From Nemertoderma westbladi (Eukaryota; Animalia; Xenacoelomorpha), in contig JAUCBJ010001808.1 of assembly GCA_032718475.1 (NCBI GenBank), positions 1 to 41,753 on the forward strand: DNA of 41,753 bases, in the 5' to 3' direction. Numbering within the stretch: the first letter of the stretch is position 1; each line of letters starts with the position of its first letter. Below, piece by piece: positions 1 through 41,753 of this stretch. The translations under genes were made by a program, and so were the position numbers. Below the pieces are notes generated by a model. The model was not told the origin of the DNA. It ran no database searches and was given only the letters and a program-made list of their open reading frames with translations.

Positions 1-56
1 GGGGGGGGGGGGGGTGGGTCATATTGATAGGGATTGATTGGGTTTAATAGGGTTAA
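1..56. mobile_element. Right terminus of a piggyBac-like (CCC...GGG, TTAA) DNA transposon that continues upstream of the window
   Basis: TTTAATAGGG|TTAA at 43-56 is the reverse complement of TTAA|CCCTATTAAA at 11013-11026; both are adjacent to a poly-G run followed by GGTCAT. Confidence 0.5.
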
Positions 57-233
57 ACACTATTTAAATGTTTTGTAAAATAAAATAAGTTATAGGCCTA
101 ATAGGTCGTGAGTTATACCAAAAAATCATTAAGTTATCAACACCATGAGTCGTTATAGTGTAATTTTCTCATGATACAGACCACCCCCTCCCAAATTGTT
201 GTACATATCTTTATTATATTGCTTGAAATTTGA

Positions 234-304
234 GACACAACTATTTAAACTCACCGTCGTCGTCGTCTGGGTCATCGACGATGGTGAGTTTAAATAATTG
301 TGTC
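234..304. repeat. Inverted repeat (hairpin) with ~29-bp arms
   Basis: GACACAACTATTTAAACTCACCGTCGTCG pairs with CGACGATGGTGAGTTTAAATAATTGTGTC with 2 mismatches. Confidence 0.8.
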
Positions 305-1239
305 GGAATTTTCGATTCTGCTTTTAAATTTTCTTATACGCGTTTTATAAGAGTTGTTGCAGATTCAATCCGCTATGCATTCCCACTACAAAGTAGAAGG
401 GCGAAAATTTACCAACATTGGCAAGTGCAAATAATTGGCCAGTAAGTGATTTAATTAACTCACTTACATGGGCCCTAAACCTAATATTGCCCAATGGAAG
501 AGGAAAGTGACACGATACTGTCAACCAATGGATAGGGTACAATCAACTCTAAAGGCCACCATTATTACTATTGGTGCAATTACTAACTAACTAGTAACTG
601 ATCAGCTGATAGCAGTCTATAGTTAGTAGGCCGAACCCAACCCAGCAGGGCAGCAAGTTGACATCTCAACCCCCAGAGGCAGAGGGTGATACATTTTGTA
701 TTATGGATACAAAATATAAACCACAAACTCAATAACTAAAGACGAATATGCCAAAGCAACCCAGGAGTTGAAGATCATCACACGGGACGGTTGGCAGAAA
801 CAGTCAGACAAGGACCCCAGGGTCAAGACATCACAGTTTGCGAGGCAGTCACAGAACGATATCGGGCCAAAACACCAACTAGTCTCCTAACATACGTACC
901 AACACCGCCAGCCTGCGGCATGTCGAGGGAGGCGAGGGGCCCAATGAAATGCCGACATTCGAGCCCATGGTACGGAGTCAAACAACTGTCATGGGATCTA
1001 GGATAATAGACTTAATGTGAGTTGTTGGGGCCAAGATGCCAAGCGAGGTTTGTTGTTCTAATATGGGTTATAATAGGGTTCTAATAAGGGGTTCTAATAG
1101 TTCTGTATCTTGGTGAAAACTCAACTGATTTTTTCTTTAATTTCCACACATATTGTTAATAAACAGTATAATAGGCTTGTGTGGGGCAGTGGCACTGAAC
1201 ATGTTAAAAACTATAAGTCAGTGTTTGTTTGTAATAACT

Positions 1240-2751
1240 ATGCGCCTTGCTGCGCTTACTGTTTAAAGCTCATCTATCCCATCATAGTAGACATGTACCG
1301 TACAACAAGAGTCCCACAAGAAATGAAAACAAATAAGTTGGTGCCAGTTCCCAAGAAGGGCAACCTAACACTCTATGGTTCTTTTCGGGGAATCTCATTG
1401 ATCTCGATTGATGCAAAGCTATACAATAGAATTCTATTAAATCGCATCAGGAATCCCATTGAGAGACTGCTCCGTGGAAATCAGAATGGGTTCCGTAAAG
1501 GTCATGGGACCATGGAGCCCATTTTGGCACTTAGAAGGATAATTGAAGAGTTATCAAAAAAGAAAGTTAGGCATCTGGCTGTTATTTTGTTGACTTCTTC
1601 AAGGCCTTTGATTCAGTCTCTCGCTCACGTATGTTCAGCATACTTTCAGTATATGGGATTCCTGATGAAATTATTGCAGCAATCAGATCAGTATACGATG
1701 ATTCGACAACATTTGTGTCTACTGTTGAGTTGACGGTGACACAGAACCATTTGAAGTGATATGGGGCGTCCTCCAGGGAGACACACTTGCACCATTCTTG
1801 TTCATAATTGTTGTTGACTATGTTCTACGCATGTCCTTAGATCATCATAATGATGATGGGGTGATGATAACTCCACCTACTGGCTCCAGAAGTCGAGGAA
1901 ATCCTGCCAAGTACCTAACTGATCGAGACTTTGCTGATGACTTAAGAGTACTCTCAGAATCACTAGAGGGAGCCCAACGGCTCCTCAGCTCATTAGAACA
2001 TGCTGCTTCGAGTGTTGGTCTTTTTATTAACTCCAGAAAGACCAAAATTTTGACAGTTAACTTTGAAAGTCCTCAGCAAGTCTCTGATCGGATGAGCATA
2101 AGCTCAAAAGATGGTATGCTTGAGCATGTGGATGACTTCTGTTACCTGGGATCATAGATCCGGAAGTCAGGTGAGGACCTTCGAATACGTAAGGGAAAGG
2201 CATTGGTAGCCTTGAACAGGCATTCCAGGATTTGGAAGTCACCGAGAATTAATCGGAAACTTAAGGTCCGGTTATTTAGAGCAGCAGTAGTTCCAGTACT
2301 CCTCTATGGGAGTCCATGCTGGGCTCTAACTGCTGAGGACACCAAATCTCTGGATGGCACATTCACAAGAATGCTACGCCGGGTTCATTGTGTCAAGTAC
2401 AATGCACACATCTCCAACCAGACACTATATAACATTGGAGGTGTCTCATTGGTTCCCCCAAGCTTGACACTAGTACAAAATCGCCTCAGCTTTGCAGGAC
2501 ATTGCTTTCGCCGTGAGGACCAGCCAGTGCATAATCTTGTACTTTGGCAGCCTCATGGAGTGAATAAGCATGGTGGACAGCCCATGACTTTCTTGAGACG
2601 CATCTTAAAGGACACTGGCCTTGAAGATGCGGATGATCTAGCAAATGTCATGGGTGATAGGGAGTTGTGGCGGTGCAATTTTGTCGATAAGCCGGCACAG
2701 CATTCTTAAAAATGCAGCTGCAATGCAGCATGCCGATCCTAGTACTAGTAG
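1240..2751 (+). mobile_element. 5'-truncated, frameshifted RTE/RTEX-like non-LTR retrotransposon (reverse transcriptase and C-terminus)
   Basis: ORFs 1110-1733, 1756-2157 and 2203-2709 carry RT motifs VPVPKKG..FRGISL, QNGFR, GVLQGDTLAPFLF, DFADD, FCYLGS and C-terminal VLLYGS..W, RLSFAGHC, DR..WR; short 3' UTR ends in a (TAG)-like tail. Confidence 0.85.
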
Positions 2752-2922
2752 CGCTTACTGTAGCAATGAAATCAACAACTGAACTAAAATATCTATTTTA
2801 TGATATTATATGTGATTTGCATCAAGAGAACTAACTCTGGGTGATGCACATGCCAACTTATTACAGGCTTCTGATGATGGCTATTGCCTGACTACAGATC
2901 TCATTAATTAGCAGCAGTAATG

Positions 2923-4796
2923 TGTGACAAATCGATGTTTGACTAATCAATGTAGTTAGTTTTCCCTTAACAAGACAGTGGCACAATATTACGGGTTCAC
3001 CAATAGTGACTAACCCCTGTACAATAGCGCCATGAAATAATGTCCAGATAGGCGCTCTATAAATTATTATTATTATTATTATTACAATCTAGGCGCAATT
3101 GATAAACAATACATATAATACGTTTACTGAATGGCAATATTATAGTTTGCACAACACAATGATCTTGCCTGGTTTGGCTACAAGGCACTATTGCTATCTG
3201 GACTTTGTTAGGTCGTAATCCTCTTATTGGTGGGTGATTATTACTGCCGTTAAATGGCTGATGGCTAATAGGGTTACATATTGGTTTCTGGGGTGGTGAA
3301 GTGCATATATGGATAATCTCGTAACATTCCCCCCTAATACAACATTTAAAGTTTCCCTGGAATTTGTATCTCTCTACAGGTGCACTTCGTCATCTGGCAA
3401 GTGATTGATTATGTAATCACTATGTGGTCGTATATCGGTCATCAGGAAATCAAAGCGGATTGGCTCAGTGTCTGTCATTCCTCCGCAGATCCACTGCTAA
3501 CACTTAACATCACGTAACACCAGATAATAATACCCGTAATAACACCAGAAAGGCAGACTGCTTGGGCAGTCCTAGTCTAGTAGTTTGAGCTTTTTGACCC
3601 TCTGTGTGTCTGCTTGCCCCTTGCAATCCCTTTCAGGATTGGTCATCAGGAATGCAAAGTGGCTTGGCTCAGTGTCTGTTGTTCCTTTGCGGATCCACTG
3701 CTACCAGCTCATTCTGAGTCCTTTCCAGGGTCGTAATAACGCCAGACAGCAGACTACTTGGGAAGTCCAAGTCTAACCCAGTCAAGTCTTTTGACCCTCC
3801 GCATGTCCACTCGCCTTTCGCAATCCTTTTCAGGATCGGTCATCAGCAATGCAAATTGGTTACAAAGAGTTGTGCATACAACAGGACTGTTTGGGCAGTC
3901 GAAGTATGTCCCTGCCTGTTGCCAGTATCCAATCAACTGTTCTTTTACAGGTGCAGCAGGATAAGAGGTTGGCTACCAGTCTTGGCTATCAGAGCGCCAC
4001 CTACCTGAAGCAGATTGCTTAGAATTCTGGACCCTATGATGCACTTTCATCTCCGCTCTTCTTTTTGCATCTCGATCTTCCATTTCGGCCACTCTTTTGC
4101 ATATCCACTTTCATTTCTGCTTCTCTTTTCCGTTTTCGGCCTCTCCTTTTCACACTTCCACTTCCCTTTTTGTCTCCATTTCTTGATGCTTTTTGTCCAT
4201 CGGGTTTGTTAAGTTATAGTCTGTCAAGTTGTAGTTGTGCAAACTCGTTATCCATTCACACCTTCAGAACTCGAGCTCTCTGTTCATGGACTTCGACCTT
4301 GGCTCCTGGAGTTAATTCCTCAGTGAATTCACTGAGGTTGCACTCCTAAAGCTGCATATTCTGATTGCCTGGAAGAATGGTGGCTCCTCTTTGTAGTTGA
4401 CCATCTCGTGGTAATTGGGGATTAGGAATCTGCAGCTCTTTCATTCTTACGATAGAACTGTTCCTTGTAGTTCCTTACGAGATGAGGTCGTAGAGGTGTT
4501 TTAGATGTTATTCCTACTTGGAAAAGTTATCCTCATCATCTTTTATGACTAAACTCATGTAGGATTGAGTGGACCATTCGCACTTTCTTATGGCACTCCT
4601 AAACTTTTGTAGTTGTTGGTGGACATCGTTAACCGGAGTATTGTAGTAGTTTTTCGATCCTGGAATAGGCCCTCATGACTAGACCATTAACAGTTCCCAA
4701 TTTACAGGCCACATTGTGAGCGTCCAGCTCATGTTCTGAGTCTGAGTCTGTTTGACAATCGTTCCCGCTTGGTATAGATAAGTCATTGTCCATCAT
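2923..4796 (-). mobile_element. Degenerate LTR retrotransposon remnant (possibly BEL/Pao): putative 3' LTR 2923-3326 and decayed gag-like region
   Basis: On the minus strand a polypurine tract (AGGGGGGAA, 3335-3327) directly precedes TGTTAC (3326), and GTCACA ends at 2923; upstream minus frames give stop-riddled charged, coiled-coil gag-like peptides. Confidence 0.35.
3434..3861. repeat. Diverged ~200-bp tandem repeat (about 2.2 copies)
   Basis: GGTCATCAG(G/C)AA recurs at ~3437, ~3641 and ~3838, with downstream similarity (TGGCTCAGTGTCTGT, GATCCACTGCTA). Confidence 0.7.
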
Positions 4797-4939
4797 TCTA
4801 AAGCTGCTCGTATTAATAGATACGCGATTGCATAGAACAGTTTGAATATAAGGAGTTCACGGTGTAAATCTATCATACAGGGATGATAACACAGTTTGTT
4901 ATTATTTTTGTATGGTAACATTGTATTTTAAATCCATCG

Positions 4940-5910
4940 GCTTTATTATAATATAATAATATACACTCCCCAACGGGGTAAATGAAATTCGGTAAAATCA
5001 ATATTATTTTAACAGTAAAATGGATATAAAATAAAATAAATATTAGTTTCGTAAGTTAATGGTCGAGGCGAGAACTGCGAGGTTGGGACAAGCGGCGCAG
5101 TTAAGGGCGTGGTAGCGGTTCCCACATTGGTTGTGGCAGTGGCGGCACAGACAGTCTACAGAGATGGTGTGGAAGCGAGTGTTGGTGGCGCAGATCAGAT
5201 GGTGGAATCCGTGCGACGTGGCCCGGGTGATGTGGTGGCGATTCCGTTGGCCCGGTTGCTTCCATACGGAACAAGCAAAGGCAGGGCCGTTTAGGTAGCC
5301 TTCCGATATGACGTTGGCTTCGCGTTCGCGCCGGAAATCGAGGTATGCTGTGCGGACGTTGGCAGTGATTAGGTCCGGGTATTTATTTATGACGGTTTCC
5401 ATTAGAGAGATTTCCCCAACTAACATTAAAGCGAGAGTGGAGGAGGATGACGAGTGCAGTGACAACATTCTCTTGATATAACTTGTTTTAATTTTGTCCA
5501 GTTCCTTTAGATTTTTGAAAGTAAGATATTTGCCATACGATGTTATGAGATATAGTGCTGCGGGGTAGATTTTCATGTTAAATATTTTTAGTCCTGTTTC
5601 GATTGAGAGAAGCGGGAGGTGTCGCATGGAGCCAGTAATTGAGTGAGCCTTTATTTTCTTTTGCTGGATGTGTTCTGTGAAACATAGAGAAGGTTGTAGA
5701 ATTAAACCGAGATATTCATATTTGTTTACGATTTCAATTATTTTCCCATCATAGGTGAATTTATCAGAAAGGGCGAGGCGACCGGCTTTTCGAAACTTTA
5801 TAATTTTAGTCTTTTTAAGATTGACCGTCATACCATTGATTAGACACCAGCTGTGTAAGGCATTAAGGGCGCGCTGTAGTTCTTCGCGGTTGTCGGAGTA
5901 GAGCACTAGC
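4940..5910 (-). mobile_element. 3' fragment of a non-LTR retrotransposon (L2/Daphne/Crack-like RT end and C-terminal Cys/His motif)
   Basis: ORF 5043-5906: LQRALNALHSWC..NGMTVNLKKTKIIKF, YEYLG, C-terminal CRHC..YHALNC; 3' UTR with a stem-loop and AT-rich tail. Confidence 0.8.
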
Positions 5911-6359
5911 GCACATCGGCTTTATTATCTTATTGAATTTCTTTACCACTGCTGCAATCACGGGGTCTTCCAAAATAAACACCCTGTCCTGTAACACTTG
6001 TTCCTCCAGCCTGGGGACTTTGTTCTCCAGTGTGAGACCTCGCCCCCCCCCCCCCCCCCCAACCCCGACCTCAGATACCTTCCAAGAACATACACGATAT
6101 AAATCCCATCCCAATCTGTTATATATCTCTGTATTGCTTACTCAAAATCCTGGATTGGGGCAAAAATATAGGTACAAATTTTTTCGTCCTAGCTTTGTAT
6201 ATTCTTATTATTATTATATTTCACCCTCTGCTTGAAGAAGCCCGTGACTTTTATAACAACAGAACTGTAGTTTAGCAATAATGTATTAAATATAAACTGA
6301 AATCTATAACTCTTCTATAATAATAATTTAATTCTCTCCTTATTAACTGATAAACTATA

Positions 6360-8644
6360 GCATAGCATATGCTATGCTATATGCTATGCTATATGCTATG
6401 ATATATGCTATGCTATATGCTATGCTATATGCTATGCTATATGCTATGCTATATGCTATGCTATGCTATGCTATGCTATGCTATGCTATGCTATGCTATG
6501 ATATGATATGCTATGCTATGCGATGCTATGTTATGCTATTCTATGCTATGCTATGCTATGCTATGCTATGCTATGCTATGCTATGCTATGCTATGCTATG
6601 CTATGCTATGCTATGCTATGCTATGCTATGCTATGCTATGCTATGCTATGCTATGCTATGCTATGCTATGCTATGCTATGCTATGCTATGCTATGCTATG
6701 CTATGCTATGCTATGCTATGCTATGCTATGCTATGCTATGCTATGCTATGCTATGCTATGCTATGCTATGCTATGCTATGCTATGCTATGCTATGCTATG
6801 CTATGCTATGCTATGCTATGCTATGCTATGCTATGCTATGCTATGCTATGCTATGCTATGCTATGCTATGCTATGCTATGCTATGATATGCTATGCTATG
6901 CTATGCTATGCTATGCTATGCTATGCTATGCTATGCTATGCTATGCTATGCTATGCTATGCTATGCTATGCTATGCTATGCTATGCTATGCTATGCTATG
7001 CTATGCTATGCTATGCTATGCTATGCTATGCTATGCTATGCTATGCTATGCTATGCTATGCTATGCTATGCTATGCTATGCTATGCTATGCTATGCTATG
7101 CTATGCTATGCTATGCTATGCTATGCTATGCTATGCTATGCTATGCTATGCTATGCTATGCTATGCTATGCTATGCTATGCTATGCTATGCTATGCTATG
7201 CTATGCTATGCTATGCTATGCTATGCTATGCTATGCTATGCTATGCTATGCTATGCTATGCTATGCTATGCTATGCTATGCTATGCTATGCTATGCTATG
7301 CTATGCTATGCTATGCTATGCTATGCTATGCTATGCTATGCTATGCTATGCTATGCTATGCTATGCTATGCTATGCTATGCTATGCTATGCTATGCTATG
7401 CTATGCTATGCTATGCTATGCTATGCTATGCTATGCTATGCTATGCTATGCTATGCTATGCTATGCTATGCTATGCTATGCTATGCTATGCTATGCTATG
7501 CTATGCTATGCTATGCTATGCTATGCTATGCTATGCTATGCTATGCTATGCTATGCTATGCTATGCTATGCTATGCTATGCTATGCTATGCTATGCTATG
7601 CTATGCTATGCTATGCTATGCTATGCTATGCTATGCTATGCTATGCTATGCTATGCTATGCTATGCTATGCTATGCTATGCTATGCTATGCTATGCTATG
7701 CTATGCTATGCTATGCTATGCTATGCTATGCTATGCTATGCTATGCTATGCTATGCTATGCTATGCTATGCTATGCTATGCTATGCTATGCTATGCTATG
7801 CTATGCTATGCTATGCTATGCTATGCTATGCTATGCTATGCTATGCTATGCTATGCTATGCTATGCTATGCTATGCTATGCTATGCTATGCTATGCTATG
7901 CTATGCTATGCTATGCTATGCTATGCTATGCTATGCTATGCTATGCTATGCTATGCTATGCTATGCTATGCTATGCTATGCTATGCTATGCTATGCTATG
8001 CTATGCTATGCTATGCTATGCTATGCTATGCTATGCTATGCTATGCTATGCTATGCTATGCTATGCTATGCTATGCTATGCTATGCTATGCTATGCTATG
8101 CTATGCTATGCTATGCTATGCTATGCTATGCTATGCTATGCTATGCTATGCTATGCTATGCTATGCTATGCTATGCTATGCTATGCTATGCTATGCTATG
8201 CTATGCTATGCTATGCTATGCTATGCTATGCTATGCTATGCTATGCTATGCTATGCTATGCTATGCTATGCTATGCTATGCTATGCTATGCTATGCTATG
8301 CTATGCTATGCTATGCTATGCTATGCTATGCTATGCTATGCTATGCTATGCTATGCTATGCTATGCTATGCTATGCTATGCTATGCTATGCTATGCTATG
8401 CTATGCTATGCTATGCTATGCTATGCTATGCTATGCTATGCTATGCTATGCTATGCTATGCTATGCTATGCTATGCTATGCTATGCTATGCTATGCTATG
8501 CTATGCTATGCTATGCTATGCTATGCTATGCTATGCTATGCTATGCTATGCTATGCTATGCTATGCTATGCTATGCTATGCTATGCTATGCTATGCTATG
8601 CTATGCTATGCTATGCTATGCTATGCTATGCTATGCTATGCTAT
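6360..8644. repeat. (CTATG)n pentanucleotide array, ~2.28 kb, ~450 units
   Basis: Directly visible; nearly perfect after 6541, with a 12-bp period (ATATGCTATGCT) over the first ~100 bp. Confidence 0.99.
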
Positions 8645-10458
8645 AAACTATATTTTTATAATATATTATATATATTAAATATATTATATTATATTTTTTA
8701 TAATTTAAAGTAATTTTGAATATTGTAATATCGATTATAACTGGGAGGATGACTGATGCAGAGAAGTTTGTCTACCTCCGTACAGAGGTACTCCAGATGG
8801 TCCGGAAAATCAATGAAATTAATAGTGCCTCTCACGAGGAGGAAACCCAAATAACGGATAAACTCATGGAATTGACATTAATATTCACAGTAACTTTAGG
8901 GAAGGCAGTTTGCGGCAGAGAGGGCTACTCTCTGCCACTCCAAGAGGCCAACAACTCACTCTAGTTTCCACGCAACCAATCTTCATTTGGTACAGATCCC
9001 GCCGTCTACCAGTCAGCCAGTGGATGCCAGTAACGCAACCCAAACCCAACCCAAGCCTCTCCAACCACCGACTCGGAATGGCAACATGTCTCTCCCCCAC
9101 TATCGCCATACCACCAGTCAGAGGCAGTAAGGTAGGTAGAAGTCTCCACACAGCTAAACAAGCGATCCAAACCTCGCAATGAAAATGTCACATTCTTATA
9201 GGGAGGCTTAATGGACCACTCACGGGGGGACATCGATCAGCATTCGAAACTATAGCCTAACCAGGGAGGAATGGGTTCGGTATGTGGGTAAACCCCATAC
9301 TCTACAATCCTCGCTTCTCCTCTAGCCTCAAATCCTCCTCATTCGGGGGACTAAAATCACTCACCTCCTCACTCAGGCTCCCAACGACTCTCACCTCCTT
9401 GGTGGGGATCCTAACGTCTCCCGCCTCCCCAGAACTATTGATACAATTTTCTCTTTAGAATATAGATAGAGGGTATCAACTATATCAAAAAAAATCTTAC
9501 TAGGGGAAGAGGGAGGGTAGAGCAAACTTTATTGAAGAGTTTAAATTGTCATTACAGGAGAAGCAAATTAGCTATGAAAGATCCAAATACATATTTGAGA
9601 CCATCTTGGGCCAAAAAGTTCAGAAATCATGTTGAAATTTGATTTCTGTGCAGTCCAGACCTAAAATCCAGACCAGACCAAACTTTGCCATGGTGTCACA
9701 TAGGTGTCTGTTCATTGTGAACTACTTAACAAGTTATAGGGAAAAGATATGGAAAAATGAGGCCTATCACAATAGAAATACAGTCCATTTCTCAATCAAA
9801 GCATCATAGCATGAAAACTTTTCAATGAAACATAAATAAAAATTTTCAAATAGTTCTCATATGAATTATCTTCAAAATGAATAATAACCACCTTCTCAGA
9901 ATGATGACTTCTCAAGAAATAGGATTTTTAAAATCCCCAATCGGGTAAATTGTTGTTTCCCAGAAAACGCGTTTAAAGATAAAGGTATAGAAATCAGGTC
10001 ATAAATATCGATAATATTTCAAAATTAGAGATCTATGATGTTTAAACTATATTATTTTCATTATTTATTAAAAGCCTGGTCACATTCAGATGGAATTATG
10101 AAAACACCCATAGTAAATAACAATAGTCATAGGGAGGGCCAATCACCTACTACCCGTTATTTATGACTGCATTGTGGTATTTTGCTGGAAGCTTGAAGAT
10201 GGCTTAACAAATGCCCTGTTATTCAATAATCATATATCTATATCAAGATATGCTCTTTAATGTGAAATTATCCATTTAAGCATCAATAAGTCTGAAAATT
10301 TACAGAAATTTACAACAACAATCTTCATCATATTTATCAATCAATACTGCAATAGATTGGACACAAACACTTCTTCTAACCGATAGATTGGACACAAACA
10401 TTTCTTCTACCCGATCCCAATACGTTTTTGACAACATGATTTGACAATCCTGTTCTCT

Positions 10459-10935
10459 TTACAATTCTCCAAATCCATCAGGAACATAAGCTTTACTTGT
10501 AGATGGAATGCTTATAGTTTGCTTCCTACTATGTGATTGTTTATTTAGGATGGGTGTACCTATCTTCCTGACCCTTTTAGCTTTCGCTTTTATTGCAGGC
10601 TTCCTCTTCCTTTGATAGCTCGCAGTTTGAAGTGGATTAGGATTTGATAAGTCATGGGTTGCTTTAGCAATAACAGTTGCCTTATGTTTAGCTCTTTTTG
10701 CAGCTGTTCCTATAGGTTTTGAAGCTCGTTTGAGGTCTTTTCGAACAGACAAACTGACAGAGGAAACCGTATGGTTCTAGGTTGATAGTCGTTGATGGGT
10801 TGATACTTTTGTCACCTGGATAGAACTCAACGCTATTACATATTTTCGATCTTATACCATAGTCAAGGATTTGTCCAGTTTCCATAGAAATTACAAAACC
10901 TGCACCATCATGGAGGGAAGTATGGCCTCTGGATA
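10459..10935 (-). pseudogene. Internally deleted Kolobok-type (Mutator-like DDE) transposase fragment
   Basis: Minus translation SRGHTSLHDGAGFVISMETGQILDYGIRSKIC resembles the RGHxSxxG..ISxxTGKVLDxxxxSKxC motif; the basic C-terminus ends in YVPDGF. Confidence 0.55.
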
Positions 10936-11016
10936 AATATCATATGGATAAAATATGGGTATATGGGTTTAATATGGGCAATAATAAAATATGGGCATAT
11001 GGGTAACTAATATTAA

Positions 11017-12395
11017 CCCTATTAAATCCAGGGGGGGGGGGGGGGTCATTATGACCCTTCCCGTGGTTTTTTGGTTATAACTATGAAACAAAACGCAGTT
11101 GTGAATCTGAAATTTTACGACTTTTCCTATAAATCTATTGTCTTCCTAATAGTGAAAACGGGTTTCAAAAATATTTGGAAGTTTTCGAGATATATCACCA
11201 TTTTTAAACCCTACTTTTGGCACTTTTTTGAGGCGTTTTTTGAAAATTAGATTTCATGAAATATGATTTGTAACATCTCTATTTTTGATTTACACCGGTT
11301 TTTTGGTGTTTACAATTAGATGGAATTCATATAAATAAATTTAGGAATTTCAAACTTGTTTTTTTTCGGCGGGTACCAATTTTGAGGCCTGCACCAATTT
11401 TGAAATATGTCAATTTTGTAAATTGATTCTTTGAACCTGTTTTTTGCGCAATAGAGGTTTTTTGGGGTTCTAGTTTTGATGGAATATTTACTAGTTGCAC
11501 CAGGAGTATCAAACTTGTATTTTCAAACTTATCTTATTCAAATTCAAATTTTCAAATTATCAAACTTGCATGAAATTTTGAAAATCCATTCAATATTTAA
11601 ATTGCTTGTGACAACTTATGTCTCGCGTTTATAGGTTTATGTTTCTTGTTTCCTGCGTTTTTCGGGTTTGTGAGGGTTCTGAATTCAATGGAATAAGGAA
11701 AAATTGCATAAGGGTTTTCAAACTTGTATTTTTCGCCGGTGGGTGAAAATTGTTGTGCCAGCACCAAATTTTTAAAAATAAGCAAATTGATCAATAGATA
11801 GTATCATCTTGTTTCTTGCGTTATACGGGTTTATGAGGGTCCTGAATCCAATGGAATCAATAAAAACCGCACTGGACATCTCAAACTTGTAATTTTTTGT
11901 GATGGGTACGAATTTTGGTTCTATAGCACCAAAATTTGCCATATTACGCCAAAAAATACGTTAGCAATGATCTGGGAAATTAGAAATGTATTCCATTAGA
12001 ATCAGCGCCCCAGAAAACCTAAAATTGTGAATTTATACCATTGTATAAGTGAATTAAAATGTTGTGTTCAAACCGAAAAGTGCTGGATACTTGTTTTTTT
12101 CAATTTTTTGCTTACGTAGAGGACTAAAACAGCCATTTATACTACGTAGTTTATTTTTAAATATTTTCCAATGGATTTTACGCACCAGAAAACCTGTAGT
12201 GAACAAAAATTAGCCGAAAATTGTAACTTTCAAATTTTATGAAAATTGTTCACCACTTGTAATTTTGGTGCTGCAAAATATCCACCCCAGTACGTATTTT
12301 GGAATTTTTTTTTGGTCGGATTCAGACTAGTGAGATCTACGTACAGACAAAAAAATCTGACCTCATCCTATTATCCTCGCTATGCCCTTCAATGT
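11017..12395. mobile_element. Left part of a non-autonomous piggyBac-like DNA transposon (same terminus family as 1-56); right boundary uncertain
   Basis: TTAA|CCCTATTAAA terminus; non-coding AT-rich interior with recurring motifs (TCAAACTTGTA, GAATYCAATGGAAT); interrupted by LINE sequence at ~12400. Confidence 0.45.
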
Positions 12396-12676
12396 ATGCT
12401 TATAATATATTGGCAACATGCCGCAAATCTGGAAGACCTGTGTCATAAAAGTCCTCTATAAAGGCAAGGGCAGTGTAAACGATCCCAGCAATTATAGAGG
12501 GATAGCAATGATCTGCACGATAATATTGCATTATATATATTGTATTATACACGAAAATATTGACCTCCATGATAAACTCGTCAAAGATTTGGCACTTGCT
12601 TCCCCCAGAGCAATATGGTTTTATACCAGGTCGATCAACAACACTAGCGATCAAGCAGTTTACCGACTTAATATAA

Positions 12677-14759
12677 CCCTTTGCTGCTCGAATTATTTTT
12701 ACTGGTTTAAAAAATTTTTTTTTAGGTTAGATAAACTGAAAACAGTCTAAAAGAACACATTAATGCCAAAAAAATTTTTTTTTTTATTTTTTGAATATTT
12801 TTAATGAATGTTGTTCAGGAACAACAATGAGCATTAAAGGTAGCAATAATATTTGGTAAAATAGAATCAGATTCATCTTTCCCACTGTCATTACTATCTG
12901 GTATGACAATTGAATACACCTTCTCTTTGTTCTGGTACCGAACTACTACTCCAAGGATCGGCATGCTGCATTGGAGCTGCATTTTTAAGAAAACTTTGCC
13001 GGCTTGTCGACAAAATTTCGCCGCTATAACTCCCTATAACCCATGACATTTGCTAGATCATCCGCATCTTCAAAGCCAGTGTCCTTCAAGATGCGTCTCA
13101 AGAAAGTCATGGGCTGTCCACCATTCTTATACACTCCAGGAGGCTGCCAAATCATAAGATTATGCACTGGCTGGTCCTCGCGGCGAAAGCAATGTCCTGC
13201 AAAGCGGAGGCGGCTTTGTTCTACAGTAGTGTCAAGCTTGGGGGGAACCAATGAGAGGCACCTCCAATGTTTTATAGTATCTAGTTGGAGATGTCTGCAT
13301 TGTACTTGACACAGTGAACTACTACTACTACGGTCAGCATGCTGCATTGCAGCTGCATTATATATATATTACATATATATTAAGAATGCTGTGCCGGATT
13401 GTCGACAAAATTTCGCCGCCACAACTGCCAATCACCCATGACATTTTGGCTAGATCATCCGCATTTTAAAGCCAGTGTCGTTCAAGATGCGTCTCAAAAA
13501 AGTCATGGGCTGTCCACTATGCGTATTCACTCCATGAGGCCTCCAAAGCAAAAGATTATGCACTGGCTGGTCCTCACGGCAAAAGCAATGTCCTACAAAG
13601 CGGAGGCGGCTTTATTTTAGTGTCAAGCTTGGGGGAACCAATGAGACACACCTCCAATGTTATATAGTGTCTGGTTGGAGAGGTGTGCATTGTACTTGAC
13701 ATAGTGAACTACTACTACTACGATCGGCATGCTGCATTACAGCTGCATTATATATTTATTACATATATATTAAGAATGCTGTGCCGGCTTGTCGATAAAA
13801 TTGCGCTGCAACAACCCATGAGCCATGACATTTGCTAGATCATCCGCATCTTCAAGGTCAGTGTCCTTTAAGATGCGTCTCAAGAAAGTCATGGGCTGTA
13901 CACCATGCTTATTCGCTCCATGAGAGCGTCAAAGCACAAGGTTATGCACTGGCTGGTCCTCACGGCGAAAGCAATGTCCTGCAAAGCGGAGGCGGTTCCG
14001 TTCAAGTGTCAAGCTAGTGAAGATTACTGGAAAACCTCCAATGCTATATAGAGTTTGGTTGAAGATGTGTTCCTTGTACTTGACAGAGTGAACTCAGCGC
14101 AAAATTCTTGTGAAAGTGCCACCCAGAGATTTGGTATCCTCTGCAGTTATAGCCCAGCATGGACTCCCATATAAGAGTACTGGTACTACTGCTGCCATAA
14201 ATAATCGAACCTTAAGGTTTCGTTTAAGTTACCGAACAATTAATTCGCAAGCATAAAAATCTGAATAGGTAATAATAATAAATATTAGATGAGACACCAG
14301 ATGAGTTATGAGACACCACCTAAATAACTGAGAAATAAAAACTAATAACAGTGTAATTTTAGCTTTCTTAAATGGGCAATGTTGTTGTGGGACAACAATC
14401 TTTAAAACACTACTAACTTGGTTAAAATCTATTAACAATCTATTGGAGCATTCGAAAATCATCTTAGACATGTTTTCCTATCTACTCAATTTTTTTGGAA
14501 CGGAAAAATTAAAGGGAATTGCATTTTTTAACATTATGAATGCACATGTTTTTTCAATTACCGCTTATTGAAGCATATGCTCACAATATGTAAGCCAATG
14601 TTCAAATTTCCCTCTTGAAAGCAAACGAAACTGATCCTCAGGTACAAGAAACATGTTGACAACCCATATCAACCAATCAGATATCACATATTACCATTCT
14701 GAGATTAGGAGAGCCAATAATAGGAATGTTGTTCCGGAACAACACTGCGCAGCAAAGGG
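12677..14759. mobile_element. Non-autonomous piggyBac-like element with ATAA target-site duplication
   Basis: TIR CCCTTTGCTGC / GCAGCAAAGGG; ATAA at 12673-12676 and 14760-14763; subterminal palindromes TGTTGTTC(A/C)GGAACAACA at ~12809 and ~14727; removing it rejoins the LINE RT. Confidence 0.8.
12944..14229 (-). mobile_element. Three head-to-tail 3' fragments of the RTE-like LINE seen at 1240-2751
   Basis: Units ~12944-13319, ~13320-13710 and ~13711-14229, each with RLRFAGHC-type coding remnants and a (TAG)n tail; TACCGAAC at 12936-12943 and 14230-14237 flanks the set. Confidence 0.85.
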
Positions 14760-16681
14760 ATAAGACAATCTAGACCAGTATATGCGGCCTATATATATTT
14801 TCGTAAAGCCTTTGATGTTGTACAGTAGACATAGCTATACTCCTTCACAAGTTATATACACAGTTCAACACTAAAGGAAAAACTTCTAGGAAAAACTAAT
14901 TGGTGGTATTTTACAAAACTCAGTTCAAATTTTCGATAGAGTACAGTACGTTACTCGAATTCGATAAAACAGTTGCATGGAAATCTCCAGGGGGATTGCT
15001 CTTCGCCTACAGTATTTCTAATGTTTATATCAGATCTTGCAAACAAACTTCGTTTGACAGGAACAATTTTACGCTTTATATTTTCGCAGATGACCTCGAT
15101 GTTTTTTCAACTAGCAGGGAAGCGATTCAAACAGCTTTGGATAATGTTTATACATGGTGCAGCACAAATAACATGTGTGAAAACCTAGAAAAGACGAAGA
15201 TTATTATGAAGTTTCGCCGTGGCGTGGTGTCCCAAGCAGACGACTTCACTTATGGTGGTGTGGTGGCCGACCTGTGGAAATATGCAATAACTATAACTAC
15301 CTCGGAATTTTATTGTAGCTCACATTATACTTTACTAAGCATGTAGATAAAAAAAACAACGTACATTCTCTTTGATTGGATGCCTGAGGAACGTCAATTT
15401 TGTATCAATTGAAACCGGACTCAAGATATTTGAAATATAAATATATCCTGCTGTAATGTACGCGCTCCCACAAATTGCTAGATTTTTCACTGCATCAAAT
15501 TTAAAAGATATTGATAGAATAAAATCGATATTCTTAAAACGATTATTGAGTTTACCATCTAACGCTTCGTCAACACTAACACACCGTCTATGTAACTGTA
15601 ACACATTTATTGAAAATATTTTAGAACATTTCTCGAATATTTTCAACCAAACAGTATTATATGAATACCGCCAATTCAGAAAAGATAGGGATGATAACTT
15701 TGACGACCAACAATATATAATGGGCCCAGCATTCCGAACAGATTTATGGTGATCAGCAAACCAGAAAAACCGCCATATCTTAACGAGTACAACGTGCCAT
15801 GGGTTTCATCACCTTATTATCTGCGGGAACCCCAAGCAGTTTTTGGATTGTGTTCGGGTGTGTTCTACTGTGTTCGCTTGTGTTCTGTAAAAAGATATAT
15901 CCACCAACCCTTGGAGGAATGTATTTGCAGTTATGTGAAAGGACTTGCCAAAATCGATACCATGTTCTCCAGTGCCCGGATGCACCGCAATTAGCTAGTC
16001 TGGCATGCAGAGACCTCTTAAACTTTATATGATTATAATGTTATATTATTTGACTATAATTATTTAGTTATAAAATAGTGGACGAATTAGCTCCTCTTTT
16101 ATATATACTTGCGTTTTATTAATGTTTTATATTGAATTTGTAACTTTAAATAAATAAGATCAGATTACCCCGCTTGGGGGTGTAGTTTAAAAAAAAATTA
16201 TTATGAAACCTTATAGAGGCACCAAAAATAGTAAAAGTAGAAAGAAACAGTAAATAATTAATAATTAATAATATTGTTATATTTGCCGGCTGATCGCGCA
16301 GCACATAGACACAATTGTGGGTTCTGGCATACTCGGTTGTGATACCCTATGTATCAGGTAACCCGTGGTTAAGTGTCTGTTAGGGCGGTTTGGACAAGTC
16401 CAATTTGATGTTATCAATAAATGCAGAACTAGTTCAGAAATCTGGGTTGTTTAGCTTATTTTTAGTGAGCGTATCTTTAATTTTAGTGCTTTGCGTTTGA
16501 TAGAGTTGCTCAACTAGTTTGATTATAAGGGTTTTCTCTCCACACATAGCTAAAGCAAGATGGTTCTGTGGAGATTTGTGCGCCCGAATTATCTTTTTGA
16601 TATGTCTAAACATGACCTACTAAATATACGACCATGAAAGCTGCATTCTACCTACTAAATTTAGTACGCATACGTTTTTAA

Positions 16682-18671
16682 AATAATTTACAATATATTT
16701 GAAGGATTTTATAATAAAAGTCTTCTAGAACATTTTTTTATGATTCATATCAATAGTATTATAATTTTGATACAACTTATTTTAATGGCTATTTTTATAT
16801 ATTATTGGTAAATGCCAGTTCCACTTCGTTGGTGCTTACCTACACCATCTCCTGGAATATTGTGTCTTAATTCAGTGACTTGGCCACCAATTATTCTATA
16901 AATCTTAACGCGTCAGAATATTTATTTTCGCTTTCAATCTTTAACTACAATCGTTTGAAAAGTGTTTTATGGAGTCTATTTAATTACTATCTCTTAGGGA
17001 GACAGGAGGGAAACTGGACGCAAACCCGCCTTGGCGAATTAATATCCCGCCTCAATGTTAAATTCTCAATTTAGGGAAAGGAACAGGTTACATTGGCACG
17101 TTATTTTAACCAAAACAATAACATAAACACAATAGAACAGGTTACAGTTTTATTTTTGAGAGTGTTAATTTGTTATTTGCGTCCAATTTCCCCTGGAGAG
17201 GGATAATTTTTATTGCGTCCAGCCCCCCCCCCCCCCCCTCGCCCCCTCCTATATCTGCTATTAGGACACAGTTTTTATTACATTATTTTTTTTGTTTGTG
17301 TTCTACAGTAGATTGTTTAGCAATTAAGTATCTATTGTAAATTAAATTAGCTAAATTGCGATTTTTGGTCGTTATATTCATTACGTCATTATATTATTTT
17401 AAAGTTTTTTTGGTATGTGATAGATTGGTCTTTCAATTGACCATAGCTAGTGTTTTTTTGGAAGCCAGTGTTTTTTTAAACATTAGCAAATTAATGAAGA
17501 AGGACAAAAGCAAATAACTAGTTGATAATTGGTTAATCTTGTGGAATGTGTATTGTTTATAATGTTTATCTATAATGATAATGAGTACCGGTAAAACTAC
17601 AGAATTATAATGTTCTATAATTTAGCTATTATACATGACTCTGACGCAGTTTGAATTCTTTTACAGCAGATTCTCTCACTGTCTGGGAGTGGGCTTTGGA
17701 GCGATTGTTGGCAAATATGATTACGCGAGAGCGAAAAATAATTATTGTAACTAGTTCGGTATGGGAAGGGCAGCTAATTACGTAAGAATAATTATCACAT
17801 AGTTTGGTTAGAGTCGAAGTTCTGCGGAACTGAAGGGTTTTTTCAAGCATATCTTAAACGGTTATTAAAGTTTTAAACGTTTCTTCAACAAATGCGCATA
17901 ACTGTCTTGTGAGTCATCCTTCTCTTCCCATGTCAAGCAAACTGTGGTAAAGTGAGTTAGTAACAGTTTCATTTTGTAAAACTCACGCACAGTTTTGGCA
18001 CCCTTTCCTACCCTTTCTGTTGAAAATTTTGTGGGTAAGAAAACCTAAAACAATTTCATTTCGACTTTCAGCAGCAATGCAAATTGATTCGTAATAATTT
18101 TCTGCTTCACTTGATAAAACTTCATCAACGTCGATATTTTCTTTAATCAATGCTCGATTTGTTGACCAAAAATCTCAATTTACAGTAGCTAATTTCATTT
18201 ACAATAGATACTTGGAAAAAACACTAGCTAGCATAAATAACAAAAAAATGATATATAAAATACAAGATATTTTTTATGTCTTAATTCATTGCAACCCACC
18301 CCCCTGTGAATCTTAATGCAATTGAAGGGAATATTAGATCGGAAGTGGCAAGTTTTAGCATCGTCTCGAGGCTATTTAATTACTTTTCAAACGCTTGTAG
18401 TTAAAAGATTGAAAGCGAAAATAAATTTTCTGACGCGTTAAGATTTATAGAATAATAATTGGTGGCCAAGTCACTGAATTAAGACACAATATTCCAGGAG
18501 ATGGCGTAGGTACGCTCCAACGAAGTGGAACTGGCATTTACCAATAATATATAAAAATAGCTATTAAAATAAGTTGTTTCAAAATTATAATACTTGACTA
18601 TTGAAATGAATCAAAAAAAATGTTCTAGAAGACTTTTATTATAAAACCCTTCAAATATATGAAAAATTATT
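16682..18671. mobile_element. DNA transposon remnant with long (~285-bp visible) inverted repeats and a decayed, possibly P-element-like transposase C-terminus on the minus strand
   Basis: 16682-16963 is a diverged reverse complement of 18382-18671; the minus strand at 17630-18100 gives LGFLTHKI..CQNC..MGREG*LT..CPSH, reminiscent of P/THAP9 C-termini. The IR is solid; the superfamily call is weak. Confidence 0.5.
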
Positions 18672-19077
18672 GTGACGGGATCGTAGATCCCGACCGGGTA
18701 AGATTTTGTACGCGTCACCGTTCTGCTGGGCTGCTGAGCTAGTGCCCTTTTGGCCGAAGGCCGTTGGGGAAAAATAAGAATTTGTGTTTCTCGATGTTAA
18801 TGTCCCAAAAGATAATAGCACCGTATTAGTTACAGTATGTTATTGAGATCGCAATACAGAATAACAGCAGATATCAGTAATAGATATTGGTTGGTGATGG
18901 TCGAAAACTATGACCGGTCTGCAACTCTGTGATTAATGAACTGACCGGTAAATCAGTAATCAGAATAACTATATGATTGATACACACAGATATTGGCTTC
19001 ACCTCTTATTCTACTTGGCCTTCTGTACCCAATGGATGCTTTCCTATCTCTGTTTACGTGCTCCCCTGCCTGCTATT

Positions 19078-20452
19078 TAGTGGGGTCGCTTAAGGTGAAA
19101 ATCGTTAATTGCCGGACAAAAGCATGAAAATGTGACTATATATGTAAAAAAATGTGTAGATTAATCTGAGCCTGTGTACCAAAAAAATTGACTACTTCCC
19201 TAGCAACAGGGTGACTTTTTCATAGCAACCGGGTAAAATTGGTCATTTCTGTTATTGAAACTCACCATATACAAAAATTACAATTATATAACTGGGTTAG
19301 TTTATAATATAAGTCTGTACACGTTTCCATAGCAACAAGGAGACCTTTACCTAGCAACCGCTCTATATTTAATGCAATTATGATTGAAACTTGGGATAAT
19401 CAACCTGGCTAGCAATAGAAGATGGTTAGTAATGAGATATGCGCTGATACACGTTTCCTTTCTAACAGGGTGTCCTTTCCCTAGCAACCGCTGTATATTT
19501 AATGAAATTATGATTGAAACTTGGGATAATCAACCTGTCTAGCAATAGAAGATTGTTAGTAATAACATTGGCGCTGATACACATGTCCATAGCAACAAGG
19601 TGACCTTTCCCTAGGAACTGCCTGAAATTTAGTGTAAATCACATCAATATTGTCAAATGCTACAGTTGTAAATAATCCATTACGTAAATTGATAGGGCAA
19701 AACAATATCATAAAATTGTGCTCGTTCAGCAAGGGTACATGCAATAGAGTTTTCTATTTGCAATATCCGATCATATGATAAACATATCCCAAGTGAATGT
19801 ATTTGGTCTATCAATACTTTGCTCCGGGTGGTGCTATGAATTTGTAATCCAATATATTGGGGTAATGCTGGTTTCCTCTTTGTACAATGCCGAACATGGA
19901 GACCTCCAACTGACTGTGTCCTAGATTGTTTATAAAGAAGTTGGAGATAACAAGGAGATCCATATATTTGGCATGAATCGGAAAAGGTGCCAGAAAATGA
20001 TGGAACTTCATGTTGCAATAAATGATATCGACATATATTTGCAGCTTTTGACAATATGGATAGATCAGCATCAACATCACGTACTGCAAATGCCGCCATG
20101 GTCATTTCTTTCATCGATTCTGGAAACACCAAAATTACATTTTTCCCATCAGAAACAAACTGAACATTATATTGTTTGAAATGTTGAATAATGTCATGTA
20201 CTCGACTTCTATTTTTAAACCAACCCAGTAATATAATCGTAATTTTTCTATATGGCGAGTTTCAATAACAGATACGACCAAAAGTATCCGGTTGCTATGA
20301 AAAAGTCACCCTGTTGCTAGGGAAGTAGTCAATTTTTTTGGTACACAGGCTAGGATTAATCTACACATTTTTTTACATATATAGTCACATTTTCATGCTT
20401 TTGTCCGGCAATTAACGATTTTGCTATATTTCAGCCTTAAGCGACCCCACTA
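19078..20452 (-). mobile_element. Non-autonomous Academ-type DNA transposon with ~230-bp TIRs and 3-bp TSD (ATT)
   Basis: Termini TAGTGGGGTCGCTTAAGG / CCTTAAGCGACCCCACTA; ATT at 19075-19077 and 20453-20455; internal transposase remnant. Confidence 0.75.
19640..20200 (-). pseudogene. Academ transposase fragment
   Basis: LPQYIGLQIHSTTRSKVLIDQIHSLGICLSYDRILQI followed, after a frameshift, by LRNGLFTTVAFDNID. Confidence 0.7.
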
Positions 20453-20710
20453 ATTGGCTTATATACTAATTGTCACGTTGGCACTCCCTGTGAGTGTTCC
20501 CCCCCGTCGCTAGCCTAATATTGGGTGTGGGGTGGAGTTCTTTTCTCGGGGTCGGCTTTCCAGACCCCCCCCCCCCCTGGGTGTGTTATTGCTACCCCCC
20601 CTTGATGCAATCGCGAGCTATGTTGCACCAAGGTATCTGGTGTCTCTGTTTGAGACAATTGTGCTCTCTCTTCACACAATTTTCTACAACCTCACTCTAA
20701 TAATCCTCAA

Positions 20711-20795
20711 GGACCTCGCTGTCCCTTACTTTCTCTCTCACGGACCTCGTTGTCCCTTACTATCTCTCTCACGGACCCCGTTGTCCCTTATTCTC
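20711..20795. repeat. 31-bp tandem repeat (about 2.7 copies) in the putative LTR
   Basis: GGACC(T/C)CG(C/T)TGTCCCTTA at 20711, 20742 and 20773. Confidence 0.8.
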
Positions 20796-20840
20796 TTCTT
20801 CGGTCCCTTGGGACTCTTCCTCTCTCACTGCTCGCTCCAC

Positions 20841-21160
20841 AGTAGTATATGTTTGTATGACCCGGTTCCATGGTCACCCGTAGCCCATCATTACCATCCA
20901 TTTCTAGTACTGCATCCAATCAGAAGCCACCATTTCAACCTTTACCAGTGGTCGTTATTATTTCAACCAATCAGATGACAGCATTTCATCCGAAACCATG
21001 GTAACCTCTCAAGTTCCCGCTTATTCCGCTAGAGGCGTTATTAGTCACCCAACGCTAGTACTGCATCCAATCACCAACCTTTATTTTACAAGTGTTCGGG
21101 TGTCTACACTTAGCATCAGGTAACTTCTACTATTTTTCAAATCGCAATTTTTCACCAACC
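20841..21160 (+). repeat. Polinton left terminal inverted repeat (320 bp)
   Basis: Reverse complement of 38641-38960 with about 3 substitutions seen by eye. Confidence 0.95.
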
Positions 21161-21695
21161 TTTATTTTACAGATGCTAGGAGTGTCTACAGGTAACGTCT
21201 ACTATTTTTCAAATCGCTATTTTTCACCAGTAACTAAATTTAATTTTGCAATTTTTCAGATAACAAAATATTCAACAGGGTTCGAACTCGGGACTGTTAT
21301 AACTCCTCACAACTCACCAATCACTCTTCCATCCAACCTCGAGAGAAAAAGGCGATAAATATCTGAGTTATACCATAGTCATTGAATTCTTCATCTTCAT
21401 CACAGGTAGCAGATGTTTATAAATAGCTTCTAGTTCCTTAACATAATTACTATAGCATAGAATACATTAATTCAACTATTAATAATAATCGATTTCTTTT
21501 ATCGATGTGACTGGTCGGTCAACTAAGTTAAAATATAAGTTAGAATGACAGGGCTAGCATTGATCAGGTTGCATCTGTTACATGTTACTGCTATTTCACT
21601 CTCTAACTCACGCTAATGTAATAAATTTAGCTGTACACGTTGCATCTGTTACACGAAGCTACTATATTCCTCACTGTACTACAATCACAGTCCTC

Positions 21696-22031
21696 ACAAT
21701 GCTACAGGTATATTTATTACATGTAAATTTCCAAGTATTGCTTGAAGTTTTTTTAAATAAATCCATAATTAGAATGAAAACTATTTTGAAAAATAAAAAC
21801 TAAATAAATGATTATTAGAATGTAAAACTTCTGTTTATATGGTTGCTTTAATACAACAGAGTGACTTCTGTTGTATTAAAGCAACCATATAAACAGAAGT
21901 TTTACATTCTAATAATCATTTATTTAGTTTTTATTTTTCAAAATAGTTTTCATTCTAATTATGGATTTATTTAAAAAAACTTCAAGCAATACTTGGAAAT
22001 TTACATGTAATAAATATACCTGTAGTATTGT
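21696..22031. repeat. Long palindrome: perfect 159-bp arms (21702-21860 / 21867-22025) with a 6-nt loop
   Basis: Centre ATACAACAGA-GTGACT-TCTGTTGTAT; pairing followed outward to CTACAGGTA / TACCTGTAG, plus 5 more pairs after one G:T. Confidence 0.95.
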
Positions 22032-23005
22032 TTATGGCAAGTACTTTATATTACTCTCATGCGATAGCAATGTAACAACGTGCTTCTCTTACCAGGATAC
22101 ACTCTACCTTCTAGACGTCTTAGAAATATTAATCAACCGACAAAAGGAATCACCAGTTTCAAGAGGTAATATTTATCCTAATATAGAATTTACAAGAGGA
22201 AAGTTAAATATTTCCACCTGTGTTATTACTGAAAACGTATATATTCAGAAGCAAGGCAAATGTCAAATTCTAAACAAATCACTCATTAATTTATTGCTTC
22301 AGAGTAAGACAGAAATATTAGAATTGTTATCACCACCACTCGAAATAATAAATCAGTGTTCTGTTGTTAATTTAACCAACCCATCTTTTGTTGGTTTTGT
22401 AAGCAAATATAAAGGAACGACTTATATGGGACTATGGGAGATTTCAGCTAGATATTCTGATGCTATTGGTCTTAGGTATTATAATGGATTTAACTTAACA
22501 GCATCGGAAGTAAATTCATTGTGGTATGAATGGAATTATGAAATTAGTAACAAAGGTGTCTTTTCAGAGCTAGATACGGACGATAAAGCTTTATCTGACC
22601 GACTTAAAGTAAAAATAAATGTACAAGAAAAAAAAGTAATTATTACAGACGGAAAGCAAATATTTCCAGTTACATTACGATAAAGACATACCTCATTTAG
22701 AGTTTCTCTATGATATGATGTTAAAGGTTTCATCAACTGATATAGCAGACGGTTTCGCGATTCTATATCAACCAACTTGGAAGTTTAAGGTTAATAAGTC
22801 ATTTCCAGAAGTAGTTTCATCCACATTTAATCCAAAGACATACATCGAAGAGACATCGAGTGATAGAAAGCGCAGATCTACATCTCAAACATCTTCCATT
22901 CCCAACAATGATTCTATACCTACAAAGAAAATAAAAGTTACAAAAGCAAGTGAAGAGGTAGCAGATTACAATATTACAATACATATAAAAACAGTATCAG
23001 ATTGA
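21961..23005 (+). CDS. PC4-like (ssDNA-binding / coactivator fold) protein; probably one ~347-aa gene split by a frameshift near 22660
   Basis: FVSKYKGTTYMGLWEI...GFNLTASEVNSL resembles PC4 VxxFKGxxxxDIRE...GISLxxEQWxxL; the frame of ORF 22715-23005 is open back to 22640 (YFQLHYDKDIPHLEFLYDMM). Confidence 0.55.
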
Positions 23006-23558
23006 TTTATTATTAACTAGAGACTTTTCTTTTTCAGTTTCACACTGACTTGTAAAGGTAACTTTTTATCACAAAGCGTGATTATTATAAAGTATTTGCA
23101 TGTAAAGGTGACTTTATTGAGTAAATATTGGTGATAGTTTATATTTAATGTGAGCATGGGATTAGGTATAAAACATTCGCATGTAAATGCATGAGTTTAC
23201 ACCACCATAATAAAACATTAGCATGTAAAACCTACTTTATCAATGAAAATTAAAAACGCATTATGCACATCTTGGTTTAGACTTGATTTTATTATAAAGA
23301 ATTCAGTTGTAAAAGCAACTTTATTTATGATATTAGTTTCCAATGTAACTGTTATTTATGATTGGTTGGTATAAGTAGAAACTTGAAATATATATAAAGA
23401 GCTCAACTGATTCAATCGAGCTCATTCTGAAAATATTAAATTAATTAAAGTTTAGATATTATATTTTATTTGTGTTGAGTAGCTTATGAATTTTTTTGAT
23501 TATATATATATAACAATATTCATATTAATTTTAAATTGTTTTTTAGGATAATAAAGAG

Positions 23559-26500
23559 ATGGATAAACAATTGAAATGTCCATTTTGTCCACTTCAAATT
23601 TCTAAACGAAATTATTTAACACATTTGAAATCACATTTTCACGAATTTCATTGTTTTAATTGTCATGTGAAATGTTCACGTGAAGAAATATGCAAACGAC
23701 ATGAATCAACTACGGGATGTAAAGAAATGAAGTTTTACGTGTATGAAAAAACTTGCCCTACTTGTAATAAAGAGTATTTATATGAGAATTATTTACGTCA
23801 CGACTGTCACCAACGTTATTATCATGTTAGACCACAACGGAACCAAAACAATACTGTCGCATCTAGAAAAAGACTGAAATCTGGTCAGGGTCCATCAATT
23901 TTTAGCCTCGAACGAGCCGCACACGATAACCGTTTAGAAATCTATGTTTACAATCTTCCGAATGATGAAGATTTTCCTGATATTCATTCATCGATAGTTC
24001 ATATTCTACCCCACATTAAAAACTTATTATTAGGAAAACTTAGCGAAATGAATGTACTTAGACCCTGGCTAGGTGTGAATATACTCATGTATCGATCACA
24101 TTTTTCAGAGGGAGACCAAGAAGAAACTTTCTATTTTAGTTCTTCAGGTGGTGCAGTTAATACCGTAGATTCACATGAAAGTTTTGACACATGGTTTGAG
24201 TATGTACTAGAAAAATTAATGCAAAAAATAGCCGTGTTTAACACTCGTGGCTCAGGGTGGCGCGTTAAATCTTTATTAAGAGTGGAAATTAAAGTAGCTG
24301 AATCCAAGTGTAGGTCACTGGAATATAAAGGTCACGGTTATATGGAGTTACCTAAGGCTCTATCAGGTAAACAATGTGTTATAAATATACAAACGGCTGA
24401 TAATGATTGTTTCAAATGGGCAATTATAGCCACAAAATTTAGTACCAAAGTGAAAGATCACAAAAACCGTACTTCGCAGTACAAAAATTATATGAGTCAT
24501 TTTATTTTTGACAACGGGAACAAAGATTATCCAACAGAATGGCCGCTTGCAATTAAACTTTTTGAAAAACAGAATTCAGCATATATAATTAATTTATTAC
24601 TCTACGACAACAATCGAGTATCTATATTAAGACAGGCTCCATTTAGTAAAATCACTCCAGATAAAGAGTTATTGAATATATTACTTGTAAAAAATAAGAA
24701 TACGAGTAAACAATCACATTATGTTTGCATAACTAACTTGAATCGTTTGTTGAATACAAGAGGTAAGCATATTGGATGTAGGAAATATTGTGAACGGTGT
24801 TTGGCGCCTTTCTATACCAAGCAAGTTCTAGAACGTCACCGTCTTGCTTGTTATCGAGGAAAAAGTCAAGTTGAGAAGCTACCGTCTGAAAAAAGAACTC
24901 ACATTAGCTTTAGAAATTTAGACAGAAGATTACCAGCATTGTTTGTAATATATTTTGACATAGAATCTATTTTGGAGCCATCCACCAACAGTAAATTTAT
25001 TCAGAATCATATTCCATGCGCTGTAAGTTATTTAATTGTTCCTAGTAGTGAATTAATCAATCCACCAAAATTTTATTTGAAGACCTTTACAAAAACAATC
25101 GACAACAACTGTATTCAAGACTTTTTAGACTCTGTATATAAGGACATCACCCAATTATATAAGTGGTCAGAAGACCACACAAGAGAGAAAATAATACTAA
25201 ATGATGTAGATAAGTTAAGTTTTTGGAAAGCTAAAACTTGCTTTTATTGCAATGTTTTATTTAAGGATAAATCTGAGAAAAACAAACATCACTCACATAT
25301 TACTGGTAACTATATAGCAGCCGCTTGTAACGCGTGTAACCGCTCTTTATCGTTGAAACGACACATGTATATACTCGCTGCACACAACTGCAATCTCTAC
25401 GATTTGCATTTTCTTTTACAAGTTGGTTTTACCAACAATAAATATTCCGATTGGGATATAAAGGTGATCCCTAAAAATTCTGAAAGGTATATTTCACTAA
25501 GCATGCATATACCGGTGAAAGATGAAAAAACTAAGATCGAGCTACGTGTCTTAGACACATATCAATTTTTATCCTTTTCCCTAAGTACTTTAGTTGATTG
25601 TTCAACAAAGGATATAGACAGCGAGGATATAAAATCAGTTCTACCAATTACTGAACAGCAAATGAAATATTTTTATCCGAATTTAAATAATGCAACAATT
25701 AAGCGAAAAGGTATATTTCCCTACGAGTATCTGACAGATTTAAATATATTCAATGATTCGAAATTACCATCAATAGACAAATTTTATAGTAAATTAACAC
25801 AAAATACCTGTACTCCCGAGGAATATAGTTTTGCCAACGCATCATGGAGTCAGTTTGAGTGTTCAAATCTCAAGGATTATCTTTTAGCATACTTAAAACT
25901 CGATGTTTGTCTCCTCGCCGATATATTTGAGAACTTTAGGAGAGTATGTAGACAAAACTACGAATTAGAAGTAGTTTATTATTGCAGTATCGCAGCTTTC
26001 ACTTATGATTGCGCCCTGAAATACAATAAATGTAAGTTAGCATTAATAAAAGATTACCAAACATATAGAGATTTTGAAGCATCTATTAGAGGTGGGGTTT
26101 CATTCTGTCGAAAGCATTACATAGAATCAAATATACCAGATACTGATAATTATGATCCAAGCAAGGAAGAGTGTCATATTTTCAATATAGATTTTAATTC
26201 CTTGTATTCGGGTAATTTAAGTAAAAAGCTACCTGTTTCAGGTTTTGAACAAGTCAACGTTACATATTTAGAGGTTGCCACTCCAGAAGAACTAATAAAA
26301 TATTTGACAAATCTTGATACTGAAGGGGATATTGGGTTTTTCTTAATTTGCGATTTGAAATATCCCAAAGATATTCATGATCGTACATTAGAACTACCCT
26401 TAGCCCCAGAACATTTAAGTATAAATGAGACAATGCTTTCACCATATATGAGGGAACAATATAATCATGTATGTAAACAAAGAGGTACTAATAGCAAGTA

Positions 26501-27572
26501 TAAGATGTGTGCCCCAAAACTTATGTTGACACAATTCGATAAAGAATTCTATCATGTAAATTTGAAACTGTTAAAATTTTATATAAAACAAGATTTAATT
26601 GTTACTAAACTACATAAATTGTATTCTTTCCATCAAGACTTTGTATTTAAACCCTATATAGATTTTAATATTAATCAAAGACGTTTAGCAAAAACGTATA
26701 TTGAAACAGCTGTTGCAAAGCTTCTGAATAATTCGTTATTTGGAAAAACGATTGAAAAAATAAGAGACCGATGCAACTTTCGTATCGCTAATAGCAAAGA
26801 AAAGTGCGACCTATTGGTGAAACGTATAAATCACGAAAATTTCATGATTTATAACGATTCCTTATCGGGTCACTTATTAGTAAAAGACTCTGTAACTCTC
26901 AATAAGCCGGTCTATATAGGTAGTACTGTCTTGGACTTGGCTAAATTGGATATGTATGACTTGTACTATAATAAATTGCTACCTATTGAGAAAGAATTAA
27001 ACTGTCGAATTGAAATTGTAGCATCAGATACGGACTCTTTAATAGGTTGTTACTATAATACATCACAGAATAATTTTTTAAAAGCCTTAATTAAAAATAA
27101 TATTTTAGATACATCCAATTACCCTAAGGATCACCCTCTCTACAGCGATAAAAATAAATCCAGACTCTATTACTGTAAAGACGAACTAGCCTCACGTGAA
27201 ATTAAACAAGCGGTATTTTTAAGACCAAAATTATATTCAATTTTGGAATGGAATGATTCCAATATACGACGGGCGAAAGGAATAACAAGAGCTGTCGTGG
27301 ATAAAAATATTTGCCACAACGATTATTTAAGAGCATATAAACATAACGAAGAAATTTCCAAGGAAACGCACCAATTTCAGAGTCAATTACACAAAGTGTA
27401 CACTGTAGCACGAGATAAGTTTGCTCTCAGCGCATTTGACGATAAACTTTATTGGGTTAATAAAAATCATTCGCTTCCCTGGGGTCACTATCAAACAAAG
27501 GTTGAAAAACCCGTAAAGAAAAACAATATACCTATTTATCGGGAGCCAAACAATGAACTATCAGATAGTTAA
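23559..27572 (+). CDS. polB: Protein-primed family B DNA polymerase (pPolB), 1337 aa, intact
   Basis: Exonuclease motifs YFDIES, AHN..YD, YLKLDV; polymerase motifs IDFNSLY, KLLNNSLFGK, SDTDS; RKGIFPYEY, IRGG; N-terminal zinc fingers, GSGW and OTU-like DNDCFKWA...HY; EndoVII/HNH-like insert. Confidence 0.97.
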   Translation: MDKQLKCPFCPLQISKRNYLTHLKSHFHEFHCFNCHVKCSREEICKRHESTTGCKEMKFYVYEKTCPTCNKEYLYENYLRHDCHQRYYHVRPQRNQNNTVASRKRLKSGQGPSIFSLERAAHDNRLEIYVYNLPNDEDFPDIHSSIVHILPHIKNLLLGKLSEMNVLRPWLGVNILMYRSHFSEGDQEETFYFSSSGGAVNTVDSHESFDTWFEYVLEKLMQKIAVFNTRGSGWRVKSLLRVEIKVAESKCRSLEYKGHGYMELPKALSGKQCVINIQTADNDCFKWAIIATKFSTKVKDHKNRTSQYKNYMSHFIFDNGNKDYPTEWPLAIKLFEKQNSAYIINLLLYDNNRVSILRQAPFSKITPDKELLNILLVKNKNTSKQSHYVCITNLNRLLNTRGKHIGCRKYCERCLAPFYTKQVLERHRLACYRGKSQVEKLPSEKRTHISFRNLDRRLPALFVIYFDIESILEPSTNSKFIQNHIPCAVSYLIVPSSELINPPKFYLKTFTKTIDNNCIQDFLDSVYKDITQLYKWSEDHTREKIILNDVDKLSFWKAKTCFYCNVLFKDKSEKNKHHSHITGNYIAAACNACNRSLSLKRHMYILAAHNCNLYDLHFLLQVGFTNNKYSDWDIKVIPKNSERYISLSMHIPVKDEKTKIELRVLDTYQFLSFSLSTLVDCSTKDIDSEDIKSVLPITEQQMKYFYPNLNNATIKRKGIFPYEYLTDLNIFNDSKLPSIDKFYSKLTQNTCTPEEYSFANASWSQFECSNLKDYLLAYLKLDVCLLADIFENFRRVCRQNYELEVVYYCSIAAFTYDCALKYNKCKLALIKDYQTYRDFEASIRGGVSFCRKHYIESNIPDTDNYDPSKEECHIFNIDFNSLYSGNLSKKLPVSGFEQVNVTYLEVATPEELIKYLTNLDTEGDIGFFLICDLKYPKDIHDRTLELPLAPEHLSINETMLSPYMREQYNHVCKQRGTNSKYKMCAPKLMLTQFDKEFYHVNLKLLKFYIKQDLIVTKLHKLYSFHQDFVFKPYIDFNINQRRLAKTYIETAVAKLLNNSLFGKTIEKIRDRCNFRIANSKEKCDLLVKRINHENFMIYNDSLSGHLLVKDSVTLNKPVYIGSTVLDLAKLDMYDLYYNKLLPIEKELNCRIEIVASDTDSLIGCYYNTSQNNFLKALIKNNILDTSNYPKDHPLYSDKNKSRLYYCKDELASREIKQAVFLRPKLYSILEWNDSNIRRAKGITRAVVDKNICHNDYLRAYKHNEEISKETHQFQSQLHKVYTVARDKFALSAFDDKLYWVNKNHSLPWGHYQTKVEKPVKKNNIPIYREPNNELSDS

Positions 27573-28098
27573 TAAGAATGTAAGTTGCCAGCAAGTGTCA
27601 GTGATTAATTTTAAAGAATTAAAAAATCAATTATCTGGTAAACACATACTCAAACCAAATCAGTTTATATATAAGATATTTGGTGCCACATTATTAATAT
27701 TTAAAAATAGTCGTATTACATTATTAGGCAGTAAGTATAATTTCCAAAAAGTAAAAAAGCATATATTTGATAAAACTAGTATTAATTTGATTTTAAAATC
27801 TGTTAATTTATGTACTTATATTTTTAGTATTAAGTCTGTAGTCTATAGGTTATTGATAAACAATACCGGGTTTTATGTTGTCTTTGATAATGTGCAACTT
27901 CAAGTTATATATGAACCTGAAATTTTTAATAATTGCAAAATAAGAATAAATAATACCGTAGTCATTTGCTGCTTTCATACCGGTAAATGTACTTTAATGT
28001 GTTCACCTAGCAAATTTCACATTTATTACCCTATATTTAGTAAACTTGTTAATTATTTATTAATGTTTGGTGTTGTGACTTTAGGTGTTGGTGATTAG
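27553..28098 (+). CDS. Divergent TATA-binding protein (TBP)-like protein, 181 aa
   Basis: Two TBP-type repeats: IVN.NVS..INFKEL..ATLLIFKNSRITLLGSK (cf. TALIFSSGKMVCTGAK) and YEPEIF..IR..VVICCFHTGKCTL (cf. YEPELFPGLIYR..VLLIFVSGKVVL); size equals the ~180-aa TBP core; overlaps the polB end. Confidence 0.75.
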   Translation: MNYQIVNKNVSCQQVSVINFKELKNQLSGKHILKPNQFIYKIFGATLLIFKNSRITLLGSKYNFQKVKKHIFDKTSINLILKSVNLCTYIFSIKSVVYRLLINNTGFYVVFDNVQLQVIYEPEIFNNCKIRINNTVVICCFHTGKCTLMCSPSKFHIYYPIFSKLVNYLLMFGVVTLGVGD

Positions 28099-28186
28099 AA
28101 GGTAAAAATTAAACATTATTATTTTTCAATCAATCTATCGGTAGTTAGGGAAAACTAACCTCGTTTGAGTAAGTATGACTCTCACA

Positions 28187-29105
28187 GGCTGACTGCGTGC
28201 CTAGCTGCGTGGCTGGCTGGCTGACTACATGACCGACCGCGAGGCTGACTGCGTGCCGCGAGGCTAACTGCGTGACTAGCTGCGAGGGTGGCTGGGTGGC
28301 TGCGAGGTGGACCGCTTCCCAACAGCGTGGCTGACTGCGCGCACATCCGATTGTAACTGGCTCACGATATTGTATACAATGGTTTAGTTTGTTACTGCGG
28401 GTACTGTTACATTAATACTGCGGTACCAGTACTGCAGTACAATGCTAATAAAAGGAAATCAACATGCTGTATCTGACTATACTGTTACAACAACAACAAC
28501 GACAGTACTGCAGTACTGTATTGTTTGAGTAGGTGATCTAATCCCTATATGTGAGAGCCACGCGTGCCTTCTAGGTTATGACAGCAGTATGCTAATCAAG
28601 GTTCGGGTAGACAGCAGTATCCTTATAGGTGAAAAAAAACAAATGCTATTGCATCAGATTACTGCTGTACTGATAAAGTGGATGACAGTTGTGGATAGGA
28701 GCTGCGAGGTTGACCACATCCCCCAGCAGTGTGGCTGACTGCGTACACAACTGATTGTAACTAGCTCACGATATTGTATACATTGACCTAGTTTGTTACT
28801 GCGGGTACTGTTACATTAATACTGTAGTACAGTAGTAGCAGTACTGCGGTACAATGCTAATCAAAGGAAATCAGTATGCTGTATCTGACTATGCTGTTAC
28901 AACAACAACGACAGTACTGCAGTACTGTATTGTTTAGGTAGGTGATCTAATCCCTGTATGTGAGACCCTTGCGTGTAATCCGGATCATGACAGCAGTATG
29001 CTATTGCTTCAGATTACTGCTGTACTGATACCAGCAGACTGTGACTACAGTGATGGAAGAGTAAAACACTACCGGTACTGATAAAGCGGATGACAGTTGT
29101 GGTTA
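28187..29105. repeat. Central non-coding region: GC-rich GGCTGACTGCG-type short repeats and a ~400-bp diverged tandem duplication
   Basis: GCTGCGAGGT at ~28299 and 28701 starts two collinear copies, each with palindrome ACAGTACTGCAGTACTGT (~28502 and ~28911). Confidence 0.85.
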
Positions 29106-29471
29106 GGCCTATAATAAATTATTGAATTTATCAGTACCGGTACCAACAGGTTAACACTACAACCTATACAGTTTATGTTGCATTTCTGACTAATATTACT
29201 AGTCAACTACTGTATGTGTTATTAGTTTGCGATGTATAGGATGTTTCACAATACCAGTACATCTATATTAGAATGATATCGAGAATACTTACTGTACATG
29301 TTACATCTACGTCATATTGTTAAATGTGTATGGTTAACCTAGCGCAATTGACTCTTTTTAGAGAACTTGTTGTAAAAAAATTATATTTTATTATATTTTT
29401 ATATTAACATCAAGATCATCACCAAAATAAAATTATATTATATCCCATCACATTACATGCTTAGAGTAAAC

Positions 29472-30067
29472 CTACAGTACATCTTCCACCGCAGTTATTT
29501 CTTTCTGTTTATCATCATCAGTCGCAGTTAAACGCTTTCTCATGAAAAAGTGTAGCATCTCATACCCTCCAACGCGTTTTGCTGAGCAATACCTCAGACA
29601 GTTATCCTTTGTGTTTAAGTGGAACGCACATTTATTTTCTACTGTAGTAAATCGGTCGTGAAACCGACAAGGAGTTAAATAATCGTGATATTGCTTATAT
29701 ATTCCCAATCTCTCCACCGAATTTGGCGCGAGAACATCGAGTTGGGTATTTAATATTGCCCGCTTCATCAACCCAAATACATGTATATTTTTTTATATTT
29801 TAAATGTCTCTTCATATATTTTTTAAAGTCATCTTGCGAAATGTCCCCATAGTCCCAGGGCAAGTGAGAAGTCATATCCCGTAAATTGTTTACGTGGGCT
29901 GCATCTAATGCTGATAACTTAATATTAGGTGGGCCTTTAATTAAAAACGTCTTTACATTAGTTTTGGTGTAATTAGAATCAAATATAGCAAATTCTTTAA
30001 ATACTACCGGATACTCTTTATTGTCTATCTTATAATATTGAAAATCAACAAAAATAATATTATCCAT
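29472..30067 (-). pseudogene. DEDD/Maelstrom-like RNase H-fold nuclease (~198 aa), frameshifted near 29790
   Basis: IFVDFQ..VFKEFA..FLIKGP..HLPWDYGDI, then in the shifted frame IHVFGLMK..CAFH..YCS (E-C-H-C pattern); the frame switch lies at an A run. Confidence 0.55.
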
Positions 30068-30098
30068 TTTATCTGATAAACAAAAGTTAAATGATTAA

Positions 30099-30554
30099 TT
30101 ACAACGCTTGTTGGTTTATTTTATAATAATTAATAAGCCATTTATATAATATTATTTCATTTATTTCCACATTGTTTGTAAACGCTCTCATTGGATAGAT
30201 TGTGTGAATACGATTTACCAAATAATAAAGACAGTACAGACTGCAAGTGGTCCGCCTAGGGTCTTGAAATTGTTTGCGAGTAGTATGCCATCTTGCGGAA
30301 TTTTTCTCAAGCCATTTTTCGATGCATCTGTTTGGATATTTTGGTCCAAACGAGTCAAATAATTCAGCCTCATTATCTCGTATATATATTGCGATCCAAT
30401 GAATCCCTGGCAGATGCTCTTTATCGGTATTTACTATTAAGCCATAGTCTCTTCGCTTATTATTATTATCTAATTTAGGTAATTTATTACCTGGAAACGC
30501 ACCCAAATAGTGACCACCCACTGGAAACATATCAAGATCCTCTGTAGATAACAT
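30099..30554 (-). CDS. Adenain-like (adenovirus/Ulp1-family) maturation cysteine protease, intact
   Basis: IVNTD..PGIHWIAI, FDSFG and FQ..TTCSLYCLYYL give the His-Asp-Gln-Cys catalytic set. Confidence 0.93.
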   Translation of the reverse strand: MLSTEDLDMFPVGGHYLGAFPGNKLPKLDNNNKRRDYGLIVNTDKEHLPGIHWIAIYIRDNEAELFDSFGPKYPNRCIEKWLEKNSARWHTTRKQFQDPRRTTCSLYCLYYLVNRIHTIYPMRAFTNNVEINEIILYKWLINYYKINQQAL

Positions 30555-30556
30555 AC

Positions 30557-31815
30557 TTAATCGATATGTATTTCTTTCCTGCTATTTAAACTTAATGATT
30601 GATCATAAATATTAAAAACGATTACATTTATGGTTTCAACCAACGGTTCAGCAAATCTTAATTTTAATTGGCCATTAGTATATATCGACGGTTGCGGATC
30701 TCTAACATAGCCGTCGGCAGTTAAGTCCCAGGATAGGATGGGGCAATTACCTAAGTAGGTTTCATGGTCTATATTATTACCTCCATAACCATTAATAAAT
30801 GTATTAATGTTCTTCATTATTTTAGTATACTCAAAAATATATGTTCCATCTGTAAAATTAGGCTCGTATATTACACCACCTACTGGAAGACCGTCTACAA
30901 TCAGTTCCGCGCGTCTAAGGTTAAAATTTTTAAATTTCAAGGGATTGCTAATTAATTCTCCCGAATAAGCGTTATTTGTTATGAAGCCAATAATAACTAA
31001 TTTGGGTTTTTTACCATCAAATATGTTTGTTTGGGTGTAATTTGTGGTTTGAGCGGGAATAGTAAATGTTGTAACCTCCTTTTTTTGAAATTGATATTCA
31101 ATATCGTAACTCTCTAAACCTTTTAGGTGACTGCTTTCTATTACGGGATTAACCTCCATTCTAGGGATTAGGATTTTTATTTCATCTAATTCTAGCCGAA
31201 GATTTGTCACCGCGTTTGCGTTTGGAGTGATTTTAAAAATAAACGAATTTGATACTTTTCTAAAATGCATTCTTAAATCATACCCGGGTTGTATTATTTT
31301 AGTTTCAGTATCAAAATCAATCGTCAATCCACTTACAAATTGCATTTGTTTACTAAAGGCATCGCCAATAGGATGCGCACCGGGATCAATTTCATTTCCG
31401 TGTTCAGATAAAGGCTGATGAAAGCCACCCGCACCCAGTAGCCCATTTTTATCCTCGTAAGTTGTAAATAATAAATTGGATAAGTACGACTTGTAGAAAT
31501 AATGGTTATTGCTATTTTCAACCTGCTTCTCATTAAGGTCTATTTTAATATCACTCCACATAGTTTCAGCGGGGTAATTCAGCATATATATATGGGAGTT
31601 TTCAAGTCGTCTATCCCATCGTACAGTACATTTTGTAATTAATAACGCATCTTGCAGTTTCGTATAGAATTCATTGGATCTCGGTACAAGGAACGTGACT
31701 TCCCTAGACTCACTTCTGAGATTAGATACAGGGTAAATTGTTTCATAATGCTTTGCTTTAAATTCAGTCTGTATTGGCTGTGTAGAAAATAAATCTAATC
31801 CTTAATAATTGACAT
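30557..31815 (-). pseudogene. Double jelly-roll major capsid protein (~419 aa), 1-bp deletion after codon 4
   Basis: ATG at 31815 (MSII), then shifted frame GLDLFSTQPIQT..IYPVS..VTFLVP runs in frame into ORF 30557-31585 with PKLVIIGF, AYSG..NPLKF, WDLTAD and LKLRFAEPL motifs. Confidence 0.9.
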
Positions 31816-31817
31816 TA

Positions 31818-32377
31818 TTAAAAAATACTTTTTTCGCTGTGTTTCAGTTTGCCTTTTATATTTCTTTTTTTACTACGTCGATGATGTATGTTCATAGACA
31901 TTGGTCTAGCGGGTCGCTTTAAATCTCTATAAACTTTTTCTACAACTGACCTTGTTGACGGTTTCATTTTATTTAATGCTTTATTAATAACCGTATTAGC
32001 CTGCTGATGTAAGACCCGCTTACCTTTTGGTATTACGTGTTGTCTCATAAATTTTATGGTAAATGGTAAAGCTTTCTGTAAAACTTTTTTAGCTAATGGC
32101 TTACCAAATTTTTTCAATGTTGATAAAGCGTCTGTAAATATACCTTCTCCGTGTTGATTTGCCCGCATACCTCTACGATAACGTTGAAATCGACGTTGTT
32201 TTAAGTTTGGACCAAATGTGCCAATTTGTTGACCGTAAGGGTCAACTATGAACCACCACGAAAAACAGGGACTTGCGTCGAACCTCTGGTACTTCTTCCA
32301 CCTTTAAAAACAGCAAGATTCGAGTCTGCACCACCATATTGAGGTTTACTGTATCTTTGAAATAAATCAGAATCCAT
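31818..32377 (-). pseudogene. Basic virion core precursor protein with protease-cleavage-type motifs (~186 aa), frameshift near 32250
   Basis: MDSDLFQRYSKPQYGGA..PVFRGG joins IVDPYG..QHGEGIFTDALSTLKKFGKPLAKK (amphipathic helix) and a K/R-rich tail ending in IF; lies between minor and major capsid genes. Confidence 0.7.
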
Positions 32378-32378
32378 T

Positions 32379-33224
32379 TTAATTTATTCGTTTAAAGTGT
32401 AATGTAATAGATGTTGTCCCGTATTCAAAATTCAAATCTTTTCCTTCTTTGTCTGTTATTTCAATATGAATGTATGTTATCTTATATGATTTTTTTACAG
32501 GGATATAATGAATTGTATCCTTGACAAATTCTTTATTTATTACGCTACCATATTTCACGTCATCAGGTATCGCAACACGACGAAGTAAAGCTAAACCAAA
32601 GTCATTAATATATTGATTTTCAATTATATTAGTAGTCACGTACATGTTCGACTTAGGTTCTGGAATAGAATTGGGTGGTTGAGGGCATAAAAATACCATC
32701 TGGTAAGCTTTTTCTCCATTTCCGATAACCTTTATTAAATAACCCTTTATGTTATTTTTCGTCTTCAAAATAATTTTAAAATTTGGATTTAAATTCGCGC
32801 CGAGATTATTTTCAGTAATTCCAAAATAATAGGCTAATTGTTGACCTATAAATAACTCTCGCACAGTTTTCCCTAAAATAAATTGCAACCTATTTTGCTG
32901 AGTATTTTCAACTATTTGTAATTTATCTTTCAACGCCCCCGTGTTAAAATAATCTATAATGTCATTGATACTGTAGAACAAACCGGATGGAAGTGTATCC
33001 TCAAAATTTTTTTTTCCTTTTTTTAATAAAATAACATTCTCTACATTGTTATACATGGACGGCAACGTTGCTAAGTAAAATATACTTTTTATACCTACCA
33101 CCCAGTTTTCGTTTGGGTTTATAGGTAAGGCGCCGTGGAAATTTATCTGATAATTACTAGCGCTATTGCGGGGAAAATCAATTGGACAGGAGTTACTTGG
33201 TAGTCTTACGTAGAATTCATCCAT
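32379..33224 (-). CDS. Minor capsid protein (penton, single jelly roll) 1, intact
   Basis: FYVRLPSNS..FPRNSASNY..WVVGIKSI; MYVTTNIIE..LLRRV; YIPV..IHIEITDKEG..LNF..ITLHFK. Likely ATG at 33224. Confidence 0.9.
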   Translation of the reverse strand: MDEFYVRLPSNSCPIDFPRNSASNYQINFHGALPINPNENWVVGIKSIFYLATLPSMYNNVENVILLKKGKKNFEDTLPSGLFYSINDIIDYFNTGALKDKLQIVENTQQNRLQFILGKTVRELFIGQQLAYYFGITENNLGANLNPNFKIILKTKNNIKGYLIKVIGNGEKAYQMVFLCPQPPNSIPEPKSNMYVTTNIIENQYINDFGLALLRRVAIPDDVKYGSVINKEFVKDTIHYIPVKKSYKITYIHIEITDKEGKDLNFEYGTTSITLHFKRIN

Positions 33225-34092
33225 CACTGCCACCCCGTATTAACTTAAGTGTTATAACAGTGCGACCTCCGCTGAAGTTAATTAATTCGCCTTGACCGTC
33301 ACGTAAAGTAATTAAGATTGTTTTTAGTTTTTTATTCAACAACGGGTAATAGCAAATGCTCTCGTATTCGTGATTAATATATTTTCAATTTAATTGCGTT
33401 AAAGGGCCTCAGGTTCTTAAGAGCGGAGCTAAAGCGTCACCAACAATTGAGCTCTTAATAATATCTGTATATATAAAGATAGTGTCTTTATTACGTGTTA
33501 TATTCGTGGGAGCTGGAAAATCTAAAATGCCAATTTCCGAAATTTTTGGTCCGCTATAATTTAAAATTAATATTGGCTGTTCTATATTGCTTAATTCATC
33601 TACTGTAGTGGTACTGTATATATCCCAATTCGGAATATCCAGATGATTCCGATCCAATAACGGTTTTAAGCCTAGAATTTGTATTAAATCACCACGTAGA
33701 CTTAATTGTATTTTTTTCAACTTTTTAGGAAATTTAAATTTAATTCTAGAATTATTTGTATTAAAAATGAATTCGAAATCTCTATATTTCGCTTCAGAAT
33801 TAAACAGTTTATTTATATCATCAATAATCACTTGAATAGAGTTATGCATACCAGGAAATAAACTATATAATTTGGCATCTTTTGCATCTACCCCGATTGA
33901 CAGCGAGATTTGAGTTTGCAGCGTAATATTATTGTATGTTGCTTGGTATTAAAGCTCGGCAAGCCCAATTTTAGCGTTTGAACCAATATATAATTCTTCG
34001 ACTAAATCAACAGTAAACTCGCTAGGATTATTATTGGGGTAAGTGTTTAATGAGCTATCTGAAAGTAGAGTGATATATGTATCTGTGACCAT
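33217..34092 (-). pseudogene. Minor capsid protein (penton) 2, with premature stop(s) and possible frameshift
   Basis: MVTDTYITLLSDSSLNTYPNNNPSEFTVDL..IGLAEL* (TAA at 33951-33949); IFIYTDII..IVGDALAPLLR; YYPL..ILITLRDGQGELINF..ITLKL. Confidence 0.85.
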
Positions 34093-34356
34093 TATTATTA
34101 TTATTATTTAAGCTCTCTCTCTCTCTACTTGACTCCATTGTACATACAGTACAGTATAATGTTAAATTATAGACATCTGTGACCACGTTCATTGTCGCAT
34201 CTTCTACAGTATATGCGCGGGATCAATATTTTACTGGCTTTATTGGCTTTATTTAAAACGGATGAACTATAGATATAGTAATATCATTCGAGTTAATATT
34301 GATTAATTACGGTCATATGCGACCAAAATGAATTAATATACAGTATAAACCTAAGC

Positions 34357-35445
34357 TTATTGAATATGCTGTACCCACGACTGTTTCTTGGATCCGATGA
34401 ATCGGACTAAATATTGTTTCTTCCCATTGCGTACACGTTCTTTAAGTTTGCCAATATTTTTATCAATTGCTAGATAAATATTACTATTCGGGTGGACCTT
34501 TTGGAGTTCGTGAGAATAAAATGAGCCCTTTATTATAGCTCCAGCGCTGTCCTTAATATCGAACATTACAGTAGGTACTCTATCCAGCCTGACACGATGA
34601 ATAATAAATAATTCACGTGTCCATTGTTCTCGATAGCCTTTAGCAAAAGCAGTACGAGCGATAGATAATCGTACTGAATCTCCAACTTTAAATTTTATTT
34701 TCTTATGATTAATCTGTCTATATTTCCCATATAATCTATTCATTAATTCAGTTTCATTAAATTTATTAACTTCAATAGGTGTCATTTTTATTGTCCTATG
34801 ATATGACCTATTATAAGCCGAGATAAGCTTAGGTAAAATTTTAATCCAAACATCATTTCCTCATTGTGTAAAAATTTTGAACATCTTTGTTTTTAATGTT
34901 CTATTGAATCTCTCGACAATAGCCGCCTTATTCACAGAATACATTACGTAATACTGTATACTTAACGTATCTAAATATTTTCTTACAGATTTATTTAGAA
35001 ACTCAGACCCTTGATCAGTCGCGATTCTGTTTGGTTTTCCTTTCTGGAATATTTTTTGCAATATACTAATAATTTCAACACCCTTTTTTGTTTTCATACC
35101 ATAGCCAAAAGCAAGCCTGCTAAAGGCATCAATACATGTTAATATATAGTTATAATTATTATTTTGCGATTTATATTGCTGCATATCCACCAAATCTATC
35201 ATATATATATCTTTTAAACCCCCCGTAAATATTTTAGATGTTGGATAATGATGTCTACGTGGAGCGTGAAGGGTGTATGTCTTTTGCCCACTCAGCCATT
35301 TCTGGGCTTGTGCTGGTTTGATGTTTGCAGCTTTTGCTAATTTTGCAACACTTGCAAATCCCGCGGGGGATGAAGGATCTAAATAAATTCTTAACAGTTT
35401 TTTGTCTAAGCTTCGGCTTAAAATCGGTTTCATCTTGCGAGGCAT
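34357..35445 (-). pseudogene. int: Retroviral-type (rve) DDE integrase with chromodomain-like C-terminus; in-frame TGA at 34863-34861
   Basis: IDLVDM, IDAFSR, TDQGSEF, ERFNRTLK; reading through TGA gives WIKILPKLISAYNRSYHRTIKMTP, then FKVGDSVR, FAKGY..WTRELF and YLVRFIG..SWV. Confidence 0.93.
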
Positions 35446-35666
35446 CTTTTCGACAACCGCAAGTAATATGTATATTCAAATCTCTTATAAAGGGCATCAC
35501 TGTAAGAACAACTGAAATTTTTAATTATTTTCTTTGAAGTTGATGTTTTGAAGGGTTTTCTTTTTGTAGTATTTACTCTAGGTATATCTTGAGGTTTTAA
35601 ATCAGCAGCTAACGGTTTACTCGATACTAAATATAATTTTCTAAATGTTACTCCTGTTTTAACCAT
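35430..35666 (-). CDS. Small basic hypothetical protein upstream of the integrase (possibly truncated)
   Basis: ATG 2 nt after the preceding stop and an end overlapping the integrase start, consistent with tight gene packing. Confidence 0.4.
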   Translation of the reverse strand: MVKTGVTFRKLYLVSSKPLAADLKPQDIPRVNTTKRKPFKTSTSKKIIKNFSCSYSDALYKRFEYTYYLRLSKRCLAR

Positions 35667-35668
35667 TA

Positions 35669-36057
35669 TTACCGTCCACGGTTAATTTTTTTTGCAATAG
35701 CCGCTCCAGCGGCAGCGGCACCGGCACTCGCGGCGAGTTTCGCACCAATGCCAAGTAAGGGTATTAGAAACGGTAGTGTAGTATGCCTCCAGATTCATTG
35801 CTTAACTTTTTTCTGTAACTTGATATATTTTTTGTTTTACGGTTGAGTGATTTCAATACCTTCTTATAGCGGCGAATATTTCTAAATGAATGAGGGGTTA
35901 ATTGTACGTTACCTTTTAGAACGTTTAATGCAGTATTTACAATGAGACGTATTAATTCGTTGCTCACGGTATGGTTAATAAAATAAGTTCTTTGTTGAGG
36001 GGTAGCGCTGCGTAGAAATTCCAGTTCGTTACAATATTTCTGCACAAGTCTATTCAT
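35669..36057 (-). pseudogene. Polinton core protein with adenovirus pX-like C-terminal peptide (~129 aa), 1-bp deletion near 35780
   Basis: LRSATPQQR..ALNVLKGNVQLT..YKKVLKSL..ESGGIL, then shifted frame LPFLIPLLGIGAKLAASAGAAAAGAAIAKKINRGR*. Confidence 0.75.
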
Positions 36058-36188
36058 TGTTGCAACATTATTGAAAATTGTTACAAAATATTAATTATTT
36101 ATCATTATTATTATTATTATTATTTTCGCTACGTTTATAGTCAATGTAATTTTTAATGTAACAATTATGATTACGAAATATATCCGAT

Positions 36189-36770
36189 CTAAATCTTAAA
36201 GTGAATCTTCGTGAATCTAAATCTTAGATGTGAAAATGGTTGAATTGTTGCATCTTGATAGGAATCAACTAAAAATTTGGTCTGCCCTGGTAACATCTGC
36301 TTCGCGAAATTTAAAACCGATAGACTGTCTCTCAGATTTTTCATTAATACTAAAGTATGGCTATTAATTGATCTTGTGCGGTTATGCTTCCCACCGTAAA
36401 ACATGTTTTGCGTTATAAAACAAATAAATATATTGGAATGATGAGCTACCTTAGTAAACAATACAGTTAATGCTGTACTGGACTCAGTTTCTGTTAAAAA
36501 ATCATCTATAATTAATAAATCTCGACTATTCACTAAACTATCTATATTTTCGGGCAAGCCTTTGTAAAGGTGAGTAATACCGGGAATAGTCGGGGGATTG
36601 CTCCCGTAACAATACAATACTCGCAAGGGGGCTTCGTTGAAACAACCATTGTTGTGTTTAATTAAATTGCTTACAAAGGTTGACTTTCCAGAACCAGATG
36701 GCCCAGAAATTATCATACTCGTTCCCATTTGAAAGTTTAAATTATATGGACCTGAATTAAAGTCAGCCAT
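36189..36770 (-). CDS. FtsK/A32-like DNA packaging ATPase (C-terminus appears frameshifted)
   Basis: Walker A GPSGSGKS, Walker B LLIIDD, HHSNIFICFITQN, RTRSIN; the expected LRFRSDIF motif lies in another frame across the stop. Confidence 0.92.
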   Translation of the reverse strand: MADFNSGPYNLNFQMGTSMIISGPSGSGKSTFVSNLIKHNNGCFNEAPLRVLYCYGSNPPTIPGITHLYKGLPENIDSLVNSRDLLIIDDFLTETESSTALTVLFTKVAHHSNIFICFITQNMFYGGKHNRTRSINSHTLVLMKNLRDSLSVLNFAKQMLPGQTKFLVDSYQDATIQPFSHLRFRFTKIHFKI

Positions 36771-36986
36771 TTATTATTATTATTAAGATATATCAACAAT
36801 ACAATATAATATAATATAAATATCAATATCAATAAACCATCACCATTACTATGTATATAACAATAATTGTTGCAACTACAATATTAGAGTACTGTATATT
36901 TAATTAACATATGACGCCGCTACAGTATGTGATGCTCGCTGCAACAAAAGGTGCTATTTCCAATTATAGTATAGACTGATGTAATT

Positions 36987-37439
36987 TCAAGCATGGTGAG
37001 CATCTTTATACGCGAAATAATGATAGGTAACATCGGCGGATTGGAAATCACTTCCCGAGAATTTCGCGCTAATGATTTTTTTATGTTCGCCGCTAAAAAA
37101 ATAAGGAATATAGTAGCAACAGCGTCGTACTACATTTCTATAAAAAATATTCTCCAATATTGTAAATAAATCTCCCGGATCATTACTTTCCGCAGAAATA
37201 TAAGTTATATTTCGAAGCTCTTTCCAATAATAGGGTTGATAACTTGCCAACTTTATATTAAACTTAGATATGGGTGCACGACAAATAGGACAAATTTTAG
37301 AACAATAATTATTCATTTCGGAATATTGTACAATACATTGTACGCAAGTTGCATGTTTATTTTCACATTTATAATAATCTCGATGTTGTTGCACTAACTT
37401 AGAATAGCAAACTGGACATTTTTCATTTAAAATATCCAT
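36987..37439 (-). CDS. C3HC4 RING finger protein (putative E3 ubiquitin ligase), 150 aa
   Basis: CPVC-x13-CENKHATCVQC-x14-CPICR; ATG at 37439; minus-strand TATATAAA at ~37573-37566. Confidence 0.85.
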   Translation of the reverse strand: MDILNEKCPVCYSKLVQQHRDYYKCENKHATCVQCIVQYSEMNNYCSKICPICRAPISKFNIKLASYQPYYWKELRNITYISAESNDPGDLFTILENIFYRNVVRRCCYYIPYFFSGEHKKIISAKFSGSDFQSADVTYHYFAYKDAHHA

Positions 37440-37608
37440 TTTTCCAAATTTTAAAGTAAATTGAAAATAATTACCACAATACACAACAACAACAACAATA
37501 AACAAATCTGTTATACTGTATATACAATTACTACTACAATTTTCGATTATTTAAGAACATCAAAATTTTATATATAATCATAAAATATTTATAATATAGT
37601 GGGAAAAG

Positions 37609-38052
37609 TCAAGAATCAATGATATTATCAACATATTCAACATTATCTGTTGATTCTTCAGGTTCGACAAAGGATTCTTTTGAAATCATTACAATAAAGA
37701 AAGACATAATTTCGTAGGGGCTATGCCGATTTAGCCGTATTTCAAACTTTTCACCAGCTTCGTTGTATTGTGTAATAACAATTAACCCCTCTATCATGGA
37801 TAATAGTAAGATGTTGCTTAATTTTCCCTCATGCTCAACTTTCAGGTTGTAATCTAAGAGATGAATACTATTATCAGAAGCATCAATATCAATTGAGCTT
37901 AAAACTTTCCTGGCTTTTTCAGAAAACTCAATTTTATATTTATCATCTCCCTGACGGTAAATTGTATAATCAATAACAATATAGGCTTCACCATCTTCTG
38001 CAAAAAATGAATGCCTTACTATTGGCATAACCATATTGGAATCAGAAGACAT
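37609..38052 (-). CDS. Acidic hypothetical protein, 147 aa
   Basis: Intact ATG-started ORF in AT-rich DNA, with TATA-like sequence ~100 bp upstream and the same strand as the neighbouring block; no motif recognised. Confidence 0.6.
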   Translation of the reverse strand: MSSDSNMVMPIVRHSFFAEDGEAYIVIDYTIYRQGDDKYKIEFSEKARKVLSSIDIDASDNSIHLLDYNLKVEHEGKLSNILLLSMIEGLIVITQYNEAGEKFEIRLNRHSPYEIMSFFIVMISKESFVEPEESTDNVEYVDNIIDS

Positions 38053-38640
38053 TATTTAATTTATTTTATTGTAAATCAAACAAACAAAGTAAAAACTTTT
38101 AAACTAAAATCATTACAAATGATTAATTGTGATTAAAGCAAGAGATTATATATATAAGATATTTTAAAAAATAATACAGGTCTTAAACTGAGAAATAGCC
38201 TAAATTCGGTTTATTGATTGGTTGATTAGCCGGGAGGGAAAATGCAGTTTAATTAAAAATTATTGCGTAATAATAATAATCACTAATGTGTGTATACGCG
38301 TAGCTGGAACGTGATGGAATCTCATGTATCATACTGAGTGGTTGGTTTGTTGGTTTGGTGACGGCTGTCGTGGAGTTAGCAATCGATATAATATAATATA
38401 TGCACGATGCGAGTAGTTGGTGGCCGCGTCGTCACCATATACAGTATACAGTGGTGGTGGTAACGTGGCAGTGGTGGTAACGTGGCGAAAAGGTGAATAA
38501 CCGTAGGGTTAGGCAAGCATCGCTGTTGATTGGTTGGTTGGTGAGTGGTTGGGTGGGTAACAGCTGTGGATTGAGTAGCGATGGGATGGGGGGCTAGCCA
38601 TGCATCGTGAGGTTAGGCTATGTGAAGATGAATATGCAAT

Positions 38641-38960
38641 GGTTGGTGAAAAATTGCGATTTGAAAAATAGTAGAAGTTACCTGATGCTAAGTGTAGACA
38701 CCCGAACACTTGTAAAATAAAGGTTGGTGATTGGATGCAGTACTAGCGTTGGGTGACTAATAACGCCTCTAGCGGAATAAGCGGGAACTTGAGAAGTTAC
38801 CATGGTTTCGGATGAAATGCTGTCATCTGATTGGTTGAAATAATAACGACCACTGGTAAAGGTTGAGATGGTGGCTTCTGATTGGATGCAGTACTAGAAA
38901 TGGATGGTAATGATGGGCTACGGGTGACCATGGAGCCGGGTCATACAAACATATACTACT
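38641..38960 (-). repeat. Polinton right terminal inverted repeat (320 bp)
   Basis: Reverse complement of 20841-21160; ends ATACTACT. Confidence 0.95.
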
Positions 38961-39730
38961 CTCCCCACACTTGAATCACACTGCTTTCACTCCCTCACGC
39001 GCCAACACCTCCTCTCCTTACTTCCCCGTTTCTCTTATACTCAATCGATATCTTGTTTTCATCCTCCATACCCTCCTGTAAACCTCATTAGTGTGGCCAC
39101 ACTTGAGAAATGGGATCCGTCTAATGTCTCGTCCTCCTGTCATAGTCAATTGGTCCCCAATCCCAGCAGCTAATTAGAAAATGTTATATATGACTATAGT
39201 ACATTGACTGATTGTACATTGATTGTATATTTATATTGATTAATTATCTACATACGTACATACTAATTGCACTTAATTATTTGTACTTAGGAGTTCGTAT
39301 TTGCCTTCCAGATCGATGGTTGGTGTCCTTTTGGTACCCAACTCCCCTGAGGAAATCCCCATAGGCCCTCAAATATGCTACCAACTTCTTCCACCTCTTT
39401 TAGGGTGTGTCCACCTCTCTGTCCACTAGGTGTCGGCTATCGTAGTACACCGACTCGCACGTCAGCCCTGGGTGTTCTACAAGACCCTCAAAGGCAACCT
39501 TAAAGGCTATCCTGTGATTTAGAGGTGCTCCTGATAGCAGAAACGCCGTCGGCTCTCTTCCGATAACCACGGCCATGAATAGGTTTAATAAACCTATCAT
39601 TATCCAATCCTCCTGTAAGATATATATATCTCTTCTGATATATCTTTATCGCTCCCCTTCGGAGCCTATATACCTCTTGCTTCCCCAGCCTCGCTCCCAA
39701 TTTCAGCGAGTTCGCCAGTTCCGCTCCGTA

Positions 39731-40016
39731 CTCCTCTTGGACCTTACCCCAGTCCACCGGCTTGTGGCAGACAAGCCCCATGAGCTGGCCCATCGCCACT
39801 GCTCCACAATGTCCTGTGCCCGCTCTGTGCTCCTCCTGGAACTTGCCCCAGTCCATCAGCTTGTGGCAGACAAGCCCCATGAGCTGGCCCATTGCCACTG
39901 CTCCACAATGTCCTGTGCCCGCTCTGTGCTCCTCCCGGAACTTGCCCCAGTCCATCAGCTTGTGGCAGACAAGCCCCATAAGCTGGCCCATCGCCACTGC
40001 TCCACAATGTCCTGTG
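39731..40016. repeat. 99-bp tandem repeat, about 3 copies
   Basis: CCCCAGTCCA at 39747, 39846 and 39945; translates on the minus strand as a 33-aa repeat. Confidence 0.92.
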
Positions 40017-40109
40017 TTCTCTACCACCCCCAAAGTGCCAATTTTCCTTAGTTTTATTTTATTTTCCTATGTTCCCCCCTGTCTGCGCTATTATCCTATC
40101 TACCTTCCC

Positions 40110-40770
40110 ACTTCCTTACGTGGCGCCCTCATTGCCCACAACTTCTATAGTACCATGTACCCTGCTACTACTATGGTATGCCTACATACCATACCCTGTA
40201 CTCTCTTACTACGTGGCGCTCTCGGTGCCCACAACCCCTCTGCTACTACTTTTATGGTATACCTACATACCATACCATTTACTCTCTTACTACGAGGCGC
40301 TTTCGGTGCCCATAACCTCTATGGTACTATGTAACCTACTACTGCTACAATGGTATACCTACATACCATACCCTTTACTCTCTTACTACGTGGCGCTTTC
40401 TGTGCCAACAACTCCTCTGCTACTACTTCTATGGTTTAACTACATACCATACCCTTTACTCTCTTACTACGTGGCGCTTTCAGTTTCCACAACCTCTATG
40501 GTACTATGTACCCTACTACAACTTCTATGGTACGCCTACATACCATACCCTTTACTCTCTTACTATGTGGCGCTTTCGGTGCCCACAACCTATCTGCTAC
40601 TACTTCTATGGTATACCTACATACCATACCCTTTACTCTCTTACTACGTGGCGCTTTCGGTGCCCACAACCTCTATGGTACTATGTACCCTACTACTACT
40701 TCTATGGTATATCTACATACCATACCCTTTACTCTATTACTAAGTGGCGCTCTCGGTGGCCACAACCTCT
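40110..40770. repeat. Minisatellite of alternating 96/81-bp units (177-bp higher-order dimer)
   Basis: G(T/A)GGCGC anchors at 40120, 40213, 40294, 40390, 40471, 40567, 40648 and 40744. Confidence 0.9.
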
Positions 40771-41753
40771 AACTTCTACGGTTCTATTAATATTAATTCC
40801 TTCTAGCGTATTATTATTATTATTACCCCCTCGCCCGTACGATTACACCAGTCCTGGGTCTGTCGTCCGGTACCTGTAAGTGGGGTATTAACAAAGGTTT
40901 CCATTACCTCTGGTTCCTCGTAAATACTACCCGAACCAGCCTCACTCTCCGATAATCCCAACTTTGCGAGTTATAACCAGCGCTTTTGCTTCGCTTGGTA
41001 TTGCATAAGCCCCCTCAACTGGGTATGCATATCATCCCGCATATGCTTTCCCGCTCTCTCTCTCTCTCTCTATCCTCTCTCAAACTTTGGTTCGCTAATT
41101 CTGCCTCCCTCGCCTCCCGCTCTCTACGCTCGTTCACTTCTCTTGCCTCTCGCTCTCTACGCTCATTCATTTCCCTCTCTACCCTCGCTGCCTCTTCCGC
41201 TTCTCGCTCGTTGCTTTCATTCGTTTCCCTCTCTACCCTCGCTGCCTCTTTTACTTCTCGCTCTTTGCGCTCGTTTTCCATTCTCGTCTCCCGCCCCTCA
41301 CTCTCGTTTATCTCTCTCTCCTCCCGCGCCCTATAGTTTCTCGCCACCCTCTCGGCTCTCTCTTTACATTCTCTCGCTAGTTCTCTCTCCCTCTCCAATA
41401 GTGCAGTTTCCTCATCTAATTGCCTCTCCAACTACCTTTTGATCCAGCGCCATAATGTCTAGTTGACACGCCAGATCTATCTCTAACACCCTTCTTGCTT
41501 TTGCGGAGGATGTAGCGGACTTATCGGTCGTGATGGACTCCTGTCGCCTCTCTGTCCTACTAACTTTCCCCCGTTTACTGGGGTTCTTACTAACCGACTA
41601 CACCAAATCCTTGGGGTTAACCTCAGATTCGCCGTCGTGCGGGTCCGGGTGTGGTTTACACTACTAGGAAGACAATATATTTTTAGGAAAAGTCATAAAA
41701 TTTCAGATTCCCAACCTCGTTTGTTTCAGAATTATAACAAAAAAAACCACTAG

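Follow-up and report, generated by a model that had tools for sequence, protein, structure and literature searches.

A TBP-family gene overlapping the polB stop of an 18.1-kb Polinton from Nemertoderma westbladi

The window, a stretch of 41,753 nucleotides constituting positions 1 to 41,753 of Nemertoderma westbladi contig JAUCBJ010001808.1, harbours an 18.1-kb Polinton that spans a TBP-like open reading frame (ORF) and has terminal inverted repeats (TIRs) on both ends. Long TIRs and a 6-bp target-site duplication are features of the Polinton/Maverick/adintovirus elements. Here, the TIRs were 323 nt in length and 99% complementary, whilst the flanking 6-mers, CTCCAC and CTCCCC, agree at five of six positions and likely represent a target-site duplication with one mismatch. 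Fragments resembling non-LTR retrotransposons were seen in the flanks of the element. The features of the element are as follows.

20841-21163, no strand: left TIR, starting AGTAGT, with CTCCAC (20835-20840) just before it
23559-27572, + strand: pPolB gene, intact, 1337 aa, the final 20 nt overlapping the TBP gene
27553-28098, + strand: TBP-like gene, 181 aa, two lobes, core only, pI 9.6
28108-28113, + strand: ATTAAA polyadenylation-like hexamer, 10 nt past the TBP stop
28318-29003, no strand: non-coding, GC-richer tandem duplication of ~405 bp between two convergent gene blocks
30099-30554, - strand: adenain-like cysteine protease gene (PF00770 E 3.2e-4, just below the cut-off; similarity to related loci)
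30557-31815, - strand: major capsid protein gene, interrupted near its start in the window copy, longest open frame 342 aa
32379-34092, - strand: two putative minor-capsid-like genes, the upstream one interrupted in the window copy
34357-35445, - strand: retroviral-type (rve) integrase gene (PF00665 E 6e-11), two ORFs in the window copy
36189-36770, - strand: packaging ATPase gene, P-loop, A32-like (Pox_A32 E 1.3e-3, below the cut-off; similarity to related loci)
38638-38960, no strand: right TIR, terminating ACTACT, with CTCCCC (38961-38966) just after it

The best match of the pPolB showed 42% identity across residues 800-1337, with PF03175 on many of the matches, and its few named relatives were from an arthropod (33-35% identity). 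The pPolB is accompanied by the split rve integrase and by ATPase, protease and major and minor capsid genes, the capsid labels deriving from similarity and gene order; together with the TIRs, this gene content upheld the original assignment of the element to the Polintons. The major capsid ORF had no Pfam match, and its label is based on similarity to protease-linked ORFs of 430-445 aa in related loci and also on what we take to be the usual Polinton gene order, whilst the minor-capsid genes were putatively labelled from similarity to ORFs of related loci and, in part, from our assumptions about such elements. Several element genes were interrupted in the window copy; polB and the TBP gene were intact. 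The centre of the element comprises 1.3 kb of non-coding DNA with repeats, and copy-number variants were evident at the joints of the tandem duplication. No RNA polymerase gene was found in the 18-kb element, as had been claimed. There was likewise no Pfam TFIIB match among 17 element ORFs, and a tblastn search of the element with the TFIIB of a related locus (L026, below) returned nothing at E 10, a search that a very divergent or broken gene could escape.

The TBP-like ORF runs from an ATG to a TAG and overlaps the pPolB stop by 20 nt, as originally described. A run of 181 open codons has a chance expectation of ~3e-8 at 25% GC, and the other five frames across the same interval contain between 14 and 31 stops. 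The motifs on which the recognition of two TBP-type repeats had been founded were all present, with ATLLIFKNSRITLLGSK at residues 45-61, YEPEIF at 120-125 and CFHTGKCTL at 140-148. The ATTAAA hexamer may mark a 3' end that polB and the TBP gene have in common, such hexamers being frequent in this AT-rich DNA.

Many variant forms of the element were present among DNA runs carrying a single organism label, which allowed variation to be tallied between positions 27000 and 28200 from the best-supported 40 of 149 variant rows. Nineteen of these listed sites fell within the TBP ORF, 13 being synonymous and 6 non-synonymous, where a synonymous share of 0.19-0.26 would be expected (p at most 1.5e-4). 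The corresponding dN/dS of 0.11-0.17 is a rough value, obtained from contig variants each scored singly and not from a codon model; it is removed from the value near 1 that the original prediction had named as counting against it. At the polB end, 13 of 21 listed sites were synonymous and eight non-synonymous. All eight listed small indels lay outside the TBP ORF, four of them within 35 nt past its stop, and one divergent form of the element replaces the polB-TBP junction. These observations support an intact TBP ORF under purifying selection.

Profile searches placed the encoded protein in the TBP family. Pfam PF00352 matched it above the curated cut-off (26.6 bits against 22.9, E 5.2e-6) over the C-lobe only, whilst the NCBIfam TBP profile covered both lobes, aligning residues 6-148 to positions 9-157 of 183 with a weak score (E 0.021). 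A leave-out profile, built from the TBPs of four related loci (L026, L030, L033 and L034) and three archaeal TBPs with the window protein excluded, gave the latter 23.6 bits for residues 4-149, compared with a maximum of 12.0 among 1000 shuffles. Of the 87 proteins found with a five-sequence profile, 86 had a precomputed PF00352 match; the profile also recovered 35 PDB sequences that were TBP chains or fusions by name, save for one unnamed protein. Searches with the single sequence yielded 43 candidates in the protein database, none at E 0.01, one chance match in the PDB, and no homologue among viral contigs and phage records.

An AlphaFold2 model built on an 89-sequence alignment of TBP-like proteins had a pLDDT of 82 and a pTM of 0.69, confidence that rests on the alignment, since the single-sequence model was poor (pLDDT 41) and gave no Foldseek match at E 0.001 or better. 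With the alignment-based model, all listed Foldseek rows at ranks 1-44 were TBP chains (E 3e-8 to 3e-6), and the first non-TBP fold appeared at E 9e-4. VIA-align gave yeast TBP as the best match (Z 13.7, rmsd 3.3, 169 aligned residues), with residues 1-175 of the predicted model aligning to yeast TBP 63-240; the next fold, at Z 8.4, was a TBP-like fold used by rolling-circle initiators. Identity in the structural matches to cellular TBPs (PF00352; yeast 7o4i_O and 1rm1_A, human 5fur_A, archaeal 1mp9_B) was 16-20%. The protein is thus predicted to form the two-lobed saddle of the TBP family, and the Pfam, AlphaFold and Foldseek checks that had been proposed all came out in favour of TBP homology. 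The ORF at 27553-28098 is almost certainly a TBP homologue.

Membership of the family does not make it a canonical TBP. Like cellular TBPs, the predicted protein is a two-lobed saddle of ~180 aa with a YEPExF stirrup and an FxxGK turn; unlike them, it has no N-terminal extension, its first intercalating Phe is replaced by Pro, its N-stirrup is shorter and its gene resides in a mobile element. Yeast numbering was transferred through P0273, whose residues 134-314 match yeast TBP 59-239, and the roles of most residues compared are those that we take them to have in yeast TBP. Equivalents of N69, T112, L114, F116, V161, E186, P187, E188, F190, R196, V203, F207, G210 and K211 were kept, among them N7, F50, E121, E123, F125, R131 and F141 in the numbering of the window protein. 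Three of the four intercalating Phe residues were retained, Pro35 occupying the position of yeast F99, the first Phe of the N-lobe, a substitution common to L030 and to 21 of 21 group-A sequences. In two further groups of the comparison, the canonical group (107 sequences) and group B (53), full conservation at the motif positions is by construction, as both were selected by motif. Phe is present at what we read as the L5.1 position of both lobes (F50 and F141). The relevant part of PMC7221094 describes this Phe as important in the TBP family.

The face that reads DNA has been extensively altered. Base-facing changes comprise V71 to N, V122 to T, T124 to L, N159 to S, S163 to R, P191 to N, L205 to C, V213 to T and T215 to M, and G216, invariant in the comparison groups, is also altered; hence TATA binding by the window TBP cannot be assumed. 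The N-lobe and helix-2 surface, which we take to be that for TFIIA, Mot1 and TAF1, is altered by changes of E93 to H, R107 to F, K138 to S and K145 to S, with the alignment of helix 2 being less sure. The proposed inspection of protein surfaces was therefore split in its outcome, in that three of four Phe and the C-lobe glutamate pair E121 and E123 were kept whilst the TFIIA surface was not. In the passages of PMC7221094 that deal with these glutamates, they are TFIIB contacts, the first being conserved in ~40% of viral TBPs. By sequence comparison the window protein would retain this contact, though E-P-E may have been kept for folding and not for TFIIB.

According to the same part of PMC7221094, Brf1 and Brf2 use the same TBP glutamate, and a stirrup recruiting host Brf1/Brf2 could drive Pol III synthesis of a small non-coding RNA from the element, for which the 1.3-kb non-coding centre with its repeats would be a candidate source. 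The basic residues of helix 2 appear lost, in a region where the alignment is less sure, and we regard such a Pol III role as highly improbable.

The distribution of TBP genes was surveyed in 137 loci with a related pPolB, in which 3773 open frames were searched. Only four of these loci (L026, L030, L033 and L034) carry one, in agreement with the view that TBP lies outside the canonical Polinton core genes. TBP was present in three of 31 loci of at least 12 kb and in two of 11 loci whose capsid protein matches that of the window element, which argues that it is an accessory gene, dispensable across the group. Further scans of viral contigs with TBP queries revealed no new Polinton locus (P0154 found none, and A4 only the L026 contig). 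Query A5 found a giant-virus-type contig with a canonical-like TBP beside a capsid gene.

The suggestion that the TBP is coupled to pPolB did not hold as a family trait. No TBP was detectable directly after polB in any of the 73 loci whose sequence continues for 700 nt or more beyond that gene, and the four relative TBP genes begin ~1.1, 1.1, 3.5 and 5.6 kb past the polB match with other genes between, such that the anticipated synteny was absent and coupling is not a conserved feature. The polB-TBP overlap is particular to the window element and is not common to the relatives examined. The overlap, together with the location of the TBP gene on the polB strand in all four relatives and the use of a TBP-like fold by rolling-circle initiators, would suit a DNA-bending accessory of replication or packaging that acts with pPolB at the terminal or central repeats. 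We consider this improbable, given that the gene adjoins polB in none of the four relatives and that both the E-P-E stirrup and the TFIIB gene beside TBP in L026 suggest a transcriptional role.

In L026, a TFIIB gene (PF00382 E 5e-11) overlaps the TBP gene, and the encoded TBP has Asn at the position of the first stirrup Glu. The window element, L030 and L033 keep E-P-E with no TFIIB detected, the L030 and L033 contigs having been covered in part. This contrast, between E-P-E without TFIIB and Asn with TFIIB, draws on a single TFIIB-bearing locus. The TBP-TFIIB pair is thus not found in the window element, which differs in this respect from almost all of the TBP-bearing viruses examined in PMC7221094, as given in the sections concerned.

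The phylogeny was inferred from 59 of 229 TBP-family sequences, picked to span the groups, with a bootstrap that had not fully settled. The window TBP joined L030 and group A at 98/85, and a tree forcing it together with eukaryotic TBPs was not rejected (p-AU 0.113). It also formed the longest end branch of the tree, at 2.27. Both results, along with the loss of otherwise invariant residues, are what a captured host TBP gene decaying without function might produce. Such a passenger is very hard to reconcile with a frame that is open, with a synonymous excess and no listed indels, though neighbouring genes are broken, or with the presence of homologues in other Polintons; moreover, none of the 228 other TBP-family sequences compared exceeds 26% identity to the protein. 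The tree is compatible both with one old capture of TBP and with repeated captures. Several of the retrieved TBP homologues are encoded on 20-23 kb contigs or belong to clusters, of as many as 198 members, located on megabase contigs, which would fit mobile elements.

Words upstream of genes were tested against dinucleotide shuffles; a null based on random positions was set aside, as AT-rich spacers made many TBP-less loci look significant. TTAAGC was found upstream of 7 of 14 genes in L033 and CATAAAC upstream of 5 of 12 genes in L030 (each P 0.01, corrected for all words of that length, both words having been spotted by eye before the shuffle test). These are enriched variant TATA-like words. 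There was no enriched word in L151, the element with TBP and TFIIB, and two of 14 TBP-less control loci reached P 0.02, with other, GC-rich words. A candidate virus-specific TATA variant was seen in L030 and L033, with none significant in L151 or the window element.

In the window element, the best de novo word, AATCATT (5/16, P 0.05), was not TATA-like, upstream-word counts in this degraded copy being affected by some uncertain gene starts. With no significant word, use of a private box is unsupported there. TATAA preceded seven of the ten virion-block genes (P 0.033) at scattered distances of 32 to 109 nt, and TATAAGA preceded two (P 0.02), both values being uncorrected for the ten motifs tested; among other boxes, YATAAACR preceded one of these genes and TAAGA three, whilst TATAAATA and TATTWAA preceded none of the ten. 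Across the whole element, TATAA was upstream of 11 of 16 genes including polB (6.7 expected, P 0.017, uncorrected).

The last of these counts, and the failure to find an element-specific word, would be compatible with a general TBP substitute that recognises standard TATA or TATAA boxes at relaxed specificity and raises expression of all element genes, early and late alike, with no private code. The heavily changed base-reading face and the non-canonical words of the relatives speak against it, and we think it unlikely. The lack of a clear promoter box in the window element could equally be a sign of a decoy or inhibitor, tying up host TFIIB (or Brf) or blocking host TATA boxes and so damping host or defence transcription, in keeping with the retention of the TFIIB-contact Glu pair alongside the loss of the N-lobe surface and of many base contacts. 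A decoy would scarcely account for the three intercalating Phe residues and the N69 and R196 equivalents, retained in a basic protein (pI 9.6), for the relative whose TBP adjoins its own TFIIB, which fits a productive complex, or for the enriched upstream words of two relatives; it too seems an unlikely explanation.

We favour the reading that the window TBP is the element's own promoter factor, which probably recruits host TFIIB and Pol II. The original prediction that it redirects Pol II to late promoters was favoured by the conservation of key residues, which is suggestive of such a role, and went without a late-promoter word in the window element. In the mechanism that we consider the probable one, the TBP would be made alongside pPolB, bind AT-rich element promoters and recruit host TFIIB and Pol II in favour of the virion block. 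It would be produced together with pPolB or later, its mRNA either arising at an internal start or being shared with polB. The C-lobe (F125, F141 and R131) would still kink the 5' end of a TATA-like box, whilst the remodelled N-lobe, with Pro35 and a short stirrup, and the changed base-facing residues would alter or relax specificity. The retained E121-P-E123 stirrup would dock host TFIIB, given that the element yielded no TFIIB gene of its own, and the altered N-lobe/helix-2 surface may escape control by TFIIA, Mot1 and TFIID. As a result, the genes of the capsid, packaging and integrase block would be transcribed once replication starts.

Many nucleocytoviruses encode their own RNA polymerase. 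Among viruses, TBPs have been described in giant viruses and poxviruses (PMC7221094; see also PMC12917281). The TBPs of nucleocytoviruses (PMC7221094, in the sections on these proteins; BFVD EsV-1-53, HaV TBP) resemble the window protein in being virus-encoded and two-lobed with a diverged N-lobe, but their genomes are far larger and nearly all encode TFIIB, of which the 18-kb element shows none. A functional parallel to the proposed model is KSHV ORF24, a TBP mimic of beta- and gammaherpesviruses that acts on TATTWAA late promoters; as portrayed in the pertinent portion of PMC12529657, a nuclear DNA virus with no RNA polymerase of its own here steers host Pol II by means of a protein with the TBP fold. 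ORF24 is, by the same account, a large multidomain protein that binds Rpb1 directly and acts with five other viral factors, whereas the window protein of 181 aa is a TBP core (residues 1 to 175) in which the N-terminal Rpb1-binding domain is absent. ORF24 has also been modelled as incompatible with direct TFIIB binding (PMC12529657, in the same portion), whilst the window core keeps the TFIIB glutamates. By analogy, the window TBP would work like the herpesvirus late TBP mimic, yet it is not a member of that group, as it lacks the Rpb1-binding domain and none of the virion genes is preceded by TATTWAA.

Polinton TBPs are barely described in print. A 'TBP' gene is labelled in the Fig. 5 legend of Starrett et al. 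2021 (PMC8502044; bioRxiv 10.1101/697771), in a MELD virus with an adintovirus-like PolB; as in the window element, the carrier of the TBP-like gene belongs to the midsize PolB viruses of the Polinton group. In the portions of that paper concerned, it is a legend entry without analysis, section 3.4 dealing mainly with non-animal datasets, and a text search of the supplement (~4.0 million characters) recovered no TBP term. The novelty left open by the original prediction is therefore qualified by this label; in the text of the freely accessible literature searched, the legend was the only mention of a Polinton TBP, and no study of one was found. The word 'polinton' is absent from PMC7221094. 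Three other candidates proved not to concern Polinton TBPs: the TATA text of PMC10675990 deals with mirusvirus-like elements, the TATA match in PMC12220804 is confined to the reference list, and the TFIIB passages seen in 10.1101/2022.05.25.493380 refer to giant viruses.

More tentatively, the window TBP may belong to a widespread Polinton lineage in which a minimal TBP with a rewired DNA face serves an element-specific TATA variant through host TFIIB and Pol II, alongside a sister lineage that swapped the stirrup Glu and carries its own TFIIB; we hold this broader picture to be possible but somewhat doubtful.

To our knowledge, the control of Polinton capsid genes, and whether these elements have a true viral cycle, is an open question. 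A self-encoded TBP offers a single small, assayable protein for which DNA specificity and TFIIB use can be clearly predicted. With it, the range of viral TBPs, so far comprising those of giant viruses and herpesviruses, comes to include integrating elements of 18 kb, and the Polinton TBPs constitute natural TBP variants that may read non-standard boxes. If the window TBP does belong to a lineage with such a one-protein switch, no smaller viral take-over of Pol II initiation would be known, and the switch would be evidence for a timed early-to-late viral programme in these 'transposons'.

In a related element, L026/L151, the TBP gene occurs beside a TFIIB gene, and the two are arranged as follows:

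L026/L151 9876-11074: TBP gene overlapping a TFIIB gene (TFIIB of 231 aa; PF00382, E 5e-11)

The first TFIIB-binding Glu position is occupied by Asn in this TBP. The Polinton contig with these two genes is 20.6 kb long and had been assigned to a giant-virus bin; an intron apparently splits its pPolB. Polinton-type pPolB was additionally found on 36 contigs (L102-L137) inside bacterial and archaeal metagenome-assembled genomes; these contigs are probably mis-binned eukaryotic-virus DNA.

The CCFHTGK turn of the window protein is common to a multi-copy family of short TBPs encoded on megabase contigs (P0198, P0201, P0202 and P0204), which yields some of the window protein's best single-sequence scores, and in the tree this family does not group with the window protein. 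Element-specific TATA-like words were present in two other elements carrying a TBP gene, namely TTAAGC in seven of the 14 upstream regions of L033 and CATAAAC in five of 12 in L030, the latter with 12 copies on the coding strand and none on the other.

The following further features were recorded in the window:

6300-8700: (ATGCT)n satellite, 5-bp unit, about 2.3 kb
21696-22031: near-perfect inverted repeat of 165 bp, 6-nt loop
28160-29130: non-coding centre of raised GC content; contains short TGACTGCG-type repeats as well as a tandem unit of about 405 bp
29472-30067, minus strand: two short ORFs, jointly resembling small nuclease-like ORFs of L030 and L033
36987-37439, minus strand: RING-finger-like accessory ORF, Pfam matches below cut-off

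The similarity of the paired ORFs to those of L030 (11226-11690) and L033 (8389-8943, directly 3' of the L033 TBP gene) was weak (E 2.5), and 'nuclease-like', for all of these ORFs, is a label of our own reading. The satellite gives rise to spurious long ORFs. The inverted repeat contains a second copy of the beginning of the 240-aa ORF at 21961 together with its upstream region; it may be a genuine fold-back or may have arisen during assembly.

Copy number of the 405-bp unit differed among element copies, and the non-coding centre is possibly an enhancer or origin. In sequencing runs X4 and X5, a divergent form was observed with 123 other letters in place of window positions 27499-27605, at the polB-end/TBP-start junction, hence the polB/TBP overlap is not uniform between subfamilies.
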